Notes: generated from the letters alone by a model not told the origin. Shown: positions 1-64,000, counted from the first letter of the stretch. The stretch: 64,000 bases of DNA from Gammaproteobacteria bacterium (GCA_022071965.1 JAJVIQ010000021.1:1288-65287); one strand, 5' to 3'. Program-made: numbers and translations.

Positions 1-654
1 TGCCAACAGCGCGTAATCCACGGAGCCGAGGTGCGCGTGGCCGAGCCCCGCAATCGCCGTCAGCGGCACCGCGTGTGCCAGGTCGGTTCCGACTATTCGC
101 TTGGAATCCCAGTAGGGGTTGAGAAAAAACAGCATCACCGTGCCCAAGGCGCCGGCGCCGACCGAGGACATGGTAACCAGGACACCCAGTATTAGCCCGC
201 AGGTCACGGTTGCGGGCAGCTTGGTCTGCTTGTAGACGGCGCGCACGGGCGCCATGCGGTCCGCCTGCGCGAAGATCAGGATCCGGCTGCGAAAGATGAT
301 CGCGAGCGACGTCAGGATGAGCGCAATGCCGAGCGCCGAGGTGATCGCCCCCTGGTAGTCGATACCCCTGGATTGCAGCACCTTCAGCACGTAAACGGTG
401 ATCAGTGCCGCCGGCATGCTCCCGGTCAGCATGAGCCCCACGGTGCGCCAGTCCACGGTTCCCTTGTTGTTATGCACCCAGATCCCGCCGCCCTTGGTGA
501 TGGCCGCGTAGAGCAGGTCCGTACCTACCGCCAGCGATGGCTTGATCCCGAAGAAAAGGACCAGAATCGGGGTCATCAGGGAGCCCCCGCCCACCCCGGT
601 AAGCCCGACGACGAATCCGACGATGAAACCGGCAAGCGTAAAGGCAGGATCCAC
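1..654 (-). CDS. TauE/SafE (DUF81) family sulfite/anion exporter; 3' end runs off the window
   Basis: Not in the ORF track because it is open at the window edge. My translation of the minus strand from GTG at 654 (SD GGAGGAG at 660-666, 5-nt spacer) gives VDPAFTLAGFIVGFVVGLTGVGGGSLMTPILVLFFG... followed by further hydrophobic helices, as in TauE/SafE permeases. Divergent from cysB. Confidence 0.75.
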   Translation of the reverse strand, partial: MDPAFTLAGFIVGFVVGLTGVGGGSLMTPILVLFFGIKPSLAVGTDLLYAAITKGGGIWVHNNKGTVDWRTVGLMLTGSMPAALITVYVLKVLQSRGIDYQGAITSALGIALILTSLAIIFRSRILIFAQADRMAPVRAVYKQTKLPATVTCGLILGVLVTMSSVGAGALGTVMLFFLNPYWDSKRIVGTDLAHAVPLTAIAGLGHAHLGSVDYALLA

Positions 655-1748
<1,094 letters not shown>

Positions 1749-1789
1749 TACGGCAGCGTGCGCGGGGCGCGGCGGCCTGGGGGTCCCCG

Positions 1790-2125
1790 TTACAGAAGGT
1801 CCAGGCTCGGATCTCGGCTCATCAGTTCCCTGGCCTCGTCCTGTTCCGAAAGGCGTCGGTTCAGGACCTCCTTCGCGAACTGGAAATAGATGGTGTAAAT
1901 CCGCTCCGCGCCGTCATCGTCGCGCACGATGAAATACGGTGCCACGTCGATCCCGTGCCTGGCAGCCAGCCGCATCCCGACACTCTCCGGGTCGCGCTCG
2001 TCCGCAATAGTCACCGTGTCGATGAGGCCCAGTTGCCCGGATTCCCGCAGGCGCTGTTCGACCTCCACGCACTTGCGGCAAGGGCTGCCGTCGGCCTTGA
2101 TCTTCTTGACGAAGGTAATGTGCAT
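1790..2125 (-). CDS. Small thioredoxin/glutaredoxin-fold protein with CxxC (CRKC)
   Basis: 111 aa. 'GSPCRKCVEVEQRL' is a CxxC at the start of a helix after a beta strand (MHITFVKK), as in Grx/Trx folds. Lies 48 nt downstream of cysH on the same strand. Confidence 0.55.
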   Translation of the reverse strand: MHITFVKKIKADGSPCRKCVEVEQRLRESGQLGLIDTVTIADERDPESVGMRLAARHGIDVAPYFIVRDDDGAERIYTIYFQFAKEVLNRRLSEQDEARELMSRDPSLDLL

Positions 2126-2173
2126 GAAAGGCTATCCTACTCCGTCGTCCACGTCCGCGGAACCGCGTGCGCC

Positions 2174-2905
2174 CTACCGTTTGATCGGATTCCCGGCATG
2201 CAGGCCGCACTCCTTCTTGGTCTCCTCCTCCCACCACCAGCGACCTGCGCGCTCATGCTGATTCGGGAGAATGGCGCGGGTGCAGGGTTCGCAACCGATG
2301 CTGACGTATCCGCGCGCATGCAGTTCGTTGTACGGCACCTCGAACTCGCGGATGTACTCCCAGACCTGCGCGGAAGTCCAGTGAGCCAGCGGATTGAACT
2401 TGAGCAGCGGCCTGTCGGCCGTTCCGAAGGACTTGTCGTCCTCGATGACCTCGATCGCGAGGCGGGTACCCGGGCTCTGATCGCGGCGCTGTCCGGTGAT
2501 CCACGCGTCCAGCGTTGCGAGCTTGCGCCGCAAGGGCATCACCTTGCGGATCCCGCAGCATTCATGATGGCCATCGACGAAGAAGCTGTACATCCCTTTC
2601 TCGCGCACCAGTTTCTCGACCGCGGCGTGATCGGGGAACATTGCTTCGAAGCGAATGTCGTATCGCTCCCGAACGAGCTCCATGAACTTGTAGGTTTCCG
2701 GGTGCAATCGGCCCGTGTCCAGCGAAAAGACCTGCACACCCTTCCGCAGTCGGCTGGCCATGTCGACTAGGATGACGTCATCGGCGCCGCTGAATGAAAT
2801 GGCGATGTTGTCCACGTTCTCGAGCGCCAGACGCAGGATCTCCCGGGGGTGCTTGGCGGCATACTCGGATGCCAGTCTTTCCACGTCGGCGCGCGTGATC
2901 GCCAT
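2174..2905 (-). CDS. cysH: Assimilatory adenylyl-sulfate (APS)/PAPS reductase, Fe-S subclass
   Basis: 243 aa. C-terminal catalytic 'KKECGLHAG' motif, plus the Cys pairs 'HHECCGIRK' and 'GCEPCT' that mark the [4Fe-4S] APS-reductase type. Confidence 0.9.
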
Positions 2906-3056
2906 AAGCTGTCAGAATCCCCGGGGTCTAGGGTAGCGGGAGGGGCGGGCCGTAGGCCCGCCGGACCCCGGATTGTAATGGAATCGCGCGGGACCCGGAA
3001 CGGCGCAGCTGTGCGCTTCCCTGCAGGAACCGCCGGTCAGTGCATCCAGGGGTGTA

Positions 3057-4055
3057 TCAGGGTTGCCGGTTCAGCAGCTCGGCGGGCAGGTACGTCCCGT
3101 GCGCGGACAGATCGGTGAGCCGAAGGGAATCCGGGCTGAGTCGCTCGATGATCAGATGCAGACGCGAGATGTCCCGGAGCGTCGGACTGACCACGATATT
3201 GCAAATGGTGTCGCGGCCGATGATATTGCGCCCATTCTGCAGCACGTGCGACGTTCCGGTCTCGTCGATGAGCGTGAGCTCGTCCGCCGCCACGATGCGA
3301 AACCCATGGCGCGAGAGCATGAGTTCAATCACCTGACCCCGCTCCACGTCTATCACGACCACTTCGCCTTTCGGGAGGCGGGCGAAAGCGCTCTTCTTCG
3401 AAGAAGGCTGTGAACTGTTGCCGTGGGAATGCAGCATCACGGCCTCCCGGATCGCCGCCTCCGCCGGAGGCGTCTCCGGCTCCGGCTGCGAAACCGCCTT
3501 GGTGAGGTCGTCGGTCCGCAGGTCCAGTATCGGCTCCATGCCGAGGGCATGCTTCGTGCCTTCCTGCTTCGAGGCGCAGACGTGCTTGATGACCTCCTGC
3601 CGGGCAGCGAGGTACTGCATGTACTTCGCGAGCGCCACCTGCTGGAGCTCCTCGTATTCCTGGTCGCGCTCACGCAGCGCGCCGAGTATGTCGCGCCAGC
3701 CATGGTCGGCGGCAAACGATTCGATATCCATGCTGCGCAGGGCATGTCCTATCATCCCCGGGGTGCGCATGGCGGTGGAGAGCAGCTCCACGAGCTGCTG
3801 CTCCATGGATTTCAAGGTGTGGGACTCGCGGATGAGGTCATCGACGGGCAGCAGCATCAACTCGAGGAACTGACGGGCCGGCACGTCCGTCCTGCCGGCG
3901 AGGCTGAACTCAAATTCAGCCAGACTATTGAACGAAACGCGCTGGCCGCCCAGCTCGATGGTGAGGGGACGCGAGAAAAGCCGATTGAGCATGGTCGCGA
4001 AACTGTCCGGTTGCGTCCCCGAGGACCCGTATTTTGTAGGCGTATTTGGGCTCAT
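3057..4055 (-). CDS. FHA-domain protein with an uncharacterised ~230-aa N-terminal region
   Basis: C-terminal FHA signature '...NIIGRDTICNIVVSPTLRDISRLHLIIE...LTDLSAHGTYL'. I chose the start at ATG 4055 (MSPNTPTKY) over the tracked 4187, but it is uncertain because neither has a clear SD. Confidence 0.65.
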   Translation of the reverse strand: MSPNTPTKYGSSGTQPDSFATMLNRLFSRPLTIELGGQRVSFNSLAEFEFSLAGRTDVPARQFLELMLLPVDDLIRESHTLKSMEQQLVELLSTAMRTPGMIGHALRSMDIESFAADHGWRDILGALRERDQEYEELQQVALAKYMQYLAARQEVIKHVCASKQEGTKHALGMEPILDLRTDDLTKAVSQPEPETPPAEAAIREAVMLHSHGNSSQPSSKKSAFARLPKGEVVVIDVERGQVIELMLSRHGFRIVAADELTLIDETGTSHVLQNGRNIIGRDTICNIVVSPTLRDISRLHLIIERLSPDSLRLTDLSAHGTYLPAELLNRQP

Positions 4056-4215
4056 TGCCCAGCAAGTATAGTTGCCCAGACTTCGCGGCTTGAAGTTTAC
4101 ACCGTCACAAATCGTGAACCCAGTGTCAAGCCTTTGGCGGTCCGTCGGCCGCGCTCCGATCCACCCGCGCGCATACTCCCCGCCCATACCGGCCGGTCCG
4201 GGCGCCGCCGGGCGA

Positions 4216-5346
4216 CTACTCGGTCGATTTCACGCACGCCCCCGGGAGCTGCGATTCCGCCGCTGCGAGTTGCGCGAGACAGGCGCTGCGCTGCGGTCCC
4301 GGGAGTTGTCCGAGCCTCGCCGCCTGTTCGTAAAAGCGTGAGAGGTCGCCGCCGGAGAGCGCCAGCAGCGCGCGGAACGCCGGCACGGCGTCGTGGTACG
4401 TGGCCACGGCATTGAACTTGGCGTTGTTGAGGTCGCCGTAGGCCCAGCTGTCGTATGTGCGATCGCCACTCCAGCGCCGCCGCATTTTCGTGTACCGGGC
4501 GCGGAATCGATCGAGCGCGGCGTGCTTGCCCTGGCGCTTGGCGGTCGCCTCGGCGGTGGAATCGTACAACGACTCGAGCTCGCTGCGGGTCTCGAGGATC
4601 AGGCGCACGAACTCCCTTTCGCGCTCCTCCTCTTTTTGCAGCCGGTCGGCCTCATCGTGCGTGACGCGGGTCGCTAGCCATCGCTCGAGGCCGACCTCCG
4701 CGACGGTCTCGGCGAACGCCTCGTTGAAGGCGGTATCGTTCTTTACGTACAACCGCTGATGTGCGAGTTCGTGAAACAGGAATTTGGCCAGTTGGGCCTC
4801 GTCCCAGTCGAGCATGGTGTTGAGCACCGGATCGTCGAACCAGCCGAGAGTCGAGTAGGCCGCGACGCCGCCCACGTAAACGTCCATGCCGCCGGCCTTC
4901 AGCTGCGCGGCATACCGCCGCGCCATGCGTTCGCTGAAGTAGCCACGATAGTCGAGGCAGCCGACCACCAGGAAACACGAGCGCACCGGTTTGAACGACA
5001 GTTCCGGCGTGGCGAACACGTTGTAGATGACGAAGCGGCGCTGCAGATCGGCGTAGCTGCGATAGCTGCCGTTGTCGGGGAGGCCCAGCGAGGTCACGGC
5101 GAACTCCCGCATCTGCTGTACACGCCGGAGCTGCGTGCGGCGTTCGGCCGGCTCGCCGGGGTCGGCCGCCGCCGCCGTGATCGGGCGTCGCTTCGCCAGC
5201 ACCTCCAGTTGACCGGTAACGGACTGGGCGTAATAGGCCATGGTGCCGCAGGCCTGAAGGGCGAGGCAGGTCGTGACCAGGAACGCGGCGCGCCAAAGCC
5301 GCGGGGGAGGGCGTGCAGCGGTCGAGAAATGCCATCCCGGTATCAT
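4216..5346 (-). CDS. Predicted zinc aminopeptidase (COG4324-like), probable lipoprotein
   Basis: 376 aa. N-terminal signal with 'LALQAC' lipobox-like Cys. 'FHELAHQ' HExxH zinc motif in the context typical of the 'putative aminopeptidase' family. Confidence 0.65.
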   Translation of the reverse strand: MIPGWHFSTAARPPPRLWRAAFLVTTCLALQACGTMAYYAQSVTGQLEVLAKRRPITAAAADPGEPAERRTQLRRVQQMREFAVTSLGLPDNGSYRSYADLQRRFVIYNVFATPELSFKPVRSCFLVVGCLDYRGYFSERMARRYAAQLKAGGMDVYVGGVAAYSTLGWFDDPVLNTMLDWDEAQLAKFLFHELAHQRLYVKNDTAFNEAFAETVAEVGLERWLATRVTHDEADRLQKEEEREREFVRLILETRSELESLYDSTAEATAKRQGKHAALDRFRARYTKMRRRWSGDRTYDSWAYGDLNNAKFNAVATYHDAVPAFRALLALSGGDLSRFYEQAARLGQLPGPQRSACLAQLAAAESQLPGACVKSTE

Positions 5347-5395
5347 CGCCGCGCATAGTAAATTAGTATCATGAAAGCATCATCGGCGAATTTGC

Positions 5396-6223
5396 ATGCC
5401 TACGACTCTCATCGATTGCGCGACGCTGCAGGGCTCGCTCGGACGCCCCGACTGGATAGTCGTGGATTGCCGGTTCGACCTGGCCGACACGACCGCCGGT
5501 CGTCGCGCTTATCTCGACGCGCACATCCCCGGCGCGCCTTATGCCGATCTGGACGTGGACTTGAGCGGGCCGAAACGCGCCGGCGCGGGGCGACATCCGC
5601 TGCCGGCGGCGCAGCGTATGCGAGAGGTCTTCGGGCGGCTCGGGATCGGGCCGCGGGCGCAGGTCGTGACCTACGATGCCGCGGGCGGCACGCTGGCGGC
5701 AGCGCGGTTGTGGTGGATGCTGCGGTACATGGGCCACGATGCGGTGGCGGTGCTGGAGGGGGGCTGGGCCGCCTGGCTGGCGACCGGATCCCCCACGGAG
5801 GCCGGCGATCGACGCGTGGCGCCAGTCCATTTCGAGGGGGAGCCTCGGAGCGAGCGGATCGTGTCGATTGATGCGGTCCGGCATGCGAGACCGCTCATCG
5901 ATGCGCGCGATCCGGCCCGCTACCGCGGTGAGGTCGAGCCCATCGATCCCGTTGCGGGCCATATTCCCGGAGCCGCGAATCATTTCTGCAGGAACAACCT
6001 CGACGCGTCGGGCAATTTTCGGCCGCGGGAGGAATTGAGGGCCATGCTGGGGCCATTGCTGGAGTCGGCCCCGGGCCCGGCGACGTTTTATTGCGGCTCC
6101 GGCGTGACCGCCTGTCACAACATACTGGCGAGCGTGCACGCGGGCTACGCGGAGCCTCGACTGTACCCGGGTTCGTGGAGCGAGTGGTGCGCGGATCCCT
6201 CCAGGCCGGTTGCCCGCGGCTGA
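5396..6223 (+). CDS. sseA: 3-mercaptopyruvate/thiosulfate sulfurtransferase (tandem rhodanese)
   Basis: 275 aa with two rhodanese halves. Active-site loop 'YCGSGVTACH'. N-terminal part 'YLDAHIPGAPYADLD' is typical of SseA/TST. Confidence 0.85.
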   Translation: MPTTLIDCATLQGSLGRPDWIVVDCRFDLADTTAGRRAYLDAHIPGAPYADLDVDLSGPKRAGAGRHPLPAAQRMREVFGRLGIGPRAQVVTYDAAGGTLAAARLWWMLRYMGHDAVAVLEGGWAAWLATGSPTEAGDRRVAPVHFEGEPRSERIVSIDAVRHARPLIDARDPARYRGEVEPIDPVAGHIPGAANHFCRNNLDASGNFRPREELRAMLGPLLESAPGPATFYCGSGVTACHNILASVHAGYAEPRLYPGSWSEWCADPSRPVARG

Positions 6224-6269
6224 GCACGTTGCCGGCCGCAGCTCGAGAGGCTGCGGCACCGGAATCGAC

Positions 6270-8297
6270 ATGGCGAGAGATCGGAGCGAGCAGATGAGCC
6301 AACGGAAGACGCGCAACGGTTTTCGCAGTGTCCTGCTCTGCTGTGCGCTGGGCCTGCAAGGCGTCGCCGGTGAAGCCGCTGCGGCGGCGCGCGAGGTGAT
6401 CGTCATCTTCGACCTGCCGGCAGAGGCGCGGGAACCGGAAGTGCTGGGCAGGGCGGCCACCAGCCTGGCCGCAGCGTTGCCCCCGGGCAGCCGCCTGGGG
6501 GCCGTCGCGTCCGATGGCCAGAACGCGAGGCTGATTACCGCGCTCGCGGAGCCCCGGGCGGCGGGCGAGGCGATAGCGAACGCAGCCCGCGAGATGATGA
6601 CGGCTGCGGACAAAGATCCGGCGGCTGCGCTGGAGCGGGCGCTCTACGAGTTGCGCATCGACGGTCGAGACGACGCATTGCCCGCCGTCGTGATGGTGAG
6701 CGACGGCAGAACGCTGATGGCCGGCGACGCGGCGGCCGAACGCCGCGCGTGGATGCTGGGGTCGCTGGCGGCGGAGGCGCAGCGCAATCACGCGCCGGTT
6801 TATGTCGTTGCCGTCTCCACCGCTGCCGACATGGCGGTGTTGCAGCCGCTCGCGCGCGCCACCGGTGCGGATTACTTTCGTGCCGAATCCGCCGCCCGGA
6901 TACCGGAAATGATGGCGCAGGTCGGTGCGGCCCTGGCAGAGGAGGATCTGCCCGCGGCCGTCGCCGCGGGCCGGACCCAGCCTGAACCTCCTTCCGTCGC
7001 GGACGCCGCCCCGCCTCCGGCGGCTCCGGCCGCCATGGCACTGCCCGTGGCGGATGTGGCCGCGGTCCATCCGGCGCCCGCAGCCGGCGCGTTGGCTGGG
7101 CAGGTGCTCGCTGGCGTCGTCGGCGCCGGGATCGCACTGGCCGCGGTGGCGGCCATGAGGGTGGCCCGCCGGCGTCGCAAGGCGCTGCCGGGTCCCGCGC
7201 CCCAGGCGCCGCAGGGGGCCGGGATGGTGGAGCAGGTCAAGGCTGTCCCGGCCGCCGCCCCGGCGGCATACCTCAACGATCTTCGCGGCACGACCCAGTT
7301 CAGCCGATATGCGCTCGGCACACGGCCCGTGGTCATTGGCCGCTCGCCCGGCAAGGACACCCGGAATTTCGATTACATCACCGCGACGCTCAATACCGTG
7401 AGCCGGCGCCACGCGGTCATCGAGTATCGCGACGGCTCCTACTGGGCCATCGATCAGGGGAGCGTCAACGGGACCAGGATCAATGGCCAGAGGATCCAGG
7501 GCGCCAGGCGCCTCTGCCATGGTGACCGCATCGCCTTGCACCGATGCGAGCTGCAATTCGAGCTCGCCGAGGTCGGCCGCGAGCCCTCCGGGACCACGGC
7601 TGGCGACGGGCACGCGCCCACGCAGGCCGTGACCACGCAGCCCGGCCGTCGCGCGGCCATCCTGTCCGAGACCCTGATCGTGCCCGCCGCCGGCGTACCC
7701 AACCAGACCACCCCGAAGACGGTGAGAAGCGTCCCGGGCGCAGGGAGCGGCAATGACGACGTGCGCACCGTGGCCGCCGCTGACGAGGAACGGGCGGCGA
7801 CCTTGCTCACGGCGGTGAGCGGCCCAGCGGACGCACCGGCCTCCGGTGCCGCCGCGGGCGCCCTGAACTCATTCATCAGCACCACGCTGCTGCGGGCGGC
7901 GACCACCGAGCAGTCGCCGCCTCCGCCAGTCCCGCCGGCGAAACCCGCTGAACCGGTTAGCCTGTTCTCCACGCTCGGTACCGGCCCGGGGGAGATGAGC
8001 ATCGAGGACTTCCTCGGATCGGACATCGTGGCGGAAGATCCCGCCGCGGCTCCGCCGCCGCACCTGCTCGCGACCCAGCCGCTCACCGACAGCAGCCCTC
8101 CGCATGGGCCCGGCAACAGCGGGCGCTACGGCGACACCATCAAACTCGCGGTGGATGATTCCGCGCAGCCTGATGCCACCACGACGTCGCTCGAAGAACT
8201 GCTTCGGGCCTTCGAGCAGCAGAAGGGCCCGGGGGATCCGTCGCAGCCGGGTGTTCCCGCCGCCGGCAAGAGCGGCGGCACAGGGCGCGAGTCGTGA
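6270..8297 (+). CDS. Membrane-anchored vWA-like / FHA-domain protein with long Pro/Ala-rich tail
   Basis: Signal/TM 'FRSVLLCCALGLQGVAG'. vWA-like strand pattern (VIVIFDL..., AVVMVSDGR, PVYVVAVS) without a DxSxS MIDAS. TM 'LAGVVGAGIALAAVAAM' then RRRR. FHA 'VVIGRSPG...VSRRHAVIEY...GSVNGTRINGQ'. About 225 aa of low-complexity C-terminus. Start at 6270 is chosen inside tracked ORF 6210. Confidence 0.7.
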   Translation: MARDRSEQMSQRKTRNGFRSVLLCCALGLQGVAGEAAAAAREVIVIFDLPAEAREPEVLGRAATSLAAALPPGSRLGAVASDGQNARLITALAEPRAAGEAIANAAREMMTAADKDPAAALERALYELRIDGRDDALPAVVMVSDGRTLMAGDAAAERRAWMLGSLAAEAQRNHAPVYVVAVSTAADMAVLQPLARATGADYFRAESAARIPEMMAQVGAALAEEDLPAAVAAGRTQPEPPSVADAAPPPAAPAAMALPVADVAAVHPAPAAGALAGQVLAGVVGAGIALAAVAAMRVARRRRKALPGPAPQAPQGAGMVEQVKAVPAAAPAAYLNDLRGTTQFSRYALGTRPVVIGRSPGKDTRNFDYITATLNTVSRRHAVIEYRDGSYWAIDQGSVNGTRINGQRIQGARRLCHGDRIALHRCELQFELAEVGREPSGTTAGDGHAPTQAVTTQPGRRAAILSETLIVPAAGVPNQTTPKTVRSVPGAGSGNDDVRTVAAADEERAATLLTAVSGPADAPASGAAAGALNSFISTTLLRAATTEQSPPPPVPPAKPAEPVSLFSTLGTGPGEMSIEDFLGSDIVAEDPAAAPPPHLLATQPLTDSSPPHGPGNSGRYGDTIKLAVDDSAQPDATTTSLEELLRAFEQQKGPGDPSQPGVPAAGKSGGTGRES

Positions 8298-8326
8298 GCG
8301 GCCGACCGGGGTAGGAAGCGTCGGCA

Positions 8327-9331
8327 TTGCGATTCGTCTCCACCACCGGGGAGGACCGGCGATGGCGCCTGCTATCCCTTATCGCAGACGGCGCCGTGCA
8401 TTCCGGCGCCGCTATCGCGCGTCACCTTCGCCTCAGCCGCACTGCGGTGTGGCAGCAGGTGCATGCCCTGCAGGCCCTGGGTCTCGTGATCGACGCGGAG
8501 CGCGGATCGGGCTACCGGCTCGCCGGCGGAATCGATCTGTTCGATGTCTCTGGCATTCATTCCATGCTGTCTGCCGAGGCGCGTCGCACCCTGCGCGGTC
8601 TGCGCCTGTATTTTGAAACGGATTCGACCAATCAGCGTCTTCTCGATCTGGCACGCGCTGAAGATGTTCACGCGCAGGTCTGCCTCGCGGAGATCCAGAC
8701 CGCGGGCCGCGGCCGTCGCGGCCGCCGCTGGCTGGGCAGCGCCGGGGGCGATGTGGCCCTGTCGCTGGCGTGGCGTTTCAATGCGGCCCTGGAGGCGCTG
8801 GCGGGCCTCAGTCTGGCGGCGGGGATAGCGGTGCACCGCGCCTTGTCCAGGTTGGGCGTCGACGATGGTCTGATGCTGAAATGGCCGAACGACGTTGTCT
8901 TCCGTCAGCAGAAGCTCGCGGGGATCCTCGTGGAGATCCAGGGTGAGATGGGCGGACCGTGCCTCGCCGTCATCGGGATCGGGCTCAACGTCGATCTGCC
9001 GGCTGCCGTCAGGGCCGAGGTGCAGCAGCCGGTCACCGATCTGAAGTCGGCGCTGGGAACGGTTCCGACGCGCAATGCGATCGTGGCGCAGCTCCTGGGT
9101 GAGCTCGTCGGAGTCCTGCGCGAATTCGAGGCGCGCGGATTCGGGGCGTTCGCGGAGGAATGGGCGCGCCTGGATGCGGCATATGGCCGCGAGGTGGACG
9201 TGCACCTGCCTTCCGGCGTTGCCCACGGCGTTGCCATGGGCGTCACGGAAGACGGCGCGTTGCGTCTCAACGTGGCGGGCGCGGACCGGCGCCTGCACTC
9301 CGGGGAGGTCAGCCTGAGGTTCCCGCCGTGA
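8327..9331 (+). CDS. birA: Bifunctional biotin--[acetyl-CoA-carboxylase] ligase / biotin operon repressor
   Basis: 334 aa. N-terminal wHTH 'LLSLIADGAVHSGAAIARHLRLSRTAVWQQVHALQALG'. Ligase core 'QTAGRGRRGRRW' (GRGRxGR motif). Start (TTG) is uncertain. Confidence 0.85.
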   Translation: MRFVSTTGEDRRWRLLSLIADGAVHSGAAIARHLRLSRTAVWQQVHALQALGLVIDAERGSGYRLAGGIDLFDVSGIHSMLSAEARRTLRGLRLYFETDSTNQRLLDLARAEDVHAQVCLAEIQTAGRGRRGRRWLGSAGGDVALSLAWRFNAALEALAGLSLAAGIAVHRALSRLGVDDGLMLKWPNDVVFRQQKLAGILVEIQGEMGGPCLAVIGIGLNVDLPAAVRAEVQQPVTDLKSALGTVPTRNAIVAQLLGELVGVLREFEARGFGAFAEEWARLDAAYGREVDVHLPSGVAHGVAMGVTEDGALRLNVAGADRRLHSGEVSLRFPP

Positions 9332-10071
9332 TCCTGCTCGTCGATACCGGCAACAGCCGCATCAAGTGGACGATCTGTCGCGACGGCGCTCTGGCCCCCG
9401 GGGAGGCCGCCACGTGGGTGGGGGCCGACCTCGCGGCGCTGTTCGAGCACGCCTGGGGTCGCCTGCGACCGGTGCGGGCGATTTGGGTCGCCAATGTCAG
9501 CGGGCCGGGATTCGAGCACGCGCTGAACGATTATGCGCAACGACGGCTCGGCCTTACACCGCGGTACGTGCGCAGCTCGGCCGAACTGGGGGGCATCAGC
9601 AACACCTACGTCCCCCCGGAGCGGCTGGGTGTCGACCGGCTCCTCGCGATGATTGCCGCCCGCCGGACCCGCACCGGCCCGGTGATGGTCGCCGATTGCG
9701 GGACGGCCGTGACCGTGGACTTCGTGGACGCTGCCGGAAGTTTCGGGGGCGGCGTCATTGCCCCGGGCCTGGCGCTCATGCACGACGCCCTGAGCCGTGG
9801 CACGCATGCATTGCCGCTGGTGGAGCCGGGGGCAGATCCGGTCCTCGCCTTGTCCACCGACGGCGCAATGGCCTCCGGGTGCCTCCTCGCCATCGCTGGC
9901 CTCATCGGGATGGTCGCCAACGAAATCAAGGCCAGAACAGGCCTGGCTCCTGAGTGTGTACTTACCGGCGGCGATGCGCCGAGGGTCATTCCGAAGCTGC
10001 CCATGGCATGCCATCATGACCCTGATCTGGTATTGAGAGGGCTGGCCGTGCTGGCCGGCGAGACGGAATGA
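9328..10071 (+). CDS. coaX: Type III pantothenate kinase
   Basis: GTG at 9328 overlaps the birA stop (GTGA). 'VILLVDTGNSRIKW' is the CoaX N-terminal phosphate-1 motif, and '...VADCGTAVTVD...' also fits. birA-coaX synteny is conserved. Confidence 0.85.
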   Translation: MILLVDTGNSRIKWTICRDGALAPGEAATWVGADLAALFEHAWGRLRPVRAIWVANVSGPGFEHALNDYAQRRLGLTPRYVRSSAELGGISNTYVPPERLGVDRLLAMIAARRTRTGPVMVADCGTAVTVDFVDAAGSFGGGVIAPGLALMHDALSRGTHALPLVEPGADPVLALSTDGAMASGCLLAIAGLIGMVANEIKARTGLAPECVLTGGDAPRVIPKLPMACHHDPDLVLRGLAVLAGETE

Positions 10072-10985
10072 AGGGCCTGTGCATACTGCTTCTGGTGGTG
10101 AACGTCCTCTATATCGGCTGGAGGGTGAACCAGCAGCTTTATGGCCCCGCCGTGTTATCCCGAGACGAGGCCGTCACCGCTCCCCTGCCGGCGGACGTGC
10201 CGTCCCTCACCCTCCTGAGCGAACTTGCCGATTCGCCGCCTGAGCGCGGCGCGGAAACGGGCGGCGCTTCCGTGACGGGGGACATCGCGCCCGAGCCTGG
10301 CGCGACGGACCGGCCCCTGGCAGCATCTCCCGCAGCACCGGAGCCGGAAATTCCTGCCGGACCCGCCGTGGAATCGGACGCGGCCACCCCGGCGACGGAT
10401 GCGAGGGCTGCGGGGCCACCACCTGAAGCTGCGGCCAAGGCGAAGCCGGAGCAGACCCCGGCTGCCCCGGAGCCGGCCGCAGTCCAGGCTGCGGCAACGG
10501 GTTCGGGGCCCGGGCAGACCGCCCCGGTCCAGCTCGCCTGCGCCACCATCGGCCCGTACCGCTCACGCGAGGACATGCGCGCGGCGATCAAGGACCTCAC
10601 CCCGCTCGTGCATCACGCCGCCAGCCGTACCGAGGCCTCGGGAGCGGCGCGACTGTATACCGTCTTTCTCGAGCCGGCGGAGTCCGAGGCCGAGGCCGAG
10701 GTGCGCATCGGCGAGCTGAAGAGCAAGGGGATCACCGATTATTTCCTCATCCGCCGTGGCGAGATGCGTAACGCCATCCAGGTCGGAACCTTTCGCTCGC
10801 AAGACTCCGTGGCGAAAAGACTCGCCGAGCTGGAACGCACCGGATACAAGACGGTCGTAGTGCCGAAGAGCGGTGGTCGCGAGCAGTACTGGATAGATGT
10901 GGCCTACGATGCCGGCCCCGAGTCGCTGAGCTCGCTGAAGGCGCGCGCAGGCGGCGTCAAGGTCATCGAATCCAAGTGCCCTTAG
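10068..10985 (+). CDS. SPOR-domain (peptidoglycan-binding) membrane protein
   Basis: N-terminal TM 'LCILLLVVNVLYIGW', a Pro/Ala-rich linker, and a C-terminal SPOR-like repeat (YTVFLEP..., IQVGTFRSQDSVAKRLAELE). ATGA overlap with coaX. Confidence 0.7.
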   Translation: MKGLCILLLVVNVLYIGWRVNQQLYGPAVLSRDEAVTAPLPADVPSLTLLSELADSPPERGAETGGASVTGDIAPEPGATDRPLAASPAAPEPEIPAGPAVESDAATPATDARAAGPPPEAAAKAKPEQTPAAPEPAAVQAAATGSGPGQTAPVQLACATIGPYRSREDMRAAIKDLTPLVHHAASRTEASGAARLYTVFLEPAESEAEAEVRIGELKSKGITDYFLIRRGEMRNAIQVGTFRSQDSVAKRLAELERTGYKTVVVPKSGGREQYWIDVAYDAGPESLSSLKARAGGVKVIESKCP

Positions 10986-11124
10986 ACGGCCACCCCGCCG
11001 CATAGGCCCTCGAAGAGGTGATGGGATGGCCGTGCCGCGCGTCGCGGGCCGCAGCCGGTGCCGTTGCCCGGACCGTATCGTGGCAATAAGATCGCCTCGT
11101 GCGTCAGGAGGCGCAACGCCACTC

Positions 11125-11198
11125 GCCCTGGTAGTTAAATGGCATAACGGCTGATTTGTAATCAGCTATTGGGGGTTCGACTCCCTCCCGGGGCACCA
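11125..11198 (+). tRNA. tRNA-Thr (anticodon UGU)
   Basis: Hand-folded cloverleaf. Acceptor GCCCTGG/CCGGGGC (one G-U), D stem GTTA/TAAC, anticodon stem GCTGA/TCAGC with loop TTTGTAA (TGT at 11157-11159), T arm GGGGG-TTCGACT-CCCTC, discriminator A, encoded CCA. 74 nt. Confidence 0.85.
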
Positions 11199-11234
11199 TC
11201 CATCCGGACGCATCCTCACCCTCCGGCAGAGTGT

Positions 11235-11627
11235 ATGAAGGCTCCAATGGCAGTGACCTTGCGCACGGCATGGCTGACGGGCGGCTACCTGCTCGCAGCC
11301 GCCATCGTCTATTTTTCGCTGGCGCCCACGGCCAGCGCATCCCTGGAGCAGGGCTGGGACAAGGTGTATCACCTGCTGGCGTACCTGACGCTGATGCTGT
11401 GGTTCGCGCAGGCGTGCGAGCGCCGGCACTGGCCGCTGCTCGGGTTGCTGTGCATCGTGCTGGGTATCCTGCTCGAATTCGCGCAGCGCTACGGCGGTTA
11501 CAGGACCTTCAGTTACGATGACATGCTGGCCAACGTCGGCGGCGTCGCCGTCGCCTGGCTGCTCGCCGCGGCCGGAGTGAATCAGGGGCTGCGCCGTCTG
11601 AATCGCTGGTATCGCCGCACTTCGTAA
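11235..11627 (+). CDS. VanZ-like family membrane protein
   Basis: About 130 aa with 4 TM helices. 'DKVYHLLAYLTLMLWF' and 'LEFAQRYGGYRTFSYDDMLANVGG' resemble VanZ-family motifs. Start at 11235 is chosen so the CDS does not overlap the tRNA. Confidence 0.6.
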   Translation: MKAPMAVTLRTAWLTGGYLLAAAIVYFSLAPTASASLEQGWDKVYHLLAYLTLMLWFAQACERRHWPLLGLLCIVLGILLEFAQRYGGYRTFSYDDMLANVGGVAVAWLLAAAGVNQGLRRLNRWYRRTS

Positions 11628-11636
11628 GGAGGAAGG

Positions 11637-12176
11637 ATGAACGCCCGTTCGGCAATGGCAACACTTCTGCTGCTAGGCAGCATGTCGGCCGGGGCGTGGA
11701 CCGATCCCGGGGGGCGCGTGCCGGCGGCTCCCGACGCCCCGTCCGAGGCGGGCAGCCACGCCGGTTATCGCACCCTGTCCGACGTGCGTCGGGTGATCAT
11801 CCAGATCCTCGGCACCAACAGCCGGGAGTGGGAGCGCTACGGCTTCACGGACGAGGGATTGCGCCGCGCGATCACAGAACGGCTGCAGGCCCGCGGCATC
11901 GAGGTGGTGGCCGCTGGCGGGTCGTTGGGGGGGGCCTCCACCGCGTTGCTGGAGGTCGACGTTCACGTCAACGACCAGGCCTTCCTGTATTCCTACCAGG
12001 TCTTCGTGCGCCTGAAGGAGAAGCTGCCGCTGCCGCACAACCCGCAGGCCTTCGTGACCAAGACGGTGTGGTCGGACTGGAAGATCGGCGGCTTCGAGGC
12101 CTACAACTTCGGCAAGCTGCGGGCAGCGATCCTGGAGCTGGTCGACAGGCTGCTCGCCAGCTACGAGTTCCAGTAG
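11637..12176 (+). CDS. Hypothetical secreted protein
   Basis: 179-aa ORF with signal peptide 'MATLLLLGSMSAGAW'. GC3-rich codon usage, SD 'GGAGGAAGG' upstream. I do not recognise a family. Confidence 0.5.
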   Translation: MNARSAMATLLLLGSMSAGAWTDPGGRVPAAPDAPSEAGSHAGYRTLSDVRRVIIQILGTNSREWERYGFTDEGLRRAITERLQARGIEVVAAGGSLGGASTALLEVDVHVNDQAFLYSYQVFVRLKEKLPLPHNPQAFVTKTVWSDWKIGGFEAYNFGKLRAAILELVDRLLASYEFQ

Positions 12177-12215
12177 GGTATCAAGGGCTCGCCCCGCCGG
12201 CCGATAACGGGCGGT

Positions 12216-13268
12216 ATGCGCCGCCGCCTCCCCGTGCTGCTCCTCGCGTTCTTCGCCCTGGTGCCGCCGGCGTCCGCTCTCGAATTCAAGGACGGGCTCG
12301 ACGCCTACCGCCGGCAGGATTGGGCCACCGCGATCAAGGTCTTCACCCTGCTGGCCGATCGTGGCGACGCCCGTTCGCAATTCGCGCTGGCCATGATGTA
12401 TGACCGTGGCGAGGGCCTGGCCACCGACGATCGCAAGGCCCTGGAGTGGTACACGAAGAGCGCGGAGGCCGGCTACGACAAGGCCCAACTGAATCTCGGC
12501 TTCATGTACGAGCGCGGCGAGGGCGCCACCAAGGATGCGGAGCAGTCGCTGCGCTGGTTTCGTGAGGCGGCGACCCGGGGAAACGCCGAGGCGCTGGCCC
12601 GCCTGACCAAGCTTGCGGGCGACGCCGATTCTGACGCGCAGTTCGTCCTCGGCAGCATGTACGCGACCGGCAGAGGAGTGGAGAAGAACCCCGAGGCGGC
12701 GCGCAAATGGCTGGCGAAGGCCGCCAAGGCCGGCCACGCGAAGTCGCAATACAATCTCGCAGTCCTGCTCGAGGGTGCGGGCGAGGATGAGCTGGCGCGG
12801 CAGTGGTACAAAAAGTCCGCTGCGCAGGGTCACGTGAAGGCCGCCTACAACCTCGCGCTGCTGCATCTCGACGGAGAGCCGGCGATGGCCGCCAGGTATC
12901 TGGAGCAGGCGGCGGGTCGAGGACATGCCCCGGCGCAGTATCAGCTCGCCGTACTCTGCGACGAGGGGCGCGGGGTGAGCGCGGACCGCGTCAAGGCCCG
13001 GCGGCTCTTCGAGGCGGCCGCCCGCGCCGGCTATGCGCCGGCGCAGGTAAGCCTCGGCGCCCGCTACGCGCGAGGCGAGAACGCGGCGGGGGGGCCGCCG
13101 GATCTGGTCCGCGCCTATGCGTGGTTCACGATCGCCGCGCAATCCGAGGAGGCGGCGCAGAAGAACCTGAAACTCATCGAGCCGCGGCTTCAGCCCGGTC
13201 AGATCGATGCCGCCAGGGCGCTGCTGCCGAGATTGCTGGAGGGTGGCGCCGGCGCCGAAGGCGGCTGA
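12216..13268 (+). CDS. Sel1-repeat (TPR-like) secreted protein
   Basis: 350 aa with a signal peptide and about 8 tandem ~36-aa Sel1 repeats ('A..W..KAA..G...AQ..LG.MY..G.GV'). Confidence 0.8.
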   Translation: MRRRLPVLLLAFFALVPPASALEFKDGLDAYRRQDWATAIKVFTLLADRGDARSQFALAMMYDRGEGLATDDRKALEWYTKSAEAGYDKAQLNLGFMYERGEGATKDAEQSLRWFREAATRGNAEALARLTKLAGDADSDAQFVLGSMYATGRGVEKNPEAARKWLAKAAKAGHAKSQYNLAVLLEGAGEDELARQWYKKSAAQGHVKAAYNLALLHLDGEPAMAARYLEQAAGRGHAPAQYQLAVLCDEGRGVSADRVKARRLFEAAARAGYAPAQVSLGARYARGENAAGGPPDLVRAYAWFTIAAQSEEAAQKNLKLIEPRLQPGQIDAARALLPRLLEGGAGAEGG

Positions 13269-13270
13269 GC

Positions 13271-13795
13271 TCAACGGGGCATGTCGCGGCGCTCCAGATC
13301 CAGCAGGTAGCGTTTGCGGCCCAGGCCGGAGCTGTAGCCGCCGAGTGAACCGTCGCTGCTGACGACGCGGTGGCATGGCACCAGTATGACGATGCCGTTG
13401 CGGCCATTGGCCTGGCCGACGGCGCGCGTGGCCTTGCGCCGACCGACGCGCCGCGCGATCTCCGCATAACTCCGCGTCGTGCCGTAGGGGATCTTCACCA
13501 ACTCACGCCAGACCTCGACCTGGAACGGCGTGCCACGCAGCACCAGAGGTACGTCGAAGGCGCGCCGGCGGCCGCTGAAGTAGCCGTCGAGCTCCGAGCG
13601 CACCAGCCGCAGTACGCGCTGTGCCTCGCCAGCGCCCCGGTTCCGGAAGGCCGCGGGTATCGCGCCGGGCGGCAGCGCCTCGGTGAACTCGAGCAGGCAC
13701 AGGCCATCGCCCGTGGCGCCGGCGAGGAGATCTCCGATCGGCGAGTGCATGAGCGCGTATCGAATATCCTCAGCGGCGCCGGCACGCGGGTTCAT
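13271..13795 (-). CDS. ogt: Methylated-DNA--protein-cysteine methyltransferase
   Basis: Active-site 'VPCHRVV' and 'YAEIARRVG' helix. Start at 13795 (MNPRAG...) is chosen inside the tracked ORF and overlaps the ubiA stop by a few nt. Confidence 0.8.
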
Positions 13796-14727
13796 CGCAG
13801 CAGGTAGCTTGCCAGCAGGCCGGCGAAGATCGCCATCCCCGCCCAGTTGTTGTGCAGGAATGCGCGGAAGCATCCCTCAGGATCGCGCCCGCGGATCAGG
13901 TACTGATGGTAGGCAAACAGGGCTGCGGTCACGGCGAGCCCGGCGTGAAACGGCCAGCGCAGGTCCAGATTGGCACCGAGCAGCCACAGCGTGCCCAGCA
14001 TCGACACCTGAAGGACGCCGATGATGAAGCGATCGGCGTCGCCGAAGAGTATCGCCGTCGACTTCACGCCGATACGGATGTCGTCCTCGCGATCCACCAT
14101 CGCGTACATGGTGTCGTAGACGACCGACCACAGCACGTTGGCGATGAGGAGCAGCCACGCGGTGGGCGGCACCGAATCCGTCTGCGCGGCGAATGCCATC
14201 GGAATCCCCCATCCGAAGGCCAGGCCGAGATGGAACTGCGGCAGGTAGGTGTAACGCTTCGCGAACGGATAGGTCGCTGCCAGCAGGACGCCGGCGAACG
14301 ACAGCAGGATCGTATAGAGATTGGTGGTGAGCACCAGCGCGAAGGCCGCGGTGCACAGCACGAGGCACAGTATCAGTGCCTCCCTGGGGCGCACCGCGCC
14401 GGCTGCCAGCGGGCGCGCACGCGTGCGCCGGACGCGCCCGTCGAATCCGCGGTCGGCGAAATCGTTGATCACGCAGCCCGCCGATCGCATCAGCACGACA
14501 CCCAGCGTGAACACGACGGTGATCCATGCGTCCGGCCGGCCACCTCCCGCGATCAGCAACGCCCACCACGTCGGCCACAGCAGCAGGAAGATGCCGATCG
14601 GCCGATCCAGGCGCGTCAGTGCGACGTAATGCGGCCATTGCCGCCGCAGCAATCGCCACGACGACATCGAGGGCGCGGTCGCCGGCGATATCGGCGCTGC
14701 CAACTTGTTCCGACGCAACGATTGCAT
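13792..14727 (-). CDS. ubiA: 4-hydroxybenzoate polyprenyltransferase
   Basis: 311 aa, polytopic. '[23 protein letters not shown]' and '[13 protein letters not shown]' are the two UbiA Asp-rich motifs. Confidence 0.9.
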
Positions 14728-14730
14728 CGC

Positions 14731-15318
14731 TCAATCCTGATCGCTCAGGAAGATCTCCGTGACGAGCAAGGGCTCGCCGCCAATATAGAACAAAGAGGTG
14801 CGCCCCCAAAAGCGAGGGCTGGAGCGCACGGCGCGGCGAAGCGCGCCGGCATACAGGGCGTCGCCGGGCTTTACGGGGAATATCCGCGTCTGTCCGCGGA
14901 CGACGTGCCTGTCGGTGAACAGCAACTCGCCGAGCGGGCGGGTGCCCAGATGGCGCAGCCGACGGTATCGTCCCTGCAGTGTCCGCCGCGGTACCACCGA
15001 GCGGGCGAACACGGCGGCACGCCCAAGGCACATCAGCGTGACCTCGCGCAGCAGTGCCGCCTCGCGGGACCGCAACCCGAGGGTGCGCGCCTCGCACGCG
15101 AACGGAGCGGCCCAGGCAAGCCGGTCGAGCCGGACCCGAAAATCGCCCTGTGAAAGTGCGATCAGCCGGCGCGTGAGCGAGCCGCGATCGAGCAGCAGCG
15201 AGCGTAACAGTGGCGGCAGGTCGGTCGGTATCAATCGCGGACCGGAATGTGTCGAGGAGGGGATGCAACGGCCCGCGGGCGGTTTGCCCTCCCTAGCCGC
15301 TGCCGTAGTGTAACGCAT
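14731..15318 (-). CDS. ubiC: Chorismate--pyruvate lyase
   Basis: 'LLLDRGSLTRRL' and 'WGRTSLFYIGGEPLLVTEIFL' align by eye with E. coli UbiC (LLLEDSMTKRF / [21 protein letters not shown]). Lies directly upstream of ubiA. The start is uncertain and overlaps the recG 3' end. Confidence 0.75.
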   Translation of the reverse strand: MRYTTAAAREGKPPAGRCIPSSTHSGPRLIPTDLPPLLRSLLLDRGSLTRRLIALSQGDFRVRLDRLAWAAPFACEARTLGLRSREAALLREVTLMCLGRAAVFARSVVPRRTLQGRYRRLRHLGTRPLGELLFTDRHVVRGQTRIFPVKPGDALYAGALRRAVRSSPRFWGRTSLFYIGGEPLLVTEIFLSDQD

Positions 15319-17482
15319 CGGGCAGCCAGCGTCGGACTATCGCGTCGACGCGTTCGGGATGTTCGGCGAGCAACTGTTCTGCGGCCCTGGCGACGAACGG
15401 CAGCAATTCGTTGTCGCGCACGAGATCGGCGATCCGCATCTGCGCGAGCCCCGCCTGGCGGCTGCCCAGCAGCTCGCCCGGCCCGCGCAGCTCGAGGTCG
15501 CGCTGCGCGATCAGGAAGCCGTCGGCCGTCTCACGCATCACGGCGAGCCGTTCGCGCGCCAGCGCCGAGAGCGGCGCCTGGTAGAGCAGCACGCAGTCGC
15601 TCTTGACTCCGCTCCGCCCGACGCGGCCGCGCAACTGGTGCAGTTGCGCGAGGCCGAGCCGCTCGGCGTTCTCGACGATCATCAGACTCGCGTTCGGGAC
15701 GTCGACGCCGACCTCGACCACCGTGGTGGCTACCAGCAGGTCGATGCGCGCGTTCGCGAAATCCGACATGGCGGCGTCGCGCTCGCCGTCCTTCATGCGC
15801 CCGTGCACGAGGCCTACCCTCACCTCGGGCAGTGCCGCGGCCAGTGCCGCCGCCGTGTCGGTCGCGGTCTGGCATTGCAGCGTTTCGGATTCCTCGATGA
15901 GCGTGCAGACCCAATACACCTGGCGGCCGACACGGATCGCCTCGGCGATGCGCGCGACAATCTGGTCGCGCCTGGTATCCGCGATGACCACGGTGGAGAC
16001 GGGCTGGCGGTTCGGCGGCAGCTCATCGAGGACCGACGTATCGAGGTCCGCGTAGGCGGTCATGGCGAGCGTGCGCGGGATGGGCGTGGCGGTCATGATG
16101 AGCTGATGCGGATGTTCCGCACCCTGCCGTCCCTTGTCGGCCAGGGCCAGGCGCTGGTCGACGCCGAAGCGATGCTGCTCATCGATGATGGCCAGGCCCA
16201 GTCGCGCGAAGCTCACGTCATGCTGAAACAGGGCGTGGGTTCCGACCACGACCGCGCGCGGCTCCGCGGCGATCCGCGCGAGCATCTCGCTGCGGTTCCT
16301 GCCCTTGAGCTTGCCCGAAAGCCACAGGACGGGCAGCCGTAGCGGCCCGAGCCAATGCCCGAGGTTGCGCTGGTGCTGTTCGGCGAGCAATTCGGTGGGC
16401 GCCATGATGGCGGCCTGGTAGCCGCACTCCAGCGCGGTGAGGGCGGCCAGCGCGGCAACCACGGTCTTGCCGGATCCGACATCGCCCTGCAGCAGCCTCA
16501 GCATCGGGCGATCCGCGGCGAGGTCGCGCGCGATCTCCTCGCTGGCGCGTTGCTGCGCCGCGGTGAGGGCGTAGGGCAGTCGGCGAGCGAACGCGGCGCG
16601 AAGGCGGCCGTCGCCCTGCAGCGGCGGGGCGCGTCGGCGGCCCAGCCTCTGCCGCAGCACCCGCAGACTCAGGCGATGCGCGAGCAGCTCTTCGACGATC
16701 AGCCGCCTCTGGGCGGGATGACTTCCGGCCTCCAGGTCGCCCATCCTCGTGTCCGATGGCGGGCGATGCAGGAAACGCAGACTCGTGGCCAGCGTGGGCA
16801 GACCCATGGGGACGCGCAGGCTTGGCGGGAGCAGGTCGCTGAGCGTGCCGCCGGAGTCGCGCGCCAGCAGTGCGAGGACCTGCGTCGTCAGCTTGCGCAG
16901 GGTGAGTTGATGCAAGCCCTCCGTGGTCGGGTATATCGGCGTCAACGTCTCCTCGACCGGGGCCGGCGCGGCCGCATCGACGATCCGATACTCCGGGTGC
17001 ACCATCTCCAGGCTGTGCGGCCCGCGGCGCACGTCGCCGTAACAGCGCAGCACGGCGCCGCGCGCCAGGGTCGCCTGCTGCGTCCTGCTGAAATGGAAGA
17101 ATCGCAGGTACAGCGCCCCGGTACCGTCGGCCAGCCGCACCATGAGCGATCGGCGCCGGCCGAACTGCACGTGGGCGATCTCCACGGTTCCCTGTATCGA
17201 CGCCTCCGTGTCGGGGCGCAGGGACCCGATGGGGACCACCCTCGTCCGGTCCTGGTACCGCAGCGGCAGGTGGAAAAGGAGATCGGCGACGCGCCGCACC
17301 CCGAGGCGACGCAGACGTTCGGCGAGCTTCGGGCCCACACCGGCCAGCGAGGTGACCGGCGCGGCGAGTCCGACGGACATTGCGTCGGCCGCGGGCTCGT
17401 CCGCCATCGCCACGCGCGAGTGCTCCTCCCCCGGGGCGTGGACCTGGAGTGGCATCCGGGTCCGGGGGTTCACTGCGCGCAC
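15293..17482 (-). CDS. recG: ATP-dependent DNA helicase RecG
   Basis: 729 aa. Wedge/OB N-terminus, Walker A 'GDVGSGKT', DEAH-type 'IIDEQHRFG', 'TATPIPRT'. The start may instead be at 17407. Confidence 0.9.
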   Translation of the reverse strand: MRAVNPRTRMPLQVHAPGEEHSRVAMADEPAADAMSVGLAAPVTSLAGVGPKLAERLRRLGVRRVADLLFHLPLRYQDRTRVVPIGSLRPDTEASIQGTVEIAHVQFGRRRSLMVRLADGTGALYLRFFHFSRTQQATLARGAVLRCYGDVRRGPHSLEMVHPEYRIVDAAAPAPVEETLTPIYPTTEGLHQLTLRKLTTQVLALLARDSGGTLSDLLPPSLRVPMGLPTLATSLRFLHRPPSDTRMGDLEAGSHPAQRRLIVEELLAHRLSLRVLRQRLGRRRAPPLQGDGRLRAAFARRLPYALTAAQQRASEEIARDLAADRPMLRLLQGDVGSGKTVVAALAALTALECGYQAAIMAPTELLAEQHQRNLGHWLGPLRLPVLWLSGKLKGRNRSEMLARIAAEPRAVVVGTHALFQHDVSFARLGLAIIDEQHRFGVDQRLALADKGRQGAEHPHQLIMTATPIPRTLAMTAYADLDTSVLDELPPNRQPVSTVVIADTRRDQIVARIAEAIRVGRQVYWVCTLIEESETLQCQTATDTAAALAAALPEVRVGLVHGRMKDGERDAAMSDFANARIDLLVATTVVEVGVDVPNASLMIVENAERLGLAQLHQLRGRVGRSGVKSDCVLLYQAPLSALARERLAVMRETADGFLIAQRDLELRGPGELLGSRQAGLAQMRIADLVRDNELLPFVARAAEQLLAEHPERVDAIVRRWLPDALHYGSG

Positions 17483-17501
17483 CGCCCGCGGCCGTTGCGG
17501 C

Positions 17502-17891
17502 TCACTGCCCGCCGATCACCATGATGGCGTCCATCTCCACTGCCGAACCGCGTGGCAGCGCTGCCACCCCTATGGCGGCCCGGGCCGGGTAAGGCTGTCG
17601 GAAGTAGGCCGCCATGATCTCGTTGACCAGCGGGAAGTGCGCCAGGTCGGTGAGGAAGACATTGAGCTTCACCACGTCGTTGAGCGATCCGCCGGCGGCC
17701 GCCGCAACGGCCTTGAGGTTCTCGAACACCTGAGTGACCTGGGCGCCGATGTCGCTGCCGACGAGCTCGGACTTCCCGGGTACCAGCGGGATCTGGCCCG
17801 AAAGGTATACCGTATTGCCGGCCTTGATGGCCTGCGAGTACGTGCCGATCGCGGCGGGTGCCTGGTCGGTGCTGATGGCGGTGCGGGACAT
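17502..17891 (-). CDS. ridA: RidA/YjgF family reactive-intermediate deaminase
   Basis: 129 aa. '[25 protein letters not shown]' and '[18 protein letters not shown]' are typical RidA termini. Synteny spoT-ridA-recG. Confidence 0.85.
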
Positions 17892-18001
17892 GGGATGCTC
17901 CTCCTGGTTGTGATCGGTCGTTCGTGCCTGGCGGCGGACATCCGTGGCTCGACGTGCCTCCGGGCGCCGCGACCGCGCGGCGGGCCGCGCAAGGCCGCCC
18001 C

Positions 18002-20131
18002 CTACGAGCGGGTGCGCTGCACGCGCGTGACGTGCTTGATCGCCCTGATCGCGCGCAGCACGCGCGCCAGATGCACGCGGTCGCGGACGGTGATGATGAA
18101 GGTCATGCTCACGTATCGATCGTCACGGTCGGTCATCTGCACGTTCTCGATGTTGGCGCTCTGCTCGGCGATGGCGGCGGCGATCGTCGCCAGCGCGCCG
18201 CGCTGGTTCGTGACATCGAGGCGGATCTCCGACTGGAAGTCGCGGTCGACCTGCTCGGCCCAGGATACGTCGACCCATTTCTCGGGCTGATTGCGGAAAT
18301 CGGCGATGTTCTTGCACGGCTCACGGTGGATCACGATCCCGCGCCCCGCGGTCACGAAACCTATGATCGCATCCCCGGGTATGGGGTAACAGCACTTCGG
18401 GAACGTCACCACCATGCCCTCCGTGCCCTTGATGACGAGCGGCTGCGCCGTCGGCTCGGCGATGCGCGTGGCGGGGCCATCCAGCATCGCGGTGACCGGC
18501 GTGAGCGCGCGGGCGACGATGGGCGCCATGCGCCTGCCCAGTCCGATCTCCTCCAGCAGCTGCTCGCGGGACTTCAGCTTCATCTCCGCGAGGACCTGAT
18601 CGAGCTGCGTCTTGTCGACGGTGTCGAGCTTCAGGCCGTAGCTCTCCAGCTCGCGGTTGAGCATGCGCATGCCGAGCGTGCGCGCCTCGTCGGCCTGGAT
18701 GGTCTTCAGGAAGTGCCGGATGTTCGACCGGGCCCGTGCGGTGACCGCGAAGCTCAACCAGGCGGGGTTCGGGCGGGCTCCCGGCGCGGTGATGATCTCC
18801 ACCGTCTGCCCGGTCGCCAGCGGCGTGCGCAGCGGCGCGAGATGGCGATTGATGCGCGCGCCGACGCAGCGGTTGCCGACATCGGTGTGAATGGCGTATG
18901 CGAGGTCGACCGCGGTGGCCCCCTTGGGCAGCTCCTTGATCTCGCCTTTCGGCGTGAATACGTAGACCGCGTCCGGGAAGAGGTCGGTCTTGACGGTCTC
19001 GAGGAACTCCTGGGAGTTGCCGGCCTGGCGCTGCATGTCGATGACGCTGCGCAACCACTCGCGCGCGCGCTGCTGCGCGCTGGCGACGATCTCGCCCTCG
19101 CCGCTCTTGTACAACCAGTGCGCGGCGATGCCGGCCTCGGCGACCTCGTTCATCTCGCGGGTGCGGATCTGCACCTCGATCGGCACGCCGTACGGTCCGA
19201 ACAGCACGGTGTGCAGGGACTGGTAGCCGTTGGACTTGGGGATGGCGACGTAATCCTTGAACTTGCCCGGTACCGGCTTGTAGAGGTTGTGCATGGTGCC
19301 CAGCACCCGGTAGCAGGTATCCACGTTCTCGACGAGGAGGCGGAATGCGTAGACATCGTACACCTCCGAGAACGGCAGGTGCTTCTGCTGCATCTTCTTG
19401 TAGATGCTGTAGAGGTGCTTTTCGCGGCCGATCACGTCGGCGGCGATCTTCTCCTGCCGCAGCCGCCGTTTGATGGCAGCGCGAATCTTGTCGACGATCT
19501 CCCTACGATGACCGCGCACGCGCTTGACCTCGCGCGCCAGCACGCGGTACCGCATCGGGTGCAGCGACTTGAAGCCGAGCTCCTCGAGCTCGAGGCGTAT
19601 CTGGTTCATCCCCAGGCGCTGCGCGATCGGCGCGTAGATCTCCAGCGTCTCCCGGGCGATGGCGCGGCGTTTCTTGGGCGCCAGCGCCGCGAGCGTGCGC
19701 ATGTTGTGCAGGCGATCGGCCAGCTTCACGACGATGACGCGTATGTCGCTCGCCATCGCCATCAGCATCTTCTGGATATTGCGTGCCTGCTGCTCCGCGT
19801 GGGTCTCGAACTCCATCCGCGTCAGTTTCGACAGGCCGTCGACGATCTCGGCGACTTCGCTGCCGAATTCGCGCTTGATCTGATCCTTGCCGATGGGCGT
19901 GTCCTCGATGACGTCGTGCAGCACGGCGGCGATGAGCGTCTCGTGATCCATGTGCATGTCGGCAAGGATGCTCGCCACCGCGATCGGATGTTCGATGTAG
20001 GGCTCGCCGCTGGCGCGCCGCTGCCCGTCGTGCGCGTGTGCGCCGAACTGGTAGGCCCGCGTGAGCGCGTCGATCTGATCCTGGTTCAGGTAGCCGCTGG
20101 CGCGGCTGCGCAGGTCTTCAATCGCGAGCAT
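18002..20131 (-). CDS. spoT: Bifunctional (p)ppGpp synthetase/hydrolase
   Basis: 709 aa. HD hydrolase 'HPIAVA...LHDVIEDT', synthetase 'YQSLHT', and TGS and ACT-like C-terminal regions. Follows rpoZ as in E. coli and Pseudomonas. Confidence 0.9.
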
Positions 20132-20225
20132 GATGGTTCGCCTCAGCAGGCGCGCCGCAGACGAAAACGCCCGCGCGAGGCGGGCGTTGGCGCCGGCAGT
20201 ACGATGGGCGTCCTACTGCCGCACA

Positions 20226-20516
20226 TTACTCGTCCAGACCGCCGCGCAGCGGGGGCTGCTCCTCGACGACCTCGGCGAACGGGTCGATGATCTCCTCGGT
20301 GCCCGCCTCCCTGGCGGCGATGGCATCGTGGATCTCGTGTGTCATCAGCCCGTCGGCGACCTCGCGCAGGGCGAGCACGGTGGGCTTGTCGTTCTGGGCA
20401 TCGACCAGCGGGCGGGAGCCCATGGCGATCTGGCGCGCACGCTTGGCGGCCAGCAGCACGAGGTCGAAACGGTTGGCGACGTTGGGCAGACAGTCTTCTA
20501 CGGTGATACGGGCCAT
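20226..20516 (-). CDS. rpoZ: DNA-directed RNA polymerase subunit omega
   Basis: '[30 protein letters not shown]' is the canonical RpoZ N-terminus. The true start is at 20516, inside tracked ORF 20226..20747. Confidence 0.9.
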
Positions 20517-20592
20517 GCTGACTCCTGGTGCTTGGACCGCCCCAGAGGCGCCCGGGACGGCGAAATTGGGAATTAACCTGATGAAAATCTTA

Positions 20593-22108
<1,516 letters not shown>

Positions 22109-22368
22109 CGTTGCCCTCCCCGGATGTGGCCGCAAATGTTAATGCGCGCTGCCAATGAGCGCCAGAACCGCCTGCCCGTGTCGGCGGCTGCGGGCGACGC
22201 GATCACCGACTTCGGGGATGGCCTGCGCCCGACGCGCGTGCTCGCGGGTGCGGCGTGGCCGGGCGGCGTTGCGCGGTGCGAGACGCGCCGCGGTGCCCGC
22301 CGCTGCCTGGCGCGCCGGCGGGCAGCCCCCGGACGAGTGATGGCGAAGGGGGGCCTGCAGGCGTCATC

Positions 22369-22983
22369 CTACCGTCGGTTCTGGAGCTGCGAGTAATGCG
22401 CCGCCTCCAGCCAGCGATACTTGTCGGCGACGACCGCCCCCCAATAGAGACAGCCGCTGTAGCGCCAGCCGTCCAGCACCAGCCCCTCGTGGAAGCTCGC
22501 GCCGCGGGCGGCGACGACGACCGTACTGTGCTCACTCAGCACGTTGCCCTCGTTGGCGATCCCCCAATACAGGGTCAAGGTGCGCAGATCGAGCGCGCGC
22601 AGTGCGTCAAGGAGATCGCGCGTCCAATGGACGCACAAACCGCGACGCTTCTCGCCGGAGGCCACCGCCAGGTTGTGCGAAATCGCGCTGCCCGTCACCC
22701 CGTAGTCGCGCCGCTGCGCGAGCGAGGTCTGCAGGGCGGTGGCTGCCACCCGGCGCGCCTCCGCCGGATCGACGTTCGGGCCCAGCGCGAGCAGGCGCCT
22801 GGCGAGCATCTGCAGGCGCGTCTGCTGCACGCTGGCGGAGGAGACGTCATCGGGCCCGCTGAAGCTGCAGGCCGGGGGCCTGTCCGACATCGTGGTCGCG
22901 CAGCCGGCGCACAGCACCACCGCGCCGAGGATCGGTACGGAGCGCAGCAGCCAGTGTAGGGTGATACGCGGGTGCGCAGGCAC
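22369..22983 (-). CDS. Hypothetical lipoprotein
   Basis: 204-aa ORF with lipobox 'VVLCAGC'. Coding-like GC3 bias. I do not recognise a family. Confidence 0.5.
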   Translation of the reverse strand: MPAHPRITLHWLLRSVPILGAVVLCAGCATTMSDRPPACSFSGPDDVSSASVQQTRLQMLARRLLALGPNVDPAEARRVAATALQTSLAQRRDYGVTGSAISHNLAVASGEKRRGLCVHWTRDLLDALRALDLRTLTLYWGIANEGNVLSEHSTVVVAARGASFHEGLVLDGWRYSGCLYWGAVVADKYRWLEAAHYSQLQNRR

Positions 22984-23154
22984 GGTGCACGCAGTCTATC
23001 TTCAGCGGGCCTGGAAGCCAAAGCCGCCGCGAATCGAGCGGCGTCGGGTTGACGGCCGTGGCTGCCACCGCGGCTTTGCGCGAGTGTGCATGTCGCTATA
23101 ATGAATTCTGCCGGCTTCCGCATCGCGTGCCGGCCACAATCGAGGAATTCCCGT

Positions 23155-23868
23155 ATGCGCCCGAGCGGCCGAGCCCCCAACGAACTGCGAAGGATCAACC
23201 TGACGCGCAATTTCACCCGCCACGCCGAGGGCTCGGTGCTGGTCGAGTACGGCGACACCAAAGTGGTGTGTACGGCCACGGTGGATGAGAAGGTTCCGCC
23301 GTGGATGCGCGGCCGCGGCAGCGGCTGGGTCACCGCGGAGTACGGCATGCTGCCGCGCTCCACCGGCGAGCGCACCAGGCGCGAGGCCACCCAGGGCAAG
23401 CAGGGCGGCCGCACGCTGGAGATCCAGCGCCTGATAGGCCGCTCGCTGCGCGCGGTCGTCGACATGCAGGCCCTCGGCGAGCGCACCGTGATCGTCGATT
23501 GCGACGTGCTGCAGGCCGATGGCGGGACGCGTACGGCCTCGATCACGGGCAGCTTCGTCGCGCTGAGGGACGCGGTCGCCAGGCTGCGCAGGAGCGGCAA
23601 GCTGGCGAGCGACCCCATCCACGGGATGGTCGCCTCGGTGTCCGTCGGCATCTATCGCGGCACCCCGGTGGTGGATCTGGATTACGCCGAGGACGTCGAG
23701 GCCGAGACCGACATGAACGTGGTCATGAACGACGCCGGCAATTTCGTCGAGGTCCAGGGCACGGCAGAGGGCCACGCCTTCCGCATGGACGAGCTGATGG
23801 CCATGCTCGAGCTTGCCCGCGGGGGGATCGCCTCGATCATCGAGCTGCAGTGCGCGGCGCTTGCGTAG
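23155..23868 (+). CDS. rph: Ribonuclease PH
   Basis: '[41 protein letters not shown]' is the canonical RNase PH N-terminus. Start is at 23155, inside the tracked ORF. Confidence 0.9.
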
Positions 23869-23876
23869 ACCGTCCG

Positions 23877-24491
23877 ATGGTGGAGCGCCCCCTCCGGGTG
23901 GTCTTGGCGAGCGGCAACCGCGGCAAGGTGCGCGAGATCCAGGCGATGCTGGCCGACATGGCGCTCACGGTCCTGCCGCAATCGGACTTCAACGTGCCCA
24001 CCGCCGCGGAGACCGGGCTCACCTTCGTCGAGAATGCGATATTGAAGGCCCGCAATGCCGCCAGGCACACCGGCCTGCCGGCGATCGCCGATGACTCCGG
24101 CATCGAGGTGCGGGCGCTGAACGGCGGGCCGGGCGTGCATTCCGCGGTCTACGCCGGCGAGGGCGCAAGCGACAAGGACAACCTCGAGAAACTCCTCGAG
24201 GCCTGCGAGGCGGTGCCCGAGGGCGAGCGTGCCGCGCGATTCGTATGCGTGATGGTCTACATGCGTCATGCCGGGGATGCCACGCCGCTCATCGCGCAGG
24301 GCGCGTGGCCGGGAGAGCTGCTGCGCGTGGCGAGCGGCGGGGGTGGCTTCGGGTACGACCCCATCTTCTTCGTACCGGGGCGCGGCTGCTCCTCCGCGCA
24401 GCTGACTCCGGAGGTCAAGAACCGGCTCAGTCATCGCGGCCAGGCCCTGCGCGCGCTGGTCGCGCAGTTGCGCGCCGCAGACGGCTGGTAG
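23877..24491 (+). CDS. rdgB: dITP/XTP pyrophosphatase (Ham1/RdgB)
   Basis: 'VVLASGNRGKVREI', 'ETGLTFVENAILKAR' and 'FGYDPIFF' are RdgB motifs. Start at ATG 23877, inside tracked ORF 23301. Confidence 0.9.
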   Translation: MVERPLRVVLASGNRGKVREIQAMLADMALTVLPQSDFNVPTAAETGLTFVENAILKARNAARHTGLPAIADDSGIEVRALNGGPGVHSAVYAGEGASDKDNLEKLLEACEAVPEGERAARFVCVMVYMRHAGDATPLIAQGAWPGELLRVASGGGGFGYDPIFFVPGRGCSSAQLTPEVKNRLSHRGQALRALVAQLRAADGW

Positions 24492-24561
24492 AGGCATGGT
24501 GGCCCGGCCTGCACCGGCAGTCGCCCGATCGCTCGGCAGCGCAAACGAGCCGGCCGTGGCG

Positions 24562-25716
24562 ATGACCACGCCTCCGCTGTCGCTCTACGTGCACCTGCCC
24601 TGGTGCGTGCGCAAGTGCCCCTATTGCGACTTCAACTCCTACGAGGCCGGCGGCAGCCTGCCGGAAGACGATTACATCGCCGCGCTGCTTCGCGATCTCG
24701 ATATGGAGGCCGAATGTGCCCGCGGCCGCATCGTGCAGAGCATTTTCGTGGGCGGCGGCACCCCCAGCCTGTTTTCCGGCCGGGCCATCGCGGCCCTGAT
24801 GGAGGGGATACGGGTCCGTCTTGCGATCGCCTCCGATGCCGAGGTGACGCTGGAGGCCAATCCGGGCGCCGCCGAGGCCACGCGCTTCGAGGCGTACCGG
24901 TGCGCCGGAGTCAATCGGCTGTCCATGGGCGTGCAGAGCTTTCGCGATCCGCAGTTGCGCGCTCTGGGCCGCGTACATTCCGCGCACGACGCCGTGCGCG
25001 CCTATGCGATGGCCCGCTCGGCCGGTTTCGAGAACGTGAATCTCGACCTCATGTACGCGCTTCCCGCCGACGGCGTGTCCGGGGCGCTGGCCGACCTGCG
25101 CGCCGCGATCGCGCTCGGACCCACGCACCTGTCCTGGTACCAGCTCACGCTGGAACCCGACACGGCGTTTCACCGTCAGCCGCCGCGTGATCTGCCTGAA
25201 GATGACGTGGTGTTCGCGATCGAGGAGACGGGGCGCGAGCTGCTCGCGCAGCACGGCTACGCGCGCTACGAGGTGTCCGCCTACGCCACCCCGGGACGGC
25301 AGTGCCGGCACAACCTCAACTACTGGCAGTTCGGTGACTACCTCGGCATAGGCGCGGGCGCGCATGCGAAGCTGACCATGCCGCGGGAGGGGCGGATCGA
25401 ACGGCGTGCGCGCCAGCGCAATCCGCGTACCTACATGTGCCAGGCCGGCACGCCCGGGGCCTGCACGGTGGAGCGCGTCACGGGCCCGGCGCAGCGGGTC
25501 GTGGAATACATGATGAACGCGCTGCGTCTGTGCGAGGGCTTCGAGCCCGCGGTGTTCGAACGTCGCACCGGTGTGGCGTGGGCGAAGATCGAGGCGTCAG
25601 TCGATGCGGCCGTTGCCGGCGGGCTGCTCGAGCGCGAAGGCGCGCGGGTACGACCCACCGCCGTCGGAATGCGTTACCTTAATGATCTGGTCGCGGCGTT
25701 CGACGCCGTGGCGTAG
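24562..25716 (+). CDS. hemW: Radical SAM heme chaperone HemW (HemN-like, oxygen-independent coproporphyrinogen oxidase family)
   Basis: 'LYVHLPWCVRKCPYCDFNS' is the CxxxCxxC radical-SAM motif in HemW context. rph-rdgB-hemW synteny. Confidence 0.85.
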   Translation: MTTPPLSLYVHLPWCVRKCPYCDFNSYEAGGSLPEDDYIAALLRDLDMEAECARGRIVQSIFVGGGTPSLFSGRAIAALMEGIRVRLAIASDAEVTLEANPGAAEATRFEAYRCAGVNRLSMGVQSFRDPQLRALGRVHSAHDAVRAYAMARSAGFENVNLDLMYALPADGVSGALADLRAAIALGPTHLSWYQLTLEPDTAFHRQPPRDLPEDDVVFAIEETGRELLAQHGYARYEVSAYATPGRQCRHNLNYWQFGDYLGIGAGAHAKLTMPREGRIERRARQRNPRTYMCQAGTPGACTVERVTGPAQRVVEYMMNALRLCEGFEPAVFERRTGVAWAKIEASVDAAVAGGLLEREGARVRPTAVGMRYLNDLVAAFDAVA

Positions 25717-25776
25717 CAGGCGCGTCTGCGCGACGCGGAGGTTCTGGCGGAATTCGGCTCACGGAGGACGGGGACG

Positions 25777-26760
25777 ATGCGGGCAATGGTGCTGAAGGAG
25801 ACCGGCAAATCACTGGAGCCGATGGATATCGGTCTGCCGATCCCGCGCGCCGGCCAGGCGCTGGTCCGGGTGCGTGCCTGCGGCGTCTGCCGCACCGATC
25901 TGCACATCCGCGACGGCGAGCTGCCGCGCAAGAAGATGCCGATCATCCTCGGTCATGAGGTCGTCGGCGAGGTGGTCTCGCTCGGCGCGCAGGTGACGGG
26001 CCTGCAGGTCGGGCAGCGCGTGGGCATTCCCTGGCTCGGCCACACCTGCGGCACCTGCGCCTACTGTCAGCGCGGGCAGGAGAATCTCTGCGATCGGGCC
26101 ACGTTCACCGGCTATCACGTCGACGGCGGATTCGCGGAGTACGCGGTGGCCGACGCCCGCTTCTGCCTGCCGCTGCCGGCGGCGTACGGGGATGCGGAGG
26201 CGGCGCCGCTGTTGTGCGCCGGCCTCATCGGCTACCGCGCGCTGCGCATGGCGGGGGAGGCGCAGCGCCTGGGGATTTACGGTTTCGGCGCGGCCGCGCA
26301 CATCATCGCGCAGGTGGCCCGCCATCAGGGCCGCGAGGTGTACGCGTTCACCCGTCCCGGCGATCGCGCCGGGCAGGAGTTCGCGCGCGAGTGCGGCGCG
26401 CACTGGGCGGGTGATTCGGATCGTGCCCCGCCGGCCGCGCTCGATGCGGCCGTGCTGTTCGCGCCGATCGGCGATCTGGTGCCGGCAGCGTTGCGTGCGG
26501 TCGGCAAGGGTGGCACCGTCGTCTGCGCCGGCATCCACATGAGCGACATACCGGCGTTTCCCTACTCGCTGCTCTGGGGCGAGCGCACCGTACGCTCGGT
26601 GGCGAATCTCACGCGTCAGGATGGTGTCGACTTCCTGGCCTTGGCGCCGCAGGTGCCGGTGCGCCCGGCGGTGGAAATCTTCTCGCTGCAGGATGCAAAC
26701 GGCGCGATCCTCCGGTTGCGGGGCGGTGAGGTGCGGGGTGCGGCCGTGCTCGTCATCTAG
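25777..26760 (+). CDS. Zinc-dependent alcohol dehydrogenase family oxidoreductase
   Basis: 327 aa. 'CGVCRTDLH', 'GHEVVGEV', structural-zinc Cys cluster 'CGTCAYCQRGQENLC', and Rossmann 'GIYGFGAAAH'. Confidence 0.8.
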   Translation: MRAMVLKETGKSLEPMDIGLPIPRAGQALVRVRACGVCRTDLHIRDGELPRKKMPIILGHEVVGEVVSLGAQVTGLQVGQRVGIPWLGHTCGTCAYCQRGQENLCDRATFTGYHVDGGFAEYAVADARFCLPLPAAYGDAEAAPLLCAGLIGYRALRMAGEAQRLGIYGFGAAAHIIAQVARHQGREVYAFTRPGDRAGQEFARECGAHWAGDSDRAPPAALDAAVLFAPIGDLVPAALRAVGKGGTVVCAGIHMSDIPAFPYSLLWGERTVRSVANLTRQDGVDFLALAPQVPVRPAVEIFSLQDANGAILRLRGGEVRGAAVLVI

Positions 26761-26901
26761 CGGGCGTCCTGCCCGAATCGGCGATCGCCTCCGTGGGCGA
26801 TGTGCAGCGGGAGTCAACGAGCCGGCGGGATCAAAGACGGTGGCGGAGGGGTTGCCTCCGCCACGTATGCTATGGAACGCCGGCGCGGGCGGTTGCCGTG
26901 C

Positions 26902-27447
26902 TCACTCCGGCTCGTTGCCGATCTCGTAGACCTCCACGTTGGCCTCTTCGATCTTGCCGGTCTCCGCGTCGACGTCGATCTTGATCTCCGGGCCCATGAC
27001 CGTCTGGATGTCGAACTCGTAGGTGGCTGCGCCGTCCTGGCCGATCTCGAACTCCTCGGCCACGACCTTGCCGGGGTGCACGGCCAGCGCGAACTTGCGG
27101 GCCTCCTCCTGGCTCACCTTCGCCAGTGACTTGAACAGCGGGTCGTCGGCCTTCACCTCGCGCTCGATCTCGGTGATGAGTCCCTCCTCGGCGTTGCACT
27201 CGACGTTGTAGGTGTAGCCGTCCTTGGCCTCGATGTCGAACTCGTAGGTCGGGTCGTCGCCCTCGATCTTCAGTTCCAGCTTGCGCGGCTCGCCGGGGAT
27301 GGTGTCGATCGCCTGATCAAGGCAGGTCTCCACGGAGACCAGCTTCCACCTGGCCACATCGTCGAGATCGAGCGTGTCGCCCGCGAGGACGGGTGTCGCG
27401 GCCAGGGTGCCGAGCAGGGTACCGGTGAACATGGGTAGTCTCTTCAT
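26902..27447 (-). CDS. PepSY-domain secreted protein (two repeats)
   Basis: 181 aa with a signal peptide. Two repeats of the type '...A..A......PG.....E.E.......YEFDI....G....I.VDA.TG.I'. Confidence 0.65.
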   Translation of the reverse strand: MKRLPMFTGTLLGTLAATPVLAGDTLDLDDVARWKLVSVETCLDQAIDTIPGEPRKLELKIEGDDPTYEFDIEAKDGYTYNVECNAEEGLITEIEREVKADDPLFKSLAKVSQEEARKFALAVHPGKVVAEEFEIGQDGAATYEFDIQTVMGPEIKIDVDAETGKIEEANVEVYEIGNEPE

Positions 27448-27665
27448 GGTCGGTGTTCCTTCTTGCTGGGTATGGGGGATTTATGGTCACGTTCTCCCAA
27501 ATACTAGGACAAAATCCCGACAATGAAATTACGTAGTTCCCGAATCCACGCCGGGACCGGCTTCTGTCCTGCCCCAGCCCGCACGGAGTGCGGCGTGACC
27601 CATGCGGCAAGACGCCGTCCGAAGCCCCCGCCTGCCGGAGGGCGGAGGGTGGCTTCGCGGCTGAT

Positions 27666-27767
27666 GTCTCGACACGATGCCCGATCCGCGCCGGATGAGC
27701 AGCCGGGTCGCAGCACGAACGCGGGCTCCTGGCAGGTCTCGAGGCGATGCCCGATCGGCGCCGGATG
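27666..27767. repeat. Two 32-bp direct repeats (29/32 identical) 70 bp apart
   Basis: GTCTCGACACGATGCCCGATCCGCGCCGGATG (27666-27697) versus GTCTCGAGGCGATGCCCGATCGGCGCCGGATG (27736-27767). They lie in the 338-bp gap between the LuxR-type gene and the PepSY gene. Confidence 0.6.
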
Positions 27768-27785
27768 GGTGGGGCGCGGACGGAT

Positions 27786-28460
27786 TCAGGGGCCGACGAC
27801 GCCGGTGCGCCGGGCCAGAGCCCGCAGCTCCTCCCGCGTGGCGATCTTGAGCTTCAGCTTGATGGTGCCGCCATAGTTGGCGACGGTCTTGTAGCTGAGA
27901 TCGAGCCGCCGTGCGATCTCCTTCATCGGTACGTCGGCCGCCAGCATGCAGAACACCTCATACTCCCGTGGCGACAGCACGCGCAGGCTGGTGCTCCTCC
28001 CCATGAGCTTCTGCAATGCGATCCGCTGTGCAAGGGTCGGATCCAGATAGTTGCTGCCGCCTGAGACCAGGTGTATGGCCTTGACGATCTCATCGAGTGC
28101 CGCGGACCGGCAGACGTAGCCGGCGGCGCCACGCTGCAGCACCGCCTCGGCCTCCATGAGGTCCTCCCTGGCCGAGACCGCCAATACCCGTATCCCGGGG
28201 TGAGCCAGGACGATATCGTAGATGACCTGGCTCGCGCGCAGACGTTCGTCCGTCAGATCGACCAGCAACAGATCGGGTCGCGCCGATTCCAGTATGCGCA
28301 GCGCGTCCCCGGTGGACGCCGCGATCCAATCGAAGGAAATCGACGGGTCGGCCTCCTCGACTGCCCGGTAGCCGGTCTGCGTGATGCGACTGACGGCGAC
28401 GAGCAGTACGTGCCGTACCTCGTCCGCACGCCTCCCCGACTCCGCCGTATCGGTGTTCAT
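27786..28460 (-). CDS. LuxR/NarL-type response regulator with atypical receiver domain
   Basis: C-terminal LuxR HTH 'LSPREYEVFCMLAADVPMKEIARRLDLSYKTVANYGGTIKLKL'. The receiver keeps 'LLLVDL' Asp but has 'LLVAVSR' in place of the acidic DD pair and 'YVCRS' where the conserved Lys is expected. No histidine kinase is adjacent. Confidence 0.8.
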   Translation of the reverse strand: MNTDTAESGRRADEVRHVLLVAVSRITQTGYRAVEEADPSISFDWIAASTGDALRILESARPDLLLVDLTDERLRASQVIYDIVLAHPGIRVLAVSAREDLMEAEAVLQRGAAGYVCRSAALDEIVKAIHLVSGGSNYLDPTLAQRIALQKLMGRSTSLRVLSPREYEVFCMLAADVPMKEIARRLDLSYKTVANYGGTIKLKLKIATREELRALARRTGVVGP

Positions 28461-28689
28461 GCTGGGTACTTGCAGCGAACAGGCATGGGGGGAGTCCTGT
28501 GCAGGGCATGCCGTAGCCTGGGAAATTGTCCCATGCTAGCAGGAAATTCGTCATGAAGCAGCCCTGCGGAGCCCGACGCGGGCCCCGAGATTCCCCCCGC
28601 GGATGGATCGCCCGTTACTCGAACCCGGGCGGGCGGACCGCTGCGCGAATTCGGTTACCATGGCCGCCAAAAAAACAAGGCGGAGGCGC

Positions 28690-30771
<2,082 letters not shown>

Positions 30772-30776
30772 CGGCA

Positions 30777-31031
30777 ATGGGATCGCCATGGCCATACGTG
30801 CGCGCGCTCTGGCTGCGGATTGCGCGCCGGCCTGCACCGTCAGGGTGGCCGGTCGGCGCCGCCTCGGCGCTGTGGCGGGCGTTGCGCGCGGCCACCGGTG
30901 ATGATGCCTACGAGCGGTATCTCGCGCATCACCGCCTGCATCATGGAGGAGATGGCGTGCCCATGAGCCGCGCCGGGTTTTTTCGCGCCGAGCAGAGGCG
31001 CAAATGGGACGGGGTCAGGCGCTGCTGCTGA
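30777..31031 (+). CDS. YbdD/YjiX (DUF466) family small protein, CstA-associated
   Basis: 5 nt after the cstA stop. 'GDDAYERYLAHHRLHH...MSRAGFFRAEQRRKWDGVRRCC' has the family's C-terminal '...RCC-stop' ending. The start is uncertain and the protein could be shorter. Confidence 0.65.
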   Translation: MGSPWPYVRALWLRIARRPAPSGWPVGAASALWRALRAATGDDAYERYLAHHRLHHGGDGVPMSRAGFFRAEQRRKWDGVRRCC

Positions 31032-31034
31032 ATG

Positions 31035-31667
31035 CTAGAGCAGGTTGCCGAGGTAGCTCCAGGCCTGATCGCCCAGCACCGCCACGACCGTGAGCACGAT
31101 ACTGAAGTAGATCACGGTGACCGCCAGCCAGAAGAGCGCCCCGAAGAGCATCAACCCGTCCTGTTCGAGTTGCGCGACGCAGACGAAGAGTATCGCCAGC
31201 CCGGGCAGTGCGTTGTTGAAGGGCAGCCCGAAGAAAGGGATTGCCATCAGCAGGCCCGCGGCCATCAGCACGAACCCGGAGTTCCGGCGCCCCGACGCAC
31301 CCGTCACCAGGCGCGTGTAGCGCGGCCGGGTTACCTTCCGGCACCAGCCGAGGATCTTCAGGCACACCCGGGTCGTCACCTCCCAGGTCTGCGCGCCGAC
31401 CTCGATGCGACGCACCCGCTGCGGCAGCACCGGCACCTTGTGGCCGCGCCACATCTGCCAGCCCATCACGGCGAACACCAGCCCGCCGGCCGTGGCGAGC
31501 GGCCCGAGCGAAACCGGCGTCAGAAACGGCAGCACGAGTATGATGGCGAAGAAGCAGAAGCTCGCCTCCTCGATGGAATCCAGGACCTCGCCGAGCGTGA
31601 GCGGCGCGCTCTGCGCGCGATCACGGAAGCGCTCGAGAGTGGCCACCAGCGTCGCGTAGTCGGACAT
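31035..31667 (-). CDS. ExoD-family (exopolysaccharide synthesis) membrane protein
   Basis: 210 aa. 'LTLGEVLDSIEEASFCFFAIILVLPFLTPVSLGPL' followed by several TM helices, as in ExoD-like proteins. Confidence 0.65.
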   Translation of the reverse strand: MSDYATLVATLERFRDRAQSAPLTLGEVLDSIEEASFCFFAIILVLPFLTPVSLGPLATAGGLVFAVMGWQMWRGHKVPVLPQRVRRIEVGAQTWEVTTRVCLKILGWCRKVTRPRYTRLVTGASGRRNSGFVLMAAGLLMAIPFFGLPFNNALPGLAILFVCVAQLEQDGLMLFGALFWLAVTVIYFSIVLTVVAVLGDQAWSYLGNLL

Positions 31668-31668
31668 C

Positions 31669-32478
31669 TCAGGCTCCCCGCGGCCAGTAGTACCAGAGGC
31701 ACAGCGTGCCGAAAAGGATGCGATACCACGCGAAGACCGCGAAGTCGTGTCGGGAGACGAATCGTATGAAGGTCTTCACGGCCAGCACCGCGGTGATGAA
31801 CGAGACGACGAAGCCGATGGCCAGGACGACGGCATAATCGGCGTTCAGAGCACCGAGGTTCTTCGCCAGGTCGAGACCGGTCGCCGCGAACATGATCGGG
31901 ATGGCGAGGAAGAAGGAAAACTCCGTCGCCGCCGTGCGCGACAGTCCGAACACGAGACCGCCGATGATCGTCGCCCCGGAGCGCGAGGTGCCGGGAATGA
32001 GGGACAGCACCTGCACGCAGCCGATTTTGAAGGCGTCCCACGGTCGCAACTCGTCCACGGTCCGCACGCGCACCGGCAGGTGCATGCCCTCGACGATCAG
32101 GATGATCACGCCACCGGCGATGAGCGCGATGGCGACGGTCAGAGGATTGAACAGCAACGCCTTGATCGCCTCGTGCGTGATCAGCCCGATCACGGCCGCC
32201 GGCAGGAAGGCGACCAGCAGGTTGAGCAGGAACCGCTGCGAGTCGCGGCTGCTCCCGGCGCCGCGCGCCACGGCAAGCAGCCTCTCCCGGTACAGCCAGC
32301 AGATCGCCAGGATCGCCGCCAGCTGAATGACAATCTCGAAATTCGATGCCAGCGGCCCGTGAAAATCGACGAGATCGGCTGTTATGATGAGATGACCGGT
32401 GCTGGAGATGGGCAGGAACTCCGTGATGCCCTCCACCGCACCCATGACCGCGGCCTTGAGGTATTCCAACCAGTTCAT
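31669..32478 (-). CDS. uppP: Undecaprenyl-diphosphate phosphatase
   Basis: 269 aa. 'GAVEGITEFLPISSTGHL' and 'PGTSRSGATI' are the BacA/UppP motifs. Confidence 0.9.
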   Translation of the reverse strand: MNWLEYLKAAVMGAVEGITEFLPISSTGHLIITADLVDFHGPLASNFEIVIQLAAILAICWLYRERLLAVARGAGSSRDSQRFLLNLLVAFLPAAVIGLITHEAIKALLFNPLTVAIALIAGGVIILIVEGMHLPVRVRTVDELRPWDAFKIGCVQVLSLIPGTSRSGATIIGGLVFGLSRTAATEFSFFLAIPIMFAATGLDLAKNLGALNADYAVVLAIGFVVSFITAVLAVKTFIRFVSRHDFAVFAWYRILFGTLCLWYYWPRGA

Positions 32479-32590
32479 TCGCGATGTCCTCGGGGCGCTT
32501 CAGTAGCGTGGTCATTGATTGCGTGCGACATGGCGCCGGGCCGCGGCCGGGTCGGCAGCATGTGCTGTTTACCTTGGGGGGAGCGTTTCG

Positions 32591-33601
32591 ATGTTGATAG
32601 CCGACTTCGGCGAGCTGCTGGTCATGCTCGTCATCATTCTAATTGCCGCAGACGTGTTCACAAACGCGCTGGAGCATTTGGGTGAACGCCTTGGCATTTC
32701 CGAGGGGGTCACCGGTTCGCTGTTTGCCGCGGTGGGCACGGCCATGCCCGAGAGCATGGTGCCGATACTGGCCTTTTTCGCCGGCGGCAGCAACCCGGCG
32801 ATCAACGAGGAGATAGGCGTGGGCGCGATACTGGGGGCGCCGCTCATGCTGTCGACGCTCTCCCTGTTCCTGATGGCGCTGTCGGTGCTGAATCGTCGCG
32901 GCCTGGCCGGCCATCTGCGTCCGGAGCGCACCGGGCTGGCGCGCGATCTCAATTTCTTCCTGGTCGCGTTCGCCATCGCCGCCGGCGCCCTGTTCATCCC
33001 CCACGAAGCCAGGGGCGTGCAGTCGCTGCTGGCGGTGGGGATGCTGGCCATCTATTTCCTCTACGCCCTGATGACGGTGCGCGCCTCCGCGGATCTCGTG
33101 CGCAACGGCCATGCCACCGAGGCGCACAAGGAGATGTACCTGTGCCGGATTGGCATGCCCGACAACATGATTGTCGTTGTGCTGCAGATTGCGCTCGGCC
33201 TCGCCCTGCTGATACTCGGCGCCAAGGGATTCATACACGGCGTCGAGCAGGCCTCCGTTCACCTCGGCGTCTCGGCGCTGTTCCTCTCGCTGCTGATCGT
33301 GCCCATCGCCACCGAGCTTCCGGAGAAGGTGAACAGCATCCTGTGGATCCGCCGCGGCAAGGACACGATGGCCTTCGGCAACATCACCGGGGCGATGGTC
33401 TTCCAGGGAACGGTCCTGCCCGCCATCGGCCTGCTGCTCACGCCCTGGATGCCGCGCAAGGAGGTGCTCCTGGGGATCATCGTCGCGCTCGCGGCCTCCG
33501 CCTGGCTGCGATACTGCCTGGCGCAGGGACGGTTGGTCGTCTGGCAACTCATGCTGAACGGCATGCTGTACGTCGGCTACATCGTCGCGATGGTGATCTG
33601 A
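32591..33601 (+). CDS. Sodium/calcium exchanger (CaCA) family membrane protein
   Basis: Two internal alpha-repeat regions ('GSLFAAVGTAMPE' and 'IVPIATELPEKVNS...GNITGAMVFQ'). Start at ATG 32591, inside tracked ORF 32519. Confidence 0.7.
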   Translation: MLIADFGELLVMLVIILIAADVFTNALEHLGERLGISEGVTGSLFAAVGTAMPESMVPILAFFAGGSNPAINEEIGVGAILGAPLMLSTLSLFLMALSVLNRRGLAGHLRPERTGLARDLNFFLVAFAIAAGALFIPHEARGVQSLLAVGMLAIYFLYALMTVRASADLVRNGHATEAHKEMYLCRIGMPDNMIVVVLQIALGLALLILGAKGFIHGVEQASVHLGVSALFLSLLIVPIATELPEKVNSILWIRRGKDTMAFGNITGAMVFQGTVLPAIGLLLTPWMPRKEVLLGIIVALAASAWLRYCLAQGRLVVWQLMLNGMLYVGYIVAMVI

Positions 33602-33615
33602 GCCGCGGCGGACGC

Positions 33616-35412
33616 ATGCACGCGAGCCTGGATCCGATGGTCGCCAGCGGGCCCGCGATGCTGCGGCGGGTCGCGACGATACTGAGCGCGGCCGCCTTGA
33701 CGGCGCTGATTCCGGCGGCGCCAGCGCGCGCGACGGGTGCGGCGGATCTGCTGCAGGCAGAGAAGCGCGGCGCGGACTGGCCGATGTACGGCCGCACGTA
33801 CGGCAACACGCGCTACAGCCCGCTCGCGCAGGTCCACAGGCGCAACGTGCACGAACTGCGGCCGGTGTGGACGCAGTCGCTGGGGACGCTCGACGGCCTG
33901 GAATCCACGCCGCTGGTGGTCGACGGCGTGATGTATGTCAGCAGCGCGTGGGCGCACGTGTTCGCGTACGACGCCCGCATCGGCAGACGCCTGTGGCACT
34001 TCGCGCCCCAGTATCCGCCGGGTTTCGGCAATTCGATCTGCTGCGGTCCGGTGCACCGGGGCGTGGCTCTGCGCGGGGACCTGCTCTACGTCGCGACGCT
34101 GGACGCGCAGCTGGCCGCCCTGGACAGGCGCACGGGCGCCGTGCGCTGGCGCAGGCCGATCGGAGACTGGCAACAGGGCGTGGTGACCAACAGTGCGCCG
34201 CTGGTCGTGGGCGATCGCGTCGTCGTCGGCATGTCCGGCGGCGAGTTCGGTGTGCGCGGATTCATCAAGGCGTTCCACGCCGACTACGGCTACGAGCTGT
34301 GGACGACCTACACCATCCCCGGGCCCGGCGAGCCCGGTCACGAGACCTGGGAGAGCGAGGCGTGGAAGACCGGCGGCGGTCCGACCTGGCAGACCGGTTC
34401 CTATGATGCGGGTCTCGGCCTGCTCTACTGGGGGGTGGGCAATCCCGCGCCGTGGCTGGGCGATCTGCGCCCGGGAGACAACAAGTGGACCGACTCCCTG
34501 CTTGCCATCGATCCGAGGGATGGCGCGATCCGCTGGGGATTCCAGTACACCCCGCACGACACCTGGGATTACGACGGCAACAACGCCATCGTCCTGGCGG
34601 ACTTCCGTCTGGGCGGCGCTCCGGTGCAAGCGGCGCTGCAGGCCAACCGCAATGGATACTTCTATGCCGTCGATCGCCAGAGCGGCAGGTTCCTGTACGC
34701 CGAGCCGATGATCGACGGGATCAGCTGGACGCACGGCATCGATCCGGTGACCGGCCGGCCCCGGGTCAACGAGGCGATGCGTCCACACTTCGGTGGCGAG
34801 GAGGTCAAGGTCATCGTCCCGAGCATGTCCGGCGGCGCGAACTGGTTCCCGATGGCCTACAACCCGCTCACGCAGGTCGCCTTCATCCCGGTGAATCACT
34901 GGGGAGTGGGCATGCGTCCGTTCGAGGCCGACGAGGTGATCCATGAGGCCGGCAAGAGCTTTGTCGGCGCGGAATCATGGACCTACCGGGTAGGCGAGAA
35001 CATCGGCCACCTGAAGGCCTTCGACGTCGCGCGGCGCAGGTGGCTGTGGGACTTCGCGAGCCCGCAGCCCCTGCACGCCGGCGTGCTGGCAACCGCCGGT
35101 GAATTGGTATTCACGGGCGATCAGCTCGGCTTTTTCATGGCGCTGGATCAGCGATCCGGGAAGGTGCTGTGGCGCTACCAGACCGGCTCGGGCATCAATG
35201 CCTCGCCGATCACCTACAGTGTCGATGGCAGGCAGTACGTAGCGGTGCTGTCCGGATACGGCGGCAATCTCACGCATTTCTTCCGCGGACCGCGCGGCGG
35301 CACCCTGCACGCCTTCCGCCTGAGCAATCTCACCCCGGAGGAGGCAGGCGCGGGGGAGTGGGGGCCGGAGGAGAACCCGCACGTGATCCAGCCCTACCCC
35401 GGATCGCCGTAG
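33616..35412 (+). CDS. PQQ-dependent dehydrogenase (methanol/ethanol family)
   Basis: Signal peptide then 'DWPMYGRTYGNTRYSPLAQV'. Repeated W-motif propeller blades and the vicinal 'SICCG' Cys-Cys typical of quinoprotein alcohol dehydrogenases. The first ~158 aa of tracked ORF 33142 is a shadow over the CaCA gene. Confidence 0.8.
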   Translation: MHASLDPMVASGPAMLRRVATILSAAALTALIPAAPARATGAADLLQAEKRGADWPMYGRTYGNTRYSPLAQVHRRNVHELRPVWTQSLGTLDGLESTPLVVDGVMYVSSAWAHVFAYDARIGRRLWHFAPQYPPGFGNSICCGPVHRGVALRGDLLYVATLDAQLAALDRRTGAVRWRRPIGDWQQGVVTNSAPLVVGDRVVVGMSGGEFGVRGFIKAFHADYGYELWTTYTIPGPGEPGHETWESEAWKTGGGPTWQTGSYDAGLGLLYWGVGNPAPWLGDLRPGDNKWTDSLLAIDPRDGAIRWGFQYTPHDTWDYDGNNAIVLADFRLGGAPVQAALQANRNGYFYAVDRQSGRFLYAEPMIDGISWTHGIDPVTGRPRVNEAMRPHFGGEEVKVIVPSMSGGANWFPMAYNPLTQVAFIPVNHWGVGMRPFEADEVIHEAGKSFVGAESWTYRVGENIGHLKAFDVARRRWLWDFASPQPLHAGVLATAGELVFTGDQLGFFMALDQRSGKVLWRYQTGSGINASPITYSVDGRQYVAVLSGYGGNLTHFFRGPRGGTLHAFRLSNLTPEEAGAGEWGPEENPHVIQPYPGSP

Positions 35413-35494
35413 CGATCGGCCCGCCCCGCCGGGCGCGGGCGGGGCCGGTGATGCGGCGCGTTATAATCCCACCCTGGCGAAACGGTGCGCGAGC

Positions 35495-36151
35495 ATGGCG
35501 GAGAGCGGTTTCGGGCGGGACTGTTGTGGCGTCGCATGGCAGGGTAATCCCGTGCTCCTGCGGCTCCTGGGGCTGTGCCCGCTGCTCGCGGTCTCCGACC
35601 GCGTCGTCACCGGGCTGGCCATCGCCATCCTCTTCGCGCTGACCATGCTGTGGACCCAGCCGCTGATCGCCATGTTGCGCGACGTGGTCCCGGTGGCGGT
35701 GCGCCTGCCGTGCCAGGCCGTCATCGCGGCCTGCGGGGTCACCGTGCTGCATGCGGCCGTGCAGGCCGCCCTGCCTCCTCTGGCTGCCGCCCTGGGAGTA
35801 TACCTTCCCGTGTTGGCCGGTTGCTGCCTCATCCTCGTGCGCGCCGAGGAGTCCGCGTGGCGGCGGCCGGTCATCTCGGCCGTCCGCGATGCCGTTGCGC
35901 ACGCCGTCGGCGTGATCGCGTTCATGGCGGCCTTGTCCGCTGTCCGGGAAGCGCTCGGCCACGGCACGCTGCTGCGCGACCTGGAGTTGATCGTCCCCGG
36001 CACGGGCTGGAGCGGTTTCCAGGTATTGCCCCGGGGCTGGCGCCTGCCGATCGCGTCGTTGCCCGCAGGGGCGCTGCTGCTGTTCGGGGCGGTGCTGGCG
36101 GTGCGCAACCTCATCGCTGCAGGGCGCGACGGGCCCGCCGTGCGCGCATGA
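35495..36151 (+). CDS. rsxE: RnfE/RsxE-like membrane subunit (stand-alone)
   Basis: 'NPVLLRLLGLCPLLAVS' matches E. coli RsxE 'NSALVQLLGLCPLLAVT', and 'LILVRAEES' matches 'IVVGRAEAF'. ATGA overlap with nth, as in rsx-nth synteny, but no rnfABCDG upstream. Confidence 0.7.
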   Translation: MAESGFGRDCCGVAWQGNPVLLRLLGLCPLLAVSDRVVTGLAIAILFALTMLWTQPLIAMLRDVVPVAVRLPCQAVIAACGVTVLHAAVQAALPPLAAALGVYLPVLAGCCLILVRAEESAWRRPVISAVRDAVAHAVGVIAFMAALSAVREALGHGTLLRDLELIVPGTGWSGFQVLPRGWRLPIASLPAGALLLFGAVLAVRNLIAAGRDGPAVRA

Positions 36152-36801
36152 ATGCGGCCAGGCGGGCGGCCATCTTCGAGCGATTACGGTCGGCGGATCC
36201 GGCGCCGCGCACGGAACTGCACTATTCGACCCCGTTCGAACTGCTCATCGCCGTGATCCTTTCGGCGCAGGCCACCGACGTGAGTGTCAACAAGGCCACC
36301 TCGAGGCTGTTCAGGGTCGCCAACACGCCCGCCACCATGCGTGCGCTCGGTGTGGAGGGCCTGAAAGAGCACATCAAGTCCATAGGGCTGTACAACTCCA
36401 AGGCCGCCCACATCATCAGGACCTGCGAGGCGCTCCTGCGCGATCATCACGGCGAGGTACCGCCCGATCGCGAGGCCCTGGAGAGGCTTCCCGGGGTCGG
36501 GCGCAAGACGGCGAACGTCATCCTCAACACGGCGTTCGGCCACCCGACGATCGCCGTGGACACGCACATCTTCCGGGTCGCCAACCGTACCGGGATCGCG
36601 CCGGGTCGCAACGTGCTGGAGGTCGAGCGGCGATTGCTCAGGCTCGTGCCCGCGGCCTACCGCCAGGATGCGCATCACTGGCTCATCCTGCATGGCCGCT
36701 ACGTCTGCACCGCGCGCCGGCCGCGTTGCGCCACCTGCATCATCGGCGACCTCTGCGAATGGCCGGGGCGCAGCCGGCAGCCGGCCGGGGCGGGGCCCTG
36801 A
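36148..36801 (+). CDS. nth: Endonuclease III
   Basis: 'ELHYSTPFELLIAVILSAQATDVSVNKAT', HhH-GPD 'LPGVGRKTANVILN', and Fe-S 'CTARRPRCATCIIGDLC'. Confidence 0.9.
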   Translation: MNAARRAAIFERLRSADPAPRTELHYSTPFELLIAVILSAQATDVSVNKATSRLFRVANTPATMRALGVEGLKEHIKSIGLYNSKAAHIIRTCEALLRDHHGEVPPDREALERLPGVGRKTANVILNTAFGHPTIAVDTHIFRVANRTGIAPGRNVLEVERRLLRLVPAAYRQDAHHWLILHGRYVCTARRPRCATCIIGDLCEWPGRSRQPAGAGP

Positions 36802-36804
36802 GCG

Positions 36805-37236
36805 ATGTTTCTGCAGGATCGGGATGCCGCACGGCGCATGTTTCTCGCGGCCTGGCGCAAGCAGCAGGCCGGGGAGGCGCTCGAGCCCCTCGAGGCGCTG
36901 ATCGCCGGGGTCGTCGCCCTGCATCCCGAATACCACGGGCTTCTGACCTCGGGGGAGGCGGCGATTGCGCAGGAGTACACGCCCGAGCGCGGCGTGACCA
37001 ACCCGTTCCTGCACATGGGCATGCATATTGCCTTGCGCGAGCAGGTGGGCACCGACCGGCCCGCCGGCATCGCCGGGCTCTACCGGCGGGCGGTGGAACG
37101 GCGCGGCGACCCGCATGCCGTGGAGCATGACATGATGGAGTGCCTGGGCGAGGTCCTCTGGCGGGCGCAGCGGGACAATGCGGTGCCCGACGAAGCCGCC
37201 TATTTCGAGTGCCTCAGCCGACGATTGTCGCGATGA
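36805..37236 (+). CDS. DUF1841-family protein
   Basis: 143 aa. 'RRMFLAAWRKQQAGEALEPLEALIAGVVALHPEYH' resembles the DUF1841 N-terminus, recognised from memory only. Confidence 0.55.
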   Translation: MFLQDRDAARRMFLAAWRKQQAGEALEPLEALIAGVVALHPEYHGLLTSGEAAIAQEYTPERGVTNPFLHMGMHIALREQVGTDRPAGIAGLYRRAVERRGDPHAVEHDMMECLGEVLWRAQRDNAVPDEAAYFECLSRRLSR

Positions 37237-38516
37237 ATCTCCCCGTGGATCCCGATAGGACCGTGCCGCGCCAGGAGCGCGCCATCGAGCGGCAGGTGCG
37301 CGTGCTGGCCGAGGCCATTCAGGAGTTCGCCACCTCGCTCAATCTGCAGGAGACCCTGCGCCGTGCGATTGCCACCTTCATCGAGCAGATGAACGCCGAT
37401 GCCGGTTCGATCTTCCTTCTCGAGAACGAGAACAGCGAGCTGGTCTGCCACCAGTGCGCCGGTCCCGTGGACATCACCGGTCTGCGCTTTCCCGCGGGCG
37501 AGGGCATCGTCGGGCGCACGGTGGCGGAGCGGCGCACGCAGATCGTCCGCAATGCGCATGACGAAACGCAGTTCTATCCCGCCATCGATGCCGGCACCGG
37601 CTTTCTCACCCGCTCGATACTCTGCGCGCCGCTGGTCGTGCGCGGCCAGAGCATCGGCGCGCTGGAGCTCATCAACAAGCGCACCGTCGACGGTCAGTTC
37701 GAGGAGGAGGACAGGCATCTGGCCACCGCGCTCGCCTCGGCGGCGGCACTCGCCATCCACAACGCCCGCATGGTCGCCAAGCTGGTCGACCAGGAGCGCG
37801 TGCGCAAGGAACTGGAGATGGTGCGCGAGGTGCAGGTCAATCTGCTGCCCCGCCCCACGCACATGGAGGAGCTGCCGGTCGTCGCCATCAACATACCGGC
37901 GCGCGAGGTCTCGGGCGACTTCTACGATTACTTCGCGCTGGGGAGCTCGCGGGTGTACTTCAACATCGCCGACGTGTCCGGCAAGGGCATGAATACCGCG
38001 CTGTGGATGGCGAAGACGACCGGCCTCCTGCACGCCCTGGCCAAGACCACCGACGATCTCGGCCGTCTGCTCGCCCGCGTCAACGAGGAGCTATACGAGA
38101 CCTCTTCGCACGGGATGTTCGTCACCGTGGTCACCGGCTTAATCGATCTGCATCGCGACGAGATTGTGCTGGCCAATGCGGGTCATCTGCCGGCGCTGTA
38201 CCGCGGTACCGACGGCGTGTTCAGGGAGCTGCCCGCGGACGGTCCGCCGCTCGGCGTGGTGCCCGAGGCCGAGTATCGCTGCACGCGCTTCCCGCTCGCC
38301 GGCGGCAGCCTGTACATTTACACGGACGGCGTCATCGAATCGCCGGACGGCAAGGGTCAGATCCTGGGCGTCGCGGGGCTCGGGCGGCTCATCGATTCGG
38401 TGGCGTCGTTGGCCCCGCGCGCCCGCCTCGAGGAGATGGTGGCGATCCTGCGGGGCAGGGGCCATCGCCAGCGCGACGACATTACTCTGATGCTGATAGA
38501 GCGGGACCGTCAATGA
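37233..38516 (+). CDS. GAF-domain SpoIIE/PP2C-family protein phosphatase (RsbU-like)
   Basis: ATGA overlap with the upstream gene. GAF region ('AGSIFLLENENSELV...GEGIVGRTV...LCAPLVVRGQSIGALELINK'). PP2C/SpoIIE motifs 'GDFYDY', 'IADVSGKGMNTALWMA', 'LYIYTDGVIE', 'DDITLMLI'. Confidence 0.8.
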   Translation: MNLPVDPDRTVPRQERAIERQVRVLAEAIQEFATSLNLQETLRRAIATFIEQMNADAGSIFLLENENSELVCHQCAGPVDITGLRFPAGEGIVGRTVAERRTQIVRNAHDETQFYPAIDAGTGFLTRSILCAPLVVRGQSIGALELINKRTVDGQFEEEDRHLATALASAAALAIHNARMVAKLVDQERVRKELEMVREVQVNLLPRPTHMEELPVVAINIPAREVSGDFYDYFALGSSRVYFNIADVSGKGMNTALWMAKTTGLLHALAKTTDDLGRLLARVNEELYETSSHGMFVTVVTGLIDLHRDEIVLANAGHLPALYRGTDGVFRELPADGPPLGVVPEAEYRCTRFPLAGGSLYIYTDGVIESPDGKGQILGVAGLGRLIDSVASLAPRARLEEMVAILRGRGHRQRDDITLMLIERDRQ

Positions 38517-38929
38517 CCGGGCAGCGCATCCTGAAGGTCAAGTTTCCGGCCGACCCGCGCATATTGCGCAAGGTGCGCGAGCATGTGCGCGCGGCCTGCG
38601 AACGCGGGGGATGCTGCGAGCAGGTCGTCAGCCAGATCGTGCTTGCCGTCAACGAGGCCTGCAGCAACATCATCCGCCACGCCTACAAGGGCAGCAGCAC
38701 AGGTGAAATCATCCTCGAAATCTTTAATAATGGCCGGGAACTGGAGTTTCATCTGCGGGATTTCGCCGAGCCCGTGGATCTCACCTCGATCGGTCCGCGC
38801 GATCCGCGCGAGATCAAGCCCGGTGGTCTTGGAACGCTGTTTATCCGTGAGATCATGGATGACTGCGCTTATGGTCACGTGCAGGGCAAGGCCGGGAATT
38901 TCCTGCATATGAAGAAGCGCATCGCCTGA
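38513..38929 (+). CDS. RsbW/SpoIIAB-like serine protein kinase (anti-sigma-factor fold)
   Basis: ATGA overlap with the phosphatase gene. N-box 'AVNEACSNIIRHAY' and G-box 'KPGGLGTLFIREIMD'. 138 aa. Confidence 0.8.
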   Translation: MTGQRILKVKFPADPRILRKVREHVRAACERGGCCEQVVSQIVLAVNEACSNIIRHAYKGSSTGEIILEIFNNGRELEFHLRDFAEPVDLTSIGPRDPREIKPGGLGTLFIREIMDDCAYGHVQGKAGNFLHMKKRIA

Positions 38930-38979
38930 TGCGCGGCGGGCAGGGTATGTTTGGCTGAGTGCGGCAGGAGTGCGTCGAG

Positions 38980-39312
38980 ATGAGCTATGAGGTGCGCGAT
39001 GACAGTGGCTATGCGGTCGTTGAGCTGACCGGCGACGTGGATCTGTCGGCCTCGCCGGAGGCGCGTTCTGCCATACTCGGCTGCCTGGCGCAGGCGCGAA
39101 ACGTCCTCGTGGATCTTTCACGCGTCACCTACATAGACAGCTCGGGCGTGGCGAGCCTGGTCGAAGGCTACCAGACCGCGAAGAAGGGAAGGCTGCGGTT
39201 CGGCCTGATCGGGGTGAGCGAGGCCGCGCTGAGCGTGCTGAAGCTGGCGCGTCTGGACAAGGTCTTTCCCATCCACGCGACGATCAACGAGCGCATCCGG
39301 GCGGATGGCTGA
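38980..39312 (+). CDS. STAS-domain protein (RsbV/SpoIIAA/MlaB-like antagonist) with phospho-Ser motif
   Basis: 'VVELTGDVDLSASPE...LVDLSRVTYIDSSGVASLVE' keeps the DSSG phosphorylation motif of SpoIIAA/RsbV. SD CAGGAG lies 9 nt upstream of ATG 38980. The 3' end overlaps the mlaE-like start by 8 nt. Confidence 0.8.
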   Translation: MSYEVRDDSGYAVVELTGDVDLSASPEARSAILGCLAQARNVLVDLSRVTYIDSSGVASLVEGYQTAKKGRLRFGLIGVSEAALSVLKLARLDKVFPIHATINERIRADG

Positions 39313-40117
39313 CACGGCTGGGCAATCCTCAGCGCTCCTCATCGAGCATCTCGGCCGGACCGCCGTTGCGGCCATCGAGGAGTTCGGATACTACTTCCTG
39401 CTCTGGCTCGAGAGCCTGTACTGGCTGTTGTTCGGCTGGATGAAGAAGCAGCCTGTTCGGCTGGCGTCGATGGCCGCGCAGATGGTGACCATCGGCATCG
39501 CCGCCACGCCCATCGTCACCATCCTCGCGTTCACCATAGGCGTGATGCTCGCCATCCAGGGCATAGCGACGCTGAAGACCTTCGGCGCCGAGGAGCAGGT
39601 CGTGATGGGCATCGCGCTGTCGGTCACGCGCGAGTTCGCCGCTCTGATCACGGCGATCGTGGTCGCCGGCCGCTCGGGCTCGGCCCTGGCGGCGCGCATC
39701 GGTACCATGCAGGTCTCCCAGGAGATCGACGCGCTGCGGGTCATGAGCATCAACCCCGTCCGGTATCTTGCCTCCCCGGTACTGGCGGCCATGATGCTCA
39801 TGGTGCCGTCGCTGACCCTCATCGCCGATTTCGCCGCCCTGCTCGGCGGGGCCGTGTTCACGAATCTCGAGCTGGGGCTGTCCTACGCCGCCTACCTCGA
39901 CCGCACGCTGGGCTCGCTGGTGTTCGATGACGTGCGGCAGGGCCTGATAAAGAGCCTGGTCTTCGCCACGATCATCACCGTGATCGGGGTGAGCAACGGC
40001 TTCCAGGTCACCGGCGGCGCCGAGGGGGTCGGGCGCGCCACCACGCGCGCGGTGGTGCTGTCGATCTCCTACATCGTGGTGGCGGACATGCTGTTCACCT
40101 ATTTCCTGAATCGCTGA
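39305..40117 (+). CDS. MlaE-family ABC transporter permease
   Basis: 270 aa. 'IVVAGRSGSALAARIGTMQVSQEIDALRVMSINP' is the MlaE/TTG2B signature (EIDAL). Confidence 0.85.
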   Translation: MADTAGQSSALLIEHLGRTAVAAIEEFGYYFLLWLESLYWLLFGWMKKQPVRLASMAAQMVTIGIAATPIVTILAFTIGVMLAIQGIATLKTFGAEEQVVMGIALSVTREFAALITAIVVAGRSGSALAARIGTMQVSQEIDALRVMSINPVRYLASPVLAAMMLMVPSLTLIADFAALLGGAVFTNLELGLSYAAYLDRTLGSLVFDDVRQGLIKSLVFATIITVIGVSNGFQVTGGAEGVGRATTRAVVLSISYIVVADMLFTYFLNR

Positions 40118-40123
40118 GACGCC

Positions 40124-40924
40124 GTGACCCGATCCGACACCCAGCCCGTCATCGAGGTCAGCGAACTGACCGCTCACTACGGCTCGCGCAAGATCCTCGA
40201 CAACATCGACTTCCACGTCGAGCCCGGGGAGATCCGCATCATCATGGGCGGCAGCGGCTCCGGCAAGAGCACGCTCCTGCGGCACCTGCTCGGACTGAAC
40301 CTTCCCACCAGCGGCAGGGTCCGGATGCTTGGCGTGGACGTCGCCAGGGCCTCCGCCGGGGAGATGCACGAGCTGCGCAGGAACATCGGCGTGGCGTTCC
40401 AGGGCGGCGCGCTGTTCAGTTCGATGACCGTGGGCGAAAACATCAAACTGCCGCTGCGGGAACATGCACGCCTCGATGAGACGACCATGGACATCATGGT
40501 GCGGCTCAAGCTCGAGGTGGTGAACCTTGCCGGCTTCGAGCACCTGATGCCCGCGCAGCTCTCCGGCGGCATGATCAAGCGCGCCGCGGTGGCGAGGGCG
40601 GTCATCATGGACCCGAAATTGCTGTTCTTCGACGAACCCTCCGCCGGCCTGGATCCGGTCGTTTCCGCGGAGCTCGACGAGATGATCCTTCGGCTGCGTG
40701 AGGCGATGAACATGAGCATCGTGGTGGTGACCCACGAGCTGGAGAGTGCTTTCAAGATCGCCGATCGCATAACCGTGCTCGACCATGGCCGCATCCTCAT
40801 GACCGGCACCGTCCCGGAGGTCCAGAACTGCCCGCACCCGCGTGTCCAGGACCTGCTCAACCGCAGACCGCGCCGCGCGGAGATCAATGCGGAGGATTAC
40901 CTGCAGCGGCTGACCGGCGGATGA
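40124..40924 (+). CDS. MlaF-like ABC transporter ATP-binding protein
   Basis: Walker A 'GGSGSGKST', signature 'LSGGMIKRAAVARA', Walker B 'LLFFDEPSAGLD'. GTG start. Confidence 0.85.
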   Translation: MTRSDTQPVIEVSELTAHYGSRKILDNIDFHVEPGEIRIIMGGSGSGKSTLLRHLLGLNLPTSGRVRMLGVDVARASAGEMHELRRNIGVAFQGGALFSSMTVGENIKLPLREHARLDETTMDIMVRLKLEVVNLAGFEHLMPAQLSGGMIKRAAVARAVIMDPKLLFFDEPSAGLDPVVSAELDEMILRLREAMNMSIVVVTHELESAFKIADRITVLDHGRILMTGTVPEVQNCPHPRVQDLLNRRPRRAEINAEDYLQRLTGG

Positions 40925-41002
40925 TGCGGCGAATCGGATGAGGCCTGGGTGCCGCGGCGCTCCTGCCGTGGGCGATCACGATATGGGGGGTGGGGGAGAG
41001 GC

Positions 41003-42028
41003 ATGCGACGTGACAACATCAATTACCTGGCGGTGGGCCTGTTCGTCCTGGCCGTCGGCGTGGCATTCCTGTGGGCGCTGTACCGGCTCACCGGCAGCAC
41101 CGGACCGGTCGATCGCTACTACGCCATGTTCGAGAACGTCGGCGGCATCAAGTACGGGACCGTGACTTACTACAAGGGCTATCCGGTCGGGCAGGTCGAA
41201 TCGGTCCAGCCCGTCGTCACGGACAGCACGATCAACTACCGCGTCGAGTTCAGCGTCACCAAGGACTGGAAGATGCCGGCCGGCAGCGCCGCGGCCATCG
41301 TGCTGCCGGGCCCCCTGGCGCCCGCGGTGATCGACATCCGCGAGGGCAAGGGACCGGGATGGATGAAGCCCGGCGAGGAGCTCGACGGCGTCGAGCAGGC
41401 CGACATGTTCTCCGCGCTCAACGACGCGGCGGCGGAATTCAAGAAGCTCACCAGCGAGGGGAAGCCGCTGCTGCGGAGTCTCAACGACCGGGTCACCGCG
41501 CTGAGTCTCGAGTACGAATCGCTGTCGAAGGGCCAGCTGCGGCCGCTGCTCGCGAGCCTGCGCCAGCGGGTGGATGATCCGGAGCTGTTCGACGAGCTCA
41601 AGAAGGTGGTCAAGAAGCTCGACGCCAGCGCCGAGGCGCTGCTGCTGACGGTCAATGCCGAGAACCGCCAGCACATCGCCTCCATCCTGACGAACGCGGA
41701 CAGGGGTTCGGCGCAACTGACCGAGCTGCTGGCCCGCATCGAGGAATCCCGCAAGCAGATGCACGATCTGTTTCTCGCCATGGATGCCCTGGTCAGGGAG
41801 AACAGGGAGGGTATCAACCAGACCGTCGGCGATGCCTCGGTCACGATGCGGGAGTTGCGCGGCAGCATCGAGGTGGTGGCAGACAACATCGATTCGATCG
41901 TGCATTATCTGGAAGGCAGCGGCCGCAACATGCAGGAGTTCAGCCGCGAGGTGCGCGAGAATCCGAGCGTACTCTTCCGCGGCGAATCGACGCCCGACCC
42001 GCTGCCGGCGGGGAATAACAACAATTGA
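41003..42028 (+). CDS. MCE/MlaD-family substrate-binding membrane protein
   Basis: N-terminal TM 'YLAVGLFVLAVGVAFLW', an MCE beta-barrel region ('GGIKYGTVTYYKGYPVGQVESV'), and a long helical C-terminal extension. Confidence 0.8.
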   Translation: MRRDNINYLAVGLFVLAVGVAFLWALYRLTGSTGPVDRYYAMFENVGGIKYGTVTYYKGYPVGQVESVQPVVTDSTINYRVEFSVTKDWKMPAGSAAAIVLPGPLAPAVIDIREGKGPGWMKPGEELDGVEQADMFSALNDAAAEFKKLTSEGKPLLRSLNDRVTALSLEYESLSKGQLRPLLASLRQRVDDPELFDELKKVVKKLDASAEALLLTVNAENRQHIASILTNADRGSAQLTELLARIEESRKQMHDLFLAMDALVRENREGINQTVGDASVTMRELRGSIEVVADNIDSIVHYLEGSGRNMQEFSREVRENPSVLFRGESTPDPLPAGNNNN

Positions 42029-42036
42029 GGAACCGG

Positions 42037-42669
42037 ATGATCGCTTTCGCACGGGCCATCGCGCCCCTGCTGCTGGTGGCCGGAATGCTCGGCGGCTGCG
42101 GGAGCAGTGCGCCGATCCCCACCGATACGTACTATCGCCTGGCTGACCCGCGAGTCGCCGCGGCTGCGGGACCGCCGCTGGTCGACGGGGGAATACTGGT
42201 GGAGGCATTCCAGGCCGATGCCCTCTACCGGGAGCGCCCGTTGCTTTTCAGCGACGACGCGGCCGACCTGACGCTGAAGCAGTACCATCATCACCATTGG
42301 CAGGAATCCCCGCCGCGGCTGCTGCGCGAACAGCTGATCCTGTATCTGCGCGCCGCCGATGCCGCGCCATGGGTCGCGAGCCGCGCCGATGAGACGCCGG
42401 CGCTGACCGTACGCGGGCGCATCCGGCGCTTCGAGCACATCATCGGCGCGGATGCGGTGACCGCGCGTGTCGGCCTGGAGCTGCAGGTGCTGGGACAGGA
42501 TGGAGGCGTGCTCGTGCTGCGCGATTATCACCATGACGAGGGGGCAGCGGGCAAGGACGTGGCCAGCGTGGTGAGGGCGATGGACGCCGCCGTCAACTCG
42601 GTCTTCGGGCGGTTTCTCGCGGACGCGCGAGCCGCCGTGCGCGCGCACGCGACCGACCGGCCGCCGTGA
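42037..42669 (+). CDS. PqiC/DUF330-like ABC-transport auxiliary lipoprotein
   Basis: Lipobox 'LVAGMLGGC' followed by 'PTDTYYRL', typical of this family. ATG 42037 (SD GAGGA) is preferred to the tracked TTG at 42025. Confidence 0.7.
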   Translation: MIAFARAIAPLLLVAGMLGGCGSSAPIPTDTYYRLADPRVAAAAGPPLVDGGILVEAFQADALYRERPLLFSDDAADLTLKQYHHHHWQESPPRLLREQLILYLRAADAAPWVASRADETPALTVRGRIRRFEHIIGADAVTARVGLELQVLGQDGGVLVLRDYHHDEGAAGKDVASVVRAMDAAVNSVFGRFLADARAAVRAHATDRPP

Positions 42670-50401: not shown

Positions 50402-52249
50402 TCAGGCCGTCCCCGAGGCCGCCTCCGGCAGCCCGAGCCCGGGTGCCGGCGCGGGCGGCGCGGTGTCGTCGCTGGCGGATTCCTCTTCCTCTTCCTGCCG
50501 CTGCAGCTCCCACATCTGGGCGTAGGTCCCCGCGCGGGCGAGCAGCTCGCGGTGGGTGCCGCGCTCGATGATCCGCCCACCCTCCATGACCAGGATCTGG
50601 TCGGCATCCACGATGGTGGAGAGCCGATGGGCAATGACCAGCGTCGTGCGATTCTCGGCAATCTCGCGCAACTCAGCCTGTATGAGCTTCTCGGTGCGGG
50701 AATCCAGCGCCGAGGTGGCCTCGTCGAAGATGAGGATGGCGGGCCGCTTCAGCAGGGTCCGGGCGATCGCCACCCGCTGTTTCTCGCCGCCGGACAGCTT
50801 CAGTCCGCGTTCGCCGACCATGGTGTCGTAGCCGTCCGGCAGGGCCATCACGAACTCGTGGATGTGGGCCGATCGCGCCGCGGCGATCACCTCCTCATCG
50901 CTCGCCTCGGGATCGCCGTAGGCGATGTTGTACCAGAGCGTATCGTTGAAGAGCACCGTGTCCTGCGGGACGATGCCGATGGCACGCCGGAGCGATGCCT
51001 GGGTGACCCCGCGGATATCCTGCCCGTCGATGCTGATGCTGCCGGCGGTCACGTCGTAGAAACGGAAGAGTAGCCGCGCGAGCGTGGATTTTCCCGCCCC
51101 GCTCGTACCCACCACGGCCACCTTGTGGCCGGCCGCAACCTCGAAGCCGACGTCGCGCAGGATCTGCCGTTTCGCCTCGTAGGCGAAATCGACGCGATCG
51201 AAGCGTATCGACGCGCCGGCGAGCGCCAGCGGCGCCGCGCCGGGCTCGTCGTCGACCTCGCGGTGCACCTCCAGCAGGCCGAAGAGTTTCTCCATGTCGG
51301 TGACGGCCTGCTTGATCTCCCGGTACATCACGCCCAGGAAATTCAGCGGCATGTACAGCTGGATGAGCAGCACGTTGACCAGCACGAGATCGCCGATGCT
51401 CATGGTGCCGGCGACCACCCCGCGGGCGGCGAGCGCCATCAGCGTGGTCACCGCGCTGGCGATGATGAAGGCCTGGGTGGAGTTGAGCAGGCCGAGCGAG
51501 GTGCGGCTCTTCACCGCAGCCTCCTCCCAACGCTGCAGGCTCTCGTCATAGCGGCGAGTCTCGAAATCCTCGTTGCCGAAATACTTCACCGTCTCGTAAT
51601 TCAGGAGGCTGTCGATGGCGCGCGTGCTCGCCTTGGAGTCCAGCTCGTTCATGGCGCGGCGGAAATGCGTGCGCCACTCCGTGATGACCACCGTGAAGAA
51701 GATGTAGCTCGCCAGCGCGGCCAGCGTGATGAGTGCGAACCAGATGCTGAAATTGCGCAGCAGCACGATGCCGATGAGCGTGATCTCCACGAATGTCGGG
51801 ATGATGCTGAAGATGGCATAGCTCAGCAGCGTGTCGATGCCCTTGGTGCCGCGCTCCACGTCGCGGGTCATGCCGCCGGTCTGGCGCTCGAGGTGGAAGC
51901 GCAGCGACAGCGCGTGCAGATGGCGGAAGGTCTTCAGCGCGACGTTGCGGATGCTGCGCTGCGCGACGCGCGCGAACAGGACATCCCGCAACTCGCTGAA
52001 CAACGTGCTCGACAGCCGCAGCAGCCCGTATCCGGCCACCAGCGAGATCGGCACCGCCAGCATGGCCTGGCGCGGGTCCAGGCTGTCGACGATGGCCTTG
52101 AGCGTGAGCGGCAGACCCACGTTGGCGACCTTGGCGATGACCAGGCAGCCGAGGGCAAGCAGGAGGCGGGTACGGTACTCCCAGACATAGGGGATCAGCG
52201 ATTTCAGCGCCGTCCAACTGCCGGTCGGAGCGCGCTTGGGTATCGTCAC
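50402..52249 (-). CDS. Fused permease/ATPase ABC exporter, Atm1/ABCB7/HMT1-like
   Basis: 615 aa with 6 TM helices. Walker A 'GTSGAGKST', 'LSGGEKQRVAIAR', 'ILIFDEATSALD'. The N-terminal 'LIPYVWEY...' resembles Atm1-type exporters. The subfamily call is from memory. Confidence 0.8.
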   Translation of the reverse strand: MTIPKRAPTGSWTALKSLIPYVWEYRTRLLLALGCLVIAKVANVGLPLTLKAIVDSLDPRQAMLAVPISLVAGYGLLRLSSTLFSELRDVLFARVAQRSIRNVALKTFRHLHALSLRFHLERQTGGMTRDVERGTKGIDTLLSYAIFSIIPTFVEITLIGIVLLRNFSIWFALITLAALASYIFFTVVITEWRTHFRRAMNELDSKASTRAIDSLLNYETVKYFGNEDFETRRYDESLQRWEEAAVKSRTSLGLLNSTQAFIIASAVTTLMALAARGVVAGTMSIGDLVLVNVLLIQLYMPLNFLGVMYREIKQAVTDMEKLFGLLEVHREVDDEPGAAPLALAGASIRFDRVDFAYEAKRQILRDVGFEVAAGHKVAVVGTSGAGKSTLARLLFRFYDVTAGSISIDGQDIRGVTQASLRRAIGIVPQDTVLFNDTLWYNIAYGDPEASDEEVIAAARSAHIHEFVMALPDGYDTMVGERGLKLSGGEKQRVAIARTLLKRPAILIFDEATSALDSRTEKLIQAELREIAENRTTLVIAHRLSTIVDADQILVMEGGRIIERGTHRELLARAGTYAQMWELQRQEEEEESASDDTAPPAPAPGLGLPEAASGTA

Positions 52250-52267
52250 GGCGGCAGCAACTTGCCT

Positions 52268-52747
52268 TTATTCGTCAGTCCAGTGACGAAAAGTGGCAGC
52301 CTGGCCCACCGGCCAGCCGTCGGTGTCGGTCAGATCCCAGATCGTGACGTCATGGATGCGAAACCGCCGGCCCGTGGCGCTGACGCGCACACCGAAGTAG
52401 CCCGTGATGTAGCCCAGCCTTCCGACCTGCTCGAGCACGCGCCGGCGCTCCTCCTGGCGATCGGTCTCGGCAGTGGCCTGCGAAGGCGTGCGCACGAAGC
52501 GCTCCCATGGCAGTTCCCACAGATCCAGCGCGGCGCGGTTGCCGTAGTTGAGGACCGGCTCGACGGCGGTGTCGTGCGAGGCGACGACGAATGGCGACCG
52601 GAACAGCCGCTCGGCTTCCTCCAGGGCGTCGCCGCTGCGGGCGATGAGCTCGCCGCCCGTGAGCCGGGCGTGGCTGTCGAGCAGAATCTGGGTCCAGGGG
52701 ATGATGATGGTTGGATCGGGCAGTTCGATGCGGCCGGAGACGGACAT
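52268..52747 (-). CDS. MEKHLA-domain (PAS-like) protein
   Basis: 'SPFVVASHDTAVEPVLNYGNRAALDLWELPWERFVRTPS' and 'GYITGYFGVRVSATGRRFRIHDVTIWDL' resemble stand-alone bacterial MEKHLA proteins. Start at 52747 is chosen inside the tracked ORF. Confidence 0.55.
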   Translation of the reverse strand: MSVSGRIELPDPTIIIPWTQILLDSHARLTGGELIARSGDALEEAERLFRSPFVVASHDTAVEPVLNYGNRAALDLWELPWERFVRTPSQATAETDRQEERRRVLEQVGRLGYITGYFGVRVSATGRRFRIHDVTIWDLTDTDGWPVGQAATFRHWTDE

Positions 52748-53068
52748 ACGGATCGCTATTGTACCGCCTCCACGGGTCCGGGACCGACCCTCGTCACCGC
52801 CCGGGGCCGCCGGGCGACCCTCCACGGCCGCAGATGCACTGGGTGCCGCCGCCGTGGCAGCCCTCAGTGGCCCGTGCCGGCGCCGCTGCCGCCGGCACGG
52901 GCGGCATGGCACCCACCGCGGAAGGAGGTGAATCGCATCGTCTGGTCCATCGGATCCCCGGTTCGATCGGTGCTCATGCCGAGTCTCCCGTGCATTGGCT
53001 CGACCATGCGCGCTCAACGGCGGGAGGCGCTGCCGTCGCGGCCCGCCACGGCAGGCCCTTCGACCTCG

Positions 53069-55720
53069 CTAGCGCTCGAGCAGTCCGCGCAGGCGGTAGA
53101 GCAGATCGAGCGCCTCGCGCGGACTTAGCGCGTCGGGATCGATGGCCCGCAGCGCCTCGACGAGGGGGGTGCGCGGCTCGAACAGCGACATCTGCGCCGT
53201 CGCTCCGGCCGGCGGCAAGGCGCGCGGCGTGTGTTCCAGGTCTTCCAGGTATCGCCGGGCGCGTTCGATCACTGCGCGCGGAACCCCGGCGAGCAGCGCC
53301 ACATGCAGGCCGTAGCTGCGGTCCGCAGGTCCATCCTTCACCCGGCGCAGAAACACGATCTGGTCGTGATGCTCGACTGCATCGAGGTGCACGTTGGCCA
53401 CCGCCGCGCATTCCCCGGCGAGCGTGGTGAGCTCGAAGTAGTGGGTGGCGAACAGCGTCCATGCGCGTATGTCATTCGCCAGCGCCTGGGCGGTTGCCCA
53501 CGCCAGCGCGAGCCCGTCGAAGGTGCTGGTACCGCGGCCGATCTCGTCCATCAGCACCAGGCTTTCCGCGGTGGCGTAGTGCAGGATGCTGGCGGTCTCC
53601 GTCATCTCCACCATGAAGGTCGAACGCCCCGAGGCGAGATCGTCGGCGGCGCCGATGCGCGTGAAGATGCGATCGACGGGCCCGATGCGCGCGCTCTGTG
53701 CCGGCACGAAACTGCCGGCGTGGGCGAGCAGCACGATGAGCGCGACCTGACGCATGTAGGTCGACTTCCCGCCCATGTTGGGGCCGGTGATGACCAGCAT
53801 GCGGCGCGCATCGTTCAGACCGAGGTCGTTGGGAATGAACGGTTCGCCGCCGCGCTGCTCGACGACCGGATGCCGGCCGGCGGTGATCTCGATCCCTGGC
53901 GCCTCGTCGAGCTCCGGGCAGGCGAGATTCAAGGCCTCGGCGCGCTCGGCATAGCAGGAGAGAGCGTCGAGCGCGGCAATGGCGGCGGCGCTGTCCTGCA
54001 GGGGTTGCAGATGACCCTGCAGCGCCTCGAGCAGCGCCTCGTACAGGTGCCTCTCGCGCGCCAGGGCGCGCTCGCCTGCGCTCAGCACCTTTTCCTCGTG
54101 CGCCTTCAGCTCCGGGGTGATGTAGCGCTCGGCGGCCTTCAGCGTCTGCCGGCGCTGGTAGCGCTGCGGCACCCGCCCGGAATGGACGCGGCTCACCTCG
54201 ATGAAGAAACCGTGCACCTTGCTGTAGCCGACCCTGAGGTTGGCGATGCCGCTGGCGGCGCGCTCGCGTTGCTCCAGATCGGCGAGGAACTGGCTGGCGT
54301 CGCCGGAGAGCGCACGCAGCTCGTCGAGCCCGGCATCGTAGCCCCCGGCAATGACGCCCCCGTCGCGCAGCCATATCGGCGGGGATTCCACGATGGCGCG
54401 CGCGAGGAGCTCGTGGACCTCCGGGAACGCGCCGATGTTCTCGTGTATCGCAATCAGCGCGGGCGCCTCGGCGCCGGCGATGCACGCACGCAGCACGGGC
54501 AGCGCCGCGAGCGCCTCGCGCAGCTGCGCCAGGTCCCGCGGACGCGCGGATTTCAGCGCCACGCGTGCGAGGATCCGTTCGATGTCGCCGAACCGCCGCA
54601 GGCAATCGCGCACGCGCGCGTGCGCGGCCTCCTCGAGCAGCGCCTGCACCGCCTGGTGCCGGGCGCGGACGGTGGACGGATCACGCAACGGGCGCGTGAG
54701 CCAGCGACGCAGCGTACGCCCGCCCATGGGTGTGATCGTGCTGTCCATCACCGCCACCAGCGTGTTCTGCGGCTTGCCGGCGAGGCTCGCGTCGATCTCC
54801 AGGTTCCGGCGGCTGGCGGCGTCGAGCACGATCGTTTCGCGCGACTGTTCCACCCGCGGCGGCTGCAGGTGCGGCAAGGCCGACTGCTGGGTGTCGACGG
54901 CGTACTGCAGGGCCGCGCCGGCGGCGGCGAGCGCCGCGGGCATGCCGTCGCAACCGAAGCCGGCGAGGTCGCTCACGCCGAACTGGCGCAGCAGCGCCCG
55001 CCGCGCCGTGTCCGGGTCGAAGCTCCATGGCGGGCGCGGCCTCACGCCGCGGCGCGCGGCGAGGCGCGGCAGCAGCGGGGAGCCCTCGGCGAGCAGGATC
55101 TCGCTCGGCTGAAGGCGCTCGAGCTCATCGGCGAGCGCGGTCTCGCCATCGAACTCGCCGAGTATGAACCGCCCGCCGCCAAGGTCGATGGCAGCCAGGC
55201 CGATGCGGCTGCCGGTGGCGTGCAGAGCGGCCATCCAGTTGTCGCGCCTGACGTCGAGCAAAGCATCGTCGGTGACGGTGCCGGGCGTCACGATGCGCGT
55301 GACCCGCCGTTCCACCGGCCCCTTGCCCGTCGCCGGGTCCCCCACCTGCTCGCAGATGACGACCGATTCGCCGAGCTTCACCAGCCGCGCGAGGTACTGG
55401 TCGACCGCGTGCGCCGGCACGCCCGCCATCGGGATGGGCTCTCCGGCGGACTGGCCGCGCGCGGTCAGGGCGATCCCGAGCAGCGTCGCGGCGCGCCGGG
55501 CGTCATCGAAAAACAGCTCATAGAAATCCCCCATCCGGTAGAAGAGCAGGGTCTGCGGGTGCTGCGCCTTGAAACCGAGGTACTGGCGCATGACCGGCGT
55601 GTGCTCGGCATGGGGCGGCGGGGCCGGGACCGCGCCCCCGGCCGGCCGGCCGGCGGCTCCGCCGCGGGGACTGCGGTCGGCGCCCGGTTCGCCGGCGGGA
55701 GGCTTGAATTGAGTGGCCAT
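53069..55720 (-). CDS. mutS: DNA mismatch repair protein MutS
   Basis: '[16 protein letters not shown]', Walker A '[14 protein letters not shown]', '[12 protein letters not shown]'. Start at 55720 (MATQFK), inside tracked ORF 53069..55840. Confidence 0.9.
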
Positions 55721-55772
55721 CGCCCGCAAATATACGGCACCCGACCAAGCAGAAAACAGGGAGCGGTATCGT

Positions 55773-57650
<1,878 letters not shown>

Positions 57651-57735
57651 TACGGCGAACCGGGTCAATGAGCGCGGGGTGTTGCGGGATCGGGACCCCC
57701 AAGGCCGGAATGGCCTCCGGAGCGCGATTCGGGAC

Positions 57736-57768
57736 GGCGCGCGCCATGCGCAAGGCATGGTGCGCGCC
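57736..57768. terminator. 14-bp GC-rich hairpin between convergent htpG and the small ORF
   Basis: GGCGCGCGCCATGC-gcaag-GCATGGTGCGCGCC (one G-U pair). It has no U-tract, so it could be a terminator or an RNA-stabilising hairpin. Confidence 0.35.
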
Positions 57769-57777
57769 TGAAGACGT

Positions 57778-57939
57778 CTAACGCTTTGCTTTGGTGGCCT
57801 TTTTCGCGGGCGTGCCCTGGGCCACGACCTTCAGGACGGGAGCTGTCGCCGTCTTGACGTTGGCCGTCGGGATCGTGGCGGACATTGCATAAATCCCGCG
57901 GTATTGTGTGGCCACCCGCGGCTTGGACTGATGCTGCAT
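57778..57939 (-). CDS. Small (53 aa) Lys/Ala/Thr-rich basic protein, unknown function
   Basis: ATG 57939 is preceded by GGAGG (4-nt spacer) and a ~35% GC promoter-like tract. Sequence MQHQSKPRVATQYRGIYAMSATIPTANVKTATAPVLKVVAQGTPAKKATKAKR. The GC3 bias is compatible with coding. No family recognised. Confidence 0.4.
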   Translation of the reverse strand: MQHQSKPRVATQYRGIYAMSATIPTANVKTATAPVLKVVAQGTPAKKATKAKR

Positions 57940-58066
57940 GATGCCTCCGTTACTATAAATAACTTTAAAGATATTCGCTAACACATTGTTTTGGAAGTAT
58001 AGCAAAGCCTCCGTGCTATAGCAACTTCGGTTTGTACGTATATTCTCGGATAGCCCTGATGCGAGA

Positions 58067-58091
58067 GTCGCACCATGGTGCGACGCGTTTT
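58067..58091 (+). terminator. Perfect 18-bp palindrome plus T-run (orphan terminator or operator)
   Basis: GTCGCACCATGGTGCGAC (58067-58084) followed by GCGTTTT. No annotated plus-strand gene ends here. Confidence 0.4.
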
Positions 58092-58402
58092 GGCCGGAAC
58101 GCGACAATCCGCGACCGATCTCCCATCGGAAGGTTCGCATATGGGCGACCTGGCTGGCCGGATGGTTGTCTTGTGTGACCCGAAGGCCTTCGGGCTCCCG
58201 CATGACGGCGCGGTCGAGCGGCCGGCGCGACGGTGGGCATGGCGGGGCCGGCGATCGCGCTCAGGCCGCGGGGCACGGTGCGGCGGCGTGCGAGGTCGTC
58301 GCTGCCTCTCTGCATGCGACTGCCCGCGGCAAATCCGCCACCCGGCTTGAATTGCGCGCTCACCGCGATGCTGGCCGTGTTCTCGGGCATAATGCCGGCC
58401 CC

Positions 58403-59323
58403 ATGAAACAGCCCTCCCCCAAGCAACCGCCGTCGACCGCCCGCGAACTCATCTACCTTGGTGAGCGCAAGTTCAAGCGCAGCAGGATCTTCTACGGGCA
58501 TGGCACCCGCGAGGCGCTGGACGAGTCGGTCAATCTCGTCCTGCGCGGGCTGGAGCTGCCGTTCGGATGCCCCGAGGAGGATCTCGACCGGCCGTTGACG
58601 AAACGGCAGATCGATCGCGTGCGCGCGCTGCTGCAGGAACGCATCGATACCCGCAAGCCGGCGGCCTATCTGCTCAACGAGGCGTATTTCTGCGGACTCA
58701 GCTTCTACGTCGACGAGCGCGTGCTGATCCCGCGCTCGCCTATCGCGGAGCTGGTCGAGCAGGGCTTCTCGCCGTGGGTGGCGGAGGGCCGCGTACGATC
58801 CGTGCTCGATCTCTGTACCGGCAGCGGCTGCATTGCGATCGGCGGCGCGCTGGCGTTCCCCGAGGCCACGGTCATCGGTGTCGATATCTCGCCGGATGCG
58901 CTGGCGGTGGCTGCCATCAATGTCGAACGGCACGAGCTGGGCGGTCGCGTCCGGCTGGTCCAGTCCGATCTCTTCGCCGGGCTGACCGGCGAGCGTTTCG
59001 ACCTGATCGTCAGCAATCCGCCATACGTGCCGGCCGGCGACATTGCCGAGCTGCCCGCCGAGTATGCCTTCGAACCGTCCCTGGCGCTGGCTGCCGGCGA
59101 TGACGGTCTGGCGATCGTCACGCGCATCCTGCAGGAGGCGACCGCCCACCTGAGCGCGCGCGGGGTGCTGGTGGTGGAGGTCGGTGATCGTGAGCAGGTC
59201 CTGGCGGAGAGATACCCTGACGTGCCGTTCACGTGGCTCGAGTTCGAGCGCGGCAGCGGCGCCGATGGCGTCTTCCTGCTCGACGCGGCGGTGCTGAAGC
59301 AGCACTTCCCGCCGCGCGACTGA
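58403..59323 (+). CDS. prmB: 50S ribosomal protein L3 N5-glutamine methyltransferase
   Basis: 'FYGHGT..ALDE', 'FYVDERVLIPRSP', SAM motif 'VLDLCTGSGCIAI', catalytic 'SNPPYV'. Start at ATG 58403, inside tracked ORF 58166. Confidence 0.85.
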   Translation: MKQPSPKQPPSTARELIYLGERKFKRSRIFYGHGTREALDESVNLVLRGLELPFGCPEEDLDRPLTKRQIDRVRALLQERIDTRKPAAYLLNEAYFCGLSFYVDERVLIPRSPIAELVEQGFSPWVAEGRVRSVLDLCTGSGCIAIGGALAFPEATVIGVDISPDALAVAAINVERHELGGRVRLVQSDLFAGLTGERFDLIVSNPPYVPAGDIAELPAEYAFEPSLALAAGDDGLAIVTRILQEATAHLSARGVLVVEVGDREQVLAERYPDVPFTWLEFERGSGADGVFLLDAAVLKQHFPPRD

Positions 59324-59349
59324 TAGCGGTTCGCGAATCGGCGAAGCCG

Positions 59350-59543
59350 GTCTGCCGGGCGTTGCGCGGCTACCGCTCGCACGAGTCCTTTTTTGGAGCT
59401 TGCACGGCCGTTCGGGCGCTCTGCCGGGGCTTGCTTGGCGCGCCTCGGCGGCGCGCGCAGCTGGATAGCGAGCACGACGCCGCGGTAGCGAGCGGTACAT
59501 GGAAGTACCGCGAGCGGTAGCCAAGCAAGCCCCGGCAGAGCGC
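59350..59543. repeat. REP-like intergenic element cluster (three copies of a ~30-nt unit, including a perfect 24-bp inverted repeat)
   Basis: GCGCTCTGCCGGGGCTTGCTTGGC (59416-59439) is the exact reverse complement of 59520-59543. A third, degenerate copy lies at 59350-59380 and shares TCTGCCGGG and GGCTACCGCTCGC (the complement of 59510-59522). Confidence 0.6.
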
Positions 59544-59604
59544 TATTGCCCACGCCCCACGTCCGTTAGGGGAGAAAAATCGTTGTCGACGGATGGGCGG
59601 CGCG

Positions 59605-60366
59605 TCAGTGCGGGGCGAGGCCGCGCGGCCGGTACAGCCTCACGGCGTTGCTGTACAGCGCACCGTCGGCGACGGCTGCCTCGAGCGCGTCGCGCAGGCG
59701 CGTTATGTCCGCCGGCTCGAAGGGGCGCGAGGCGCGGGTGGACGGCAGATCGGTCCCGAACAGCAGCGCGTTCGGGTTGATGCCGGCGATCTCGCGCACC
59801 ACCGGCACCGGATCGAAGTCTAGCCGGCCGAATCCGGACGCCTTCACCTGCACGCCGCGCTCGACCAGCTTGTAGATGGAGGTCAGTCCGGCGCGTGACA
59901 GGCCGAGGTGATCGATGACGACCCGCGGCAGGCCGAGCAGGGTGCGCAGCAGATCGGGCAGATCACCGCCGTCGATGTACAGCTCCACGTGCCAGCTCGC
60001 AAGCGCGTGCACCCGGCGCGCGAGAGTCGGCAACTGCGAGATGTCGGCGGACCCGCCGCGGCGGATGTTGAAGCGTATCGCCCTCACCCCCGCGGCGTTC
60101 AGGCGCAGGATTTCCTCATCGCTCACCTCCGGCGGCAACTGCGTGACGCCGACGAAATTGGGGCCCAGCGCATCGAGTGCGGCCAGCAGGTAGCTCTGGT
60201 CGAATCCCTGGAACGATGCCGAGACGATCGCTCCGCCGACTATTCCGAGCGGTTGCGTGCCCTCGCGGTAATCTCCGGAGGTGTAGGCGTCGGGCAGATA
60301 GCCCTGGTTGACGACGAGCGGAAACGCCGGGTCGATGATGTGCAGGTGGCTGTCGAAGATCATCAT
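59605..60366 (-). CDS. Amidohydrolase-2 family metal-dependent hydrolase
   Basis: 'MMIFDSHLHII' (HxH metal motif), '...VVIDHLG...' and 'LFGTDLP' are typical of the TIM-barrel amidohydrolase_2 family. Only the C-terminal 253 aa of tracked ORF 59605..61452 looks like real protein. Confidence 0.7.
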   Translation of the reverse strand: MMIFDSHLHIIDPAFPLVVNQGYLPDAYTSGDYREGTQPLGIVGGAIVSASFQGFDQSYLLAALDALGPNFVGVTQLPPEVSDEEILRLNAAGVRAIRFNIRRGGSADISQLPTLARRVHALASWHVELYIDGGDLPDLLRTLLGLPRVVIDHLGLSRAGLTSIYKLVERGVQVKASGFGRLDFDPVPVVREIAGINPNALLFGTDLPSTRASRPFEPADITRLRDALEAAVADGALYSNAVRLYRPRGLAPH

Positions 60367-60485
60367 GTTTTCGCCCCTCGCCTGCGCCGTGCCCGGCAGC
60401 CTGCCCATGCCGCGGCGATGGCCGCCATCACCGGCCTCCGGTCGATGTCGCGCAGCATAACCCGAATCGCCGGCGATCCGCCCGT

Positions 60486-61634
60486 TCAGGCGCGCGCGAG
60501 ATACTCGGCGGCGCGCGCGAGGCTGTCCAGGCTGTGCGCCGTTCCGATGAAATCGAGCATCGCACGCAGCGCCGGCGGAAACTCCTCCGCCACGCGGATG
60601 CCCTCGCACCCCAGCAGAGGATTCAGCCACAGTATCCGGTGCGCGCGCTGGCGCAGCACCCGCACCGCCTCGGTCAGGTCCTCCGGGGAATCGCTGTCCA
60701 TCCCGTCGCTCAGTATGACCACGATGGCGCGGCGGTCCACGTAGCGGCCGGCGTACCGCTGGTTGAAGCTGGCCAGCGATTCGGCGATGCGCGTGCCGCC
60801 CAGCCAGAGTTCGTTGCGGGCCTCCAGGCGCTTGCGCAGGGCATCGGCGTTCACCTCGCGATACAGCCCGGTCACGCGGAACAGCCGGGTGTGGAACACG
60901 AAGGCCTCCGCATCCGGAAAGACGCGCAGCAGGCCGCGGCCGAAGCGGGTGAGCAGGGGGCTGTAGCTGGCCATGGAGTGCGAGACGTCCTGCAGCCAGA
61001 CGAGGCGCGGCGGCTCGCGACGCCGCTCCATGAAACGCAGGTGCACGGGCAGCCCGCCGGTGGCCAGGTTGCGGCGCATGGTCCGGCGCATGTGGATGTG
61101 CGTGCCGCGCGCCACCTCGCGCCGCCGGCGCCTCAGGCGCCGGCGTATGCGCAGTGCCAGCCGCTCGGCGAGCACCTCGATCTCGCGCTGGTCGCGGCGA
61201 TCGGTGAGAAAGCGGAAGTCGCTGCGCGAGAGGGTGTTCTGGCGGCTCGCACCGGCGCCGATCTGCTGGATCTCCGCCGAATAGATGTTGTCCGGGTCCA
61301 TGGCGTGCGCCAGCCCGGTCAGCCCGCCGCGCTGCTCCCGGCGGCGGGCGGCGAGGCGCGGGTCGATCGTCTCGGCTGCGCTCAGTTCGTTGGGCAGCGG
61401 CGCGCGCGCCGGATACCAGTAGTTCTCGAACAGGGCATCGAAACGATGCCATTGCGCGACGTCGTGGCAGGTGAGCGCGCGCAGGCCGGCGCGCAGGAAC
61501 TCGGCATCCAGCGGATCGCTCAGCGCGGCCGCGCGCACCGCGTCCAGCGTCTCCTGCACGCCGATGCCATAGCCCTCCCGCCGGAGCGTGCGCACGAAGC
61601 CGGCGATCCGCTCGGCGGGTGCGTCCGGACGCAT
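60486..61634 (-). CDS. VWA-domain protein, CoxE-like
   Basis: 382 aa. N-terminal 'FVRTLRREGYGIGVQETLDA' is typical of CoxE-like proteins. Intact MIDAS 'LQDVSHSM' (DxSxS) and 'VVILSDGMDS'. Confidence 0.8.
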   Translation of the reverse strand: MRPDAPAERIAGFVRTLRREGYGIGVQETLDAVRAAALSDPLDAEFLRAGLRALTCHDVAQWHRFDALFENYWYPARAPLPNELSAAETIDPRLAARRREQRGGLTGLAHAMDPDNIYSAEIQQIGAGASRQNTLSRSDFRFLTDRRDQREIEVLAERLALRIRRRLRRRRREVARGTHIHMRRTMRRNLATGGLPVHLRFMERRREPPRLVWLQDVSHSMASYSPLLTRFGRGLLRVFPDAEAFVFHTRLFRVTGLYREVNADALRKRLEARNELWLGGTRIAESLASFNQRYAGRYVDRRAIVVILSDGMDSDSPEDLTEAVRVLRQRAHRILWLNPLLGCEGIRVAEEFPPALRAMLDFIGTAHSLDSLARAAEYLARA

Positions 61635-61635
61635 C

Positions 61636-62526
61636 TCAGCCGGCGGCCGTGAAGAGCAGGCCGCGCAGGGTGGCGCTGTCCAGCCGCTGCCGATCCTCCT
61701 GCGTCTTCATGAGGCAGCCCAGCGTGTCGATGATGCGATCGGCGTTCTCGGGCAGCGCGGGGATCTCCAGCGCCATCAGCGCCGCGGCCCAGTCCAGCGT
61801 CTCGGCCACGCCCGGGCGCTTGCGCAGGTCGAGCGCGCGCACGCCATGCACGAACTTCACGACCTGCCGCGCGAGGTGCGCGTTGATCCCGGGCAGCCGG
61901 TTCTCGACGATGCGCAGTTCCTTTTCCACGCCCGGGTAGTCGAGGAAATAGTACAGGCAGCGCCGCCGCAGCGCATCGCTCAGCTCGCGTGTGGCATTGG
62001 AGGTGAGCATCACGTGCGGAATCGAGCGCGCGCGGATGGTGCCGAGCTCCGGGATGCTCACCTGCCAGTCCGAGAGCAGCTCGAGCAGATAGGCCTCGAA
62101 CTGCTCGTCGGCACGATCGATCTCGTCGATCAGCAGCACCGGCGGCTTGTCCTGCGTGATCGCCTTCAACAGCGGGCGCGGCAGCAGGAAGCGCTCGCTG
62201 AAGATCTCCGCCTCGGTCTGCGCGACGGAACGGTCGGACTGCTCCTGCAGCTTCATCGCCAGCAACTGATGGGCGTAGTTCCACTCGTAGACGGCCTGGC
62301 CGACGTCCAGGCCCTCGTAGCATTGCAGCCGGATCACCCGGGTGTCGTGCGCGGCCGCGTAGGCCTGCGCCAGCGCCGTCTTGCCGACGCCGGCATCGCC
62401 CTCGAGCAGCAACGGGCGATCGAGGCCTTCCATGAGCAGCAGTGTGGTGACGAGCGGCCGATCGGCGATGTAACCGGCACGGGCCAGGCGCTCGGACAGG
62501 GCGAGGATATCCTGGCTCGTGGTCAT
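61636..62526 (-). CDS. MoxR-family AAA+ ATPase (CoxD-like)
   Basis: Walker A 'EGDAGVGKTALA', Walker B 'VLLIDEIDRADE', 'MLTSNATRELSDALRRRC' (sensor/Arg finger region). Its stop is 1 nt before the VWA start. Confidence 0.85.
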   Translation of the reverse strand: MTTSQDILALSERLARAGYIADRPLVTTLLLMEGLDRPLLLEGDAGVGKTALAQAYAAAHDTRVIRLQCYEGLDVGQAVYEWNYAHQLLAMKLQEQSDRSVAQTEAEIFSERFLLPRPLLKAITQDKPPVLLIDEIDRADEQFEAYLLELLSDWQVSIPELGTIRARSIPHVMLTSNATRELSDALRRRCLYYFLDYPGVEKELRIVENRLPGINAHLARQVVKFVHGVRALDLRKRPGVAETLDWAAALMALEIPALPENADRIIDTLGCLMKTQEDRQRLDSATLRGLLFTAAG

Positions 62527-62527
62527 C

Positions 62528-63604
62528 TCAGCGCGCCTCTGCGCCGGCGGTGCGTTCGATGCGCGCATGCAACGCCCTGGTGCGATGGAACGCGGCGATC
62601 GATTCATGCACGAAGGTGAGCTTGCTGGTGATCTTCTCGGTGAGCACGAACGGGTAGGCGTCGTGCTGCCCGACGCTGCGATTCATCTCATTGAGCATGA
62701 TGGTGAGCGTGGACCAGTCCGAGAGGCAGAGCTGGAAGTCGTCCTTGCCGAGGGTCAGCTCCGTGAGCCCGAAGACGCCCGCGGTCTCCATCGCGTCGGC
62801 GATGTGCAGGTAATGCGCCCAGGTCTCGGCCCAGTCCTCCCAGGGATGGGCGCGGCTGTAGGGACTGATGTAATCGCCGTGCCAGCGGGCCTTGTCGGCC
62901 TGGGCATAGTATGCCTTCAGGGCCGCGCCGTAGTCGGTGCGCTCGTCGCCGAAGACGACGCGAAAGTTCTGCAGCCGATCGGTCCCCTGCACCACGGTGC
63001 GCCAGTAGTAGTGACCGCTCTCGTGGCGGAAATGCCCGAGCAGCGTGCGGTAAGCCTCCATCATATCGATGCGCGCGGACTCGCGCGCGGCCGGATCGGC
63101 CTCCATCATGTTCACGGTGATGAGCCCGTTCAGGTGACCGGTGCCGACGTAATCCTCCTCGGCCCTGGGGTTGTAGCGCCGGTCGTCGCGGAAGGCGAAG
63201 GCCAGCCCCGAGTCCGGATCCTGCAGCTTGCTGACGATCGGCAGCCGAAGCTCCAGCAGCGTGTAGAGCATGCGGCGCTTGGCCGCCTCCATGTTCGTCC
63301 ACCACAGTTGATAGCGCGGTTCCTCGAGACTCGGCACCTCCTGGTTCAGATTGCAGGCCAGGCAGTACTGCGCCGGGTCCTGGGCCGGCAGCAGCCAATT
63401 GCAGACGTGATGGACGTGATAGTTCCGGCACAGGTGATAGCCGCGGTGCGGCTCGCCGGCGTCGCGGTAGGTGCGCCCCTGCTGCGGGTCGAGCGCGACC
63501 ATGGCGCTGCGCGCCGGGTCGAAGCCCAGCTTGCGCTTGCAACCCAGGCACTCGGTGTTCTCGAAAAACACCCGCCACCCGCAGGTACAGTGGTACGCCT
63601 TCAT
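62528..63604 (-). CDS. Zinc-ribbon + putative zinc metallopeptidase (HExxH) protein
   Basis: N-terminal Cys pairs 'CTCG...CLGC' and 'HHVCNW...CLAC'. 'FRHESGHYYW' HExxH, then 'HPWEDWAETWAHY'. Start at 63604 (MKAYHCTCG) is inside the tracked ORF. Its stop sits just above the MoxR start (62526). Confidence 0.7.
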   Translation of the reverse strand: MKAYHCTCGWRVFFENTECLGCKRKLGFDPARSAMVALDPQQGRTYRDAGEPHRGYHLCRNYHVHHVCNWLLPAQDPAQYCLACNLNQEVPSLEEPRYQLWWTNMEAAKRRMLYTLLELRLPIVSKLQDPDSGLAFAFRDDRRYNPRAEEDYVGTGHLNGLITVNMMEADPAARESARIDMMEAYRTLLGHFRHESGHYYWRTVVQGTDRLQNFRVVFGDERTDYGAALKAYYAQADKARWHGDYISPYSRAHPWEDWAETWAHYLHIADAMETAGVFGLTELTLGKDDFQLCLSDWSTLTIMLNEMNRSVGQHDAYPFVLTEKITSKLTFVHESIAAFHRTRALHARIERTAGAEAR

Positions 63605-64000
63605 TCGGGCTCGAGTCTCGCAGATCGCCGTCATATTCCCGCGACCGCTGCAGGGGCGGCGCCGGATCCGACGCACGATAGCATAGCCGGGCATCGCCGC
63701 CGTTTCGCCCCGGGCGATCGATGCGCGGCGATACGGGTTGCACCGCACCATGACGTGGCAGCCGGATATTGGCGAGCCTCGACCGGTCGCCGGAAGGAAT
63801 GGCGGGTCAGGGATTACGGCGCGGATATCGTAACGGGCCCACCCATGCCTTCGGTTCATGGTCGGTGCAACGCCCCGGGATGACGCGTGACGGGGGTGGC
63901 CATGTGGCCCCTGTTCGTGATCCGCATACCGCGCCCGCCATGTGGAATGTAAGCATGTACTCATGCCCAGCCGCCGATGGTCAGGGCATGCGGATCGGCA

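What the first reader, a model, noticed from the sequence alone, without database searches (positions are those of the whole stretch)
37233..42669. Complete partner-switching module (GAF-PP2C, RsbW-like kinase, phosphorylatable STAS) wired into an Mla/MCE-type transporter operon, with no sigma factor in cis
Seen in sequence: three regulatory genes and four transporter genes lie on one strand. The junctions are ATGA overlaps (37233, 38513), an 8-nt overlap of the STAS stop with the mlaE-like start (39305-39312), a 6-nt gap, a 78-nt gap and an 8-nt gap. The STAS protein keeps the SpoIIAA/RsbV phospho-serine motif (YIDSSGVASL). The kinase has intact N- and G-boxes (NEACSNIIRHAY, GGLGTLFIRE). The phosphatase has the SpoIIE/PP2C metal motifs (DVSGKG, YTDGV). 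No sigma factor or anti-sigma target is encoded in the window. Established knowledge: RsbU/RsbW/RsbV-type modules normally control a sigma factor. Separately, the canonical Mla system uses a STAS protein (MlaB) that binds and modulates the MlaF ATPase. Inference: here the phosphorylation state of the STAS protein may gate the MlaF-like ATPase. That would make an MCE lipid transporter with a PqiC-like lipoprotein the output of a partner switch, that is, phospho-regulated envelope lipid trafficking. I do not know of a characterised example, and I cannot verify novelty without a search.
Basis: partly seen in the sequence, partly recalled or inferred. Interest (0 to 1): 0.75.

Follow-up and report, generated by a model that had tools for sequence, protein, structure and literature searches.

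The report
Phospho-switch module wired to lipid transporter
A phosphatase, a kinase and their small STAS substrate protein are encoded in one operon with an envelope lipid transporter in hundreds of uncultured bacteria, so the transporter is probably switched on and off by phosphorylation of its STAS subunit, something proposed for E. coli MlaB but never shown.

Summary
GAF-SpoIIE phosphatase, RsbW-like kinase, STAS (Ser54 in YIDSSG), MlaE, MlaF-like ATPase, long MCE protein and ABC_trans_aux lipoprotein lie on the + strand with the stated overlaps and gaps. I found no sigma factor in the window.

The arrangement is strongly conserved. Upstream of MlaE orthologues in metagenome contigs, STAS is present in 65/65, the kinase in 55/55 and the phosphatase in 44/44 evaluable loci. 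Gene order and sensor domain (GAF or HDOD) vary while the linkage holds.

The transporter is of the Brucella Mpc (Mla-Pqi chimeric) kind, where a STAS domain is fused to MlaE at this position. In E. coli MlaB the equivalent Thr52 lies at the centre of the MlaF interface.

Best reading (confidence 0.55): a partner switch whose output is the transporter. The main caveat is that 18 of 76 STAS-anchored genome loci keep the module without the transporter in cis, so it is not the only possible output. The STAS is RsbV/SpoIIAA-like, not an MlaB equivalog. No binding or phosphorylation could be tested. I rate it a new variant of known kinds, interest 0.68.

The parts
36148..36801 (+). nth (endonuclease III). 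It lies directly upstream and is syntenic in the clade that contains the window. Probably not functionally part of the module.
   Evidence: Translation. tblastn finds it at a fixed offset upstream in 46 of 68 evaluable loci.
36805..37236 (+). DUF1841 protein. Its stop overlaps the phosphatase start (ATGA). Function unknown.
   Evidence: Pfam PF08897, 6e-55. Junction. Present in 37 of 68 evaluable loci, only in clade II.
37233..38516 (+). Sensor phosphatase: an N-terminal GAF domain (residues about 20-190) plus a SpoIIE/PPM phosphatase domain (about 239-424).
   Evidence: Pfam. Metal-binding Asp residues D229, D247, D365, D415 and D416 are 100% conserved. The GAF domain is closest to CyaB2 (1YKD, 1e-19) and PDE2A GAF-B (1MC0, 3e-18). 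The residues I take to line the ligand pocket are conserved across orthologues.
38513..38929 (+). RsbW-like GHKL serine kinase, single domain, 138 aa.
   Evidence: Pfam HATPase_c_2, 1e-26. Best PDB match is B. subtilis RsbW (6M36, 3e-9). E48, N52, H56, D83 and G104-G107 are 98-100% conserved. The G1 box is atypical (D-F/Y-A-x-P).
38980..39312 (+). Single-domain STAS protein (110 aa) with phospho-acceptor Ser54 (YIDSSG) at the N-terminus of helix alpha-2.
   Evidence: Pfam STAS. TIGR00377 score 67.9, above its cut-off. D53-S54-S55-G56 are invariant in all orthologues. AlphaFold2 model has pLDDT 92, with helix 54-69. hhalign aligns S54 with MlaB T52.
39305..40117 (+). MlaE-family permease. Its start overlaps the STAS stop by 8 nt.
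   Evidence: Pfam MlaE, 6e-68. TIGR00056 score 215, above its cut-off. The junction overlap is conserved.
40124..40924 (+). MlaF-like ABC ATPase with an LSGGM signature motif and a conserved C-terminal extension (…AEDYLQRLTGG).
   Evidence: Best PDB hits are MlaF proteins. NCBIfam MlaF is the best hit but below its cut-off. The C-terminal motif D-[AE]-[DE]-Y-[LM]-x-R-L-T is conserved in orthologues. E. coli MlaF ends …GDYHADLLPGS.
41003..42028 (+). Membrane-anchored single-MCE protein (341 aa) with a long C-terminal helical region.
   Evidence: Pfam MlaD at residues 56-133 of the longer ORF. TIGR00996 MCE family. Weak match of residues 206-337 to the PqiB C-terminus. PDB hits are MlaD and Mce1 proteins.
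42037..42669 (+). ABC_trans_aux (DUF330, PqiC family) lipoprotein with lipobox LGGC.
   Evidence: Pfam PF03886, 8e-10. Sequence. Present in 43/43 evaluable MlaE-anchored loci.
42666..44918 (+). CHASE2 sensor fused to a class III adenylate cyclase. Its start overlaps the lipoprotein stop (GTGA). Probable input to the GAF phosphatase (inferred).
   Evidence: Pfam CHASE2 3e-60 and Guanylate_cyc 1e-23. The Lys in GTIDKYMGD and the Thr in AYTVLGD match P. aeruginosa CyaB (3R5G), whereas Cya2 guanylate cyclase (2W01) has Glu at the Lys position. Found only with GAF-type phosphatases: 29/60 versus 0/28.
44958..44996 (.). Hairpin flanked by A and U runs, between the cyclase and the convergent FHA gene. 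Probable bidirectional terminator and end of the transcription unit.
   Evidence: Sequence. Fold, where the 71-nt stretch folds no better than shuffles (z = -1.2). The assignment therefore rests on its form and position only.

Best explanation
This is a conserved operon in which a partner-switching module (sensor PP2C phosphatase, RsbW-like kinase, STAS protein) has an MCE-type trans-envelope lipid transporter as its output, rather than a sigma factor.

The transporter is of the Mpc (Mla-Pqi chimeric) kind. It consists of an MlaE permease, an MlaF-like ATPase, a long MCE protein that probably forms a needle, and a PqiC-like outer-membrane lipoprotein.

Proposed mechanism, all steps inferred:
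1. The unphosphorylated STAS protein plays the part of MlaB or of the STAS domain of MpcE. [quoted passage not shown] This stabilises or activates the MlaF2E2 complex.
2. The kinase phosphorylates Ser54 at the start of helix alpha-2, in the middle of that face. Phosphorylation releases STAS and turns transport down.
3. The phosphatase reverses this when its sensor domain is triggered.
4. In the window's clade the sensor is a GAF domain of the cNMP-binding type, and the operon ends with a CHASE2 adenylate cyclase. The likely chain is: envelope signal, cAMP, GAF-PP2C, dephosphorylated STAS, transporter on.
5. In other clades an HDOD domain replaces GAF and no cyclase is linked.

Shown here: gene content, catalytic motifs, conservation of linkage, homology of the parts.
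Inferred: every protein-protein contact, the phosphorylation itself, the sign of the regulation, and the cAMP link.
For: - Seen from the transporter side, STAS is present in 65/65, the kinase in 55/55 and the PP2C in 44/44 evaluable loci upstream of MlaE orthologues (52-70% identity) in 80 metagenome loci.
- Seen from the STAS side, 58 of 76 evaluable species loci have the transporter directly downstream.
- The STAS stop and mlaE start overlap in 79 of 135 loci, by exactly 8 nt in 44.
- Linkage survives rearrangement. L068 has the SpoIIE gene after the lipoprotein gene. L078 has kinase-STAS-MlaF-MlaE-short MlaD. Some loci have fused PP2C-kinase genes. The sensor is GAF or HDOD.
- No other gene is conserved next to the block across clades, and no sigma factor was found among the window ORFs scanned with Pfam.
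- In other Mpc-type operons with the same gene order, a STAS domain is fused to the N-terminus of MlaE: Brucella MpcE (PMC12436622) and Azospirillum L082 (Pfam STAS + MlaE). The Paracoccus, Klebsiella and Pseudomonas plasmid permeases have an N-terminal extension of similar length with an LDTAGA motif, but Pfam STAS was not significant there. The fusion was already read as a functional link in PMC1810536.
- Ser54 aligns with MlaB Thr52. Thr52 lies at the centre of the MlaF-MlaB interface and T52E weakens binding (PMC7367683).
- The ATPase has the Mla/TGD-type LSGGM signature. It also has a conserved C-terminal extension ending in D-Y-x3-L, as in E. coli MlaF, where that segment docks at the MlaF/MlaB groove (PMC7367683).
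- Kinase and phosphatase catalytic residues and Ser54 are invariant.
- The STAS protein is the most conserved small protein of the block (58-97% identity, against 33-61% for the kinase outside the three nearest genomes), as expected of a hub with several partners.
- For the cAMP link: GAF similarity, the cyclase substrate residues, and the cyclase occurring only with GAF-type PP2C.
Against: - 18 of 76 STAS-anchored loci keep an intact phosphatase-kinase-STAS module without the transporter in cis. Ten are followed directly by the cyclase and eight by neither.
- These loci are scattered over the tree (at least 7 places), which implies repeated loss of the transporter genes with retention of the module. 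Their STAS sequences show no relaxation.
- So the transporter is either elsewhere in those genomes (untested) or it is not the only output.
- The STAS protein is closer to RsbV, SpoIIAA and TM1442 than to MlaB. By sequence: 4e-11 versus 0.02-0.07. By predicted fold: TM-score 0.81-0.87 versus 0.66-0.68. It scores 24 bits against a cut-off of 90 for the NCBIfam MlaB model.
- The cyclase/GAF co-occurrence is confounded by phylogeny, because all cyclase-linked loci are in one clade.
- 26 GAF-type loci have the transporter but no adjacent cyclase.
- The kinase G1 box is atypical.
- No binding, phosphorylation or transcript data exist.
Confidence: 0.55

Rival explanations
1. Classical geometry with the kinase as the effector. 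The RsbW-like kinase itself binds and holds inactive a transporter component (the MlaF-like ATPase or the cytoplasmic N-terminus of MlaE), or the cyclase. Unphosphorylated STAS relieves this by capturing the kinase. The transporter is still the output, but STAS never touches it.
For: - The module has the exact RsbU/V/W composition.
- The STAS is RsbV-like in sequence and in predicted fold.
- The same synteny evidence applies as for the best explanation.
- Some relatives have fused PP2C-kinase genes.
Against: - The precedents that link STAS to MlaFE are direct. MlaB binds MlaF, and STAS is fused to MlaE in Mpc-type operons (PMC7367683, PMC12436622).
- The translational coupling is between STAS and mlaE, not between the kinase gene and mlaE.
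- I know of no example of an RsbW-type kinase binding an ABC ATPase.
Confidence: 0.15
2. The module regulates a target encoded elsewhere, either a sigma factor as in RsbW/SigB or another protein. The transporter genes are merely co-transcribed cargo or part of the same stress regulon, and STAS phosphorylation does not act on the transporter.
For: - The module persists, intact and equally conserved, in 18 of 76 loci without the transporter in cis.
- STAS proteins about 63% identical occur in other contexts without a transporter in cis: L052 and L065, and in L065 an HDOD-PP2C-kinase fusion precedes the STAS gene.
- The STAS and kinase are RsbV/RsbW-like.
Against: - No MlaE orthologue of this subfamily was seen without the module (65/65).
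- Linkage survives gene-order shuffling.
- No sigma factor or other conserved partner lies in cis, either in the window or in about 160 loci.
- STAS/MlaE fusions and the MlaB precedent point to a direct role.
Confidence: 0.2
3. The STAS protein is a constitutive MlaB-like structural subunit, and the neighbouring kinase and phosphatase act mainly on other substrates. These could belong to the adjacent FHA / PPM phosphatase / CHASE2 Ser/Thr-kinase signalling cluster or be the cyclase.
For: - In the window's clade the module is always next to a convergent FHA-PPM-CHASE2 kinase cluster, and often next to the cyclase.
- In loci without the transporter, the cyclase directly follows STAS.
Against: - HATPase_c_2 kinases and SpoIIE phosphatases next to a STAS protein with an invariant DSSG site are, in every studied case I know, a cognate trio.
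- In clade I the FHA cluster and the cyclase are absent, yet the trio plus the transporter remains.
Confidence: 0.05

Closest known systems
E. coli MlaFEDB with its STAS subunit MlaB (Kolich et al. 2020, PMC7367683; Thong et al. 2016, PMC5016091)
   Same: - MlaE permease, MlaF-type ATPase (LSGGM signature, C-terminal extension with D-Y-x3-L) and an MCE protein.
- A single-domain STAS protein encoded in the operon.
- Ser54 aligns with Thr52 at the start of helix alpha-2.
   Different: - MlaB has no dedicated kinase or phosphatase, and its phosphorylation has never been shown.
- The present STAS is RsbV/SpoIIAA-like, has the extra C-terminal helix, and fails the MlaB model.
- The STAS gene lies before mlaE here, not at the end of the operon.
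- Neither MlaC nor MlaA appeared in the Pfam scans of the operon and about 45 window ORFs. The MCE protein is long and a PqiC-like lipoprotein is present.
Brucella abortus Mpc (Mla-Pqi chimeric) system MpcEFDA (PMC12436622) and its relatives on plasmids (L081, L082, L164, L165)
   Same: - Same gene order and parts: [STAS]-MlaE, MlaF, a long MCE protein with a helical C-terminal region, and an ABC_trans_aux/PqiC-like lipoprotein.
- STAS sits immediately N-terminal of MlaE.
   Different: - In Mpc-type systems the N-terminal STAS(-like) region is fused to the permease, carries D-T-x-G, and has no kinase or phosphatase genes beside it.
- Here STAS is a free protein with D-S-S-G and has its own kinase and sensor phosphatase.
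- The ATPase C-terminus differs (…EYFHGPRGRAA… against …DEYLxRLT…).
RsbU/RsbV/RsbW and SpoIIE/SpoIIAA/SpoIIAB partner switches
   Same: - PPM/SpoIIE phosphatase with an N-terminal sensor domain.
- GHKL serine kinase of about 140 aa.
- STAS substrate with the conserved Ser.
- Best sequence and fold matches are to these proteins.
   Different: No sigma factor in the window or in about 160 related loci. The genes are embedded in a transporter operon.
Partner switches with non-sigma outputs: HsbR/HsbA acting on the diguanylate cyclase HsbD (PMC5085249); SiaABCD (PMC8457831); SypE/SypA (PMC10120452); the Anabaena HenR STAS module that regulates a glycosyltransferase (PMC13555669)
   Same: A phosphorylatable STAS (or STAS-like) protein is itself the effector and binds an enzyme rather than freeing a sigma factor.
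   Different: - None of these outputs is an ABC or MCE transporter.
- Their input domains differ. From my own knowledge they are mostly receiver domains, whereas here the input is GAF or HDOD.

Membership tests
Partner-switching module (RsbU/RsbV/RsbW type) | PPM/SpoIIE phosphatase with intact metal-binding aspartates | tested here: met
   Pfam SpoIIE, 1e-40. D229, D247, D365, D415 and D416 are 100% conserved in 74 orthologues.
Partner-switching module (RsbU/RsbV/RsbW type) | Small GHKL serine kinase (HATPase_c_2) with N box and G2 box | tested here: met
   Pfam, 1e-26. Matches RsbW 6M36 at 3e-9. E48, N52 and GGLG are 98-100% conserved. The G1 box is atypical (D-F-A-E-P). The protein is below the NCBIfam RsbW equivalog cut-off (47.7 against 145).
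Partner-switching module (RsbU/RsbV/RsbW type) | Single-domain STAS with a conserved phosphorylatable Ser/Thr at the N-terminus of helix alpha-2 | tested here: met
   TIGR00377 score 67.9, above 53.45. DSSG is invariant. In the model the helix starts at residue 54. Best fold matches are TM1442, RsbV and SpoIIAA.
Partner-switching module (RsbU/RsbV/RsbW type) | A sigma factor (or other protein) sequestered by the kinase | tested here: not met
   No sigma factor in cis in the window and no conserved extra neighbour in about 160 loci. A target encoded elsewhere cannot be excluded with these tools.
Partner-switching module (RsbU/RsbV/RsbW type) | Actual phosphorylation and dephosphorylation of STAS, and mutually exclusive binding | not testable with these tools
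   Needs biochemistry.
MlaB (NCBIfam NF033618 equivalog) | Scores above the curated cut-off of the MlaB model | tested here: not met
   24.2 bits against a cut-off of 90, matching only residues 43-95. PDB MlaB chains score E = 0.02-0.07. Foldseek ranks them 43-45.
MlaB (NCBIfam NF033618 equivalog) | STAS protein encoded in an MlaFE operon, with Ser/Thr at the Thr52 position | tested here: met
   The gene overlaps mlaE. hhalign gives 88% probability and aligns S54 with T52.
MlaB (NCBIfam NF033618 equivalog) | Binds the helical subdomain of MlaF and is needed for MlaF association and activity | not testable with these tools
   Inferred only, from PMC7367683 and from synteny.
Mpc-type (Mla-Pqi chimeric) MCE transporter | MlaE permease plus MlaF-type ATPase with the LSGGM signature | tested here: met
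   Pfam MlaE, 6e-68. TIGR00056 above its cut-off. The ATPase's best hits are MlaF proteins, and LSGGM is present in its sequence.
Mpc-type (Mla-Pqi chimeric) MCE transporter | Single-MCE protein much longer than MlaD, with a helical C-terminal region | tested here: met
   341 aa, against 188 aa for the E. coli MlaD ORF in L083. The MCE domain is N-terminal. Weak match to the PqiB C-terminus, 2.7e-5. Needle formation itself is not tested.
Mpc-type (Mla-Pqi chimeric) MCE transporter | PqiC-family (ABC_trans_aux/DUF330) lipoprotein as the last transporter gene | tested here: met
   Pfam PF03886, 8e-10, with lipobox LGGC. No sequence hit to solved PqiC.
Mpc-type (Mla-Pqi chimeric) MCE transporter | STAS domain fused to the N-terminus of the permease | tested here: not met
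   Here STAS is a separate 110-aa protein whose stop overlaps the permease start. A fusion with a Pfam STAS match was verified only in L082. L081, L164 and L165 have a similar N-terminal extension with an LDTAGA motif but no significant STAS match.
Canonical Mla pathway (MlaFEDCB + MlaA) | Periplasmic MlaC and outer-membrane MlaA partners, and a short MlaD | tested here: not met
   Neither MlaC nor MlaA appeared in the operon or among the scanned window ORFs. The MCE protein is long. The rest of the genome was not seen.
cNMP-binding GAF domains (CyaB1/2, PDE2/5/10) | Close similarity to cNMP-binding GAFs, with the NKFDE-type motif and pocket residues | tested here: inconclusive
   The best PDB matches are all cNMP-binding GAFs (1YKD 1e-19, 1MC0 3e-18). 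N-K-x6-F-x3-D is present, but the final E is not. The Ser, I/V-D, T-G-F, T-R and E-L-x-N-K positions are conserved. My assignment of these as pocket residues is from memory of the PDE2A structure. Ligand binding is untested.
Class III adenylate cyclase | Catalytic domain with Lys and Asp/Thr substrate-specifying residues | tested here: met
   Pfam Guanylate_cyc, 1e-23. The alignment to CyaB 3R5G and Cya2 2W01 shows Lys (GTIDKYMGD) and Thr (AYTVLGD).

The most novel reading that the evidence does not exclude
A complete second-messenger-to-lipid-transport circuit sits in one operon:
1. An envelope-facing CHASE2 adenylate cyclase makes cAMP.
2. cAMP switches on a GAF-PP2C phosphatase.
3. The phosphatase dephosphorylates a free STAS protein.
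4. STAS then leaves its kinase and docks on the MlaF-like ATPase.
5. This assembles or activates a trans-envelope MCE lipid conduit.

If true, this would be the first natural case of a phospho-regulated MlaB-type subunit. It would also be the first ABC transporter found as the output of a bacterial partner switch. The core of the circuit, without the cyclase, is conserved in several hundred gamma- and betaproteobacterial species.
Probability: 0.3. Interest if true: 0.82.

Novelty: new variant of a known kind. Interest (0 to 1): 0.68.

Why it matters
- How MCE/Mla lipid transporters are regulated after translation is an open question. Kolich et al. (PMC7367683) showed that MlaB Thr52 lies in the MlaF interface. 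They asked explicitly whether MlaB is phosphoregulated, but no kinase is known for it.
- This operon family encodes the kinase, the phosphatase and the STAS substrate alongside the transporter. The question therefore becomes directly testable with purified proteins.
- It would add ABC transporters to the short list of non-sigma outputs of partner switches.
- It would link cAMP (or the HDOD-sensed signal) to outer-membrane lipid homeostasis.
- It gives a function to a gene block present in at least about 600 species-level genomes, mostly uncultured Gammaproteobacteria that include sulfur oxidisers and symbionts.
- My five searches of the held library (three aimed at this combination) found no paper describing a partner-switching module linked to an Mla/MCE operon. 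Absence from that library does not prove it is unpublished.

Tried and rejected
1. Complex prediction.
2. Covariation between STAS and MlaF, the kinase or MlaE. I used APC-corrected mutual information on 103-125 paired sequences. The top pairs were dominated by ragged N-termini and Neff was about 60-96, so the result is uninformative and was discarded.
3. Search for natural fusions among the nearest STAS relatives.
   - P0187 (STAS+MlaE) diverges in the last STAS helix and looks like a frameshift artefact. I rejected it as evidence.
   - P0152 is STAS joined to part of the lipoprotein, possibly a deletion scar.
   - Fusion evidence came instead from annotated plasmid records: a Pfam STAS + MlaE permease in L082, and STAS-length N-terminal extensions in L081, L164 and L165. 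The literature supplies the Brucella MpcE case.
4. Test for relaxed STAS conservation in loci without the transporter. No difference was found, so STAS conservation cannot be attributed to the transporter.
5. PDB sequence search with the lipoprotein found no PqiC hit. Its family assignment rests on Pfam only.
6. Consensus promoter and terminator scan. No convincing internal + strand terminator lies between 37233 and 42669, and no informative promoter was found. Continuity of the transcript remains an inference from overlaps.
7. The idea that the whole arrangement is peculiar to this genome is rejected.
8. A sigma factor hidden in the window is rejected as far as Pfam on about 45 ORFs can tell.
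9. Only the 120 best hits are listed, so a negative result would not have been interpretable.

Full report
**1. Observation**

The + strand between 36.1 and 45.0 kb carries an uninterrupted string of genes:

| Gene | Coordinates |
|---|---|
| nth | 36148-36801 |
| DUF1841 | 36805-37236 |
| GAF-SpoIIE phosphatase | 37233-38516 |
| HATPase_c_2 kinase | 38513-38929 |
| STAS | 38980-39312 |
| MlaE | 39305-40117 |
| MlaF-like ATPase | 40124-40924 |
| MCE protein | 41003-42028 |
| ABC_trans_aux lipoprotein | 42037-42669 |
| CHASE2 class III cyclase | 42666-44918 |

- Every quoted motif is correct.
The cyclase start overlaps the lipoprotein stop (GTGA).
- The only terminator-shaped element is a hairpin flanked by A and U runs at 44958-44996, shared with the convergent FHA gene.
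- A Pfam scan of about 45 ORFs over the whole 64 kb found no sigma factor.

**2. Conservation, seen from both sides**

*Anchored on STAS.*
I took the 80 best loci (58-97% identity), nearly all uncultured Gammaproteobacteria plus some Rhodocyclales.
- The kinase is upstream in 73/73 loci and the phosphatase in 70/73.
- MlaE+MlaF follow directly in 58/76 loci.
- In 10/76 loci the cyclase follows STAS directly with no transporter.
- In 8/76 loci neither follows in the usual form. One of these, L078, has MlaF-MlaE-short MlaD after STAS in a different order.

*Anchored on MlaE.* In 80 metagenome loci with 52-70% identity:

| Gene | Present / evaluable |
|---|---|
| STAS (directly upstream) | 65/65 |
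| kinase | 55/55 |
| phosphatase | 44/44 |
| MlaF | 62/62 |
| MCE | 50/51 |
| lipoprotein | 43/43 |
| cyclase | 0/36 |

- The dependence is therefore asymmetric. This transporter subfamily was never seen without the module, but the module can exist without the transporter in cis.
- The STAS stop and the mlaE start overlap in 79 of 135 loci, by exactly 8 nt in 44.

**3. Variation that keeps the linkage**

- A neighbour-joining tree of concatenated STAS+kinase+PP2C shows two large clades.
- Clade II contains the window. It has GAF-PP2C, is usually preceded by nth-DUF1841, and is followed by a convergent FHA / PPM phosphatase / CHASE2 Ser/Thr-kinase cluster. The cyclase occurs only here.
- Most clade I loci have an HDOD domain in place of GAF; a few, such as L038 and L060, keep a GAF. 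Clade I has none of those neighbours, but it has the same kinase-STAS-MlaE-MlaF-MCE-lipoprotein string.
- L068 has a sensor-less SpoIIE gene after the lipoprotein gene.
- L078 has kinase-STAS-MlaF-MlaE-short MlaD, which is a canonical Mla order. Its MlaF carries the same C-terminal motif.
- Some loci fuse the PP2C and the kinase.
- All-against-all clustering of about 1,900 neighbouring ORFs found no further gene conserved across clades.
- The functional unit is therefore the seven genes, with interchangeable input domains.

**4. What the parts are**

- *Trio.* The phosphatase, kinase and STAS are a textbook partner-switching trio by Pfam, NCBIfam, PDB sequence matches (RsbW, TM1442, SpoIIAA) and predicted fold (pLDDT 92, TM-score 0.81-0.87 to RsbV, SpoIIAA and TM1442). 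Ser54 lies at the start of helix alpha-2. Catalytic residues and DSSG are invariant.
- *Transporter.* It is not a canonical Mla system. There is no MlaC or MlaA, the MCE protein is 341 aa, its tail weakly resembles the PqiB C-terminus, and a PqiC-family lipoprotein is present. This is the architecture described in 2025 as the Brucella Mpc (Mla-Pqi chimeric) system MpcEFDA, proposed to span the periplasm (PMC12436622).
- *STAS fusions.* In MpcE a STAS domain "homologous to MlaB" is fused to the N-terminus of the permease. I looked at four-gene operons of this type on plasmids of Paracoccus, Azospirillum, Klebsiella and Pseudomonas. All have a permease about 100 residues longer at the N-terminus, with an L-D-T-x-G-A motif. 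Pfam recognises that extension as STAS only in Azospirillum (L082); in the other three the match is absent or not significant. In the window the STAS is a free protein at the same position.
- *ATPase.* It has the Mla/TGD-specific LSGGM signature. It also has a C-terminal extension ending …EDYLQRLTGG, conserved as D-[AE]-[DE]-Y-[LM]-x-R-L-T in all orthologues. E. coli MlaF ends …GDYHADLLPGS. There, Tyr261, Leu265 and Leu266 dock in the groove between MlaF and MlaB (PMC7367683).
- *GAF domain.* Its best solved relatives are all cyclic-nucleotide-binding GAFs: CyaB2 at 1e-19 and PDE2A GAF-B at 3e-18. The residues I take to line the pocket are conserved.
- *Cyclase.* It carries Lys and Thr at the substrate-specifying positions, like the adenylate cyclase CyaB of P. 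aeruginosa.
- *GAF-cyclase association.* The cyclase occurs with GAF-type phosphatases in 29/60 loci and with non-GAF phosphatases in 0/28. This association is confounded by phylogeny.

**5. Most likely mechanism (confidence 0.55)**

- *Shown:* the gene content, intact catalytic sites, the invariant phospho-site, the tight and ancient linkage, and the homology of each part.
- *From established knowledge:* MlaB binds the helical subdomain of MlaF with its helical face. Thr52 is at the centre of that interface, T52E weakens binding, and MlaB is needed for MlaF to stay on MlaE (PMC7367683, PMC5016091). In SpoIIAA and RsbV the equivalent Ser is phosphorylated by the partner kinase, which abolishes binding.
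- *Inferred chain:*
  1. Unphosphorylated STAS acts as the MlaB-equivalent and turns the transporter on.
  2. The kinase competes for STAS and phosphorylates Ser54, which turns the transporter off.
  3. The sensor phosphatase resets it.
  4. In the window's clade the signal is probably cAMP made by the co-operonic CHASE2 cyclase. In clade I it is whatever HDOD senses.
- The sign of the regulation and the cAMP step are the weakest links.

**6. What speaks against it, and the rivals**

- The main objection is that 18 of 76 STAS-anchored loci keep an intact module without the transporter. These loci are scattered over at least 7 places in the tree, and their STAS conservation is unchanged.
- Either the transporter sits elsewhere in those genomes, which I could not test, or the module has a second output.
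- In addition, the STAS is RsbV-like rather than MlaB-like. It scores 24 bits against a cut-off of 90, and MlaB ranks 43-45 in the fold search.
- Rivals:
  - The kinase, not STAS, contacts the transporter (0.15).
  - The real target is encoded elsewhere, for example a sigma factor, and the transporter is only co-transcribed (0.20).
  - STAS is a constitutive subunit and the enzymes serve the neighbouring FHA/STK/cyclase network (0.05).
- Taken together, I put the probability that the module controls the transporter in some way at about 0.7.

**7. Relation to what is known, and novelty**

- Partner switches with non-sigma outputs exist: HsbA acting on HsbD (PMC5085249), SiaABCD (PMC8457831), SypA (PMC10120452) and the Anabaena HenR module (PMC13555669).
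- STAS subunits or fused STAS domains of MlaFE-type transporters are also known (PMC7367683, PMC12436622, PMC1810536).
- What I did not find described is the two together. Surveys of MCE gene neighbourhoods mention STAS only as MlaB or as a fusion (bioRxiv 10.1101/159053; PMC1810536). A review of STAS-only proteins does not mention Mla, ABC transporters or lipids at all. Three targeted full-text searches returned nothing on this combination.
- Kolich et al. state that whether MlaB is phosphorylated "remains to be determined".
- I therefore rate this a new variant of known kinds. It is not categorically new, but it makes a stated open question directly testable.

**8. Dead ends**

- Mutual-information covariation was uninformative.
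- An apparent STAS-MlaE fusion among the nearest relatives (P0187) is probably a frameshift artefact.
- The lipoprotein has no sequence match to solved PqiC.
- The consensus promoter/terminator scan gave nothing decisive.

Noticed in passing
window 42666-44918 (+): A CHASE2 sensor fused to a class III adenylate cyclase (Lys/Thr substrate residues) starts with a GTGA overlap on the lipoprotein stop. It is the last gene before the terminator-like hairpin. In relatives it occurs only together with GAF-type phosphatases, and in 10 loci it follows STAS directly with no transporter.
   Followed up: yes
window 45024-49169 (-): A convergent cluster of an FHA-domain protein (45024-45761), a PPM Ser/Thr phosphatase (45776-46798) and a CHASE2 Ser/Thr protein kinase (46623-49169). 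It is syntenic with the partner-switching module in the whole clade that contains the window, also where the transporter and the cyclase are missing. Two CHASE2 sensors therefore flank one locus.
   Followed up: partly
window 3057-4187 (-) and 6210-8297 (+): Two further FHA-domain proteins are encoded in the same 64-kb window. This suggests an unusually dense Ser/Thr-phosphorylation signalling content.
   Followed up: no
window 36805-37236 (+): The stop of the DUF1841 gene overlaps the phosphatase start (ATGA). It is conserved upstream of the module only in the GAF/nth clade. Its function is unknown, and it may be an accessory component.
   Followed up: partly
L078 1774-4899; L068 2597-7423: Alternative arrangements exist. 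L078 has kinase-STAS-MlaF-MlaE-short MlaD (canonical Mla order, with no phosphatase on the contig). L068 has kinase-STAS-MlaE-MlaF-MCE-lipoprotein followed by a sensor-less SpoIIE phosphatase.
   Followed up: yes
proteins P0131, P0184, P0207, P0218 (830-844 aa): These are large proteins with a C-terminal STAS domain of this same family (profile E-values 1e-34 to 6e-23). In P0131 there is a weak match to the TLC ATP/ADP-transporter family. This may be another transporter-linked use of this STAS.
   Followed up: no
protein P0152 (259 aa): A STAS of this family continues in frame into the middle of an ABC_trans_aux-like lipoprotein sequence. It looks like a deletion that removed mlaE, mlaF and the MCE gene, and is possibly a snapshot of transporter loss.
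   Followed up: no
L052 30-859; L065 7860-10830: STAS proteins about 63% identical to the window's occur without a transporter. They are followed by a conserved 169-aa protein with no Pfam family. In L065 the STAS gene is preceded by an HDOD-SpoIIE-HATPase_c_2 fusion protein; in L052 the contig starts at the STAS gene.
   Followed up: partly
window 35495-36801 (+): An rnfE-like ORF (assigned from its sequence and position only) followed by nth, as in the rsx/rnf-nth operons of other Gammaproteobacteria, lies directly upstream with only 3 nt between the nth stop and the DUF1841 start. The module may be read through from the rnf promoter.
   Followed up: no
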